DNA of 48,526 bases, taken from contig JAZDGF010000008.1 of NCBI GenBank assembly GCA_043807135.1, positions 1 through 48,526 on the forward strand, written 5' to 3'. This document shows positions 1 to 48,526 of this stretch, one piece after another. The position numbers and the translations under genes are program-made. The stretch is from Candidatus Levyibacteriota bacterium (GTDB lineage: Bacteria; Patescibacteriota; Microgenomatia; Levybacterales; UBA12049). The number at the start of each line of letters is the position of its first letter. The stretch's first letter is position 1. The notes beneath the pieces are model-generated. The model ran no database searches. It was not told the DNA's origin and saw nothing but the letters and a program-made list of their open reading frames with translations.

Positions 1-300
1 CTAAGTAATAAAGTTCCAGGTGTTAAAGCAATAATAGGGGATGCCCCTGATTATGAAGAACTTGCTTTCAAACACTTAAATGCGACTAAAGGACAAGAAT
101 ACTTATTTGGCGAGAAATATAAATACAATTACGCAAGAACAAGAACAGGAACAAGAACAGAAACAGGAATAAGAAAAAGCAGGTCTATTATCGCTGGTGT
201 TGGAAACTTCAATAGTAGTTATGGCTTGTATGTCGGCGACTGGAATGCTGGCGGTAGCTATCGCGTTGTTCATGCCGCTCCTCTGGTATTGCCACTTTAA
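1..300 (+). CDS. 3' end of probable DGR target (variable) protein, CLec-like C-terminus (5'-truncated by window edge)
   Basis: Frame 1 open from base 1 to TAA at 298-300: ...LFGEKYKYNYART...IAGVGNFNSSYGLYVGDWNAGGSYRVVHAAPLVLPL*. The VGxFxxxxGLxVxxW...AAPLV ending resembles CPR DGR targets; 30 of 33 codons in 184-282 end in C/T. Not in ORF track. Confidence 0.75.
   Translation, partial: LSNKVPGVKAIIGDAPDYEELAFKHLNATKGQEYLFGEKYKYNYARTRTGTRTETGIRKSRSIIAGVGNFNSSYGLYVGDWNAGGSYRVVHAAPLVLPL
136..177 (+). repeat. Seven degenerate in-frame hexamer tandem repeats (AGAACA-like)
   Basis: AGAACA AGAACA GGAACA AGAACA GAAACA GGAATA AGAAAA, encoding RTRTGTRTETGIRK. Confidence 0.85.
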
Positions 301-383
301 GATTTGACACTTGGTTTCCTAGCAATTTTGTCTTTTTGATTTTTGGTTTACTGGAGCATCCCGCATTTATAATGTTCCAATTC

Positions 384-492
384 CTAGTGGTAGTTGAGTT
401 GTAAGATTGGATTAAGACCAGGGTTTAACAGTTCCCTCCATTGTTCTAAACAGGCACGAATCTGGTTCCAATTCTTAAACATTTGGGGTACA
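384..492 (-). repeat. att-like scar copy 1 with orphan coding tail VPQMFKNWNQIRACLEQWRELLNPGLNPILQLNYH*
   Basis: Homologous to 1640-1745 and 3185-3221; plus-strand core GGTTCCAATTCTTAAACATTTGGGGTACA (464-492); minus frame closed by TAG just upstream (504-506). Confidence 0.75.
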
Positions 493-499
493 AAACAAT

Positions 500-528
500 T
501 TGACTAATATTAGAATTTATTGTATTAT
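500..528 (+). promoter_or_regulatory. sigma70-type promoter, repeat copy 1
   Basis: TTGACT-N17-TATTAT; near-identical copies at 1758 and 3130. Confidence 0.75.
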
Positions 529-541
529 TCCGCTAATAAAT

Positions 542-751
542 ATGACACCTGAAACGATGCACATAGCTCATAACGAGAGATTGTCGGTAAAGATAGGACA
601 AGCTGGGATTTGTAAATCTTGTCCTTTTAATCATAAGATCAGAAAGATATTTGGGACAGAAGCCTGTAGGGCGAAAATTTGGAAACCAACATTATTTAAA
701 GATAGTTTCGGAGTGGAGAAATGTACTGAGCGTATGACATATGAGCATTGA
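542..751 (+). CDS. Four-Cys microprotein, family A (69 aa)
   Basis: Start moved to ATG 542 because the TTG at 500 is the -35 box and the paralog at 1808 also starts MTPE; CxxCP-x13-C-x18-C. Confidence 0.75.
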   Translation: MTPETMHIAHNERLSVKIGQAGICKSCPFNHKIRKIFGTEACRAKIWKPTLFKDSFGVEKCTERMTYEH

Positions 752-941
752 AAAAGAGAGAGCTAATATTAGGATAATAAGTTCAAAGCCAGGATATGCT
801 CCGATTTGCTACTTCTGTCCATCCCACGATAAAGTTATGAAAACTCTTGGATTACAAGCATGCAGGGATTGGTTTAGTAAGCCAGAGATTTACGAAGATG
901 AATATGGAAATCAACACTGCAATGTAAAAGAAGGAAAATAG
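741..941 (+). CDS. Four-Cys microprotein, family A (66 aa)
   Basis: KPGYAPICYFCP...C...YEDEYGNQHC; overlaps upstream paralog by 11 nt. Confidence 0.75.
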   Translation: MSIEKERANIRIISSKPGYAPICYFCPSHDKVMKTLGLQACRDWFSKPEIYEDEYGNQHCNVKEGK

Positions 942-1178
942 ACGCTTTTACCCCAAAGCTAATTTGAGCCTAATTCCAGAAAGTATTTTCATCTTTTGAA
1001 TATAAATTATTCTTAGAGGCCCTGGTGGTCTCACAGCTATTCCCCCTCGTACTTTTACAGATTTAGTGCTATGAATTAAGCAAGACGCTATTATTGAGGC
1101 TAGAACGTAATGTTTTCATATAGTTAAATAGTTTGAATAATCAGGTATTGGGTTCATGAAGCTAGAAGTAGATATTGA

Positions 1179-1207
1179 GGTCCGAATCTCGTCCACTAGT
1201 GGGTACA
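1179..1207 (+). repeat. att-like scar, second type (GGTCCGAAT...GGGTACA)
   Basis: Same 29-nt span and ends as 464-492; minus strand reads VYPLVDEIRT within a 43-aa ORF at 1116-1247. Confidence 0.5.
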
Positions 1208-1342
1208 CAATTAGGTTGTTAAATAAGGCTATTGTTTTTCTAAACATATAATTAGCGAACTAAATTTGTATGTAGCTACGCAAATAAAATGTATTATTCT
1301 TCCGATTTTTTGTCAGGTAAAAAAATGTTGGAATAGCAATTT

Positions 1343-1567
1343 CTAAGCTCTAAGCATTGCTCTGGGGGTAAGCAATCTTTCTAAAAGTTTCTGATCGGAT
1401 AAACCCCGTGGCATAGAAAGTTTTCCTGAGGTTTTGAGGATAGAAAAACCAAGCCTATGTTTAACATACAGCCCAATCTGTTCGTCAGTAAGAGTTATAC
1501 CTGCTATCCTAGCAATACATTTGGCTTGTAATTTCGTTTTTGATATTGATTGTCTTTCAGTACTCAT
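1343..1567 (-). CDS. Hypothetical basic protein (~74 aa)
   Basis: ORF track 1343-1612; internal ATG at 1567 (MSTERQ) is the more plausible start; no recognised domain. Confidence 0.5.
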   Translation of the reverse strand: MSTERQSISKTKLQAKCIARIAGITLTDEQIGLYVKHRLGFSILKTSGKLSMPRGLSDQKLLERLLTPRAMLRA

Positions 1568-1639
1568 AATGTTAGCATTATTTACTTTATTCTTAACGTC
1601 CACACTATACATTAGTACGAATAAAATAATTTCTACTTC

Positions 1640-1745
1640 CTAATGATAGTTAAACTGCAAAGCTGATTTGAGACTGGAATACAACAGATAATTCCATTGC
1701 TCAAAGAAGCTTTTATCTGGTTTTATTCTGAAACATTTGGGCATA
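1640..1745 (-). repeat. att-like scar copy 2, frameshifted tail
   Basis: Aligns with 384-492 down to the shared stop (TTCCTAATGATAGTT vs TTCCTAGTGGTAGTT); reads QMFQN-NQIKAS-EQWNYLLYSSLKSALQFNYH* with two 1-nt deletions. Confidence 0.75.
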
Positions 1746-1757
1746 AAACAAAACAAT

Positions 1758-1786
1758 TTGACTAATATTGGAATTTATCGTATTCT
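1758..1786 (+). promoter_or_regulatory. sigma70-type promoter, repeat copy 2
   Basis: TTGACT-N17-TATTCT; 1749-1787 matches 491-529 at 36/39 nt. Confidence 0.75.
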
Positions 1787-1807
1787 TGCTTTGAAAAGTT
1801 TGTAGAT

Positions 1808-2023
1808 ATGACGCCTGAAAGAAATATAACCGATAATTTTCGAATTTCTCTAAAACCAGGATATGCAAGTATCTGCGAATCTTGTCCTTATTACAGCGAT
1901 ATCTTTGAGCAATTATGTGGATGGGAGTTTGATAATGCTAAACCATTTGAAGATAATAATGGAATACAACACTGTTCTCATAGTAAGAATACATTTGATG
2001 TTTTCTCAAAAGACCGAAAATAG
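1808..2023 (+). CDS. Four-Cys microprotein, family A (71 aa)
   Basis: KPGYASICESCP-x9-C-x18-C with FEDNNGIQHC; paralog of 542 and 741 ORFs. Confidence 0.75.
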   Translation: MTPERNITDNFRISLKPGYASICESCPYYSDIFEQLCGWEFDNAKPFEDNNGIQHCSHSKNTFDVFSKDRK

Positions 2024-2037
2024 TTTTTATTGCAGGA

Positions 2038-2064
2038 ATTCTATTCTGAAATATTTAGGGGTAC
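2038..2064 (+). repeat. att-like scar, short degenerate copy
   Basis: ATTCTGAAATATTTAGGGGTAC vs ATTCTTAAACATTT-GGGGTAC of copy 1; lies 15 nt after the 1808 ORF stop. Confidence 0.6.
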
Positions 2065-2115
2065 TAAAGTTATTTTTTCGACTTTTTAATTGGCGATTAG
2101 CTAGAAAGGAAGAGG

Positions 2116-2505
2116 TTATTTGTCTATCCCTAAAATAACTGAGAGGAAATTTAATTTTTTAGATGGTTTTGAGCCATATTTATTATCTTCCTGTTGTCCC
2201 CTTTTTAAACAGACATATAAAATCACAAAGACAGTCAGAATAAGATTTAAAAATACATAGTTTCCTGATAGACCCAAATCGTGCCATCTTCTTACTTGTA
2301 ACGAAATATTAAAAGTTAACACAGAAATCAAAGAAATTGCGTATAACATTCCAGCAAAAATAAAAACGAAGATATTGGAAATAGAGGTAACAATATAAAA
2401 TAGGTTTCCAAGGATGATAAAGTATATGCTCAAGGAAGAAATTAGTCCTAATACTAAATTCCTTCTGTTAATTCTACCTTTGAATAAATTCTCAATAATC
2501 TTCAT
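2116..2505 (-). CDS. DUF805 (YhaH-like) membrane protein
   Basis: FKGRINRR start, VRRWHDLGLSG motif, GQQEDNKYG tail, hydrophobic helices. Confidence 0.9.
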   Translation of the reverse strand: MKIIENLFKGRINRRNLVLGLISSLSIYFIILGNLFYIVTSISNIFVFIFAGMLYAISLISVLTFNISLQVRRWHDLGLSGNYVFLNLILTVFVILYVCLKRGQQEDNKYGSKPSKKLNFLSVILGIDK

Positions 2506-2718
2506 TGGCTACTTTATTGTTGTTTAATAATAACTCTTTTTAATAAGTTGTCAAATAAATTGGCAAATGAATATTGAAGTACATATTGCTCTAATCCGTA
2601 ATATATAGCCTCATATTCTTTAAGTAAAAGTTTGTAATTGTAATCTTAAGGGTGTTGAAGTAAGTTTTTTTTAAATATTGTTCTTTTTAAGCTGATTTTG
2701 GGGTTTAAACAATCTATT

Positions 2719-2916
2719 TTATTCATTATTCACTGTTGTCCTTTTCTTAACTGGATCAAATAAACTTAATTGTCCATTGTTTCCTTTAGGACACTCAAAA
2801 ATAGTAGTAGGTTCTTCAGTTAATGTAAGTCTTGCTTCTTTCGTTATTTCCATACTTCTTCCTGTTGGTGCTTCGTAACAAATAGTATTAGGACACTTTT
2901 CGCATTTTTCTACCAT
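2719..2916 (-). CDS. Four-Cys microprotein, family B (65 aa), with QLSLF motif
   Basis: ATG 2916 preceded by GAGGA; CxxC-x4-C-x28-C; paralog of 3237-3431. Confidence 0.65.
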   Translation of the reverse strand: MVEKCEKCPNTICYEAPTGRSMEITKEARLTLTEEPTTIFECPKGNNGQLSLFDPVKKRTTVNNE

Positions 2917-2923
2917 ATTTTCC

Positions 2924-3088
2924 TCATAGTGTTTTTTTTCCAAACTTCTCCAATAAACTTAGGAATATTGTAATTAGTATTATGGCAACTATTATTCCTA
3001 ACCACCAGTTACCTAAAAAGTAATTGATAAGCGTGCCAATAAGAGCAGCTATAACCACAAAAGCCCATTTAGTAGATTTTATGTTCAT
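2924..3088 (-). CDS. Small membrane protein (54 aa, two predicted TM helices)
   Basis: MNIKSTKWAFVVIAALIGTLINYFLGNWWLGIIVAIILITIFLSLLEKFGKKTL*; below ORF-track cutoff; preceded by TTGACT-N17-TATAAG (3123-3095). Confidence 0.65.
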   Translation of the reverse strand: MNIKSTKWAFVVIAALIGTLINYFLGNWWLGIIVAIILITIFLSLLEKFGKKTL

Positions 3089-3129
3089 AATTTCCTTATA
3101 CACCTTTTCTTATTTATAGTCAAAAGAAG

Positions 3130-3158
3130 TTGACTACTATTAGAGTTTACTATATTCT
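3130..3158 (+). promoter_or_regulatory. sigma70-type promoter, repeat copy 3 (no sizeable ORF downstream)
   Basis: TTGACT-N17-TATTCT; 3121-3159 matches 491-529 at 32/39 nt; back-to-back with a minus-strand TTGACT at 3118-3123. Confidence 0.65.
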
Positions 3159-3184
3159 TATGCTAAATATTTTGTAAATATGGT

Positions 3185-3221
3185 ACGGATTTGGTTCCAA
3201 TTCTGAAACATTTGGATACAC
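3185..3221 (-). repeat. att-like scar copy 3 (QMFQNWNQIR)
   Basis: 3185-3215 matches 456-486 at 28/31 nt. Confidence 0.8.
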
Positions 3222-3236
3222 GAAGTGTGAATTTCT

Positions 3237-3431
3237 TTATTTTCTTGTTATTCCTTGCATGGCAAAGACAGCAGCAGGTATTTCGCCTCTGATAACAGCA
3301 CATTCTTCTATTATTTCAGGGTCAACCATTATTTCCTTTTTCCTATTTCGGTCTGTAATTACCATTGTCCGGGTCTGATCATTATTATTAAAGCACCTAA
3401 CAGGGTTCAGGCATTTAAAGCATTCACGCAT
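3237..3431 (-). CDS. Four-Cys microprotein, family B (64 aa)
   Basis: CxxC-x5-C-x30-C, shares R(S/T)MxIT and (D/E)PxxIxEC with the 2719 ORF; upstream TTGACA-N18-TATAAT (3500-3471). Confidence 0.65.
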   Translation of the reverse strand: MRECFKCLNPVRCFNNNDQTRTMVITDRNRKKEIMVDPEIIEECAVIRGEIPAAVFAMQGITRK

Positions 3432-3520
3432 GATTTACCCCCTGACGTATTCTCTAGCCATAATTTTATTATTATATATATGGTTATTTATCCTTGTCAA
3501 TATTCCCTTCATACATGCAG

Positions 3521-3549
3521 TTGACAAAACTTCATTTATACGGTAATAT
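3521..3549 (+). promoter_or_regulatory. sigma70-type promoter for candidate sRNA
   Basis: TTGACA-N17-TAATAT. Confidence 0.7.
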
Positions 3550-3554
3550 ACTTG

Positions 3555-3633
3555 TATCTTTGATACGAAAGTATTAAAGATAGGTTATCTAGCAATAGGT
3601 ACCCCGGAAAAATCCCAGCAATGGGGTTTTTTT
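3555..3633 (+). ncRNA. Candidate small structured RNA with three GNRA hairpins, the last an intrinsic terminator
   Basis: TATCTTTGATAC-GAAA-GTATTAAAGATA; TATCTA-GCAA-TAGGTA; AAAAATCCCA-GCAA-TGGGGTTTTTTT; each stem has a G-U pair that works only on the + strand. Confidence 0.65.
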
Positions 3634-3861
3634 GTGCTTCAGTACTGAATTAATTAAACCTGTCTTAACTTTATAACTTTTAACTAAGTTGTTAAACTTA
3701 AAATAAGTGCTGATTTTTCTCTTTTTTTGGCCATAACTTAAGAGGCAGAAAGGCAGAAATATATCTTATAGCTATAAACCTTTTTTATCAATTGGAAAAT
3801 TTATTCTCGTGTAAAATGTTTAATATGTGAAATGTTTGCTACTTTAAGGTAAAATACAACT

Positions 3862-5031
3862 ATGCGTTTTATTAAGCAGATATTTATAATAAGCTTATTT
3901 TTATATACAATAACTCACAGTACAAGTAATGCTTTTGCTATTCATAATCCACTTGATACGCCAAATAATCGCTTTGGTATACATATTCTTTTTACATCAG
4001 AGATTAGTGAAGCAGCAGAATTAGTAAATAGCTCGGGTGGAGACTGGGGGTACGTAACTATTCCTATTCAAACATCTGATAAAGATATTGTTAAATGGCA
4101 AATTTTTTTAGATCAAGCAAAGAAACATCATCTAATACCAATATTAAGACTTGCAACAGACGGAGATTATTTTAATACCTCTGTTTGGAATAAGCCAAAC
4201 GATGCAGTCGTTTTAGATTTTGCAAACTTCCTAAGTTCTTTAACATGGCCTACGGAAAACAAGTATATTATCGTTTTTAACGAAGTAAATAGAGGCGATG
4301 AATGGGGAGGAGAATCAAATCCTTCAGAATATGCAAAACTACTTAGTTACGCCGTAACAGTTTTTAAATCTAAAGATCCTTCTTTTTTCATAATTTCTGC
4401 AGGGCTTGATAATGCAGCAGAGAATATAGATGGAAAATCAATGAATCAATATAGCTATTTTACTCTTATGAACGAAGCAGTACCAGGAATTTTTAGTCAA
4501 CTAGATGGAATTTCAAGTCATTCATACCCAAATCCTGGATTTAGTCAACCTCCAACAGTTTTAACAGCAAAAAGCATATCAAGCTTTAAATATGAGAGAG
4601 ACCATATTGAGTCTATGGGTGGTAAAAATCTGCCTGTTTTTATTACAGAAACAGGTTGGGTTACAAACAGTACGAATGAAAAACAACATGCAGAATATTT
4701 CAAACAGGCGTTTAATAACGTTTGGTCTGATTCAAGCATTGTAACTGTAACTCCGTTTATTCTTAATGCAGGAGCTGGCCCCTTTGTGCAGTTTTCCTTA
4801 TTAAAACCTGATAGCAATAAAACAGACAGATATAATGCTATTTTTAATTTACCAAAAACTAAAGGAAAACCTGTTTTAACAAATATTAGAACTGTTTTAG
4901 GAAAAGCTATTTTAAGCTACGTATTACCTACGAAAGACTTTTCTTCATACGAGAAAAATAAAGATTTAAACGGAGAAAATAAAGCAAATGCTACGAGAAT
5001 ATTTTTAAAATGGCTTTTAAACATTAGATAG
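3862..5031 (+). CDS. Secreted/anchored clan GH-A-like glycoside hydrolase (TIM barrel)
   Basis: N-terminal signal; VFNEVN (acid/base), SSHSYP, FITETGW (nucleophile). Confidence 0.75.
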   Translation: MRFIKQIFIISLFLYTITHSTSNAFAIHNPLDTPNNRFGIHILFTSEISEAAELVNSSGGDWGYVTIPIQTSDKDIVKWQIFLDQAKKHHLIPILRLATDGDYFNTSVWNKPNDAVVLDFANFLSSLTWPTENKYIIVFNEVNRGDEWGGESNPSEYAKLLSYAVTVFKSKDPSFFIISAGLDNAAENIDGKSMNQYSYFTLMNEAVPGIFSQLDGISSHSYPNPGFSQPPTVLTAKSISSFKYERDHIESMGGKNLPVFITETGWVTNSTNEKQHAEYFKQAFNNVWSDSSIVTVTPFILNAGAGPFVQFSLLKPDSNKTDRYNAIFNLPKTKGKPVLTNIRTVLGKAILSYVLPTKDFSSYEKNKDLNGENKANATRIFLKWLLNIR

Positions 5032-5092
5032 CGTGTTGTGGTATAATTTTTGAGGCAAACTTCGCTAACAGATTTGCATCTAGATTTTTGTT

Positions 5093-5623
5093 ATGAATAT
5101 AAGTGATACAACAAACGGTTTTTTCTATAGTCAAACATACGGCAAAGTTAATATTTATGAAATGAGTCAAAAGATTAGAGAGTTTATGGAATCTGAAATA
5201 AATAAAGAGTATTGCCTTGTAATTGGTTCAGATTCGCAAGAAAAAAATGGAAACCTGAAGATAGAAAAATACGTAATAATTGTTACCGCAGTTACCATCC
5301 ATAGGAAAGGCACTGGGGGCATATATTTTTACAAAAAAAAGAAGTTGGACAATATTAAAGGATTAAGAAATAATCTAAGAAACAAAATTTATGCAGAAAC
5401 TATGTCTTCATTAACATTTGCAGAAGAATTTATTCCTGTTTTAAAAGAAAACCTTAACGGACATTCTCCTAAGCTTGAAATTCATGTTGATGTAGGTGAA
5501 TATGGAGAATCAAGAGGTACAATTAAGGAAGTTGTTGGAATGGTTACTGGTAGTGGATATATCGCAAAAACAAAACCTTTTTCTTACGGCGCATCTAAGG
5601 TTGCTGATAGGCATACAAAATAA
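5093..5623 (+). CDS. RNase H-like YkuK (DUF458) family protein
   Basis: IGSDSQ, GxGG, EIHVDVG, KPxSYGASKVADRH motifs. Confidence 0.85.
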   Translation: MNISDTTNGFFYSQTYGKVNIYEMSQKIREFMESEINKEYCLVIGSDSQEKNGNLKIEKYVIIVTAVTIHRKGTGGIYFYKKKKLDNIKGLRNNLRNKIYAETMSSLTFAEEFIPVLKENLNGHSPKLEIHVDVGEYGESRGTIKEVVGMVTGSGYIAKTKPFSYGASKVADRHTK

Positions 5624-5632
5624 ATATTCACT

Positions 5633-6013
5633 ATGGAATGGGAAGAAGCAAAAGAAGTAAAAAAAGATATTAAAAAAATTTTACACACGCTTAACTTGTC
5701 ACATGTAAGACAAAGTAGGGTTTATTGTTTTAAAACTAAAGGATCAAAATCAAGAGCATATGCAAGAATATGGTCATTCCCAAAAATATTTCAAGATGTC
5801 CTTCAAATTGAACCTGCATACGTAATTGAAGTATTATCAAAATACTACGACAAGCTTAATGATGATCAAAAAATTCATGTTTTAATTCATGAGCTTCTGC
5901 ATATTCCTAAAAATTTCTCAGGTTCTCTGCTTCCTCATCGAGGGAGAAATAGACATTTAAATACACAAGCAAAAAAACTATTTTCAGAATACAAAAGCAA
6001 GTTAAAGAAATAA
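5633..6013 (+). CDS. Putative metallopeptidase (phage metallopeptidase-like)
   Basis: AYARIW and IHELLHIP (HExxH). Confidence 0.8.
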   Translation: MEWEEAKEVKKDIKKILHTLNLSHVRQSRVYCFKTKGSKSRAYARIWSFPKIFQDVLQIEPAYVIEVLSKYYDKLNDDQKIHVLIHELLHIPKNFSGSLLPHRGRNRHLNTQAKKLFSEYKSKLKK

Positions 6014-6014
6014 A

Positions 6015-6704
6015 ATGATTACAATTATTCACGGAGATGATCTTTCAAGTTCACGTAAACAATTTATTTCCTGCAAAGAAAAAGTTAAAAATCCAATTAG
6101 CCTTAGGGGAGAAAAAATAACTGTTACAGATCTTGTTCAAATCCTAGAGAGCTCCTCACTGTTTGAAACTGAAAAGAATCTTTTTATTGAGAATTTTTTA
6201 TCTCAAAAAAAAGCAAATAAATTCTTTAAAGAAATTCTTGAATATTTTAAAAAACATGAGCAAAGCTCAAACATCTATTTTTGGGAAGAAAAAGAAGTAA
6301 GCAAAACAGTACTTACTTTTTTTAAGACAGCAGATATAAGTTTGTTTAAATTTCCACAAAGCTTATTTCTGTTTCTGGATAATATAAAACCTAATAATTA
6401 TGAAAATGTCCTTTATTTTCATAAAACTATTTTAAAAACCTCAGAAGAACTTGTTTTTTTTATGATCGTAAGACAATTCAGACTAATGCTTGCACTTCTT
6501 TTAAAAACAGACTCCCCTATTGACGAGATAGCTAGAATTGCACCTTGGCAAAGAGGTAAGCTTGAAAGGCAGGCAAACATTTTTGGATTAGAAAATATTA
6601 AAAGAATCTATAGTAAATTATATTTACTAGACTATAAGCAAAAGTATGGCCTTACATCTCTTCCTTTAGTACAAAATATTGACTTTTTTTTAATGGAAAT
6701 ATAA
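6015..6704 (+). CDS. holA: DNA polymerase III delta subunit-like (short form)
   Basis: MITIIHGDD start, SLF motif, C-terminal PWQxxK...DYKQKYG helix pattern. Confidence 0.7.
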   Translation: MITIIHGDDLSSSRKQFISCKEKVKNPISLRGEKITVTDLVQILESSSLFETEKNLFIENFLSQKKANKFFKEILEYFKKHEQSSNIYFWEEKEVSKTVLTFFKTADISLFKFPQSLFLFLDNIKPNNYENVLYFHKTILKTSEELVFFMIVRQFRLMLALLLKTDSPIDEIARIAPWQRGKLERQANIFGLENIKRIYSKLYLLDYKQKYGLTSLPLVQNIDFFLMEI

Positions 6705-6713
6705 GATAAAAAA

Positions 6714-8093
6714 ATGCAGATCAATCCTTCAATCTTTAAAGGATACGATATTAGAGGAGTCTACCCTACCGATCTAAATGAGGAGACAATTATTCCGGTA
6801 GTTAAAGCAATCTATTCATTTTTTCATAAGGATAAGCCTGAAAATGAAGCTTTGACAATAGTTATCGGAACAGACATGCGAATTTCATCTCCCAGTTTAA
6901 CCAAAAAAGCAATTGAAACCTTAGTTGAACTTGGAGCACATGTTATAGACATAGGAATTGTTTCTACCCCTACTTTTTATTTCGCTGTCTCTCACTATAA
7001 TTACGAATGCGGACTTCAAATAACTGCTTCTCACAATCCAAAAGAATGGAATGGGATAAAGATGGTTAAAAATAGTAAAAATGGGTTAATAAAAATCGGA
7101 AAAACCACAGGAATTGATGAAATTAAAAAAATGTCAATAAACAATGAAAGTATAAAGGCAATATCGGGTGGAAAAATTGAAAAAAAAGAAGGAATTATAG
7201 AAACTGAAATTGAAAATTCAATAAAAATTGCAGGAAATCCTGAAATTAAAGAGTTTAAAATTGTTGCAGATCCAGGAAATGCAATGGGCTCACAATATAT
7301 CAACGCACTATTTGAAAAAATACCTGGTAACTTAATTCGTATGAATTTTGAGCTGGACGGAACATTTCCAGCACATCAACCCGATCCTCTTCAAGCTCAA
7401 ACACTAGTTGATTTACAAAAAAAAGTAGTAGCTGAAAATGCAAACCTTGGTCTTGCTCCTGATGGAGACGGAGACAGACTTTTTTTTATTGATGAAAAAG
7501 GAAATATTGTTCCCCCAACAATAATCACTTCTATAGTTGCAAAAGAATTGCTGAGTTCAAACCCTAATGAAACAATTTTAGTTGATATTAGATATTTACT
7601 TACTCCTAAAGAAATAATTAAGGAAAATGGTGGCCAAATGCAAATTGTGAAAGTTGGACACGCATTTATTACAGAAACAATGCATAAAACTAGAGCAATT
7701 TTTGGTGGAGAATCATCAGGTCATTATTTCTTTAGAGACACGGGAAATGCAGAATCCCAAATGCCCATAATACTTATTGTTCTTAAAGTAATGACTAAAA
7801 CCGGGAAAACTATGTCACAACTTGTTGACGATTATAGAAGAAGTTTTGAGTCTGGAGAGTTTAATTTTAAAGTTCAAAATTCTTCAGAGATCATGAATAA
7901 GCTAAAAGAAAAGTATATAGATGGCACTCTTGACACAATGGATGGCATTGCAATAAGCTATTCTAACTGGAGATTTTCAGTAAGAACATCCAATACCGAG
8001 CCGTTACTGAGGTTAAACGTTGAGTCTTTAGATAAGAGTACTATGGAGAAAAAAAAATACGAATTAGTAAAATTCATAAAAAGTTATAATTAA
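6714..8093 (+). CDS. manB: Phosphomannomutase/phosphoglucomutase
   Basis: YDIRG, TASHNP phosphoserine loop, DGDGDR metal loop, GESSGH, SNTEP. Confidence 0.93.
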   Translation: MQINPSIFKGYDIRGVYPTDLNEETIIPVVKAIYSFFHKDKPENEALTIVIGTDMRISSPSLTKKAIETLVELGAHVIDIGIVSTPTFYFAVSHYNYECGLQITASHNPKEWNGIKMVKNSKNGLIKIGKTTGIDEIKKMSINNESIKAISGGKIEKKEGIIETEIENSIKIAGNPEIKEFKIVADPGNAMGSQYINALFEKIPGNLIRMNFELDGTFPAHQPDPLQAQTLVDLQKKVVAENANLGLAPDGDGDRLFFIDEKGNIVPPTIITSIVAKELLSSNPNETILVDIRYLLTPKEIIKENGGQMQIVKVGHAFITETMHKTRAIFGGESSGHYFFRDTGNAESQMPIILIVLKVMTKTGKTMSQLVDDYRRSFESGEFNFKVQNSSEIMNKLKEKYIDGTLDTMDGIAISYSNWRFSVRTSNTEPLLRLNVESLDKSTMEKKKYELVKFIKSYN

Positions 8094-8101
8094 CAACATA
8101 T

Positions 8102-9136
8102 ATGACTAACGCTAATCGAAAAGATCCATCAAATTTTAAACAATTTATAGTTGACGCACCTAAACAGTTTAAAGAAGGTTTTGAAATAGCAAAAGATATT
8201 AAAATTAACGGAACTTTTAAAAAAGTTGCTATATCAGGCATGGGCGGATCAGCACTTCCTGCAAATTTACTTAGAACTTATTGCAATGATCTTTTTAAAA
8301 TCAGAGAAGACTATAAACCAGCAGAAATCTATATCAATAGGTACTACTTACTACCCCCGGAAGCACTCAATAATTGCTTGAACATTATTTCTTCTTACTC
8401 AGGAACAACTGAAGAAACAATAAGCTCTTTTGAAGAAGCACGTCTAAACAATTTACCCATTGTTGGAATATCGAGCGGAGGTAGAATTGAAGAATTATGT
8501 AAAAAATATAACATGCCACATGTAAAATTACCTATTCCTTATCCAAACTTCCAGCCTAGAATGGGAACAGGTTATTTTTTTGGTTCAATGCTTCAAATAC
8601 TTGTCAATCAAAATCTCATTCCTGATACAACTTCCGAACTTAAAAATATTGCAAAAACCTTTAGTACAAAAATGAATGTTTGGGAAGAGAGAGGAAAAGT
8701 ACTTGCGCAAAAACTTAGCGGGAAAACACCGATAATATATACTTCACCTAAATTTAAATCCGTTGCAATGATTTGGAAAATCAAGATAAACGAAAATGCT
8801 AAAACTCCTGCGTTCTGGAACTTTTTCCCTGAACTTGATCATAATGAAATGGTTGGCTACACAAATCCTCAAGGTAAGTTTTTTATAATTATGCTTAAAG
8901 ACAATGAAGATAATATTCGTAATTTAAACCGCTATAATGCAACAGCGATACTTTTAAGAAAACGGGGAATTGATTCAGAAATTATTAATATGGAAGGGGA
9001 AAACGTTTTCTATAAAATGTTTTCGAGTATTTATCTTGCAGACTGGACATCGTATTATCTCGCATTAACATATAATCAAGATCCAACTCCAGTTAAAATG
9101 GTTGAGGACTTAAAGAAAATCTTAAGCTCAAAATAA
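8102..9136 (+). CDS. Bifunctional phosphoglucose/phosphomannose isomerase (SIS)
   Basis: GMGGSA, SYSGTTEET, QPR, NENAK, PELDHNE. Confidence 0.9.
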   Translation: MTNANRKDPSNFKQFIVDAPKQFKEGFEIAKDIKINGTFKKVAISGMGGSALPANLLRTYCNDLFKIREDYKPAEIYINRYYLLPPEALNNCLNIISSYSGTTEETISSFEEARLNNLPIVGISSGGRIEELCKKYNMPHVKLPIPYPNFQPRMGTGYFFGSMLQILVNQNLIPDTTSELKNIAKTFSTKMNVWEERGKVLAQKLSGKTPIIYTSPKFKSVAMIWKIKINENAKTPAFWNFFPELDHNEMVGYTNPQGKFFIIMLKDNEDNIRNLNRYNATAILLRKRGIDSEIINMEGENVFYKMFSSIYLADWTSYYLALTYNQDPTPVKMVEDLKKILSSK

Positions 9137-9183
9137 GCCACTTTATACTTGCATTTTTAACTAACTTCTTTCATACTTAATGT

Positions 9184-11439
9184 ATGACAAAATCTGCCCA
9201 AGTAGCTTGGTTTTCAGACGTAGATAAGGATGATGTATCTTTTGTTGGAGGAAAAGGTGCAAACCTTGGAGAAATGACTCAAGCAAAATTTCCCGTTCCC
9301 CCAGGCTTTATAGTAACTGCAAATGCCTATTACAAATTTCTAAAAGACAATAAGCTGGAAATTAAAATAAAACATCTTCTTAATACGGTAAATTTTGAAA
9401 AACACGATTCAATTACACAAGTTTCAAGTCATATTAAAAAGGAAATCATGAGTGGAGACGTTTCGGAAGAGCTTAAAAATGAAATTTGTAGGGCGTATCG
9501 AACTCTTGGTGGAGTATTTAAAGACGCATTGGTTGCTGTAAGATCATCAGCAACTGCAGAAGACTTAGCAACTGCCTCATTTGCAGGACAACAAGAAACC
9601 TATTTAAACATCAAAGGAGAAGTAAATCTAATTAATAGCATAAGAGAAGGCTGGGCTTCTCTCTATGAACCAAGAGCAATGTTTTATAGGCACGAACAGA
9701 ATTTTGACAAATTAAGAATTGGCATTGCTTTAGTTGTTCAAAAAATGATTGAGTCCGAAAAATCAGGAATCATGTTTACGATTGACCCTGTTACAAATGA
9801 TAAGTCAAAAATTATTGTTGAAGCAATATACGGTTTGGGAGAATATATTGTCCAAGGAAAGGTAACCCCTGATCATTATGAAGTAGCAAAAGATGAAATG
9901 AAGGTTTTAGTAAAACAAGTTGTGGAGCAAAAAATTAAGTTTGTATTAAAAGGGGCTAAAAATAAGGAAATAAAGCTTTCTAAAAAAAACGGCTCAAAAC
10001 AAAAGCTGTCAGAGAATGAAATTATTGCTCTTGCAGAACTTGGAAAAAAACTTGAAAAACATTATTATTTTCCTCAAGACATTGAGTGGGCAATTGAAAA
10101 AGGAAAGGTATATATTGTTCAAACAAGAGCTGTTACAACAACTAATACAAAAAAGAAAGAATTAATTGGTGATACCAAGAATTTAGTTGCAATTTTAAAG
10201 GGTGCTCCTGCATCTCCTGGAATTGCATCAGGTCCTGTAAAGGTAATTTACAGTGCAAAAGAAATAGACAAAGTAATGCCTGGTGATGTTTTAGTTTCTC
10301 CTCAGACAAATCCTGATTTTGTTCCAGCAATGAAAAAAGCAGTTGCAATTGTTACTGATAGCGGAGGAAGAACTTCTCACGCTGCAATTGTATCAAGAGA
10401 ACTAGGTATACCTGCTATTGTTGGCACTCAGGAAGCAACTAAAGTGTTAAAAACCGGTACTGTTGTAACTGTAAATGGACTTAAGGGAGAAGTATACAGA
10501 GGTGGACATTTTACACAAGGACCACAAATTAGTACTGGGACAACAGAAATGATAAAAACTGCAACAAAAGTATATGCTAATTTAGCAGAGCCTGAAATCG
10601 CAGACAAAGTTGCTCAAAAACACGTAGATGGAGTTGGCCTTTTAAGAGCAGAATTTATGATGGCAGGAATTGGAACTCACCCCAGAAAACTGATTAAAGA
10701 TGGTAAGCAAAAAGTGTTTGTAGATAAACTTGCAGAAGGAATTGGAACGTTTTGTAAAGCTTTTAATCCAAGACCAGTTGTTTACAGAACGTCAGATCTT
10801 AAAACTAATGAATACAGGTCGCTAATTGGTGGAAAAGAATTTGAGCCTCAAGAGCCAAATCCTATGCTTGGCTATAGAGGTGTATATCGTTATATTAATG
10901 ACCCTAAAGTATTTGAACTTGAACTTGAAGCAATTAAAAAAGTAAGAAATAAAATGGGATTTAAAAATTTATGGATTATGCTCCCTTTTGTAAGAACTGT
11001 AAGAGAGCTTGAGGAAGTGAAAAAGATTATTTCTGCTGCAGGTATTCATCGTTCCCCTAGCTTTAAGCTTTGGATGATGGTTGAAATTCCTTCAAATGTA
11101 ATTCTTTTGCCAAAATTTATTGAAGTAGGCATCGATGGAATATCTGTTGGATCCAATGATTTAACTATGCTTATCCTAGGAACAGACCGTGATAACGATG
11201 AAGTTGCTTCAGAGTTTGATGAAAGAAATGAAGCTGTGCTCTGGGCGTTTGAACATATTGCAAAAACTGCTCACAAATACGGTATTACTTCATCTGTTTG
11301 CGGCCAATCTGTTTCCTCCTACCCTGACCTTGTTGAGAAGCTTGTTTCATGGGGGATTACAAGTGTTTCCGTGTCTCCAGACGCAATAGATTCTGTTAGG
11401 GAAACAATTTCAAGAGCTGAAAAAAAGCTAATTTCCTAA
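9184..11439 (+). CDS. ppsA: Phosphoenolpyruvate synthase
   Basis: GGKGANLGE, VRSSATAED, GGRTSHAAI phospho-His, EPNPMLGYRG, GSNDLT. Confidence 0.96.
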   Translation: MTKSAQVAWFSDVDKDDVSFVGGKGANLGEMTQAKFPVPPGFIVTANAYYKFLKDNKLEIKIKHLLNTVNFEKHDSITQVSSHIKKEIMSGDVSEELKNEICRAYRTLGGVFKDALVAVRSSATAEDLATASFAGQQETYLNIKGEVNLINSIREGWASLYEPRAMFYRHEQNFDKLRIGIALVVQKMIESEKSGIMFTIDPVTNDKSKIIVEAIYGLGEYIVQGKVTPDHYEVAKDEMKVLVKQVVEQKIKFVLKGAKNKEIKLSKKNGSKQKLSENEIIALAELGKKLEKHYYFPQDIEWAIEKGKVYIVQTRAVTTTNTKKKELIGDTKNLVAILKGAPASPGIASGPVKVIYSAKEIDKVMPGDVLVSPQTNPDFVPAMKKAVAIVTDSGGRTSHAAIVSRELGIPAIVGTQEATKVLKTGTVVTVNGLKGEVYRGGHFTQGPQISTGTTEMIKTATKVYANLAEPEIADKVAQKHVDGVGLLRAEFMMAGIGTHPRKLIKDGKQKVFVDKLAEGIGTFCKAFNPRPVVYRTSDLKTNEYRSLIGGKEFEPQEPNPMLGYRGVYRYINDPKVFELELEAIKKVRNKMGFKNLWIMLPFVRTVRELEEVKKIISAAGIHRSPSFKLWMMVEIPSNVILLPKFIEVGIDGISVGSNDLTMLILGTDRDNDEVASEFDERNEAVLWAFEHIAKTAHKYGITSSVCGQSVSSYPDLVEKLVSWGITSVSVSPDAIDSVRETISRAEKKLIS

Positions 11440-11440
11440 T

Positions 11441-12709
11441 ATGGCAAAAATAAAGCAGATAACTGCAAGAGAAATCCTCAATGCTAAAGGTAATCCAGCA
11501 ATTGAAACAACTGTTTTATTAAATGATGGAAAAATTGGAGTTGCCTCTTGTCCAAGTGGAACCTCTGTTGGAAACTATGAAGCAAGCGAATTAAAAGATC
11601 ACGACGAAAGTCGTTTTGACGGAAATGGAGTATTAGGTGCAATAAACAACATTGAAAGAGTTATTGCTCCTAACTTAATTGGAATTGAAGCAACAAAACA
11701 ACAGGTAGTAGATAAAATTATGATTGATCTTGACGGAACACAAAACAAGGGAAAACTTGGTGCAAATTCTATACTTTCAGTATCTATGGCTACTGCAAAA
11801 GCAGCTGCAAAAAGTTCTACCCTACCATTATATTTATACTTAAGAGAATATATAAAAAAAGAAAATACTGAGCTTAGAATTCCTACTCCCCTATTTAATA
11901 TTTTAAATGGAGGAAAACATGCTGGGGATAACATTAATTTTCAGGAATTTATTGTAATTCCTGCATCATCAGTTTTATTTTCTGACGCTTTAAGTACAAT
12001 TAGTTCAATATATACTGCACTAAAAAAAATTTTAAATGAAAATAACCTAACAACATTAGTTGGTGATGAAGGAGGATTTGGACCAAGTCTGCAAAGCAAT
12101 AAAGAGGCATTAAGCTACATTAAAAAAGCTATTGCTGCAAAAAACCTTAGGCTTGGTTTTGATGTTTTTGTAGGCCTTGATGCGGCAGCATCTAATTTTT
12201 TTAGCGAACAAAAATATCATCTTAAAGATAAGACAATGCCTTATTCAAGATCAGAGCTGATAGCTTTTTATGAAGAGTTAAACAAAGAATTTCAACTTAT
12301 TTATCTTGAAGATCCTTTATCAGAGGACGATTGGAATGGTTGGACAGAAATTCAGAGAAGACTGGGACAGCAAACGCTTATCGTAGGCGATGATTTAACC
12401 GCAACCAATCCCTACAGACTTCAAATGGCACTTGATAAAAAAGCAATTGGTGGATTAATAGTTAAACCTAATCAAATTGGAACCGTAATTGAATCTCTTG
12501 CTGTAGTTGAAGCCGCAAGATCTTCGGGTTTAAAAATAATCGTATCACATAGAAGTGGGGAGACAAATGATAGTTTTATAGCTGATTTTGCTGTAGGAGT
12601 TTCTGCAGACTATGTTAAATTCGGTGCGCCTGTCAGAGGAGAACGTGTTGCAAAATATAATAGACTCTTAGAAATAAGTAATCAATTAAAGACTCTCCAG
12701 CCTAAATAA
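11441..12709 (+). CDS. eno: Enolase
   Basis: PSGTS, NGGKHA, GDEGG, EDP, GDDL, KPNQIG, SHRSGET. Confidence 0.96.
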   Translation: MAKIKQITAREILNAKGNPAIETTVLLNDGKIGVASCPSGTSVGNYEASELKDHDESRFDGNGVLGAINNIERVIAPNLIGIEATKQQVVDKIMIDLDGTQNKGKLGANSILSVSMATAKAAAKSSTLPLYLYLREYIKKENTELRIPTPLFNILNGGKHAGDNINFQEFIVIPASSVLFSDALSTISSIYTALKKILNENNLTTLVGDEGGFGPSLQSNKEALSYIKKAIAAKNLRLGFDVFVGLDAAASNFFSEQKYHLKDKTMPYSRSELIAFYEELNKEFQLIYLEDPLSEDDWNGWTEIQRRLGQQTLIVGDDLTATNPYRLQMALDKKAIGGLIVKPNQIGTVIESLAVVEAARSSGLKIIVSHRSGETNDSFIADFAVGVSADYVKFGAPVRGERVAKYNRLLEISNQLKTLQPK

Positions 12710-13396
12710 TATTGTAATTTCCCCTTTTGGTTTAGTTTTAGAAAAATGATTAATTGACTCATTAATTTTTTCCCTTCTAATTTCCTCAAATTTTTTGGTT
12801 AATTCTCTTGCAATAACAATGTAAATATCGCCAAATTCATTTTGCATCTCCTTAAGTGTATTAATAAGCTTATGAGGTGCCTCAAAAAAAATTATTGTTA
12901 ATTTCATTGTTTTATTTAACAAACTAATGTTTTTAAACATTTTTACTCGATGACCCTTTTTATGAGGAGGAAATCCATAAAACACAAACTTATCTGTCGG
13001 TAAGCCAGATGAGACAAGTGCAGAAATAATAGAAGATGGTCCTGGAATTGAAACTACAAGTAGTCCTTCTTTAATAACTTCTCTAACAAGTTTATACCCC
13101 GGATCTGAAATTGTAGGAGTACCTGCATCAGATGCAAGTACAATATTTTTACCTTCTTTTAATAACTTGATAATTTCTGGAATTCTTCTTTGTTCATTTT
13201 GCTCGTAATATGAAAAAAATAGAGGTTTTTTAGGCGGTTTTTCAAAAAATTTCTCTTCGATATATTTCAAAAGTAATCCAGTCTTCCTAGTATCTTCACA
13301 AGCAATAAAATCTGCATTCATAATAGTATCAACTACGCGCAAGCTTATATCATTTAAATTTCCAATTGGAGTTGCAACAATGTATAAAGTTCCCAT
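12686..13396 (-). CDS. rsmI: 16S rRNA C1402 2'-O-methyltransferase
   Basis: LYIVATPIGNL, CEDTR, SDAGTPTISDPG, RELTKKFEE; start placed at ATG 13396. Confidence 0.95.
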   Translation of the reverse strand: MGTLYIVATPIGNLNDISLRVVDTIMNADFIACEDTRKTGLLLKYIEEKFFEKPPKKPLFFSYYEQNEQRRIPEIIKLLKEGKNIVLASDAGTPTISDPGYKLVREVIKEGLLVVSIPGPSSIISALVSSGLPTDKFVFYGFPPHKKGHRVKMFKNISLLNKTMKLTIIFFEAPHKLINTLKEMQNEFGDIYIVIARELTKKFEEIRREKINESINHFSKTKPKGEITILFRLESL

Positions 13397-13431
13397 AACT
13401 AGGGTATTATACATAATTTTAGATTATGAAG

Positions 13432-13575
13432 TTATTTTTTAGGTGGTATTTTATTCTTTTCCTTTATTGCAGACAATGCGCCTGGACGATACATTAGACT
13501 TGTTTGACCAGGGGAATTATGTAATTTAATTGCAGCAAGCTGACCATGTATTGGATTAGCTTCTTTGCTACTCAT
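13432..13575 (-). CDS. Unannotated 47-aa protein translationally coupled to lexA
   Basis: TAATG stop/start overlap with lexA; MSSKEANPIHGQLAAIKLHNSPGQTSLMYRPGALSAIKEKNKIPPKK* fills the lexA-rsmI gap. Confidence 0.55.
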   Translation of the reverse strand: MSSKEANPIHGQLAAIKLHNSPGQTSLMYRPGALSAIKEKNKIPPKK

Positions 13576-14201
13576 TAAAATTTCCTTACTAAGCTTACTA
13601 CTTTACCCTGAATAGTTAAACTATTTGGATAGATCGGCTCCATTGTGGAGTTAGCTGGTTTTAACACCACTCTATTACCTTCTTTGTAAAACTTCTTAAG
13701 CGTTGCTAAGTTTTCATCTACGATTGCTACAACAATATCACCGTTCTTTGCCTCTTGAACTTTTTCTACAACTACATAGTCACCATCTAATATTCCGTCT
13801 TCAATTAAAGAATCACCCTTAACCTGCAATGAAAAAGCAGTTTTTTCCCCCGAAATTAAACTTCCTGAAACCCAAAGCGTTGCGTTTGGATCAGTATGAG
13901 GCTCTAATGGCTTTCCTGCTGCAATAAAGCCCATTAAAGGTAGTTCAATCGCAGCCTCACTACCCATTAAATTAAGCTTTACATTTTCATCGACAATTTT
14001 AAGAGTTCTAGTATTTCCATCTACTTTTTGAATATATCCCTTTACAACAAGTGATTTTATGATTGTATGAACTGTAGAGTTGCTTCTATGTCCTGTTGCC
14101 TTAGAAATTTCAGCAAGAATAGGTGAATATCCATTTTGTCTTTGAAACTGAGAAATAAATTCTAAAACTTCTCTTTCTTTTTTATACAGTACTCCTGACA
14201 T
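13575..14201 (-). CDS. lexA: SOS repressor LexA
   Basis: N-terminal wHTH, IAAG cleavage site, GDSL Ser, TLKK Lys. Confidence 0.95.
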   Translation of the reverse strand: MSGVLYKKEREVLEFISQFQRQNGYSPILAEISKATGHRSNSTVHTIIKSLVVKGYIQKVDGNTRTLKIVDENVKLNLMGSEAAIELPLMGFIAAGKPLEPHTDPNATLWVSGSLISGEKTAFSLQVKGDSLIEDGILDGDYVVVEKVQEAKNGDIVVAIVDENLATLKKFYKEGNRVVLKPANSTMEPIYPNSLTIQGKVVSLVRKF

Positions 14202-14220
14202 ATTTTTATCTTATGTATAT

Positions 14221-14250
14221 TTTATACGAAAAATATTAGAACTTTGTCAA
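14221..14250 (-). promoter_or_regulatory. lexA promoter with candidate direct-repeat operator
   Basis: TTGACA-N18-TATAAA on minus strand; spacer contains TTC-N8-TTC (plus ACGAA-N6-TAGAA). Confidence 0.5.
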
Positions 14251-14318
14251 CTGAGACATTATAGATCTAAATATATCATCTATGTGTTTTAGCCTCATAT
14301 TTATGTTAAAATATTATT

Positions 14319-16304
14319 ATGAATTTTAAACTCGTTTCAGAATATAAACCAACTGGTGATCAACCTCAGGCAATTGAAAAATTAACTAAGCTTATTAGTA
14401 GAAAAGTAAGAAATAATGTTCTTCTCGGAGTTACTGGAAGTGGAAAAACCTTTACTATGGCAAATGTTATTGCCAATTTAAATAGACCTACGCTTGTTAT
14501 TTCTCACAATAAAACTCTTGCTGGACAGCTGTATCAAGAACTACGTGATTTTTTTCCAAACAATGCAGTTTGCTACTTTGTCTCTTATTATGATTATTAT
14601 CAACCTGAAGCATATATTCCTCAAAGTGATACATATATTGAAAAAGAGACTGAGGTAAATGAAGAAATAGATAAATTAAGGCTTTCTGCAACTGCTAATT
14701 TATTATGTAGAAAAGATGTAATAGTCGTTGCATCTGTTTCTTGCATATATAATATCGGCTCCCCTATTGAATATGGAAAATTCATTTTGGAATTAAGACC
14801 AGGAGTAAAAATTAAGAGGCAAGACATTATGCTAAGGTTTACTGATCTTCAATATGAAAGGAATGATTACGGATTTAAACGAGGTACTTTTAGAGTTAGA
14901 GGAGAAAACATTGATTTGTTTCCTGCCTATTCAGACCTAGGGCTTAGAATTGAATTAAAAAATAATATTATAAACAAAATCTCTGAGTTTGATACTCTAA
15001 CTGGAGATATTGTAAATAAACTTAAAATTATTGTTATTTATCCCACTAAGCATTTTATGACTAATCCGAGTAATTACAATGATATTTTTAAAGAAATAAG
15101 AAAAGATTTGAAAGTAAGAACTGAGGAATTAAAAAAAGAAAACAAATTGCTTGAGTTACAAAGAATTAATCAACGGACAAATTATGATTTAGAAATGATA
15201 AAAGAACTAGGATACGTTAACGGAATTGAGAATTATTCCCGATATTTTGATGGAAGATCACCTGGAGATGCACCATATACACTGCTTAACTACTTCAAGG
15301 AGTGTTCTTCTAATTTCTTAACTATAATTGATGAATCTCATATTACAATTCCACAAATAAGAGGCATGTATAACGGTGATCAAGCTAGAAAAAAAATGCT
15401 TATTGATTATGGTTTTAGGCTTCCTTCAGCTCTTGACAATAGACCCCTAAGATTTGATGAATTTATGCAAAGAGTTAATCAAATAACTTATGCAAGTGCA
15501 ACCCCAAATGACTTTGAATTATCACTTGCAAATGAAGAAGACGCAATTGTTGAACAGTTAATTAGACCAACCGGACTTGTAGATCCAACTATTACAGTTA
15601 AGCCTATAAAAGGACAAGTTGATGATTTAATTTTAGAAATAAATAAAAGGGCAAAAAAAAATCAGCGAATTCTTGTTACAACTCTCACTAAAAGAATGGC
15701 AGAAGATTTATCAACCTATTTAAGTGAAAGAGACATTAAGGTATCTTATTTGCATTCAGACATTCATACTCTAGAAAGACAAGATGTTTTAGATAAATTA
15801 AGATCTGCTGAATATGATGTTCTAGTCGGAATAAACTTACTAAGAGAAGGACTTGATCTCCCAGAAGTATCTCTTGTTGCAATTATTGATGCAGACAAAG
15901 AAGGATTCCTACGAAGTAAAACATCACTTATTCAGATTATGGGAAGAGCTGCTAGGAATGTTGATTCAGAAGTAATTATGTACGCAGATACTGTTACTAA
16001 GTCAATGAAAGAAGCAATTGAAGAGGTTAAAAGAAGACGAAAAATACAACTTAACTATAATAAAAAACATAATATTACTCCAAAAACGATAAGTAAGGCA
16101 ATAAGAGCAAAATTGGTTGAAAAAGAGAAAGAGGATAGTGCTAATTTTCTTATAGAATTAAGTGAAAAAGAAGTATTGTTACCTGATGAAAAAGAAAAAC
16201 TAATTAAAAACCTTAGTTTAGAAATGAGAAGTGCCGCAAAGGATTTAGATTTTGAAACCGCTACTATTCTTAGAAATCAAATAAGAAAATTAAGATCTTC
16301 TTAA
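14319..16304 (+). CDS. uvrB: Excinuclease ABC subunit B
   Basis: GVTGSGKT, YYDYYQPEAY, DESH, LREGLDLPEV, GRAARN. Confidence 0.98.
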   Translation: MNFKLVSEYKPTGDQPQAIEKLTKLISRKVRNNVLLGVTGSGKTFTMANVIANLNRPTLVISHNKTLAGQLYQELRDFFPNNAVCYFVSYYDYYQPEAYIPQSDTYIEKETEVNEEIDKLRLSATANLLCRKDVIVVASVSCIYNIGSPIEYGKFILELRPGVKIKRQDIMLRFTDLQYERNDYGFKRGTFRVRGENIDLFPAYSDLGLRIELKNNIINKISEFDTLTGDIVNKLKIIVIYPTKHFMTNPSNYNDIFKEIRKDLKVRTEELKKENKLLELQRINQRTNYDLEMIKELGYVNGIENYSRYFDGRSPGDAPYTLLNYFKECSSNFLTIIDESHITIPQIRGMYNGDQARKKMLIDYGFRLPSALDNRPLRFDEFMQRVNQITYASATPNDFELSLANEEDAIVEQLIRPTGLVDPTITVKPIKGQVDDLILEINKRAKKNQRILVTTLTKRMAEDLSTYLSERDIKVSYLHSDIHTLERQDVLDKLRSAEYDVLVGINLLREGLDLPEVSLVAIIDADKEGFLRSKTSLIQIMGRAARNVDSEVIMYADTVTKSMKEAIEEVKRRRKIQLNYNKKHNITPKTISKAIRAKLVEKEKEDSANFLIELSEKEVLLPDEKEKLIKNLSLEMRSAAKDLDFETATILRNQIRKLRSS

Positions 16305-16311
16305 ATAGCTA

Positions 16312-16614
16312 TTATTTTTGAAGAAATGTTAATTTCGCTCTTCTTATTTTGGCTTTAATTTTTCCTTTAACTTCTACTTTTTCAATATTCGGAGATTTAA
16401 GAGGAAAAATACGCTCGACTGCAACTCCTCCAACTTCTTTTCTAACTGTGAACATTTTATTATCTCCTCTTCCCTTTTGTTTTAAAACTATACCTTCAAA
16501 TACCTGAACTCTTGTTTTTTCTTTTCCTCCACCTTTTTGAGAAGTATCTATTTCTTTAATTTTTTGGTGAACTCTTACTATGTCACCTACTTTAAAGTTT
16601 AAATCCGTAATCAT
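16312..16614 (-). CDS. rplS: 50S ribosomal protein L19
   Basis: GDIVRVH, RVQVFEG, FTVRK, VERIFP, RRAKL. Confidence 0.95.
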   Translation of the reverse strand: MITDLNFKVGDIVRVHQKIKEIDTSQKGGGKEKTRVQVFEGIVLKQKGRGDNKMFTVRKEVGGVAVERIFPLKSPNIEKVEVKGKIKAKIRRAKLTFLQK

Positions 16615-16663
16615 AGCCTTATATTATAATCGAAAAGTAATAAATCCTCAAGGATTAATTTAA

Positions 16664-18373
16664 TTAACTTTTACATGCCTCAATAAAAGTAATAAAAATT
16701 GGGTGCGGTTTTAATGGTCTGCTTTTATATTCAGGATGTCCTTGTGTTCCCATATAAAAAGGGTGAATAGTATCAGAAAGTTCGATAATTTCTACTAAAT
16801 TTTCTCTTGCTGATCTTGCTGAGATTATCAAACCTTTCTTTTCCATGTCTTTTGCATATTTGTTATTAAATTCATATCTATGTCTGTGTCTTTCACTAGT
16901 TAATCCTTTGTGCTTGTCAATAAAACCATCGTATTTCTCATAGATTAAATACGCTTTAGTACCTTTCTTTACTTTTGCATCCCATGCTCCAAGACGCATT
17001 GTCCCTCCATATGCTCTTCTTACCATATGTTCTTTTTGGGATTCAATAATATGAATTATTTTATGCTTTGTATTTTTATTATTTTCTTCAGTATTTGCAT
17101 CAGATAAATTAAGTATGTCTCTTGCAAATGCAACTGCAGCAAGTTGCATTCCATAACAAAGTCCTAAATATGGAATATTCTTTTTTCTCGCATAACTTGC
17201 AACGTTAATCATTCCTTCCGCCCCTCTTATTCCCCAACCAATTGGCACAATTATTCCGTCAGGATCCCCTATTACTTTTTGAATAACATTTAAAACTTCT
17301 TTCTCATTTTTTAAATTCTTAACTGCTAGCTCAATTTTCTCTGCATCAATCCAGCGAGTTTTAAGATTAACTTTGACTTTCCAACTTGCATGATCAATCG
17401 CATCAAAAAGTGCCGCATATGAATCTTTAAGCTGATATTCTCCAGTTCCGAAATACTTACCAACAATAGCTATTTCAATACTTTTACCTTTTTTCTTTTC
17501 CTTAATTACTTTTGTTAGTTCTTTCCAGCTTTTAAGATTTGGTTTTCTAACAGAAAGTCCTAATTTTATTAATATGTTCGAATCCAAATTCTGATCATGG
17601 AGTACAAGCGGTATTTCATAAACTGAAGGTAAATCAGGACTTGAGACTATACCATCTTTATGAAGATTACAAAATAATGCTAATCTGTCTTTTCTTCTTT
17701 CATCTAGGAACTTGTCTGATCTTGCAACAATAAAATTGGGCTGTATACCCATTTCATTTAATATTTTTACAGAAAGTTGTGTTGGTTTTGTTTTAGGTTC
17801 TCCTAAATGCTTTGGTGTTGGAACATAACTTACATGAATATGAATAACATCATCCGGCTTTTTTAAGGCAAGCATACGAGCTGCTTCATAATACAAAGCG
17901 TTTTGATATTCACCTGCTGTTCCACCAAGCTCAATTATCACGATCTCTGCCTTTTTCTTTTTCCCTAAATCATTAATCCTTTTTATTATTTCATTTGTAA
18001 TATCAGGAATTGCTTCAACGTCTTCACCTTTATATTCAAATCTTCTTTCTTTATCTATTACTGTTTGATAAATTCTACCCATAGTAACGAAGTTATTTCT
18101 GCACATGTCTTCATCCAGAAATTTTTCATAGGTTCCTATGTCCATATCCGCTTCAGTTCCGTCTTCACATAAAAAGGGATCTCCATGCTCAATTGGGTTA
18201 ATTGTTCCAGCATCAAGATTTAAATAATTTTCAAATTTCATCGGGGTTATTTTATACCCTGCAGATTTAAGTAGAAACGCGATTGAAGCGACTGTTACAC
18301 CTTTTCCTATCCCAGAGATAACTCCTCCAGAAACAAAAATATACTTTAATGGTTTTTTATGACTATCGGGCAC
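16664..18373 (-). CDS. pyrG: CTP synthase
   Basis: GGVISGIGKG, KTKPTQ, GLCYG, ERHRHRYE, HPE. Confidence 0.97.
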   Translation of the reverse strand: MPDSHKKPLKYIFVSGGVISGIGKGVTVASIAFLLKSAGYKITPMKFENYLNLDAGTINPIEHGDPFLCEDGTEADMDIGTYEKFLDEDMCRNNFVTMGRIYQTVIDKERRFEYKGEDVEAIPDITNEIIKRINDLGKKKKAEIVIIELGGTAGEYQNALYYEAARMLALKKPDDVIHIHVSYVPTPKHLGEPKTKPTQLSVKILNEMGIQPNFIVARSDKFLDERRKDRLALFCNLHKDGIVSSPDLPSVYEIPLVLHDQNLDSNILIKLGLSVRKPNLKSWKELTKVIKEKKKGKSIEIAIVGKYFGTGEYQLKDSYAALFDAIDHASWKVKVNLKTRWIDAEKIELAVKNLKNEKEVLNVIQKVIGDPDGIIVPIGWGIRGAEGMINVASYARKKNIPYLGLCYGMQLAAVAFARDILNLSDANTEENNKNTKHKIIHIIESQKEHMVRRAYGGTMRLGAWDAKVKKGTKAYLIYEKYDGFIDKHKGLTSERHRHRYEFNNKYAKDMEKKGLIISARSARENLVEIIELSDTIHPFYMGTQGHPEYKSRPLKPHPIFITFIEACKS

Positions 18374-18378
18374 GACTT

Positions 18379-18407
18379 ATATTACCAAAAACGATGAATT
18401 ACGTCAA
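18379..18407 (-). promoter_or_regulatory. pyrG promoter (near-leaderless)
   Basis: TTGACG-N17-TAATAT ending 5 nt before the GTG start. Confidence 0.6.
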
Positions 18408-18438
18408 CTTTCAAGTTCTTTTTCAATTTCTATTTTTG

Positions 18439-18624
18439 TTACTTTAATATTCCTTTTTGTTCAGGTTTTAATACTTTTACCTGTCCATCTGATTGAATTA
18501 TTTCTAAAGGAAAGCGTTTGTCATATTCTTTTGCATCAAAAAGCGTCATAACACCACCTGTGTTTTTAATGCTGCTTTCTTCAGGTTGAATTATTTTAGG
18601 TTTTAATTTAAACTCTTCTTCCAT
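18439..18624 (-). CDS. Hypothetical protein (61 aa)
   Basis: ATG 9 nt downstream of tRNA-Gly; no recognised domain. Confidence 0.55.
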   Translation of the reverse strand: MEEEFKLKPKIIQPEESSIKNTGGVMTLFDAKEYDKRFPLEIIQSDGQVKVLKPEQKGILK

Positions 18625-18633
18625 ACTTTCTTG

Positions 18634-18705
18634 AGCGGTGAAAGGGATTCGAACCCTCGACCTCTTCCTTGGGAAGGAAGCATTCTACCACTGAACTATC
18701 ACCGC
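18634..18705 (-). tRNA. tRNA-Gly(CCC)
   Basis: GCGGTGA acceptor, CTTCC-TTCCCAA-GGAAG anticodon arm, GGTTCGAATCC T arm; no encoded CCA. Confidence 0.96.
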
Positions 18706-18753
18706 ATAATAGTATTTTAACATATAGAACTTTCTTGATAATAAAATTGAAGG

Positions 18754-19338
18754 TTATCGAGGAAGATTTAGAACACTACCAGAGTAGATTAAATCAGCAT
18801 TTACTATATTATTTGCTTTTGCAACCTCTACCCATTTATATCCATCACCATATGCTCTAACTGAAATATCCCAAAGATTATCTCCTTCTTGAACCGTATA
18901 TTTATCACCAGTAATTGGTTTTGCGGAGACTATCTCCATTACTGTTTCTTTTTCAGGATTTTTTACTTCAACATCTGGAATTGAAAGCTTTGCTCCAACA
19001 TATATTATCTCTGGATTAGATAAGTTATTTTCTTTTACCAGATCAACCCAGTTATACCCAGATCCATATATTTTTTCAGATATTGACCAAAGGTCATCTC
19101 CCTTTTTTACTTCATATGTCTTTGGTATTGATTTATCTGACTCTGTAGATAATGAATCAATTGATTTAATTGGACTTGTTCCATTTCCTTTCACTAGTGC
19201 AAAAACAACAAAAGTTGCAGCAATTACTACAATTACTCCAACTATTAAACTTGTATAAGATTCTCCTAATTTTAAATTAGAAAAGAAACTATCCTTTTGT
19301 TTTATTTTTACTGTTTGTTTTTTATTTACTTTTGGCAT
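18754..19338 (-). CDS. Membrane-anchored protein with two LysM domains
   Basis: TM helix then YEVKKGDDLWSIS...G and YTVQEGDNLWDIS...G repeats. Confidence 0.92.
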   Translation of the reverse strand: MPKVNKKQTVKIKQKDSFFSNLKLGESYTSLIVGVIVVIAATFVVFALVKGNGTSPIKSIDSLSTESDKSIPKTYEVKKGDDLWSISEKIYGSGYNWVDLVKENNLSNPEIIYVGAKLSIPDVEVKNPEKETVMEIVSAKPITGDKYTVQEGDNLWDISVRAYGDGYKWVEVAKANNIVNADLIYSGSVLNLPR

Positions 19339-19365
19339 TTTTTTACGGGGCAGGAATATTTGCTG

Positions 19366-19439
19366 CGGGACCGACGAGACTCGAACTCGCGACCTCTTCC
19401 GTGACAGGGAAGCGCTCTAGCCGACTGAGCTACGATCCC
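19366..19439 (-). tRNA. tRNA-Asp(GTC)
   Basis: GGGATCG/CGGTCCC acceptor, CTTCC-CTGTCAC-GGAAG anticodon arm, GTTCGAGTC T loop. Confidence 0.96.
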
Positions 19440-19496
19440 AACCATCTGGACAGCGAGGTGGGAATCCTCGTTACTACAAGTCCACGTAGTTTTCGC

Positions 19497-19525
19497 ATAT
19501 TAGCAAATAATTGATATATAGTCAA
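19497..19525 (-). promoter_or_regulatory. Promoter of tRNA-Asp/LysM transcript
   Basis: TTGACT-N17-TAATAT. Confidence 0.65.
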
Positions 19526-19558
19526 TCCTTTGTTAAGATTTGCTTAAGTCTTAATAAT

Positions 19559-21328
19559 ATGTCCAATCAGCAAATAGCAGAACTTCTTAGAAATGTTGCA
19601 GCGGCTTATACAATTAAAAATGAAAGAAAGTACTATTTTCAAATTGTTGCATATCAAAAAGCAGCTGATGCAATTGATAACTCAACTACAGAACTTATAG
19701 ATTTATACAAACAAAATGCGCTTCAAACCCTTTCAGGAGTAGGTCCTTCAATAAAAGCTCACTTGGAGGAATTATTAAAAACAGGTAATGTTACTCAATT
19801 TAAATGGGTATTTAAAGATATTCCTGATTCTGTTTTTCCGCTTCTTAAAATCCCTTCTTTTGGCCCCAAGAAAGCATCTAGCATTGTTAGAATATTTCAT
19901 TTTAAAAACCCAAGATCTGTTATTGAAGATTTAGAAAAAACAGCAAAACAAGGAAAAATTGCTCCACTTGCAGGCTTTGGGGAGAAATCTGAAAAGAATA
20001 TTATTCGTTCAATTAGTGAATTTAAGCTTGGAAAAACAAAACTAAAACGCATGACACTTCCTTATGCAACAGATCTAGCTGAAAAACTTGTAAATTATCT
20101 TAAAAAATCTAAATACATAGAACAGGTTGAAACACTAGGAAGTCTTAGGAGAAAATCCTCAACTATTGGCGATATAGATATTGCTGTAGCTACCAATAAT
20201 CCTAAAGAAGTAATTAAATACTTTGTTAAATATCCTTTTATAGAAAGGGTTGTTGAAAAAGGAGACATATCTTCTTCTATTTTAGTTTCTGGAGGACATC
20301 AAATTGACCTTATGACACAATCCTCTGACGCGTTTGGTTCTCTTCTGCAGCATTTTACCGGAAGCAAGGCACATAATATCCATTTAAGAGAATACGCTCT
20401 TAAAAAGGGCTTATCTCTCTCTGAATATGGGATAAAAAACTCAAATACTTTAAACGCAAAATTACAGAAATATAAAACTGAAAAAGAATTTTATAACGCA
20501 GTCGGAATGAACTTTATCCCACCTGAATTGCGAGAAGATAATGGTGAAATTGAACTTGCAATTGGAAATGAACTTCCAAAATTAGTTGAACTATCAGATA
20601 TAAAAGGAGATTTGCATATTCATTCAGATTTTCCTATAGAACCAAGTCATGATTTAGGAAAAAGCTCAATAAATGAGTTACTTAATAAAGCCAAAGAGCT
20701 AAATTATGAATATTTAGCATTTTCGGAACATAATCCAAGCATGTCAAGACATAATGAGAAACAAATTAAGAAAATACTTGAAAAAAGAGACAAAAAACTT
20801 GAAAAATTAAAATCAAGTAATAAAACTGTTCGAATAATTAAATTGCTCGAAGTGGATATTTTACCTTCAGGAAAGCTTGCAGTTAATGATAATTCTCTAA
20901 AACTTCTTGATGGAGTAATCGTTTCAATACACAGCTCTTTTTCAATGAATATTGAAAAAATGACCAAAAGAGTGCTCACGGGATTGTCACATCCTAGAGC
21001 AAAAATTCTTGGTCATCCTACTGGAAGACTTATAAACGAAAGACTTGGGTTTGATTTAGAATGGGATAAAATTTTTGAATTTTGTATAAAGAACAACAAA
21101 GCACTTGAAATAAACAGTTGGCCCAACAGGCTTGATCTTCCTGACACCTTAGTTAGAAAAGCAGTACAAGCGGGAGTAAAATTAGTAATAAACAGTGATA
21201 GTCATGCAGCTTACCAAATGAATTTAATAAAACATGGTGTTTCTGTTGCAAGAAGAGGTTGGGCAAAAAAGAGTGACATATTAAACACTTTGCCGTATAA
21301 TGATTTTAGAGATTGGTTAAGCTCATAA
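19559..21328 (+). CDS. polX: Family X DNA polymerase with C-terminal PHP domain
   Basis: GSLRR, GDIDI, LQHFTGS, PPELRE; PHP DLHIHS, HPTGR, NSDSH; start placed at ATG 19559. Confidence 0.93.
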   Translation: MSNQQIAELLRNVAAAYTIKNERKYYFQIVAYQKAADAIDNSTTELIDLYKQNALQTLSGVGPSIKAHLEELLKTGNVTQFKWVFKDIPDSVFPLLKIPSFGPKKASSIVRIFHFKNPRSVIEDLEKTAKQGKIAPLAGFGEKSEKNIIRSISEFKLGKTKLKRMTLPYATDLAEKLVNYLKKSKYIEQVETLGSLRRKSSTIGDIDIAVATNNPKEVIKYFVKYPFIERVVEKGDISSSILVSGGHQIDLMTQSSDAFGSLLQHFTGSKAHNIHLREYALKKGLSLSEYGIKNSNTLNAKLQKYKTEKEFYNAVGMNFIPPELREDNGEIELAIGNELPKLVELSDIKGDLHIHSDFPIEPSHDLGKSSINELLNKAKELNYEYLAFSEHNPSMSRHNEKQIKKILEKRDKKLEKLKSSNKTVRIIKLLEVDILPSGKLAVNDNSLKLLDGVIVSIHSSFSMNIEKMTKRVLTGLSHPRAKILGHPTGRLINERLGFDLEWDKIFEFCIKNNKALEINSWPNRLDLPDTLVRKAVQAGVKLVINSDSHAAYQMNLIKHGVSVARRGWAKKSDILNTLPYNDFRDWLSS

Positions 21329-21343
21329 AGGGAGGTGATATCT

Positions 21344-21886
21344 ATGATTATTACATTAGTAATAGTTGCAGCAATTCTTATATATATTTGGTTTATTTAT
21401 AACGGTCTAATCACTCTTAAAATGAGAGTTTCTGAGGCTTTTTCTCAGATTGACGTGCAACTTAAAAGAAGAACAGACTTAATTCCAAATCTTATTGAAA
21501 CAGTAAAAGGATATGCAAAACATGAAAAAGATTTGTTTGAAAAAATAACAAAAGAAAGAGCAAGTCTTATGTCTGCAAAAGGAGTTGAAGAAAAGGCAAA
21601 GGTAAATAATCAATTAACGGATACTTTGAAATCCTTATTTGCAGTTGCAGAAAACTACCCAACCTTAAGAGCAACTGAAAATTTTAAACAACTACAGGAT
21701 GAACTTTCTGATACTGAAAACAAGATCGCTTACTCAAGACAGTTTTATAACAGCAATGTTATGGAGTTTAATACTAAGATTAAAATATTTCCAAATGTAC
21801 TTTTTGCAAACTTGTTAAAGTTTAAGGAAGCAGAATTTTTTGCCGCAAATGAAGCAGAGAAAAAACCTGTAAAAGTTTCGTTCTAG
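21344..21886 (+). CDS. lemA: LemA family protein
   Basis: [26 protein letters not shown]; GGAGGTG SD before ATG 21344. Confidence 0.95.
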
Positions 21887-21887
21887 T

Positions 21888-22793
21888 ATGGAAATTTACT
21901 CTTCTATATCTGCCAATAAAACAAAAACTTGGCTAATTATGATATTGTTTGTTGTTTTTTCAACAACAATAATTTATTTATTTGGTAAAGCTCTAGGATA
22001 TAGCCCTGTTTTTTTAATTGGATTTGCGTTAATCTTTGCAGGAATAACAAGTCTTGGAAGCTATTTTTATTCAGATAAACTTGTTTTAGCTTCAACGGGA
22101 GCTAAGTTAATTAAAAAAAATGACAATCCGGTTTTATACAGAATAGTTGAAAATCTTGCAATTGGTAACGGAACTCCTCCTCCTAGGATTTATATCATGA
22201 ATGAACCGTCTCCTAATGCATTTGCCACGGGGAGAGATCCGAAACATGCTGTAATATGTGTCACAACTGGTTTACTAGCTAAATTAAATAAAGTTGAACT
22301 TGAAGGGGTAATTGCACATGAACTATCACACATCAAAAACTATGACACAAGGCTTATGGCAATTGTAGCTATATTAGTTGGTTTTATTGCGATTTTTGCA
22401 GACTTTTTTATGAGAACACTATGGCTTAGAAGCTTTTCAGGCAGAAGTAGTAGAGGTTCTGGAAATATTCAGTTAATTTTTCTTGGAATAGGAATAGCTT
22501 TAGCAATCCTATCCCCTATTATTGCAGTCTTAATTCAACTAGCTCTTTCACGGAAAAGAGAATTATTAGCTGACGCCTCAGCATCACTTCTTACAAGATA
22601 TCCTGAAGGACTTGCCAGTGCGCTTGAAAAAATTTCATCTGATAAGAATTCAATTAAATCTGTAAATAATGCAACTGCTCAACTTTTTATTGTAAATCCT
22701 TTTAAGGGAAAATCTGGAAAAGCTTTCCTATCCTCTCTTTTTAATACTCACCCTCCAGTTGAAGAAAGGCTAAAAATACTTCGCTCAATGTAA
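21888..22793 (+). CDS. htpX: M48 family zinc metalloprotease HtpX
   Basis: PNAFATG, AHELSH, SRKRELLAD, THPP. Confidence 0.93.
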   Translation: MEIYSSISANKTKTWLIMILFVVFSTTIIYLFGKALGYSPVFLIGFALIFAGITSLGSYFYSDKLVLASTGAKLIKKNDNPVLYRIVENLAIGNGTPPPRIYIMNEPSPNAFATGRDPKHAVICVTTGLLAKLNKVELEGVIAHELSHIKNYDTRLMAIVAILVGFIAIFADFFMRTLWLRSFSGRSSRGSGNIQLIFLGIGIALAILSPIIAVLIQLALSRKRELLADASASLLTRYPEGLASALEKISSDKNSIKSVNNATAQLFIVNPFKGKSGKAFLSSLFNTHPPVEERLKILRSM

Positions 22794-22795
22794 TT

Positions 22796-24082
22796 ATGAA
22801 TCTATTCTTAATATATTTAGGAAAAACTCTATCTTATATTAGTAAGTTAATTAACGTCGGCAGTGGATCAACCTGGCCTGGACATATTGCGCTTAAAATA
22901 AACAATAACTTTATTGAAAGTATTTTTAAAAAATCAAAAACTAAAATTATTCTAGTCGCAGGAACTAATGGAAAAACTACTACATCAAAACTTATTAAAG
23001 CGATTCTTGAAAAAGACGGCAGAACAGTTTTTCAAAATGTTTCTGGTGCAAATTTATTAAACGGGATTGCCTCTTCCTTAATTCATGAATCAAACTTAAG
23101 CGGAAAACTAAACAGCGAATTTGCAATATTTGAAATTGATGAAAATATATTACCTTTAATACTTAAGCTTCTTAACCCAGATTATATTGTTTGTTTAAAC
23201 TTATTTAGAGATCAACTCGATCGATACGGAGAAATAAATTCTATCGCAGAAAATTGGAAAATAGCTTTAAATAAACCTTACTTAAAAGCAACATTAATTT
23301 TAAACGCAGACGATCCTACAATAGCTTATCTAGGAAAAACAGTAGTTAGAAAAGTAAAATATTTTGGAATTAATGATAAAACAATTTCAATAAATAGTTT
23401 TCAAAATGCAGCTGACTCAGTTTTTTGCTTAAATTGTAAATCACGGCTTAGCTACAAAGAAACATACTTTTCACATCTTGGGAATTGGGAATGCTTAAAT
23501 TGTAAATATAAAAGGCCAAATATAACTCTCTCTAAATCAAATCTCTATCCTCTACTAGGCGTATATAATAGATATAATACCCTTGCCGCATTTCTTCTAA
23601 CAAGAGAGATAGGAATTCCTGACAAACTAATCTTAAAAGCTCTTAAACAGTTTAAACCGGCATTTGGAAGGCAAGAAATAATTACCGTTAAAAACAAGAA
23701 AGTGCAGATTTTTTTAGCTAAAAACCCTACTAGTTTTAACGAGTCACTAAGAACTGTTAATGATTTAAAAGGAAAAAATCTACTTTTAGTTTTAAATGAC
23801 AATATCCCCGATGGACAAGATATCTCCTGGATCTGGGATATAAATATGGAAAATTTAATCAAAAACTACCATAACGTAACTATTAGCGGATTAAGAGTTT
23901 ATGATTTAGCTCTCAGAATAAAATACAGTGATAAAAAGAAATTTAACATTGAAACAAATCTTAAAAAAGCTATTTTCTCTGCTCTTAAAACAACAACAAA
24001 TGAAGAAACTCTATACATACTGCCAACTTATTCGGCAATGCTTGATATAAGAAAAATATTAACCGGGAAAAAGATTTTATAA
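22796..24082 (+). CDS. murT: Lipid II isoglutaminyl synthase, Mur ligase subunit
   Basis: GTNGKTT, LFRDQLDRYGE, CxxC/CxxC Zn site, KNP, DGQDISWIWD, PTYSAML. Confidence 0.92.
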   Translation: MNLFLIYLGKTLSYISKLINVGSGSTWPGHIALKINNNFIESIFKKSKTKIILVAGTNGKTTTSKLIKAILEKDGRTVFQNVSGANLLNGIASSLIHESNLSGKLNSEFAIFEIDENILPLILKLLNPDYIVCLNLFRDQLDRYGEINSIAENWKIALNKPYLKATLILNADDPTIAYLGKTVVRKVKYFGINDKTISINSFQNAADSVFCLNCKSRLSYKETYFSHLGNWECLNCKYKRPNITLSKSNLYPLLGVYNRYNTLAAFLLTREIGIPDKLILKALKQFKPAFGRQEIITVKNKKVQIFLAKNPTSFNESLRTVNDLKGKNLLLVLNDNIPDGQDISWIWDINMENLIKNYHNVTISGLRVYDLALRIKYSDKKKFNIETNLKKAIFSALKTTTNEETLYILPTYSAMLDIRKILTGKKIL

Positions 24083-24084
24083 CT

Positions 24085-24837
24085 ATGAAATATAAACTAA
24101 CTATTGGTTGGCTTTATCCAGAATTAATGAGTACTTATGGAGACCGGGGAAACATAATTTCTCTCACTAAAAGATGTGCATGGAGAAACATAGATACTAA
24201 TTTAATTTACCTGGATGTAGGATTTAATAAAAACGATCTTAATAAATGTGACCTTTTGTTTATGGGAGGAGCTCAAGATAGACAGCAGGAAATTGTTGTA
24301 AATGATCTAAGAGAAAAAAGTAGCATTCTTTTAAAGCTTATTAAAAACGGAATTCCAGGACTATACATTTGTGGAGCCTATCAATTTTTAGGTAAATATT
24401 ATAAAGACGCCGAGGGAAAAATTATTAAGGGGCTTGGAATCATAAATGTTCATACTCAGAACCCTGGAGAAAAAAGATTAATCGGAGATATAATCATAAA
24501 ACCCGAATTAGAGGATTTAAAAAGTTTAACATTTGTAGGATTTGAAAACCACGGCGGAAGAACATATTTAGGAAAAAACGTTCTGCCGTTTGGAAAAGTA
24601 ATTACAGGATTTGGAAATAATGGAAATGACAAAACTGAAGGAGCTATATATAAAAATTGTATTTGCACATATCTTCACGGCCCTATTTTGCCAAAAAATC
24701 CAGAGCTATCAGATTATCTAATAAAAACTGCAATTAGAAAAAAATATAAAAAATATATTTTACTTGAAAATTTAGACGATAATTTGGAAGAAAAGGCAAG
24801 AGAAACAATTGCCAAAAGACTTAAGGTTAAAGTATAA
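24085..24837 (+). CDS. gatD: Lipid II isoglutaminyl synthase, glutaminase subunit (CobQ-like)
   Basis: YGDRGN, GGAQD, ICGAYQ, GFENH, YLHGP. Confidence 0.92.
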   Translation: MKYKLTIGWLYPELMSTYGDRGNIISLTKRCAWRNIDTNLIYLDVGFNKNDLNKCDLLFMGGAQDRQQEIVVNDLREKSSILLKLIKNGIPGLYICGAYQFLGKYYKDAEGKIIKGLGIINVHTQNPGEKRLIGDIIIKPELEDLKSLTFVGFENHGGRTYLGKNVLPFGKVITGFGNNGNDKTEGAIYKNCICTYLHGPILPKNPELSDYLIKTAIRKKYKKYILLENLDDNLEEKARETIAKRLKVKV

Positions 24838-24845
24838 TATTTGAG

Positions 24846-25124
24846 ATGAAAATTAACATTTCTTACGTTGCAAAACTAGCTAATTTAAAAATAGAAAAAA
24901 ACAAAGAGAAAGCTCTTGAAAAACAACTTTCCTCTATTCTTACTTACATTGAAAAATTAAAAAAGTTAAATACTTCAAAAACAGAAGAGACCAGCCAAGT
25001 TACTAACCTTGAAAACATCACCAGAGAAGATGCTGTAAAACCATCCTTATCTCAAAAAGACGCAATTTCTAACTCAAAATCAACCCATAATGGGTTATTT
25101 AAAGTCAAAGGAATATTAGAATGA
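24846..25124 (+). CDS. gatC: Asp/Glu-tRNA amidotransferase subunit C
   Basis: VAKLANL, REDAV, FKV; precedes gatA. Confidence 0.9.
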   Translation: MKINISYVAKLANLKIEKNKEKALEKQLSSILTYIEKLKKLNTSKTEETSQVTNLENITREDAVKPSLSQKDAISNSKSTHNGLFKVKGILE

Positions 25125-26530
25125 ATCTAAATTATCTAACAATTAAGGAAGCAAGAAAAGGACTTAAAAACAAAACCTATTCTTCTGAAGAATTGATAAA
25201 ATCTTGCCTTGAACAAATAAAAAAGCATAATAAAGAGATTAATGCATACATAACCATCCTAGAAGAAGAAGCTTTAATAGAAGCTAGGAAAGCAGACAAA
25301 CTTTTGGCGGGAAATAATATTCTTCCGCTTTTAGGAATTCCAATTGCTCATAAAGATCTCTTTTTAACAAAAGGGGTTAAAACAACAGCAAGTTCAAAAG
25401 TGCTAGAAAATTACATTCCGCAATATGATGCTACTGTTGTGAAAAAGCTTAGAAAAGCAGGTGCAATAACAATTGGAAAACTTAACTGTGATGCATGGGC
25501 ACATGGATCAAGCGGCGAAAACTCAGACTTTAATCCTGTAAAAAATCCCTGGAATAAAAACCATGTACCGGGAGGATCAAGCAGTGGATCGGCAGCAAGT
25601 GTTGCTTGTGATATGTGTTTTGCTTCAACCGGAACTGATACTGGCGGCTCAATAAGACTTCCTGCAAGTTTTTGTAATGTAGTAGGCATAAAACCAACTT
25701 ACGGTAGAGTAAGTAGGTATGGCATAATTGCTATGGCATCTTCCTTTGATTCGATTGGACACTTTACAAAAACAGTAGAGGATAGTGCGCTTCTTCTAAA
25801 TATTACTGCCGGAAAAGACCCAAGTGATGCTACTACCCCGGATAGAAAACCAGACAATTACCTTGAAGATATTAATAAGAATATAAGAGGTATTAAGATT
25901 GGTGTTCCAAAAGAATACTTCTCTAGTGGTATTGATGAGAAAATAAAAGAAAAAATTAATGATGCAATAAATTTTTATGAAAAACAGGGTGCAATGGTTG
26001 AAGAAGTATCACTTCCCAACTCAGAATATGCAATAGCGTGCTACTACATAATTCAACCAGCTGAAGTTTCATCCAATTTAGCAAGATATGACGGAATAAG
26101 GTATGGAGGGAAAAGAAATGATTTCGGCGATGAAGCAAAAAGAAGAATTATGTTGGGAACTTTTACTTTATCAGCTGGATATTATGATGCATATTATAAA
26201 AAAGCCATGCAGGTAAGAACACTTATAAAAAAAGATTTTGAAAATGTCTTTAAAAAGGTGGACGTTTTAGTCTCACCAACCTCTCCATCTCTGCCCTGGA
26301 AACTAGGAGAAAAAACCGGCGATCCTTTAAAAATGTATCTTTCAGATATCTATACTGTTACCGCAAATCTAGCAGGTATTCCTGGACTTTCTATTCCTGC
26401 AGGTTTTGAGAAAGGACTTCCAATTGGAATGCAAATACTTGGTCCACAATTTTCAGAAAAACTTCTATATCAGTTAGGACACGCATTTGAAATTAACCAC
26501 TCTTTTGCTAAAGAAAAACCTAATTTATGA
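25121..26530 (+). CDS. gatA: Asp/Glu-tRNA amidotransferase subunit A
   Basis: Amidase signature PGGSSSGS, GTDTGGSIRLPA, SSNLARYDG. Confidence 0.97.
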   Translation: MNLNYLTIKEARKGLKNKTYSSEELIKSCLEQIKKHNKEINAYITILEEEALIEARKADKLLAGNNILPLLGIPIAHKDLFLTKGVKTTASSKVLENYIPQYDATVVKKLRKAGAITIGKLNCDAWAHGSSGENSDFNPVKNPWNKNHVPGGSSSGSAASVACDMCFASTGTDTGGSIRLPASFCNVVGIKPTYGRVSRYGIIAMASSFDSIGHFTKTVEDSALLLNITAGKDPSDATTPDRKPDNYLEDINKNIRGIKIGVPKEYFSSGIDEKIKEKINDAINFYEKQGAMVEEVSLPNSEYAIACYYIIQPAEVSSNLARYDGIRYGGKRNDFGDEAKRRIMLGTFTLSAGYYDAYYKKAMQVRTLIKKDFENVFKKVDVLVSPTSPSLPWKLGEKTGDPLKMYLSDIYTVTANLAGIPGLSIPAGFEKGLPIGMQILGPQFSEKLLYQLGHAFEINHSFAKEKPNL

Positions 26531-27861
26531 AATACAAACCATTAATCGGACTTGAGGTACATATTGAATTAAAAACAGAGTCTAAAATGTTTTGTGGATG
26601 TTCTGCGGATTATTTTGGAAAAAAACCAAATACTCACACCTGCCCTGTTTGCCTTGGTCTTCCAGGAGCACTCCCTATTCCAAACAAAAAAGCTATTGAA
26701 TGGTGTCTAAATATTGGTGCTGCACTTAACTGTAAACTTGCTGAGTTTTCAAAGTTTGACAGAAAAAATTATTTTTACCCTGATCTTGCCAAAGGTTATC
26801 AAATATCTCAGTATGATCAGCCTTTCTGCTCAAACGGAAGCATTGATATTGAAGCGAAAAGCGAAAAAAAACAAATTAGAATAACTCGTGTTCACATGGA
26901 GGAAGATACAGGAAAATTAATTCATGCAATTATTGATAAAAAAAAGTTAACATTAATTGATTTTAACAGAAGCGGTGTTCCTTTAGTTGAAATTGTTACA
27001 GAGCCAGATTTTGAAAGCTCTGAAGAAGTAATAACATATCTTAAGAAGCTTCAACAAATTGTAAGATATTTAAATGTTTCAAATGCAGACATGGAAAAAG
27101 GAGATATGAGACTAGAACCAAACATTTCGTTAATAAAAATCGGAGAAAAAGGATTACCATGTTACAAAGCTGAAGTAAAAAACATAAATTCTTTTAAATT
27201 TGTACAAAAGGCAATTGAATATGAAATTAAAAGACAACTTGAAATTTTAGAAAATGGCAATATACCTGTACAAGAAACAAGAGGATGGGATGAAAATAAA
27301 CAAAAAACTGTCTCTCAGAGAATAAAAGAAGAAGCAAATGATTACAGATATTTTCCAGAACCTGATATTCCCCCATTAAGATTTAAAAAAGACTATTTAG
27401 AAAAGCTTAAATCCAAACTTCCTGAATTTTCTGATGATAAAGTAAAAAGGTTTATTAAGGAATATGAAATTTCTATTTATAATGCTGAAATATTAACTAG
27501 AGAAAAGGGAACAGCAGATTATTTTGAAAATGTAGTTTCTATTGCTAAGAAACAAAATATTACCCCAAAAAAAATTGCAAATGAAATAATTAATAAAAAG
27601 GTAAACATTAATGATATTTTACCTGATAAATTAGTACAAATAATTTTAAATTCAAATAAAAAGGTTACCATTAATGAAAAAAAACTGCTTGAGACAATAA
27701 AAAAGACCTTAAAAGAGAATCCTAAAGCAGTAAATGATTATAAAAATGGTAAAATGCAAGTAATAGGATTTCTAATAGGAAGTATTGTAAAAACAATTGG
27801 GAAACCAATAGATACTTCTGATATAAAAAGAGTTTTAGAAAAGGAGCTTAAGGATGGATGA
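26527..27861 (+). CDS. gatB: Asp/Glu-tRNA amidotransferase subunit B
   Basis: IGLEVH, FDRKNYFYPD, HMEEDTGK, DYRYFPEPD. Confidence 0.97.
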   Translation: MKYKPLIGLEVHIELKTESKMFCGCSADYFGKKPNTHTCPVCLGLPGALPIPNKKAIEWCLNIGAALNCKLAEFSKFDRKNYFYPDLAKGYQISQYDQPFCSNGSIDIEAKSEKKQIRITRVHMEEDTGKLIHAIIDKKKLTLIDFNRSGVPLVEIVTEPDFESSEEVITYLKKLQQIVRYLNVSNADMEKGDMRLEPNISLIKIGEKGLPCYKAEVKNINSFKFVQKAIEYEIKRQLEILENGNIPVQETRGWDENKQKTVSQRIKEEANDYRYFPEPDIPPLRFKKDYLEKLKSKLPEFSDDKVKRFIKEYEISIYNAEILTREKGTADYFENVVSIAKKQNITPKKIANEIINKKVNINDILPDKLVQIILNSNKKVTINEKKLLETIKKTLKENPKAVNDYKNGKMQVIGFLIGSIVKTIGKPIDTSDIKRVLEKELKDG

Positions 27862-28684
27862 ATCAGGTAAAACAGAAGTCCCATCAGAAAAAGGATTAAA
27901 CTTTTCGAAAGTGCGAAAAGATTATGAAGGATTAAGACCTGTTGTTAAAAAAGCAGAAGCAATAGTAGTAAAAGAATCACCTAGGACAAAAAGATTTGTA
28001 AGGAGAGCAGCGTTTGGAGCCGCAAGAGAAAAATTGCATGAAGTACATGAAGCTAGGAAAAGAGCAGAGAATGCAGAAAGTAAATTGGGAATAGATCCTT
28101 TAACAGGTGTCCTCAATAAAGAGAAATTTTATGAAGAACTAGAGCAAGCAATAAGAACCCATATTAGACTTGAAAAACCTTTTTCTGTTTTAATGCTTGA
28201 CTTAGACAATTTTAGCGATGTAAATAACAGATACGGTCATCCAGTAGGAGACATAGCTATAAAAGAAATTGCTAATTTATTAAATTTAGAAGTTAGAGAA
28301 ATAGATGTTGTTGCACGTTTTGGAGGAGATGAATTTGCTGTAATAGCACCGGGTACCGCAGATAAACATGCTTTAATGACTGCGGAAAGACTTAGAAAAG
28401 CAATTAAAGATAAATTTCTGGAAAGAGTTTCTGGACATATGCCAGAAAGAGAATTACCTTTTTCAGCAAGTGTCGGTTTAACATCATTTCACCCTAATGC
28501 AAAAGGAAAAACTAAAGAATCTGTAAAAGAATTAGCACAAGATCTTGTTAGAAAAGCAGATATTGCTCTTTACAATAGCAAAAGAGATAAATATGGAAAT
28601 GACCTTAAAGATCGAACAGTTTCTTACGAAAAAGGTATGATAATACCAAAAATGACAAAAGTACATACAAAAATAGATACTTAA
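27854..28684 (+). CDS. GGDEF domain protein (diguanylate cyclase)
   Basis: DPLTG, DLDNF, NNRYGHPVGD, RxxD I-site (REID), RFGGDEF, KADIALY. Confidence 0.93.
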   Translation: MDESGKTEVPSEKGLNFSKVRKDYEGLRPVVKKAEAIVVKESPRTKRFVRRAAFGAAREKLHEVHEARKRAENAESKLGIDPLTGVLNKEKFYEELEQAIRTHIRLEKPFSVLMLDLDNFSDVNNRYGHPVGDIAIKEIANLLNLEVREIDVVARFGGDEFAVIAPGTADKHALMTAERLRKAIKDKFLERVSGHMPERELPFSASVGLTSFHPNAKGKTKESVKELAQDLVRKADIALYNSKRDKYGNDLKDRTVSYEKGMIIPKMTKVHTKIDT

Positions 28685-28686
28685 TA

Positions 28687-31600
28687 ATGGTTGACTTTGT
28701 CCATCTTCATAACCATACCGAGTTTTCTCTCTTAGACGGACTTGCAAAAATAAAACTTTTGGCAAAACGTACAAGAGAATTAGGCATGAAAGCAATTGCT
28801 ATAACTGATCATGGCAACATGTATGGCACTATCTATTTTTATAACGCATGTATCAGTGAGGGAATTAAGCCAATTATTGGTTGTGAAGTATATATGGCCA
28901 AAAGAACAAGGCATGATAAGGAAGCTGGAATAGACTCTAACTACAATCATCTTATTCTTCTTGCCAAAAACCAAGCTGGTTATAAAAATTTAATGAAAAT
29001 TGTATCTATTTCAAATCTAGAAGGATATTATTATAAACCAAGATGTGATTTGGATTTATTAAGAGAATATCATGATGGACTTATTTGTTTAAGCGGATGT
29101 GTAAATGGTTTTATTGCAAGTCCCCTTTTAGATGGACAGGAAGAAACTGCAATGAAACGCGCAAAAGAATTAGCAGAAATTTATGGCCCAGAGCATTTTT
29201 ATATTGAACTTCAAAAACATATTAATAATAAGGATCAAGATATAGTCAATAAACAACTTATAAAGCTTGCAGAAAAAGCTGGGCTGCCTTTGGTTGCAGC
29301 TAATGACAATCATTATATTTATCGTCAGGATGCAGAAGCACAAGAAGCTCTTCTTTGTATTCAAACTCAAACTACGCTTTCCGATGAAAACAGAAAATTA
29401 ACAATGATTAACTCACCCGACCATTACGTTAAATCTCCTGAAGAAATGATGGGAATGTTTATTCAAACTCCAGAAGCAATATCAAACACAGTAAAAATAG
29501 CTGATATGTGTGATTTAGAACTCCAGCTTGGAAAATGGATTATGCCAATTTTTGACGTTCCAGGAGGAAAAACTCCTGCTGAGTATATTCAAAATAAAGT
29601 AAAAGAAGGACTAATCAAACGCTACAAAAAAATTACACCAGAAATACAAAAAAGAGTTGATTACGAACTTTCCGTTATCCTAAAAAAGGGTTACGAAACA
29701 TATATTTTAATTGTTGCAGATTTTGTTAACTGGGCAAAATCAAGAGGAATTACTGTCGGTCCAGGCCGTGGTTCAAATGCAGGATCAATTGTATCGTATG
29801 CCTTGGAAATTTCAGACGTTGATCCTTTGTTCTTCAAACTTCCCTTTGAAAGGTTCTTAAATCCAATGCGTCCTTCTCCTCCTGACATTGATCTTGACTT
29901 TGCGGATAATAGACGAGATGAAGTAATTCAATACGTTACGGAAAAATACGGAAAAGACAAAGTAGCTCAAATTATTACCTTTGGAACTATGGAGGCAAAA
30001 GGATCCGTAAGAGATACTGGTAGAGCGTTAGGTATGCCGTATTCAGGTCCTGACAGAATATCTAAAATGATTCCTTTAGGATGGCAAGGGCATACAATGA
30101 CTCTTGATAGAGCACTTGAACAAAGTCCTGAATTAAAGATTTCCTATACTACTGAAGCAGAAACTAAAAGACTTCTAGATTTGGCAAGAAAAGTTGAAGG
30201 AGTAATAAGGCATGCGTCTGTCCATGCTGCTGGAGTTGTAATCGCAGATAAAGAGTTAACAAAATATACTCCTCTTCAAAGAGAACCTAATGGAGAAAAG
30301 GTAATTACTCAATATGACATGTATACTGTGGGTGAAGATGGTGTAGGACTTTTAAAAATAGATTTTTTGGGTCTTAGAAATTTAACTATTATTCAAGAAG
30401 CATTAAGGTTTATTATGGAGAATCAAGGAATTGATATTAATTTTTCAAACATATCTTTCGATGATCCAAAATCTTATAAACTACTTGCATCGGGTGAAAC
30501 AACTGGAATATTTCAACTAGAATCTCCAGGAATGAGAAGATATATAAAAGAGTTAAAACCAACTACAATTTTTGATCTTCAAGCAATGGTAGCGTTATAC
30601 AGACCAGGACCCATGGCAAATATTCCTGAGTTTATTAAAAGAAAACATAATCCATCACTTATCACTTACCCTGACCCACGTTTAAAAGATGTACTAAAAG
30701 AGTCTTATGGAATAATTACCTTTCAAGACGATCTGCTTTTGACTGCAATTAACGTAGCAGGTTATTCCTGGCTTGAGGCAGATAAACTTCGAAAAGCTGT
30801 TGGAAAGAAAATTTCATCCGAAATGAAAAAACAACATGACAAATTTGTTAATGGTTGTGTTTCTAATAAAATGACTAAAAGAAACGCAGAACACCTTTGG
30901 ACTCTTTTTGAGCCTTTTGCGGGATACGGGTTTGGAAAAGCACACGCCGCCTGCTACGCAACAATTGCCTTTAGAACTGCTTATTTAAAAGCACACTATC
31001 CTGTTGAGTTTATGACTGCACTTCTTACTGCTGAATCACGCGGAAGTTCAGGCCCCACCAAAAGCGAAAAACTTGCTCAAGCTATTGCTGAATGTAAGAG
31101 AATATACATTACCGTTCTTCCTCCAGACATTAATAAGTCGGGCTCTGAATTCTCAATTGAAAACTCCACTAAGATAAGATTTGGACTGTCTGCCATAAAA
31201 AATGTAGGAGAAGCAGCTATTAAAGCTATACTTGCAACAAAGAAAGATGGTAAATTTAAAAACTTTGAAGATTTTGTAGAAAGAATTGAATTATCTACAG
31301 TTAATAAAAAAACATTTGAAAGTTTAATTAAAGCAGGAGCTATGGATATGTTTGGTAAAAGAGCTGAGCTTTTACTAAATTACGCTGCGACAATTGAAGC
31401 AACTCATAAAATGAAAAAGCAAAAATTAGATGGTCAAACTAGTCTTTTTGAAATTCATAAAGACGTTAAGGATACGCATTCTCAAAAGATAAATTCTACC
31501 ACCAAAGACTTTTCTGAGGATGAAAAACTCTCCTTTGAAAAAGAATTTTTAGGTTTTTATTTAACTTCCCATCCACAAATGCAGAACTTATTAAAAATTA

Positions 31601-31911
31601 AAAAAGATATTACACATGAACTTGAGCTTCTTGAAGAAGTATCCGAGGGAGAAAAAGTCATAATTGGAGGAATTGTTGAAAATATTAAAAGGATATTTAC
31701 AAAAAAAAGTAATTCTGAAATGGCTTTTATTAATATAAGTAATGAAAAAGGAATAAACGTCGAGTGTATTGTATTTCCTAAGATATTTGATTCATATAAA
31801 TATCTTTTAACAAAAGATTCTGTAATTATTATTAATGGGAAAGTTGATACAAAAAATAATAAACCGATTATCATTGTTGAAAAAATCACAAAAAACCATT
31901 TCTCCTCTTGA
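28687..31911 (+). CDS. dnaE: DNA polymerase III alpha subunit
   Basis: PHP FVHLHNH, GPGRGS, PDIDLD, KIDFLGL, QTSLF clamp motif, OB fold. Confidence 0.98.
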   Translation: MVDFVHLHNHTEFSLLDGLAKIKLLAKRTRELGMKAIAITDHGNMYGTIYFYNACISEGIKPIIGCEVYMAKRTRHDKEAGIDSNYNHLILLAKNQAGYKNLMKIVSISNLEGYYYKPRCDLDLLREYHDGLICLSGCVNGFIASPLLDGQEETAMKRAKELAEIYGPEHFYIELQKHINNKDQDIVNKQLIKLAEKAGLPLVAANDNHYIYRQDAEAQEALLCIQTQTTLSDENRKLTMINSPDHYVKSPEEMMGMFIQTPEAISNTVKIADMCDLELQLGKWIMPIFDVPGGKTPAEYIQNKVKEGLIKRYKKITPEIQKRVDYELSVILKKGYETYILIVADFVNWAKSRGITVGPGRGSNAGSIVSYALEISDVDPLFFKLPFERFLNPMRPSPPDIDLDFADNRRDEVIQYVTEKYGKDKVAQIITFGTMEAKGSVRDTGRALGMPYSGPDRISKMIPLGWQGHTMTLDRALEQSPELKISYTTEAETKRLLDLARKVEGVIRHASVHAAGVVIADKELTKYTPLQREPNGEKVITQYDMYTVGEDGVGLLKIDFLGLRNLTIIQEALRFIMENQGIDINFSNISFDDPKSYKLLASGETTGIFQLESPGMRRYIKELKPTTIFDLQAMVALYRPGPMANIPEFIKRKHNPSLITYPDPRLKDVLKESYGIITFQDDLLLTAINVAGYSWLEADKLRKAVGKKISSEMKKQHDKFVNGCVSNKMTKRNAEHLWTLFEPFAGYGFGKAHAACYATIAFRTAYLKAHYPVEFMTALLTAESRGSSGPTKSEKLAQAIAECKRIYITVLPPDINKSGSEFSIENSTKIRFGLSAIKNVGEAAIKAILATKKDGKFKNFEDFVERIELSTVNKKTFESLIKAGAMDMFGKRAELLLNYAATIEATHKMKKQKLDGQTSLFEIHKDVKDTHSQKINSTTKDFSEDEKLSFEKEFLGFYLTSHPQMQNLLKIKKDITHELELLEEVSEGEKVIIGGIVENIKRIFTKKSNSEMAFINISNEKGINVECIVFPKIFDSYKYLLTKDSVIIINGKVDTKNNKPIIIVEKITKNHFSS

Positions 31912-31946
31912 CTCTCTTCCAACTTATTTATAAAATAAAGTACGTA

Positions 31947-32696
31947 ATGGTTTCATTTGCGGCAGAGCCCATTATTAAGTTGGGCTTTTTTTCAGTGACA
32001 AATAGCATCATAGATGTTTTAATAGTAGATAGCTTGATAATAATAGCTTGCGTTTTCATATCAAGAAAAATTTCCCTCATCCCAGGATTATTTCAAAATT
32101 TAATTGAATATCTTATTGAAACTTTCTACGCATTAACAGAATCTGTTGCCGACACACGGGCTGCAAGAATATTCCCCTACTTTATGACATTTTTTATATT
32201 TATTCTTCTTATAAACTGGAGCGGGCTTATTCCCGGTGTTGGAACAATTGGTTTTTTTCATGCAACAGAACATGGAAAAGAACTAATCCCTTTAATAAGA
32301 GCTGCATCAAGTGATTTAAACGTTACACTTGCACTTGCACTTGTATCTGCTGTTGCTACTCACACTATGAGTATTCAAATTGTTGGAATAAAAGACTATT
32401 TAAGTAAATATTTTTCCTTAAATCCAATTTATCTATTTGTAGGAATTCTTGAGGTAATTTCTGAAATAACAAAGGTTATTTCTCTCTCGTTCAGGCTTTT
32501 TGGAAACATATTCGCAGGAGAAGTAGTTTTAATTACTGTCTCATCACTTTTTGCATTCCTTTTTCCTTTGCCATTTATGTTTTTAGAAATAATTGTTGGA
32601 CTTGTTCAAGCCTTAGTATTTTCAATGCTAACAATGGCATTTATGGCAATTTTGACGGTGTCTCACCATCAAGCTAAGGAGGTGAGCAGCTCATGA
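31947..32696 (+). CDS. atpB: F0F1 ATP synthase subunit a
   Basis: NWSGLIPG, SLSFRLFGNIFAGE, VQALVF; start placed at ATG 31947. Confidence 0.95.
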   Translation: MVSFAAEPIIKLGFFSVTNSIIDVLIVDSLIIIACVFISRKISLIPGLFQNLIEYLIETFYALTESVADTRAARIFPYFMTFFIFILLINWSGLIPGVGTIGFFHATEHGKELIPLIRAASSDLNVTLALALVSAVATHTMSIQIVGIKDYLSKYFSLNPIYLFVGILEVISEITKVISLSFRLFGNIFAGEVVLITVSSLFAFLFPLPFMFLEIIVGLVQALVFSMLTMAFMAILTVSHHQAKEVSSS

Positions 32697-32899
32697 CATT
32701 TAGCGTATCAGGCGGATTAATTATTGCAATCGGTGGACTCGCACCTGCAATCGCTGTTGGTTTAATTGGAGCCAAAGCAATGGAAGCAATAGGAAGAAAT
32801 CCTGAAGCTTCAGGGAAAGTATTACCAGCCATGCTTTTAGGAATGGCGTTTGCAGAAGCTATTGCTATTTATTCATTAATTTTGGCTTTCATGAAATAG
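32693..32899 (+). CDS. atpE: F0F1 ATP synthase subunit c
   Basis: GRNPE loop, FAEAIAIY; AGGAGGTG SD. Confidence 0.95.
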   Translation: MTFSVSGGLIIAIGGLAPAIAVGLIGAKAMEAIGRNPEASGKVLPAMLLGMAFAEAIAIYSLILAFMK

Positions 32900-32902
32900 T
32901 AT

Positions 32903-33400
32903 ATGGAAATTATTAAGAACTTTGGAGTTGAGCCAATGCTTTTGGCTGCTCAAATAGTAAACTTCTTGATTATACTTTTTATACTTAAAAAGTTTCTATA
33001 TAAACCTGTATTAGAAACTTTAAAAAAGCGTGAGAAAAGTATAAAAGAAGGGTTAAATCAGGCAGAAGAAGGAAAAATCGCACTAGAAAAAGCTTTAGAA
33101 GAGGAAAAGAAGATTCTTAAAAAAGCACAAGTTCAGGCAAGAAAGATAATTGACGATGCAAAAAACCAATCAGGACTGCTTGCAAAAGGTATTGAGGAAA
33201 ATGCCAAAAATCAGTCAAAGAAAATTCTTGAAGACGCAAAAAATCAGATTGGAGAAGATACCAAGGAGGCAGAAAAAAGACTAACAGCAAAAATAAATAG
33301 TATTTCGATAGAAATTTTACAAAAAGCATTAAAGGAAATGTTTTCTGAAAAAGATGAGAAAAAACTGATTGAAAAGGCAATAAAACAAATTGTAAAATAA
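32903..33400 (+). CDS. atpF: F0F1 ATP synthase subunit b
   Basis: QIVNF TM, YKP, long coiled coil. Confidence 0.93.
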   Translation: MEIIKNFGVEPMLLAAQIVNFLIILFILKKFLYKPVLETLKKREKSIKEGLNQAEEGKIALEKALEEEKKILKKAQVQARKIIDDAKNQSGLLAKGIEENAKNQSKKILEDAKNQIGEDTKEAEKRLTAKINSISIEILQKALKEMFSEKDEKKLIEKAIKQIVK

Positions 33401-33401
33401 T

Positions 33402-33767
33402 ATGACTAAAAAACAAATAAAAAAACTCGTAGCCGGAAGCTACTCTGGAAATAACCTTAACGAGCTAAGAGTTAGAAAAATTGCAGATAAACTTACTAGA
33501 GAAAATTTAAAAAAATATCTAAAATCACTAAAAAATACTGAGAAGCAAAAAAGAGTTACAATTGTAATGCCTAATATAGAAATTAAAGACAGAAGAGAAA
33601 TTGAAAAAATGTTTAAAAAGACATATAAAGACAAGAAGATTTCTTTTATAACTGACCCATCTCTAATTTTAGGGCTTAAAATTATAAATAATGATTTAAT
33701 TTATGAATTAAGTTTAAATGACACTTTTGATAAAATAAATGAACATTTATTAAACCAATATGATTAA
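33402..33767 (+). CDS. atpH: F0F1 ATP synthase subunit delta (short)
   Basis: Position between b and alpha; DPSLILGLKI C-terminal motif. Confidence 0.8.
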   Translation: MTKKQIKKLVAGSYSGNNLNELRVRKIADKLTRENLKKYLKSLKNTEKQKRVTIVMPNIEIKDRREIEKMFKKTYKDKKISFITDPSLILGLKIINNDLIYELSLNDTFDKINEHLLNQYD

Positions 33768-35283
33768 AGAAGACGAAATTGTAAAACAATTAGAACAAAG
33801 GCTTAATACATTTAAGCTTAGTCCAAAACTTCAAAGCATAGGAGCTGTTGAAAAAAATACTGACGGAGTTGTTATAATATCTGGTCTTTCTAAAGCCTTC
33901 ATGGGAGAGCTAGTTTCTTTTTCAGACGGAACACAAGGAATGGTTTTAAATCTGGATGAAGATTATGTTTCAGTTACTCTTCTTGGAAAAGGAGACAATA
34001 TCAAGGAAGGAGACAGTGTAAAAACAACAGGTAAATTATTATCGATTAATGTTTCTGAGGATTTACTTGGAAGAGTGATTAATCCCCTAGGTGAACCACT
34101 AGACGGAAAAGCAAGAATAAAAAAAGGTAAAAACATGCCACTTGAAAAAATTGCAGCAGGTGTAATTGAGAGAGAACCTGTTAATACACCTTTAAAAACT
34201 GGAATCAAGGCAATTGACTCTATGATTCCTATTGGAAGAGGACAAAGAGAATTAATTATTGGTGATCGTGGTCTTGGAAAAACCGCAATAGCAGTTGATA
34301 CAATTATTAATCAATTCTCTAATAAAGCTAATGGCCAAAAACCGGTAATTTGTATTTATGTTGCAATTGGTCAAAAGCAAAGTAGGGTTGCACAAATTGT
34401 TGACAAGCTTAGTGAAAAAAAAGCTATTGACTTTACTGTAGTTGTTAATGCCGGCGCATCAGATTCAGCTGCTCTTCAATATCTTGCGCCTTATGCAGGA
34501 TCTGCAATTGGAGAATACTTTATGGAAAAAGGTCAAGATGTCTTAATTGTTTACGATGATTTGACAAAGCATGCATGGGCATATAGGGAAGTTTCCCTTG
34601 TTCTTAAACGTCCTGCAGGAAGAGAAGCATACCCTGGTGATATTTTCTATTTGCACAGTAGGCTTTTGGAAAGAGCAGTAAAACTTAATAAGAAAAACGG
34701 AGGAGGATCAATTACTGCGCTTCCAATTATCGAAACACAAGCAAATGATATGTCTGCATATATTCCTACCAATGTTATTTCAATTACTGACGGACAGATT
34801 TATCTTCAAGGTGATTTATTTAACGCAGGAGTAAGGCCTGCAATTAACGTAGGCTCTTCTGTCTCAAGAGTTGGAGGATCTGCTCAAACATCAGCAATTA
34901 AGTCAATTTCAGGCAAGCTAAGGCTTGAGATTGCCCAATACAACGATCTTGCTGCGTTTGCTCAATTCGGAAGTGAATTGGATACTGCTACAATGAATCA
35001 ACTCGAAAGAGGAAAAAGAACCATTGAAATTCTTAAACAGCCTCAATATGAACCGCTTGCTGAAAATTATGAATATCTTAGTATCTGGGCCGTAACAAAC
35101 GGCTTTTTAGATGATATTCCGACAGAATCAGTTCAAAATTTTGAAAAAGAATATCATGAATACATGAAGCTTAATCACAAAAAAATAGTTGATTCCTTAA
35201 CAAGTGGGGAAAAACCAAACGAAGAAATATTAAAACAGATGCAAAAAGCAATTCAAGAATTCAAGAAAGGATTTTCAGTTTAA
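33760..35283 (+). CDS. atpA: F0F1 ATP synthase subunit alpha
   Basis: GRGQRELIIGDRGLGKT, GREAYPGD, SVSRVGG. Confidence 0.98.
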   Translation: MIKEDEIVKQLEQRLNTFKLSPKLQSIGAVEKNTDGVVIISGLSKAFMGELVSFSDGTQGMVLNLDEDYVSVTLLGKGDNIKEGDSVKTTGKLLSINVSEDLLGRVINPLGEPLDGKARIKKGKNMPLEKIAAGVIEREPVNTPLKTGIKAIDSMIPIGRGQRELIIGDRGLGKTAIAVDTIINQFSNKANGQKPVICIYVAIGQKQSRVAQIVDKLSEKKAIDFTVVVNAGASDSAALQYLAPYAGSAIGEYFMEKGQDVLIVYDDLTKHAWAYREVSLVLKRPAGREAYPGDIFYLHSRLLERAVKLNKKNGGGSITALPIIETQANDMSAYIPTNVISITDGQIYLQGDLFNAGVRPAINVGSSVSRVGGSAQTSAIKSISGKLRLEIAQYNDLAAFAQFGSELDTATMNQLERGKRTIEILKQPQYEPLAENYEYLSIWAVTNGFLDDIPTESVQNFEKEYHEYMKLNHKKIVDSLTSGEKPNEEILKQMQKAIQEFKKGFSV

Positions 35284-35284
35284 T

Positions 35285-37541
<2,257 letters not shown>

Positions 37542-37550
37542 AATTTATAA

Positions 37551-37964
37551 ATGAATCTTCACGTTGAGATAATTACCCCAGAAAAAGTTATTTACAAAGA
37601 TGACGTCTCTGAAATAATTGTTCCGACTGAAAACGGACAAATCACAGTGCTTGCAAACCATGTAAATCTTTTAACTAAAATTCTTCCTGGTGAAATGATT
37701 ATAAAAAAAGGAAACCAAGAACACCTACTGGCAATTACAGGTGGATTTTTGGAAATAGCAGATAATCAAGCAACCATTCTGGCAGATTATGCGGTGCGAG
37801 CAGAAGATATCGAAGTTGCAAATGCGGAAGCTGCTCAAAAAAGAGCGGAACACATGCTTAAAGAAAAAGCAACTGATAAAGAATTTAGAATTGCTGAAGC
37901 AGAGCTTCAAAAAGCCTTACTCCAGTTAAAAGTCGCAACAAAACGTAAACGAAGGATAAAATAA
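37551..37964 (+). CDS. atpC: F0F1 ATP synthase subunit epsilon
   Basis: IITPEK, LANH, GGFLEI, C-terminal helices. Confidence 0.95.
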   Translation: MNLHVEIITPEKVIYKDDVSEIIVPTENGQITVLANHVNLLTKILPGEMIIKKGNQEHLLAITGGFLEIADNQATILADYAVRAEDIEVANAEAAQKRAEHMLKEKATDKEFRIAEAELQKALLQLKVATKRKRRIK

Positions 37965-38092
37965 GAAATAAACTTCAGATTTTACGACATATATAAATCT
38001 TAAAACATTATTCAAACTATATGTATATCTATTTTTAGATAACTTGCTCTTTAGGTGCTAATTTCATACAATTACATTATCTGTTTACGGCT

Positions 38093-38164
38093 GCCAACGT
38101 AGCTCAGTGGTAGAGCAGCTGTTTCGTAAACAGCAGGCCGTGAGTTCGATTCTCACCGTTGGCT
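38093..38164 (+). tRNA. tRNA-Thr(CGT)
   Basis: GCCAACG/CGTTGGC acceptor, GCTGT-TTCGTAA-ACAGC anticodon arm, GTTCGATTC T loop. Confidence 0.96.
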
Positions 38165-38174
38165 CAAAAGTAAA

Positions 38175-38885
38175 ATGAGAAAAAGATCAAGACTTACCAG
38201 ACGACAGAATAACAGAATAAAGAAAAATCTTTTTCTATCTGTTCTTGGAATAATAGCTATAATTTTCCTTTTGCTTAAATTTGGAGTTCCTGCATTGGCA
38301 AACTTTGCAATATTTTTATCAGGGATCAATGAATCTGATAAATCTGATACTAAAAAAGAGGTTTCTTTTATTCCCTCCCCTGTTTTAGACTCAGGATTAG
38401 CTGCAACAAACAGCGCAAGCGTAATAATCTCAGGAAGAACACCAAAAGAAGGAATTATAGAAATATATATAAATGATGAGCTTAGGGATACAGTAAACAC
38501 TAAAGAAGATGGAACATTCTCTACAGAACAAATAGTAAAAGTGGGAGAAAACTCTATAAAAGCAAGAACTGATCTTGACGGAAAAAATAGCACCTTCTCA
38601 AATACCTTGTATATTACGTATATAAAATCAGCTCCAAATTTAACAATTGCAACTCCTGTAGACGGACAATCATATCAAAAAGATGAAAATAAAGCAGTAG
38701 TAAGTGGACAAACTGATTCAGGAGTAACAGTTACTGTAAACGGCTTTTGGGCAGTAATAGATGATATGAATAGCTATTCTTATGAATTACCCCTTAAAGA
38801 CGGTGATAATGAAATAAATATTGTAGCCTTAGATCAAGCAGGAAATAAAACTGAAAAAAATATTAAAGTTACTTACTCTCAATAA
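38175..38885 (+). CDS. Membrane-anchored protein with bacterial Ig-like domains
   Basis: Basic N-terminus plus TM helix, two beta-sandwich repeats (GENSIKA; DGDNEI..A.DQAGN). Confidence 0.75.
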   Translation: MRKRSRLTRRQNNRIKKNLFLSVLGIIAIIFLLLKFGVPALANFAIFLSGINESDKSDTKKEVSFIPSPVLDSGLAATNSASVIISGRTPKEGIIEIYINDELRDTVNTKEDGTFSTEQIVKVGENSIKARTDLDGKNSTFSNTLYITYIKSAPNLTIATPVDGQSYQKDENKAVVSGQTDSGVTVTVNGFWAVIDDMNSYSYELPLKDGDNEINIVALDQAGNKTEKNIKVTYSQ

Positions 38886-40050
38886 TTCCAATTGTCATCC
38901 ACATCCAAAACATTATAAAGGTATAAAAAAGAGAATTAATAAATAGACTACTTGCGATTAGTCCAATAAAAACAGAAAACATGATAAGTGAATATTGATC
39001 GCTTTTTTTTTGTAAAAAAAGCTTAATAAAATTTATAAGTAAAAATATATAGGCGATAAAACCAATAATTCCTGTTGTTGCAAGAACAAAAATAAAACTA
39101 TTTTCAACTCCTGCTCCTGCTCTGTCTAGTAAGGGGACCTTGCTTTGGCTATCTATAAACCCATATTTTCCCTGAGCATATCTGTAAGCATTAAATCCAA
39201 CTCCAAGTAAAGGATAATCAATAAAGATTGTAAGCCCCCTATTCATCGATGTTATCCTCTCATTTATTGAAGTTGTTCTAAACAGGTCTGTTCCTTCCGA
39301 CATGAATGATTTTGGAATTAAAGTTATACATAAAATTACCAGAAATATAAAACCTACAAACAATTTTTTTTTCTTACTTAAGATCAAAAATGTAATAACA
39401 GAAATAGTAAGTGCAACTAAAGCCGTTCTTGAGTAAGTAAGAAATATGCCTAAGAAAGTAAATGATAAAAAAAATAAATATATAGGGTTTTTTTCCTTTT
39501 TTAATAAATAAATTCCTGTAAAAAGTATAACAACAAAATATATACCTGCAAAATTAGGATCTAGAAATGTTGCAAACAGTCTATATAAATGCATATCCCA
39601 ACCAAGATAAGAAAGATTGGCCAGATTTGGATAAAAAAAGAATTGCAAATAACCTATTGCTAAAATCATAATTCCTGATAAGAAAAAGTATTTAATTATT
39701 TTTTCATTAAACTTCCTACTAAAATCTTTAAATACAAAATAAACCCCAGTAAAAATAATAAATCGCACAAGGTAAGAAAAAGCTACTAAAAACTGAGTCG
39801 ATGAGAAATTGTATAGATTAACTATTAAAGAAAGTGCTCCTGCAAGTACAAATAAACAAATTGAAAGTATTAATTTTCCTTTTATTTTTTTCTTGTTTAT
39901 CAAGGAATAAATAAACCAACCTAAAACAAGAAAAATTACACCAATGTCAAAAAATGTAAAAGAAAGATTGTTAAAATCAATTTTTCCTATTTGTCCAAAG
40001 GGAAGAAGAACTAATATTAAAAATATTGCTAAAAACTTTAAAACTGCCAT
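38869..40050 (-). CDS. O-antigen ligase/Wzy_C family membrane protein
   Basis: RLFATFLDPN, LTYSRTA, PLLGVGFN, N..I.VLA.TG pattern; many TM helices. Confidence 0.85.
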   Translation of the reverse strand: MAVLKFLAIFLILVLLPFGQIGKIDFNNLSFTFFDIGVIFLVLGWFIYSLINKKKIKGKLILSICLFVLAGALSLIVNLYNFSSTQFLVAFSYLVRFIIFTGVYFVFKDFSRKFNEKIIKYFFLSGIMILAIGYLQFFFYPNLANLSYLGWDMHLYRLFATFLDPNFAGIYFVVILFTGIYLLKKEKNPIYLFFLSFTFLGIFLTYSRTALVALTISVITFLILSKKKKLFVGFIFLVILCITLIPKSFMSEGTDLFRTTSINERITSMNRGLTIFIDYPLLGVGFNAYRYAQGKYGFIDSQSKVPLLDRAGAGVENSFIFVLATTGIIGFIAYIFLLINFIKLFLQKKSDQYSLIMFSVFIGLIASSLFINSLFYTFIMFWMWMTIGIIESK

Positions 40051-41672
40051 TTTATTCCACCTTCTGAATATAGTTTAACATTTGTTTTAGGATTAAGATA
40101 AATTAAATCCCAGGTCTTAAACCTTTCCGGAAGCTTAGCGTTTTGCACTGCAATAAAATTAAAACTATCGCCTTTTTTCACCCAAGAAGAATCAATAAAA
40201 GGAAACTTTATGTAATAAAGATTGTGAAATCCATATAAAAGAACCTTATCACTGTCTTTTATATTGTTTTTAAAATACCCGTCTGTATCATAAAAATCAC
40301 CAAAAGAAAAATTAAGATGACTAGTCAAAAATTCATCTTTTGTCTCTTTTCCCGTTAAGTATGGTATATATTTTATACTTGCAATACTTCTATACCCAAT
40401 GGTTGTTAAGCAAAGAAATATAACTAGCATTACAGAGAAAATTCTAAGCAAACTGTATCTTTTGAATTGATAGATTAAATAAGAAATCAAAATTGAAAAA
40501 GCGGGTAGATATGGTAGCAAATATCTTGCACCACCTTTTATTTCAGGAATACTCTTTCCATTAAATTCAAAGAAATACCAGCCTAATAAAGCTAAAAACA
40601 CATAAATGGTAATTAATTTAAGTGATTTTGCAAAACTTTTGTATTTTATTAAAATTAAAGGTATAAAAATTAGGTAAATCGGAGAAATTGGATCTGCTGC
40701 TTTTATAAAAATATTTAAGATTTCAGATATAAAATTTAAAGGATTCATAAATCCCAAATTAAAGTTATTTATTTTTACCAATCCAGATAAAAATGGGTAA
40801 ACAGGATTTCCTGTATTAATAAACGAAAGAATAAGCCATGGGGAAATTATAACTAAAACTGGAAAACTAATTAATAATGTATTTTTAATTTTTTGCCTCA
40901 TGTTTTCTTTTTGCATAAGAATTAAAATAAAGAAAATTAAAAGAGACATTAAAGACAATATCTTTACAGAAACTGCCAGTCCAATTAACACACCTGATTC
41001 TATTAACCATTTCTTATCTCTTGACTTAACCCACTCGATAAAACCCCAAAGTGCCAAAATTTCAAAAAAAGCTCTCGCTAAATCTATGTATGCTGTTGTT
41101 GATTGCCAAGAAACGACAATATTGCTGTAAAAAATAATCACTGCAATTATTGAAAAAGTTACGGGTAGAAATTTTCTTGAAAGCTTATAAATAACTATGC
41201 ATGTAAGTACTCCAAAACTGAAATGAATTAATTTTGCAAAGATCTCGGATGAAAACGCAAGTGCAGGAATATATAAAAGTTCAGTAAATTTTGGCATGCT
41301 TGAATAATAAAGAAGTCCTCCAGGAATATGATATATCGAACTATTAATTAGATATAGCTTAGGAAGCGTAAGATGATACCAGAGAGCATCAAATGCAAAT
41401 TCCGGGGAAAATACACCTGTTAGGTTTATTAACCCCTGAATCGCAAGTAAAAGAATCAGCAGGAAATTAAACTTTTTCTTAGGAATAGCTTTTATTAAGT
41501 TAAATATCTTTAACAACTTAATTTTTGATAATACGTTTCTATAAAAAATTAAAGTAAATATTATATAAAGAAGTGTAATTATTAATAGCACGCTTTTGTA
41601 AAGAAGCCCTGCAAAACCAAGTGCTAAAATAATATAGCCATATATTCCAATCAGAAATGCAATTTCAAACAT
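40038..41672 (-). CDS. GT-C (PMT/ArnT-like) membrane glycosyltransferase
   Basis: DALWYHL, AYIDL, SVK, TGNPVYP, RYLLP; polytopic. Confidence 0.75.
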   Translation of the reverse strand: MFEIAFLIGIYGYIILALGFAGLLYKSVLLIITLLYIIFTLIFYRNVLSKIKLLKIFNLIKAIPKKKFNFLLILLLAIQGLINLTGVFSPEFAFDALWYHLTLPKLYLINSSIYHIPGGLLYYSSMPKFTELLYIPALAFSSEIFAKLIHFSFGVLTCIVIYKLSRKFLPVTFSIIAVIIFYSNIVVSWQSTTAYIDLARAFFEILALWGFIEWVKSRDKKWLIESGVLIGLAVSVKILSLMSLLIFFILILMQKENMRQKIKNTLLISFPVLVIISPWLILSFINTGNPVYPFLSGLVKINNFNLGFMNPLNFISEILNIFIKAADPISPIYLIFIPLILIKYKSFAKSLKLITIYVFLALLGWYFFEFNGKSIPEIKGGARYLLPYLPAFSILISYLIYQFKRYSLLRIFSVMLVIFLCLTTIGYRSIASIKYIPYLTGKETKDEFLTSHLNFSFGDFYDTDGYFKNNIKDSDKVLLYGFHNLYYIKFPFIDSSWVKKGDSFNFIAVQNAKLPERFKTWDLIYLNPKTNVKLYSEGGIKWQF

Positions 41673-42693
41673 ATTTATTAAGTTTTACTTTAGGAATAAA
41701 TTTATTTACAATTTCAACAATCCCAATTGTTAAGGCTGGAACAAAAGGAACAGTAAATCTTGAAAATTCTTCAAGAAGTTTATCTGGCGATAGAGAAAAT
41801 ATAAACAAAAGAGAAAAAACAAACCAGTAAAGTGAAATCATATGAAAAACTGATTTATGCCTTGAGAAATATAAACCAATTAAGGCAAATAAGTTTATAG
41901 ATAAATAAAACATGCCTGAAAAAAATATTCTATACTGACCTGAATCAAGTACTCTAAAAATGTCTTTTATTATCTGAGTAGTGCCTATAACAACTGTTTC
42001 AAAAGAATTATATTTAATAAATTGAACAAAAATTAAATCTTGACCAAAAACTAAATAATTATATAAAAAAAAGCTAACCAACCCAATAAGAAAAGTAATT
42101 ATTATTTTTCTTATTCCTAAAAACTCTTTTTTAGTAAACATGAAAAAAATAAGTGCAAAAAGTAAAGAAATAGAAATAAGCCTTACTGTAAATGCCATAC
42201 CAATAATTAGCCCTACTGTGTAATACTTTTTTTTCAAAAAGACAAAAATTGAAAGTAATAATAAAAATAGAGTAACTGGCTCTGTAGAAACTTTAACTGA
42301 TTGATAAAGCCATATTGGAGGAAAAATTGAAAATAGCGCTGTAAAGATAATGTTTTTTTTAGTTATTATCCAAAATATTACTATTGATGCTATCGTAACG
42401 AGAATATTTATTAATAGCGCTGCAATAAGTTTTGAATTTATAACATAATCCACAATAATAATCATTACTGGATAACCTGGAAATAAACGCCAATCATTTT
42501 CAGATAAATTACTATTTTTTACTGAGCCTTGTGCTAAAGCGGTGGCATAATTTAAATAATTATCCTGTTGCAGATTAAAACTTGGATTATTAGTCTTAAC
42601 TTCAAAAACTATTAGTCTTAAAATTACCGAGACTAAAATTATCAGCAAAATAGGTTTATATTTTTCTAAAATATAATTTAGTGAAAAATGCAT
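41665..42693 (-). CDS. GT-C-like membrane glycosyltransferase
   Basis: DNYLNYA, LFPGYP, STEP, SRF motifs; ATG 42693 after GGGAGA; true start may lie upstream via a frameshift. Confidence 0.7.
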   Translation of the reverse strand: MHFSLNYILEKYKPILLIILVSVILRLIVFEVKTNNPSFNLQQDNYLNYATALAQGSVKNSNLSENDWRLFPGYPVMIIIVDYVINSKLIAALLINILVTIASIVIFWIITKKNIIFTALFSIFPPIWLYQSVKVSTEPVTLFLLLLSIFVFLKKKYYTVGLIIGMAFTVRLISISLLFALIFFMFTKKEFLGIRKIIITFLIGLVSFFLYNYLVFGQDLIFVQFIKYNSFETVVIGTTQIIKDIFRVLDSGQYRIFFSGMFYLSINLFALIGLYFSRHKSVFHMISLYWFVFSLLFIFSLSPDKLLEEFSRFTVPFVPALTIGIVEIVNKFIPKVKLNKYV

Positions 42694-42774
42694 ATTTCTC
42701 CCTTGCAAAGTAGATTTAAAAAATAAAAAAGCAAAACGAAAAAAGAAAATAGAAGATAAATGATTAATAAATAT

Positions 42775-43545
42775 TTATTCATTTTCTTTAGTTAACATCC
42801 AAAGTTTTCCACGTACTAAAAATGAGTGAAAAGACATAAGTAGCGCTGATATTAATCCGGGAACTCCGTCTAAAAATCCTCTCTTTACAAAAAAATTCAT
42901 TATAAATTTCCCCTTTGTGTAAATAGGTATTGAAAGCCAATTCGCCTTCTTTCCCTCTTTATAAAGTTCTTCTGCTCTAATGCTTGTATAAAAGTTAATT
43001 TCTTTTAAAAATACTTCTAATGTTTGATGAGGGTAATGATATAAAACATTATTTAATTTCCTAATCCTACCTTCAATCTTCCATTCTTCATGAACTGCTC
43101 CTATCCATTTACCTGAATTTCTTTTTGCAAGTCTTACAAAGCTCGATTTTCCAATTTCACCATGTCTTAACTCTTTTCCCCAAATATTATCTACTCTTTT
43201 TAATGAGTAACCTAAAACCCCCTTACTATTACTTACTACACTAACGATTTCATTTCTTAACGGTTCAGGCACTCTTTCATCTGCGTCTACAAATAAAACC
43301 CACTCTTTTTTGACCTTAGTAAGAGCAAAATTTCTTTGAAGACTAAAGTTATCATTTGATTTGTGTTTATAAATATTAATTTTTGAACTATTAACTGTTT
43401 TTATTCTCTCTATTGTTGAATCTGTAGAAAAGTCATCAATAATAATTATCTCATCACACCATAAAAGAGTTTCTAAACAACTTTCAATGTTTTTCTCTTC
43501 ATTCTTTACTAAAATTACTGCACTTAAAAGGTCTGACTTGAGCAT
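42775..43545 (-). CDS. GT2 glycosyltransferase (WaaE/KdtX-like)
   Basis: KNEEKNI, DDFSTD, QRNFAL, VDADE, VHE, GFLDG. Confidence 0.9.
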   Translation of the reverse strand: MLKSDLLSAVILVKNEEKNIESCLETLLWCDEIIIIDDFSTDSTIERIKTVNSSKINIYKHKSNDNFSLQRNFALTKVKKEWVLFVDADERVPEPLRNEIVSVVSNSKGVLGYSLKRVDNIWGKELRHGEIGKSSFVRLAKRNSGKWIGAVHEEWKIEGRIRKLNNVLYHYPHQTLEVFLKEINFYTSIRAEELYKEGKKANWLSIPIYTKGKFIMNFFVKRGFLDGVPGLISALLMSFHSFLVRGKLWMLTKENE

Positions 43546-43588
43546 AAATTCATTTCTATCTTACTTTATTCTGATATAATTAATCAAC

Positions 43589-45124
43589 ATGCGGGTAAGA
43601 ACATTAATTTTTGCAATTATATTTCTTATTTCACGCTTTTTTTTAAATAATCCTCAACCTGTTTTTTTTGATTCACCAGAGTATATTGCAAGATTCTCAG
43701 ATCCTAATTTTTTACAGGCGATTTATTCAGGCCATATCCCTCTGCACTTAGGATATATTCTAATTTCTTGGCCGATTTATCAATTATTTTTGTTTTTAGG
43801 ACAAAATCCTTTATATTACGTGCTCATCTTACAAACAATACTTTCCTTTTTAGGAATAATTGCTTTTTATAAGATTACATGTGCGTTAAGCAACAAAAAT
43901 GTTGCGCTTATTTCCTCCATAATTATAAGTTTTTTACCCTTATTTTGGATTACAAACGTTTCAGTTATGATGGAGGCAATCTACATTCCTTTCTTTTTTA
44001 TATCCTTATATTTTCTATATAAATATTCTGCTAAGAACAATTTATTTAATCTTTTATTGTTTTCTCTTTTTTGGGGTCTTTCCTTTTTGACTCATTCTGC
44101 CATCTTACTTTGGACTCCATTTATACTTTATTTTATATATATTAGGAACAGAAAAAAGATTTTAAGAGTAACAATTGCTTTTTCTATTTCGCTTATCTTG
44201 TTTAGCTTTATTAATAGCTATTTTATATCTATCTTAAACAATAATATATTATTAGGACTCTCAGATCTCTACTTAAAAGAACTAGGATCACGGGCAAATT
44301 TAAATTTTAGCATTATATCTATCGCAGTTATCTTTAGAAATTTTCTTATTCCTCTTCTAAGAAATAATACAAGCTTAGTTATTCTTTTAGGATTTGTTTC
44401 TTTGTTTTCTTTATTTAAGAAAAACAAACAGCTTTTTATTTTATCTCTGCTTTGGATTATTCCGTCACTTATTACAAATCAGTGGTGGGATTCTCTTTTT
44501 TTTGGAAGACATGCCTTAATTTCAAGCTTTGCTTTTGCATTTTTAACTTCACTTCTTATTTATAAACACAAATTTGCCATAATTATCGTTATTTTTTATC
44601 TTTCTATTACTACTATTCCTGCCATGTTTCTTCTGAAAACAGATATTCCTTATCTTGTTCTAAAAGCTGAAGTACAAAAGCTTCCTTCAGGTGGACTGTA
44701 TATTGAAAGTCACTTTGCAAGACCACAGCTTGATAAAGTTTATTCTGGAAACCAACACTTTGTAGATGAACCAAGCTATGCAACCGTTAATTTAAAAGAT
44801 GAAATTGACATAACCTTTAAAGAGAACAAACCTGTTTTTATTTCATCTCAGGCGCTTTCCGAACCATATGGATTATATTCAGGTCCATATTTACACAATC
44901 TTGCTTTATCTTATAGAAATGATTTTGTACTAAAAGATACTCTTGAAAACTACTCTTTAAAACCTTACCTTGTTATAAATAAAGAAGATAACTTGATAAT
45001 ATATAAAATTAAATCAATAAAAAGATCTCCTTATCCTGAAGTAAAATCAATGAAAAAAAACAAAAGAAGATTAGATTATTATGATCCGCTTTTTAAGCTA
45101 TGGCTTTTTTTCTATAAGAAATAA
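43589..45124 (+). CDS. GT-C-like polytopic membrane protein
   Basis: FFDSPEY loop after TM1, HxGY, ME motif, many TM helices, soluble C-terminus. Confidence 0.65.
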   Translation: MRVRTLIFAIIFLISRFFLNNPQPVFFDSPEYIARFSDPNFLQAIYSGHIPLHLGYILISWPIYQLFLFLGQNPLYYVLILQTILSFLGIIAFYKITCALSNKNVALISSIIISFLPLFWITNVSVMMEAIYIPFFFISLYFLYKYSAKNNLFNLLLFSLFWGLSFLTHSAILLWTPFILYFIYIRNRKKILRVTIAFSISLILFSFINSYFISILNNNILLGLSDLYLKELGSRANLNFSIISIAVIFRNFLIPLLRNNTSLVILLGFVSLFSLFKKNKQLFILSLLWIIPSLITNQWWDSLFFGRHALISSFAFAFLTSLLIYKHKFAIIIVIFYLSITTIPAMFLLKTDIPYLVLKAEVQKLPSGGLYIESHFARPQLDKVYSGNQHFVDEPSYATVNLKDEIDITFKENKPVFISSQALSEPYGLYSGPYLHNLALSYRNDFVLKDTLENYSLKPYLVINKEDNLIIYKIKSIKRSPYPEVKSMKKNKRRLDYYDPLFKLWLFFYKK

Positions 45125-45181
45125 AAACTACTTACATGTCTTTTATTAAATGTTGTAATTATCCAATTTTGACCATATAAT

Positions 45182-46408
45182 ATGGTATTGAATATGATAA
45201 ACAAATGCCGCTCGTGTAAGTCAAGAAATATTGAAGATGTTATTTCTTTAGGAAATCTTTATTTACCTTATTTTACAAAAGGTAACAAAAAACCACCTAA
45301 GTTTCCACTCACACTTACCCTTTGCAAAGATTGCTATCTACTTCAATTAAAACATACTACGCCCACCCACCTTTTATATAACAATAATTACGGATATAAA
45401 TCTGGTATAAATAAAACAATGCAAGATCACCTTAAAGAGATAGCCATTGATGCGTTAAAAAAACATAATAATTCCAAACGAAAAGCTCTATGTCTTGATA
45501 TTGGAGCAAATGACGGAACACTATTAAAAAACTATCCAAAGAATATATATAAAGTTGGAATAGAGCCGATTGAAAAATACGCAAAAGAATGCAAAAAATA
45601 CGCAGATTTAGTAATAAATGATTTTTTTAATTATAAATCTTATAAAAATAAACTGGGGGGGAAAAAAGCAGATATTATAACTGCTATATCTTGTTTTTAT
45701 GATATGCCTGATCCAAATAAATTTGTAAAAGATGTTACAAAAATATTAGATAAAAACGGAGTATTTATTATTCAACAAAATTATTTGCCATCTATGTTAA
45801 GGTTGAATGCATTTGACAATATTGTACATGAACATTTAGAGTATTACTCACTAACATCTCTTAATAACTTATTAAAACGACATAATCTTGAAATTTTTGA
45901 CGTAAAGCTAGCTGACTTAAATGGCGGAAGCTTCAGGACATATATTTCACATGAAGGAAAACAAAAAAAATTAAATTCTGTTAATAAAATGATAAAAATA
46001 GAAAAAAAATTAAAACTTACCAATAAGAAAACATATTTTGAATTTGCAAAAAGAATTAATATAAATAAAGATCTGGTTAAAAAATTTATTAGTAAAGAAG
46101 TAGGGAAAGGAAAAAAAGTATATATCTACGGAGCATCTACAAGAGGCAATACGCTTCTTCAGTATTTTGAACTAAGTAAAGCACTTATTCCTTATGCTGT
46201 TGAGAGAAATGCGGAAAAATGGGGGAAAAAAATAGCATCACTAGATATACCTATTATCTCTGAAAAACAAGCAAGAATCCATAAACCAGACTATATGTTA
46301 GTTTTACCCTGGTTTTTTAAAAAAGAGTTTGTTAAGCGAGAAAAAAACTATCTTAAAAATGGCGGTAGATTTATCTTTCCATTACCGAATTTTAAAGTTG
46401 TTAAGTAG
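45182..46408 (+). CDS. NDP-hexose C-methyltransferase family (Zn-binding N-terminus, class I SAM)
   Basis: CRSC/CKDC, DIGANDGTLL, FDNIVHEHLEYY, GGSFR, YGASTRGNTLL, PDY..VLPW. Confidence 0.88.
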   Translation: MVLNMINKCRSCKSRNIEDVISLGNLYLPYFTKGNKKPPKFPLTLTLCKDCYLLQLKHTTPTHLLYNNNYGYKSGINKTMQDHLKEIAIDALKKHNNSKRKALCLDIGANDGTLLKNYPKNIYKVGIEPIEKYAKECKKYADLVINDFFNYKSYKNKLGGKKADIITAISCFYDMPDPNKFVKDVTKILDKNGVFIIQQNYLPSMLRLNAFDNIVHEHLEYYSLTSLNNLLKRHNLEIFDVKLADLNGGSFRTYISHEGKQKKLNSVNKMIKIEKKLKLTNKKTYFEFAKRININKDLVKKFISKEVGKGKKVYIYGASTRGNTLLQYFELSKALIPYAVERNAEKWGKKIASLDIPIISEKQARIHKPDYMLVLPWFFKKEFVKREKNYLKNGGRFIFPLPNFKVVK

Positions 46409-46428
46409 GGAAAAAATCTATTGATCTA

Positions 46429-47148
46429 TTATCTTTTTGTAATACGCATCTTAACAACAAAATATAATGATACAATTAATTCTTTGAAGTTAACATTCGA
46501 TTTTCCATGTATTCTATAATTCCAAGTAATAGGAACTTCTCCAATATTATATCCTGATAAAGATACTACGTATAATGTTTCCGATAAAGCAATAAAACCC
46601 TTTGCTTCTATATCTGAAGTAATTAGTTTCCTAACTGCTTTTCTGCTGTAAAATCTAAAACCGCTAGTAAAATCTGAAACATTAATTCCTAACCAAAGAC
46701 GCAAAAACTTGTTTATAATCCTACTTAAAATTGTTCTGTTTTTTGCAATGTTTACTATTTTTCCTCCAGGTAAATATCGAGATCCAATAATTAAATCGAA
46801 GTTATTATTTTTTGCCTTCCTAAAAAACCTCTTAAATTCAACAGGGTTATGAGCTAAATCTGAATCCATTTCAAATATATACTTTATCCTGTTATCCTTT
46901 AGAGCCTCTTTAAAACCTCTAATCATAGCTGATCCTCTTCCTAACTTTTTAAATCTTGAAATAAGAATTACTTTTTTATTTTTCTTAATTATTTTATTTA
47001 TTTCTTTATTTACTTGTGCATTGGAATCATCAACAATAATTATTTTTGAGCCCATTAGTACAGAGCTAATTTTATTAATTAAGATATGAATATTTTCAAC
47101 TTCGTTATATGATGGAGTTACTATTGCAATTTCTGTGGCATTTATCAT
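46429..47148 (-). CDS. Polyprenol monophosphomannose synthase-like GT2 (DPM1-like)
   Basis: PSYNE, VDDS, EMDSDLAH, GSRY, DFTSGFR. Confidence 0.88.
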   Translation of the reverse strand: MINATEIAIVTPSYNEVENIHILINKISSVLMGSKIIIVDDSNAQVNKEINKIIKKNKKVILISRFKKLGRGSAMIRGFKEALKDNRIKYIFEMDSDLAHNPVEFKRFFRKAKNNNFDLIIGSRYLPGGKIVNIAKNRTILSRIINKFLRLWLGINVSDFTSGFRFYSRKAVRKLITSDIEAKGFIALSETLYVVSLSGYNIGEVPITWNYRIHGKSNVNFKELIVSLYFVVKMRITKR

Positions 47149-47269
47149 GACTTATATTAAATAAATAGAATTAATATCAAAATCTTTTATAACTATATCA
47201 TATTTATGTAATGTTTTGAAATAATTGCTTTCTTTACAGTAAAAACTTTATTTGATAGAATTTTATTTT

Positions 47270-48064
47270 ATGAATTCAAAAATAAATTTTGAAAAATACT
47301 TCAGAAGATTTCTTAGAATTTCTCCTCTCAGTATAGCTGTGTGGAGAACCGTGGAAGCTGGATATTTATCAAAATATAAACTGAAACCTCCAGTTTTAGA
47401 TATTGGCTGTGGGTTTGGAGAGTTTATTCAAGGATTTACAGATGAAAAAATTGATGTTGGAATTGATATAAATGCAAAAGATCTACTCACTGCAGCTAAA
47501 AATAACAGATATAAAAGCCTACTTTTGGAAGACGCTAGAAAACTATCTTTTTCAAATAATACTTTTGAAACAATTATTTCTATAAGTACTTTTGAACACA
47601 TTAAAAATCCTCAAAAGGTTTTTAATGAGTGTTACAGAGTTTTAAAACCTGGCGGTATGTTGATAGCAACTATTGAGACTGAAAAAGTAGATAGTAATAC
47701 ATTTTATAGACCTTTTTTAAGAAAAATAGGACTGACTTTTTTAAGTAACTATCTTGAAAAAAGTTACAATAATTTTTTTAGCAGGCATGTTATCACAGAA
47801 AGCAAGGCTTGGGAAAAATTTGCAAAAAAAAGTGGCTTTAAGATAGAAAGAGCAGATAGCATTATCTCTCCAAGCGTTGTTAAACTTTATGATATTTTTA
47901 TCTTAACTTCTTGGCCATCTCAAATACTTAAAATAATATTTGGAAAAAGAATTGTTATAAGGCCGAAATTTATAGAAAATTATTTAGTGAAAAAATTTCT
48001 TAAATATATCAAAGATTCAAATAATGGAACAAATCTTTTTCTGGTTGCGAAAAAGAGGATCTAG
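47270..48064 (+). CDS. Class I SAM-dependent methyltransferase
   Basis: LDIGCGFG, FEHI, RVLKPGG; start placed at ATG 47270. Confidence 0.9.
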   Translation: MNSKINFEKYFRRFLRISPLSIAVWRTVEAGYLSKYKLKPPVLDIGCGFGEFIQGFTDEKIDVGIDINAKDLLTAAKNNRYKSLLLEDARKLSFSNNTFETIISISTFEHIKNPQKVFNECYRVLKPGGMLIATIETEKVDSNTFYRPFLRKIGLTFLSNYLEKSYNNFFSRHVITESKAWEKFAKKSGFKIERADSIISPSVVKLYDIFILTSWPSQILKIIFGKRIVIRPKFIENYLVKKFLKYIKDSNNGTNLFLVAKKRI

Positions 48065-48067
48065 TTT

Positions 48068-48526
48068 TTAAAAATTGAAGCTGTTTGTTGTTTTATCTTC
48101 TTTTTTAATTAATTTTATATTGCCAGATTCCTCTGAAATGAAAAACTTAATTTCTTCATTATTTTTTGATGGAGCCTTTCCAAGCCACCAAGTTAAATAC
48201 TCCGTATTCATCGTAAAACTTCTAAATTCGCTACCTATTCCCCTTCCAATTAAATTATAATTATGCCCCTCAGATTCGCTAATTATTTTTTTTGAGACCT
48301 GAATTCTTTGTTTTAAGGTAGGAGAATAAGTATAGAAATTACTATTTTGTAAAAATGGAAATACATTTAAGGCACCAATTGCTAAAATCAAAAATATACC
48401 AATAATTTTCGTTTTTCTAAATTTTAAAATATAATTTAAAGAAAATCCTGTTAAAAGGACTATCACAGGAAATAAAATAGGAAGATAAGCTTCAGATACT
48501 ACACCAGCAACTATGATGCCCAAAAG
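48068..48526 (-). CDS. C-terminal part of a membrane protein, probably GT-C (5'-truncated by window edge)
   Basis: TM helices followed by soluble tail; glycosylation locus context. Confidence 0.5.
   Translation of the reverse strand, partial: LLGIIVAGVVSEAYLPILFPVIVLLTGFSLNYILKFRKTKIIGIFLILAIGALNVFPFLQNSNFYTYSPTLKQRIQVSKKIISESEGHNYNLIGRGIGSEFRSFTMNTEYLTWWLGKAPSKNNEEIKFFISEESGNIKLIKKEDKTTNSFNF

What the first reader, a model, noticed from the sequence alone, without database searches (positions are those of the whole stretch)
384..3221. Candidate integron-like array of miniature cassettes bounded by tRNA-derived att-like sites
Seen: at least five same-orientation sites (464-492, 1179-1207, ~1719-1745, ~2038-2064, ~3193-3221) share all or part of GGTTCCAAT...TTTGGGGTACA. 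The left end mimics a tRNA T-loop (GGTTCGAAT). The right end GGGT-A-CA mimics a tRNA 3' end as written in this genome, where all three tRNAs end discriminator+CA. Directly right of two sites is the same 39-nt promoter block and a paralogous four-Cys ORF; 1745-2064 is a clean ~320-bp site-promoter-ORF-site unit. Inference: repeated integration at one tRNA (predicted on the + strand left of the window, possibly tRNA-Leu) stacked tiny non-autonomous cassettes, each with its own promoter, mobilised by a recombinase in trans. This is functionally like an integron but without attC or intI, and is the best candidate for an undescribed system here.
Basis: partly seen in the sequence, partly recalled or inferred. 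Interest (0 to 1): 0.9.

Follow-up and report, generated by a model that had tools for sequence, protein, structure and literature searches.

The report
Serine-recombinase scar array beside tRNA-Glu
The repeated sites are cut-off tail ends of a serine recombinase gene that double as its attachment-site arm, and they mark a stack of small gene cassettes inserted one after another next to a tRNA-Glu gene in a groundwater Levybacteria (CPR) genome.

Summary
Four same-strand copies of the site core lie in window 464-3221, against 0.15 expected, plus a variant copy at 1133-1207.

The sites are not tRNA-derived. Each full copy is a ~110-nt module. Its antisense strand encodes the last ~35 codons of a large serine recombinase (LSR) gene, VPQMFxNWNQIRxSLEQW...NYH*. 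It ends in the core GGGGTAC, which is also the 3' end of tRNA-Glu(UUC).

That tRNA lies on contig C16. A contiguous same-genus relative shows that C16 and the window head are two ends of one locus.

In three relatives an LSR reads antisense into tRNA-Glu, and the module sits at the far end of a 6-8 kb element. So attP lies inside the LSR gene, and integration detaches the tail.

Tail modules occur in 51 of 245 genomes of the order, never joined to a full LSR. They often form ~1-kb arrays behind tRNA-Glu.

Two same-genus pairs differ by whole recombinase-less cassettes at the tRNA junction.

This genome has no cognate LSR. Movement in trans is inferred, not shown. Closest analogues: SCC composite islands, integrons, SSV1-type split integrases.

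The parts
1..300 (+). 3' part of a cargo ORF (open at the contig start), belonging to the cassette that ends with module A1.
   Evidence: ORF list; no Pfam family. A Logan contig of run X1 runs about 1.6 kb beyond the window start (record 1).
376..492 (+). Module A1. The antisense strand 387-491 encodes an intact recombinase tail, VPQMFKNWNQIRACLEQWRELLNPGLNPILQLNYH, with its stop at 384-386. The right end GGTTCCAATTCTTAAACATTTGGGGTACA is the attP P arm plus the core shared with tRNA-Glu.
   Evidence: tail-profile E = 6e-22.
497..528 (+). Promoter block 1 (TTGACT-17-TATTAT), directly to the right of the crossover.
542..751 (+). Four-Cys ORF 1 (69 aa), cargo.
   Evidence: no Pfam family.
741..941 (+). 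Four-Cys ORF 2 (66 aa), a paralogue of ORF 1.
1133..1207 (+). Module B1 (type B). It ends GAGGTCCGAATCTCGTCCACTAGTGGGTACA, with the same 20-nt spacing between the T-loop-like motif and the end as type A. By my reading of the antisense strand it would encode a short tail, VPLVDEIRTSISTSSF* (the C16 copies read VPTSGRASDLNSYF*).
   Evidence: Found only in this genome among 245 genomes of the order.
1208..1232 (+). F flank (caattaggttgttaaataaggcta). It repeats the flank that follows tRNA-Glu on C16. It is a remnant of the recombinase 'PFNLI' coding region and can form a hairpin.
   Evidence: LSR aa 475-514 aligns to C16 1167-1063.
1343..1612 (-). Cargo ORF, 89 aa.
1633..1745 (+). Module A2. The tail is frameshifted and the core has decayed to GGGCATA.
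   Evidence: tail profile matches only positions 15-35.
1748..2023 (+). Promoter block 2 (1755-1786) and four-Cys ORF 3 (1808-2023, 71 aa).
   Evidence: No relative besides itself in the 5.8-billion-protein search.
2038..2064 (+). Module A3, cut down to the ~27-nt P arm (GGAATTCTATTCTGAAATATTTAGGGGTAC).
2059..2133 (-). Fossil of the recombinase C-terminus (P' arm). It reads ..PLPF*LIAN*KVEKITLVP and is 60% identical over 25 aa to LSR residues 466-490. It abuts module A3, which is the attP-like junction expected from tandem insertion.
   Evidence: tblastn E = 0.001; translation; nucleotide match to the P' arms of relatives.
2116..2505 (-). Cargo gene: DUF805 membrane protein, 129 aa.
   Evidence: Pfam E = 2.6e-16.
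2719..3103 (-). Two small cargo ORFs (74 aa with four Cys; 59 aa membrane protein). The stretch 2673-2712 just upstream matches the flank that follows module B1 on C16.
   Evidence: the 1207-to-2673 'joint' with C16 letters in between.
3120..3221 (+). Promoter block 3 (75% copy) fused to module A4. A4 is truncated to its right ~40 nt, with the core decayed to GGATACAC.
3237..3431 (-). Cargo ORF, 64 aa, in the last (oldest) segment.
3521..3640 (+). Right border of the island: a conserved promoter, a ~90-nt three-hairpin transcript and a terminator. It is present right after the array in both same-genus relatives.
   Evidence: no Rfam match at E up to 5.

Best explanation
Window 1-3640 is the distal half of a variable island that begins at tRNA-Glu(UUC) on contig C16.

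The island is a stack of at least 11 short segments (0.3-1.4 kb, one to three genes each). Each ends, on the side away from the tRNA, in a module that is the left (P) arm of the attP site of a Levybacteria-wide family of large serine recombinases (LSRs).

In these elements the LSR gene runs across attP. After integration at the 3' end of tRNA-Glu, the gene body reads antisense into the tRNA and takes a tRNA-encoded C-terminus. The last ~35 codons, together with the P arm, are left at the far end of the element as attR.

The module mimics the tRNA end because the same enzyme binds both. It carries a T-loop-like GGTTCSAAT motif 5 bp further from the crossover than in the tRNA, as is known for the zinc-ribbon-domain motif in attP versus attB. 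It also carries the same core, GGGGTAC.

Each new arrival inserted between the tRNA and the previous one. The oldest modules are therefore furthest from the tRNA and are the most decayed.

The segments carry no recombinase. I infer that they were delivered and removed as whole units by an LSR supplied by a transient autonomous element. The most likely route is that such an element excises using a more distal module as attR, carries the cassettes in between to a new host, integrates at tRNA-Glu, and later leaves on its own using its own module.

This genome has no cognate LSR, so the array is at rest now.

Shown: what the module is, the tRNA anchor, the LSR link in relatives, and unit-wise differences between relatives. 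Inferred: the 5-bp reading as zinc-ribbon-domain binding, the pick-up and drop-off route, and any role of the tail swap.
For: (1) Anchor. C16 carries tRNA-Glu(UUC) at 1066-1140, ending GGGGTACA. A perfect site copy lies at 1854-1882 and more modules lie downstream. The C16 end matches the window's promoter block at 96%. Same-genus genome G001 has tRNA-Glu, four modules, then homologues of window 3520-3639 and 3842+ on one contig.

(2) The module is coding on its antisense strand. Thirty distinct tails show pairwise differences at codon positions 1/2/3 of 0.357/0.198/0.396. Ser14 is kept in 25 of 30 using 9 codons, and Leu15 in 28 of 30 using 8 codons. See also alignment A3.

(3) LSR link. In G036, G033 and G051 an LSR of about 500-515 aa (Resolvase and Recombinase domains, weak Zn ribbon) overlaps tRNA-Glu in antisense. 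A module lies 6-8 kb downstream. In 3 of 3 cases the tail is in frame with the LSR at the shared V-P / V-T codons.

(4) The same recombinase fragment occurs in both states. Metagenome contig L118 reads ...FKLIHALGDDNVDLV-TQMFLNWNQ...NYH*, joined to the tail with one internal stop. Protein P0002, which is 97% identical, reads ...DLV-TPRKFES, joined to tRNA antisense.

(5) The core covaries with the target. Modules end GGGGTAC behind tRNA-Glu(UUC) and GGGTCAC behind tRNA-Glu(CUC).

(6) The T-loop-like motif lies 19 nt from the core end in modules and 14 nt in the tRNA, for both isoacceptors. Rutherford et al. 2013 place the zinc-ribbon-domain motif at positions 16-24 in attP and 11-19 in attB (passages read).

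(7) Generality. The tail profile hits 51 of 245 genomes with 75 matches. In 73 of 75 the open frame is at most 101 aa, and none is joined to a full LSR. tRNA-Glu lies upstream in the same orientation in 10 of 14 loci fetched. In 23 of 30 LSR loci of the family the ORF ends in or within 200 nt of an antisense tRNA.

(8) Unit-wise differences. The ORF185 cassette is first in G000 and second in G001. G197 has two extra recombinase-less cassettes (1.9 kb) between the tRNA and a cassette that is 94.7% identical to the first cassette of G193. The break lies within 8 nt of the core.

(9) No LSR body survives in the arrays. In G000 only the last ~25 codons remain, at 2059-2133 and in the F flank. There is none in 8 arrays of relatives at E up to 1.

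(10) Decay increases with distance from the tRNA in G000, G193 and G088.
Against: - No recombination event was observed. The four runs laid are assembled contigs. They show extra module copies but no circle and no empty site.
- G000, G001 and G002 have no cognate LSR at E <= 1e-40. The only LSR in G000, on C3 beside tRNA-Asn, is 24% identical.
- Canonical serine integrases do not recombine attP with attL. Repeated insertion at a tRNA whose right flank keeps changing requires a loosely specified right half-site. That is inferred only from the lack of any conserved B' flank.
- The sequences to the right of the modules are heterogeneous. Most module-flank junctions are therefore not complete attP sites.
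- The shared ORF185 cassette ends in different module variants in G000 and G001, so units are not perfectly conserved.
- The F flank sits 28 nt closer to the core than the same motif does in intact elements. I cannot explain this.
- Type B modules have no relatives in the order and no known recombinase.
- The C16-to-window gap is unsequenced.
- 6 of 30 full-length tail matches carry stops and 45 of 75 matches are partial, so many copies are plainly decaying.
Confidence: 0.72

Rival explanations
1. Decay in place. Each module is the attR scar of a complete 6-8 kb LSR element that integrated at tRNA-Glu. The recombinase and most of the cargo were later lost by ordinary deletion. No cassette ever moved as a unit, and the ~1-kb spacing is simply what genome streamlining leaves behind.
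For: - Recombinase C-terminal fossils exist at window 2059-2133, in the F flanks, and as the ~115-codon fragment in L118 and P0002.
- Modules decay with distance from the tRNA.
- No cognate LSR is found in the genus.
- Right flanks are heterogeneous.
- Streamlining of CPR genomes is general knowledge.
Against: - Thirty-five-odd cassettes in 9 arrays keep no recombinase piece longer than ~25 codons, whereas random deletion should leave pieces of all sizes.
- G197 and G193 are 94.7% identical in the neighbouring cassette, yet differ by two complete recombinase-less units with intact tails, with the break at the core.
- The identical junction GTACA|CGATTAGG recurs before different cargo in G000 and G001.
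Confidence: 0.2
2. A true integron, or a cluster of attC sites lacking an integrase: cassettes ending in attC hairpins and moved by an IntI tyrosine recombinase.
For: Array of mostly single-gene cassettes beside a fixed site, all sites in one orientation.
Against: - The two tyrosine recombinases of the genome score 114.7 and 65.5 bits on the integron-integrase model, against a cut-off of 265. They look like XerC/D and lie on other contigs.
- The modules have no attC-like imperfect palindrome. Consensus folds give -2.55 and -7.05 kcal/mol with no compensatory pairs.
- The modules are coding sequence of a serine recombinase.
Confidence: 0.01
3. Ordinary tandem duplication and divergence of a local segment, with no site-specific recombination.
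For: Paralogous four-Cys ORFs and promoter blocks occur inside the array.
Against: - Most segments carry unrelated genes.
- The module is conserved across at least 35 genera and always lies behind tRNA-Glu.
- Its core tracks the tRNA isoacceptor.
- Differences between relatives fall at the core.
Confidence: 0.04
4. The modules are genes for a structured small RNA or a tRNA-like RNA.
For: T-loop-like motif, a tRNA-like 3' end, and a possible 8-bp pairing between the module's two ends.
Against: - No Rfam match at E up to 5, and ARAGORN finds nothing there.
- 0 of 7 and 0 of 16 predicted pairs show compensatory change.
- The variation follows codon positions on the opposite strand.
- Many copies are truncated.
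Confidence: 0.03

Closest known systems
Staphylococcal cassette chromosome (SCC/SCCmec) composite islands with pseudo-SCC elements. Seen here: search listing and abstracts, e.g. bioRxiv 10.1101/336396. The mechanism is otherwise recalled.
   Same: Large serine recombinases are the enzymes. The target is the 3' end of a conserved housekeeping gene. Cassettes are stacked in tandem and bounded by repeated att sequences. Some cassettes lack a recombinase and are thought to be moved in trans. CcrB is the best-ranked NCBIfam model for the LSR here, though far below its cut-off (134 against 900 bits).
   Different: The target here is tRNA-Glu, not rlmH. Cassettes are 0.3-1.4 kb rather than 3-60 kb. 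The boundary repeat is a ~110-nt piece of the recombinase gene itself. The host is a CPR bacterium. No recombinase is present in this genome.
Integrons (IntI, attI, attC cassettes)
   Same: It works alike in outline: a fixed insertion point, a one-directional array of small cassettes, the newest next to the insertion point, and many recombinase-less arrays.
   Different: The recombinase is a serine type, not tyrosine. There are no attC hairpins. Cassettes lie in either orientation, some with their own promoter. The recombinase is not resident beside the array. Membership was tested and not met.
SSV1-type archaeal integrases, whose attP lies inside the int gene. Seen here: listing of the review PMC8371274. 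Details are recalled.
   Same: The recombinase gene spans attP and is split by integration into a tRNA gene. It is whole only in the excised form.
   Different: Those are tyrosine recombinases of archaeal viruses. Here only the last ~35 codons are detached, and the gene body takes a replacement C-terminus from tRNA antisense.
Serine integrase attP/attB architecture (Listeria A118-type integrase; Rutherford et al. 2013, PMC3783163; passages read)
   Same: The same recognition motif occurs in the P and B half-sites, 5 bp further from the crossover in attP. The core of identity is short.
   Different: Binding was not tested here. The right half-sites (B' and P') show no conservation beyond what coding sequence explains.
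tRNA-anchored tandem islands such as Prochlorococcus tycheposons (recalled, no call), and integration-dependent immunity of mycobacteriophages, where attP lies within the repressor gene (listing only)
   Same: Tandem cargo-bearing elements at tRNA genes, including integrase-less satellites. A protein's C-terminus is switched by the integration state.
   Different: Those systems use tyrosine integrases. Their boundary repeats are partial tRNA copies. In the phages the switched gene is the repressor, not the recombinase.

Membership tests
Integron | IntI-type tyrosine recombinase (integron-integrase model) | tested here: not met
   The two tyrosine recombinases of the genome score 114.7 and 65.5 bits on TIGR02249, against a cut-off of 265. 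Their best matches are XerC/D, and they lie on C5 and C1.
Integron | attC sites: imperfect inverted repeats that fold as single-strand hairpins | tested here: not met
   Consensus folds give -2.55 kcal/mol (type A) and -7.05 kcal/mol (type B), with no compensatory pairs. The variation follows codons.
Integron | Array of cassettes next to a fixed attI site, with a common promoter | tested here: inconclusive
   There is a fixed insertion point, the tRNA-Glu 3' end. No common promoter was found. Some cassettes carry their own promoter, and cassette orientations are mixed.
Large serine recombinase integrative element | Recombinase with Resolvase, Recombinase and zinc-ribbon domains | tested here: met
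   Met in relatives. The G036 LSR scores Resolvase 2e-35, Recombinase 3e-17, Zn_ribbon_recom 9e-4 (below cut-off). The G033 LSR matches the first two domains. Not met in this genome at this locus.
Large serine recombinase integrative element | attL and attR share only a short core at the crossover | tested here: met
   The shared stretch is GGTACTAAA in G036 and GGGTCAC in G033 and G051.
Large serine recombinase integrative element | Recognition motif 5 bp further from the centre in attP than in attB | tested here: met
   By sequence only: GGTTCSAAT lies 19 nt from the core end in modules and 14 nt in tRNA-Glu, for both isoacceptors. Published rule read. Binding cannot be tested with these tools.
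Large serine recombinase integrative element | Recombination between attP and attB catalysed by the enzyme | not testable with these tools
   Indirect evidence only: the same recombinase fragment is joined to the tail in L118 and to tRNA antisense in P0002.
SCC-type composite island | Ccr recombinases and insertion in rlmH | tested here: not met
   The CcrB model scores 134 bits against a cut-off of 900. The target is tRNA-Glu.
SCC-type composite island | Tandem cassettes bounded by repeated att sequences, some without a recombinase | tested here: met
SSV1-type split integrase | attP inside the recombinase gene, which is split on integration into a tRNA | tested here: met
   The family itself (tyrosine recombinase) is not met.

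The most novel reading that the evidence does not exclude
Levybacteria carry a serine-recombinase counterpart of the integron. tRNA-Glu acts as the fixed insertion site. Every tail module is a working attR that can both close the circle and complete the recombinase gene. A visiting LSR element can therefore pick up any run of resident single-gene cassettes, carry them to another cell, and drop them behind that cell's tRNA-Glu. Selection at the level of the element keeps the tail codons intact in arrays that have no recombinase of their own. The swap between the native tail and the tRNA-encoded C-terminus sets the direction of the reaction.
Probability: 0.3. Interest if true: 0.85.

Novelty: new variant of a known kind. 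Interest (0 to 1): 0.62.

Why it matters
- It explains a hypervariable spot in very small CPR genomes as a site-specific entry point for genes. In one relative the cargo is an Argonaute/SIR2 pair.
- It defines a large natural set of serine recombinases with readable attP and attB sites on tRNA 3' ends. This could help genetics in CPR bacteria and the study of integrase target choice.
- A recombinase whose C-terminus depends on whether it is integrated offers a testable built-in direction switch.
- Recombinase-less cassettes outnumber recombinases: tails occur in 51 of 245 genomes, but the close LSR clade in only 3. This poses the same question as clusters of attC sites without integrases.
- My four literature searches found no description of this arrangement. 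They cover open-access text only.

Tried and rejected
- Rfam scan of window 1-5000 at E up to 5: only three chance-level snoRNA/lncRNA hits, none at the sites.
- Consensus RNA folds of type A and type B modules: weak, with no covariation.
- A reading of the sites as displaced tRNA 3' halves: rejected. There are 5 extra bases between the T-loop-like motif and the end, and the variation follows antisense codons.
- Whether the genome's own LSR on C3 (beside tRNA-Asn) could be the enzyme: it is only 24% identical to the tRNA-Glu clade, so this stays open but unlikely.
- Search for a free, excised form. The tail profile found no relative in IMG/VR viral contigs. In 29 genome loci and 50 metagenome loci, every tail found by my pattern had at most 56 in-frame codons open upstream. 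The only recombinase-joined case is L118, which has one stop.
- Public runs. All four runs laid are Logan contigs. The apparent joints (496 to 1625, 1669 to 452, 1207 to 2673) are further module copies or the C16 paralogue, not deletions or circles. This gives no verdict on excision.
- Four-Cys ORFs: no Pfam family, no relative besides itself in the 5.8-billion-protein search at near lengths, and none in the loci of relatives. Their function is unknown. I considered a directionality factor, but nothing supports it.
- Type B module: no convincing copy in 244 other genomes of the order.
- Structure prediction, complex prediction and the protein atlas were not used.
- Supplements of papers were not consulted. 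Figure S6 of Rutherford et al. may bear on how general the 5-bp rule is.

Full report
OBSERVATION

The window is contig C8 of a 670-kb, 21-contig, 98%-complete genome with about 33% G+C. Named relatives found with the tail profile are Candidatus Levybacteria / Levyibacteriota (Patescibacteria, CPR) from groundwater and similar samples.

The core 16-mer, allowing up to 2 mismatches, occurs four times. All four are in the first 3.2 kb and nowhere else in 48.5 kb, against 0.15 expected.

Site 2 is a separate subtype, type B. The sites are the right ends of longer modules of about 75-120 nt.

The promoter block occurs twice exactly and a third time at 75% identity. There are three four-Cys ORFs, 36-40% identical to each other.

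THE ANCHOR

A genome-wide scan found a perfect copy of the site on contig C16. C16 reads as follows:
- tRNA-Lys, then a mechanosensitive-channel-like gene, then tRNA-Glu(UUC) at 1066-1140, ending ...ACGGGGTACA.
- Then, in order: a cassette, module A (1763-1882), a cassette, module B, a cassette containing an IS fragment, module B, a permease cassette, a variant module A.
- At the contig end, the same promoter block as window 497-545.

The flank after the tRNA (cgattaggttg...) recurs after C16 module A and after window module B1.

In same-genus genome G001 one contig carries the same left genes, tRNA-Glu(UUC), four modules, then homologues of window 3520-3639 and 3842-6300. C16 and the window head are therefore the two ends of one island, with an unassembled gap between them. 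Logan contigs show further module copies at the same depth as the genome.

In G002 the same tRNA is followed by only a ~370-nt GIY-YIG cassette before the same right-border element.

WHAT THE MODULE IS

BLASTN found the module in 18 of 61 related genomes, across genera and families. In the relatives examined it lies downstream of tRNA-Glu, either the UUC or the CUC isoacceptor.

In G036 and G033 a large serine recombinase lies on the opposite strand and reads through the tRNA. The C-termini are ...TTLVPPRGVEPLIPW... and ...TTLVTPREFESRFSE. G051 is the same. The domains are Resolvase and Recombinase, with a weak zinc-ribbon match.

The antisense strand of the module is an open frame, V[PT]QMFxNWNQIRxSLEQWKxIIxP...NYH*, followed by a stop. 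Across 30 distinct copies the second codon position varies least (0.198, against 0.357 and 0.396). Ser and Leu columns are kept through 8-9 different codons. The first ten codons, which are the DNA site, are almost invariant at the base level.

In all three recombinase-bearing loci the tail is in frame with the recombinase at the shared core codons. The gene therefore runs across attP. Integration swaps its last ~35 codons for tRNA antisense and leaves the tail at attR.

A direct natural example supports this. The same recombinase C-terminal fragment is joined to the tail in metagenome contig L118, with one internal stop. It is joined to tRNA-Glu antisense in protein P0002, which is 97% identical.

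Inside the window, 2059-2133 (minus strand) is a fossil of recombinase residues 466-490 lying directly against truncated module A3. That is the junction expected when one element inserts next to another.

WHY IT LOOKS LIKE A tRNA END

The module core follows the target: GGGGTAC behind tRNA-Glu(UUC) and GGGTCAC behind tRNA-Glu(CUC).

The T-loop-like GGTTCSAAT lies 19 nt from the end of the core in modules and 14 nt in the tRNA. Rutherford et al. 2013 showed that the zinc-ribbon-domain motif of serine integrases lies 5 bp nearer the centre in attB than in attP (passages read).

I infer that the module's right ~30 nt is the P half-site and the tRNA's T arm and acceptor end is the B half-site.

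The right half-sites show no conservation between loci apart from recombinase coding sequence. This would allow insertion next to the tRNA whatever lies beyond it. That step is inference.

HOW GENERAL

- The tail profile finds 75 copies in 51 of 245 genomes of the order.
- Thirty cover at least 34 of 35 positions, and 24 of those have no stop.
- In 73 of 75 the open frame is at most 101 aa, and none is attached to a full recombinase.
- Twelve genomes have two or more copies within 5 kb on one contig.
- Among 14 loci fetched, 10 have tRNA-Glu upstream in the same orientation.
- Recombinases of the wider family occur in 61 of 245 genomes. None is in the three genomes of this genus, and only three are at least 47% identical to the G036 enzyme.
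- Of 30 recombinase loci, 23 have the gene ending in or within 200 nt of an antisense tRNA: Glu 12, Lys 5, Leu 2, Phe 2, Pro 2.

Reading into a tRNA is therefore a family habit.

ARE THE CASSETTES UNITS?

For:
- No recombinase fragment longer than about 25 codons survives in the G000 array or in eight arrays of relatives.
- The ORF185 cassette is first after the tRNA in G000 and second in G001.
- G197 has two extra complete cassettes with intact tails between the tRNA and a cassette that is 94.7% identical to the first cassette of G193. The break lies within 8 nt of the core.

Against:
- No event was seen.
- There is no recombinase in this genus.
- Distal modules are decayed (A2 is frameshifted; A3 and A4 are truncated).
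- The junctions to the right of the modules are not complete attP sites.
- The shared cassette ends in different module variants in the two genomes.

The route I think most likely keeps to known serine-integrase reactions. A visiting autonomous element excises with a more distal module, carries the cassettes between, integrates elsewhere, and later leaves with its own module. I give unit-wise delivery in trans about 0.5-0.6 and pure decay in place about 0.2.

COMPARISON AND NOVELTY

The arrangement works like an integron in outline but fails every integron membership test.

It is closest in mechanism to SCC composite islands: serine recombinases, the 3' end of a conserved gene, and recombinase-less cassettes in tandem (abstracts). 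It resembles SSV1-type integrases in having attP inside the recombinase gene (listing).

Searches for serine recombinases with tRNA targets in CPR or Patescibacteria returned nothing. These cover open-access text only.

I rate it a new variant of a known kind. It was wrong on the tRNA's identity and on the origin of the sites, and it overstated how unprecedented the system is.

Noticed in passing
window 3521-3640 (+): A conserved promoter (TTGACA-17-TAATAT) is followed by a ~90-nt transcript-like element with three hairpins, the last a terminator. It forms the right border of the island in all three genomes of the genus. It is 83-88% identical between them, and one pair shows a compensatory change. 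There is no Rfam match.
   Followed up: partly
L031 4718-7953 (G036): The autonomous LSR element at tRNA-Glu carries a Piwi-domain protein (684 aa) next to a SIR2-like protein (397 aa). This looks like a short Argonaute defence pair travelling as cargo.
   Followed up: partly
G000 contig C3 174055-177000 (L003): A second large serine recombinase (436 aa) is only 24% identical to the tRNA-Glu clade. It lies ~160 nt downstream of tRNA-Asn(GUU), pointing towards it, next to a DNA methyltransferase-like gene. This is probably another integrated element.
   Followed up: partly
L027 (G042 contig C1, 455.6-458.8 kb): In three of four modules a ~45-nt insert (…gagcacaaagggcgagaaccc…) interrupts the site inside GGTTCC|AATTC. 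It may be a small repeat element that targets the module.
   Followed up: no
L155 2334-2695 (G002): Behind the same tRNA-Glu there is a ~370-nt cassette with a small GIY-YIG-like ORF. It ends in an imperfect copy of the tRNA's own last ~23 nt, without the 5-bp shift. This is a different kind of boundary from the LSR modules. A similar GIY-YIG ORF follows a module in L029 (7914-8303).
   Followed up: no
L004 (C16) 3872-4102 (-): A 76-aa fragment of a DDE transposase (rve_3, E = 6.5e-5) lies inside one cassette of the array.
   Followed up: no
L068 4687-5463 (G067): One tail copy has lost its stop. It now forms the N-terminus of a 258-aa ORF that reads towards tRNA-Glu(CUC).
   Followed up: no
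G000 whole genome: ARAGORN finds 35 tRNA genes and none for Cys, His or Ile(GAU), with only one CAU-anticodon tRNA. Several tRNAs sit at contig ends, so tRNA-linked repeats may be breaking the assembly.
   Followed up: no
G000 contig C1 54294-55240 (L002): A 286-aa Xer-like tyrosine recombinase ends about 10 nt from a convergent tRNA-Ile(UAU).
   Followed up: no
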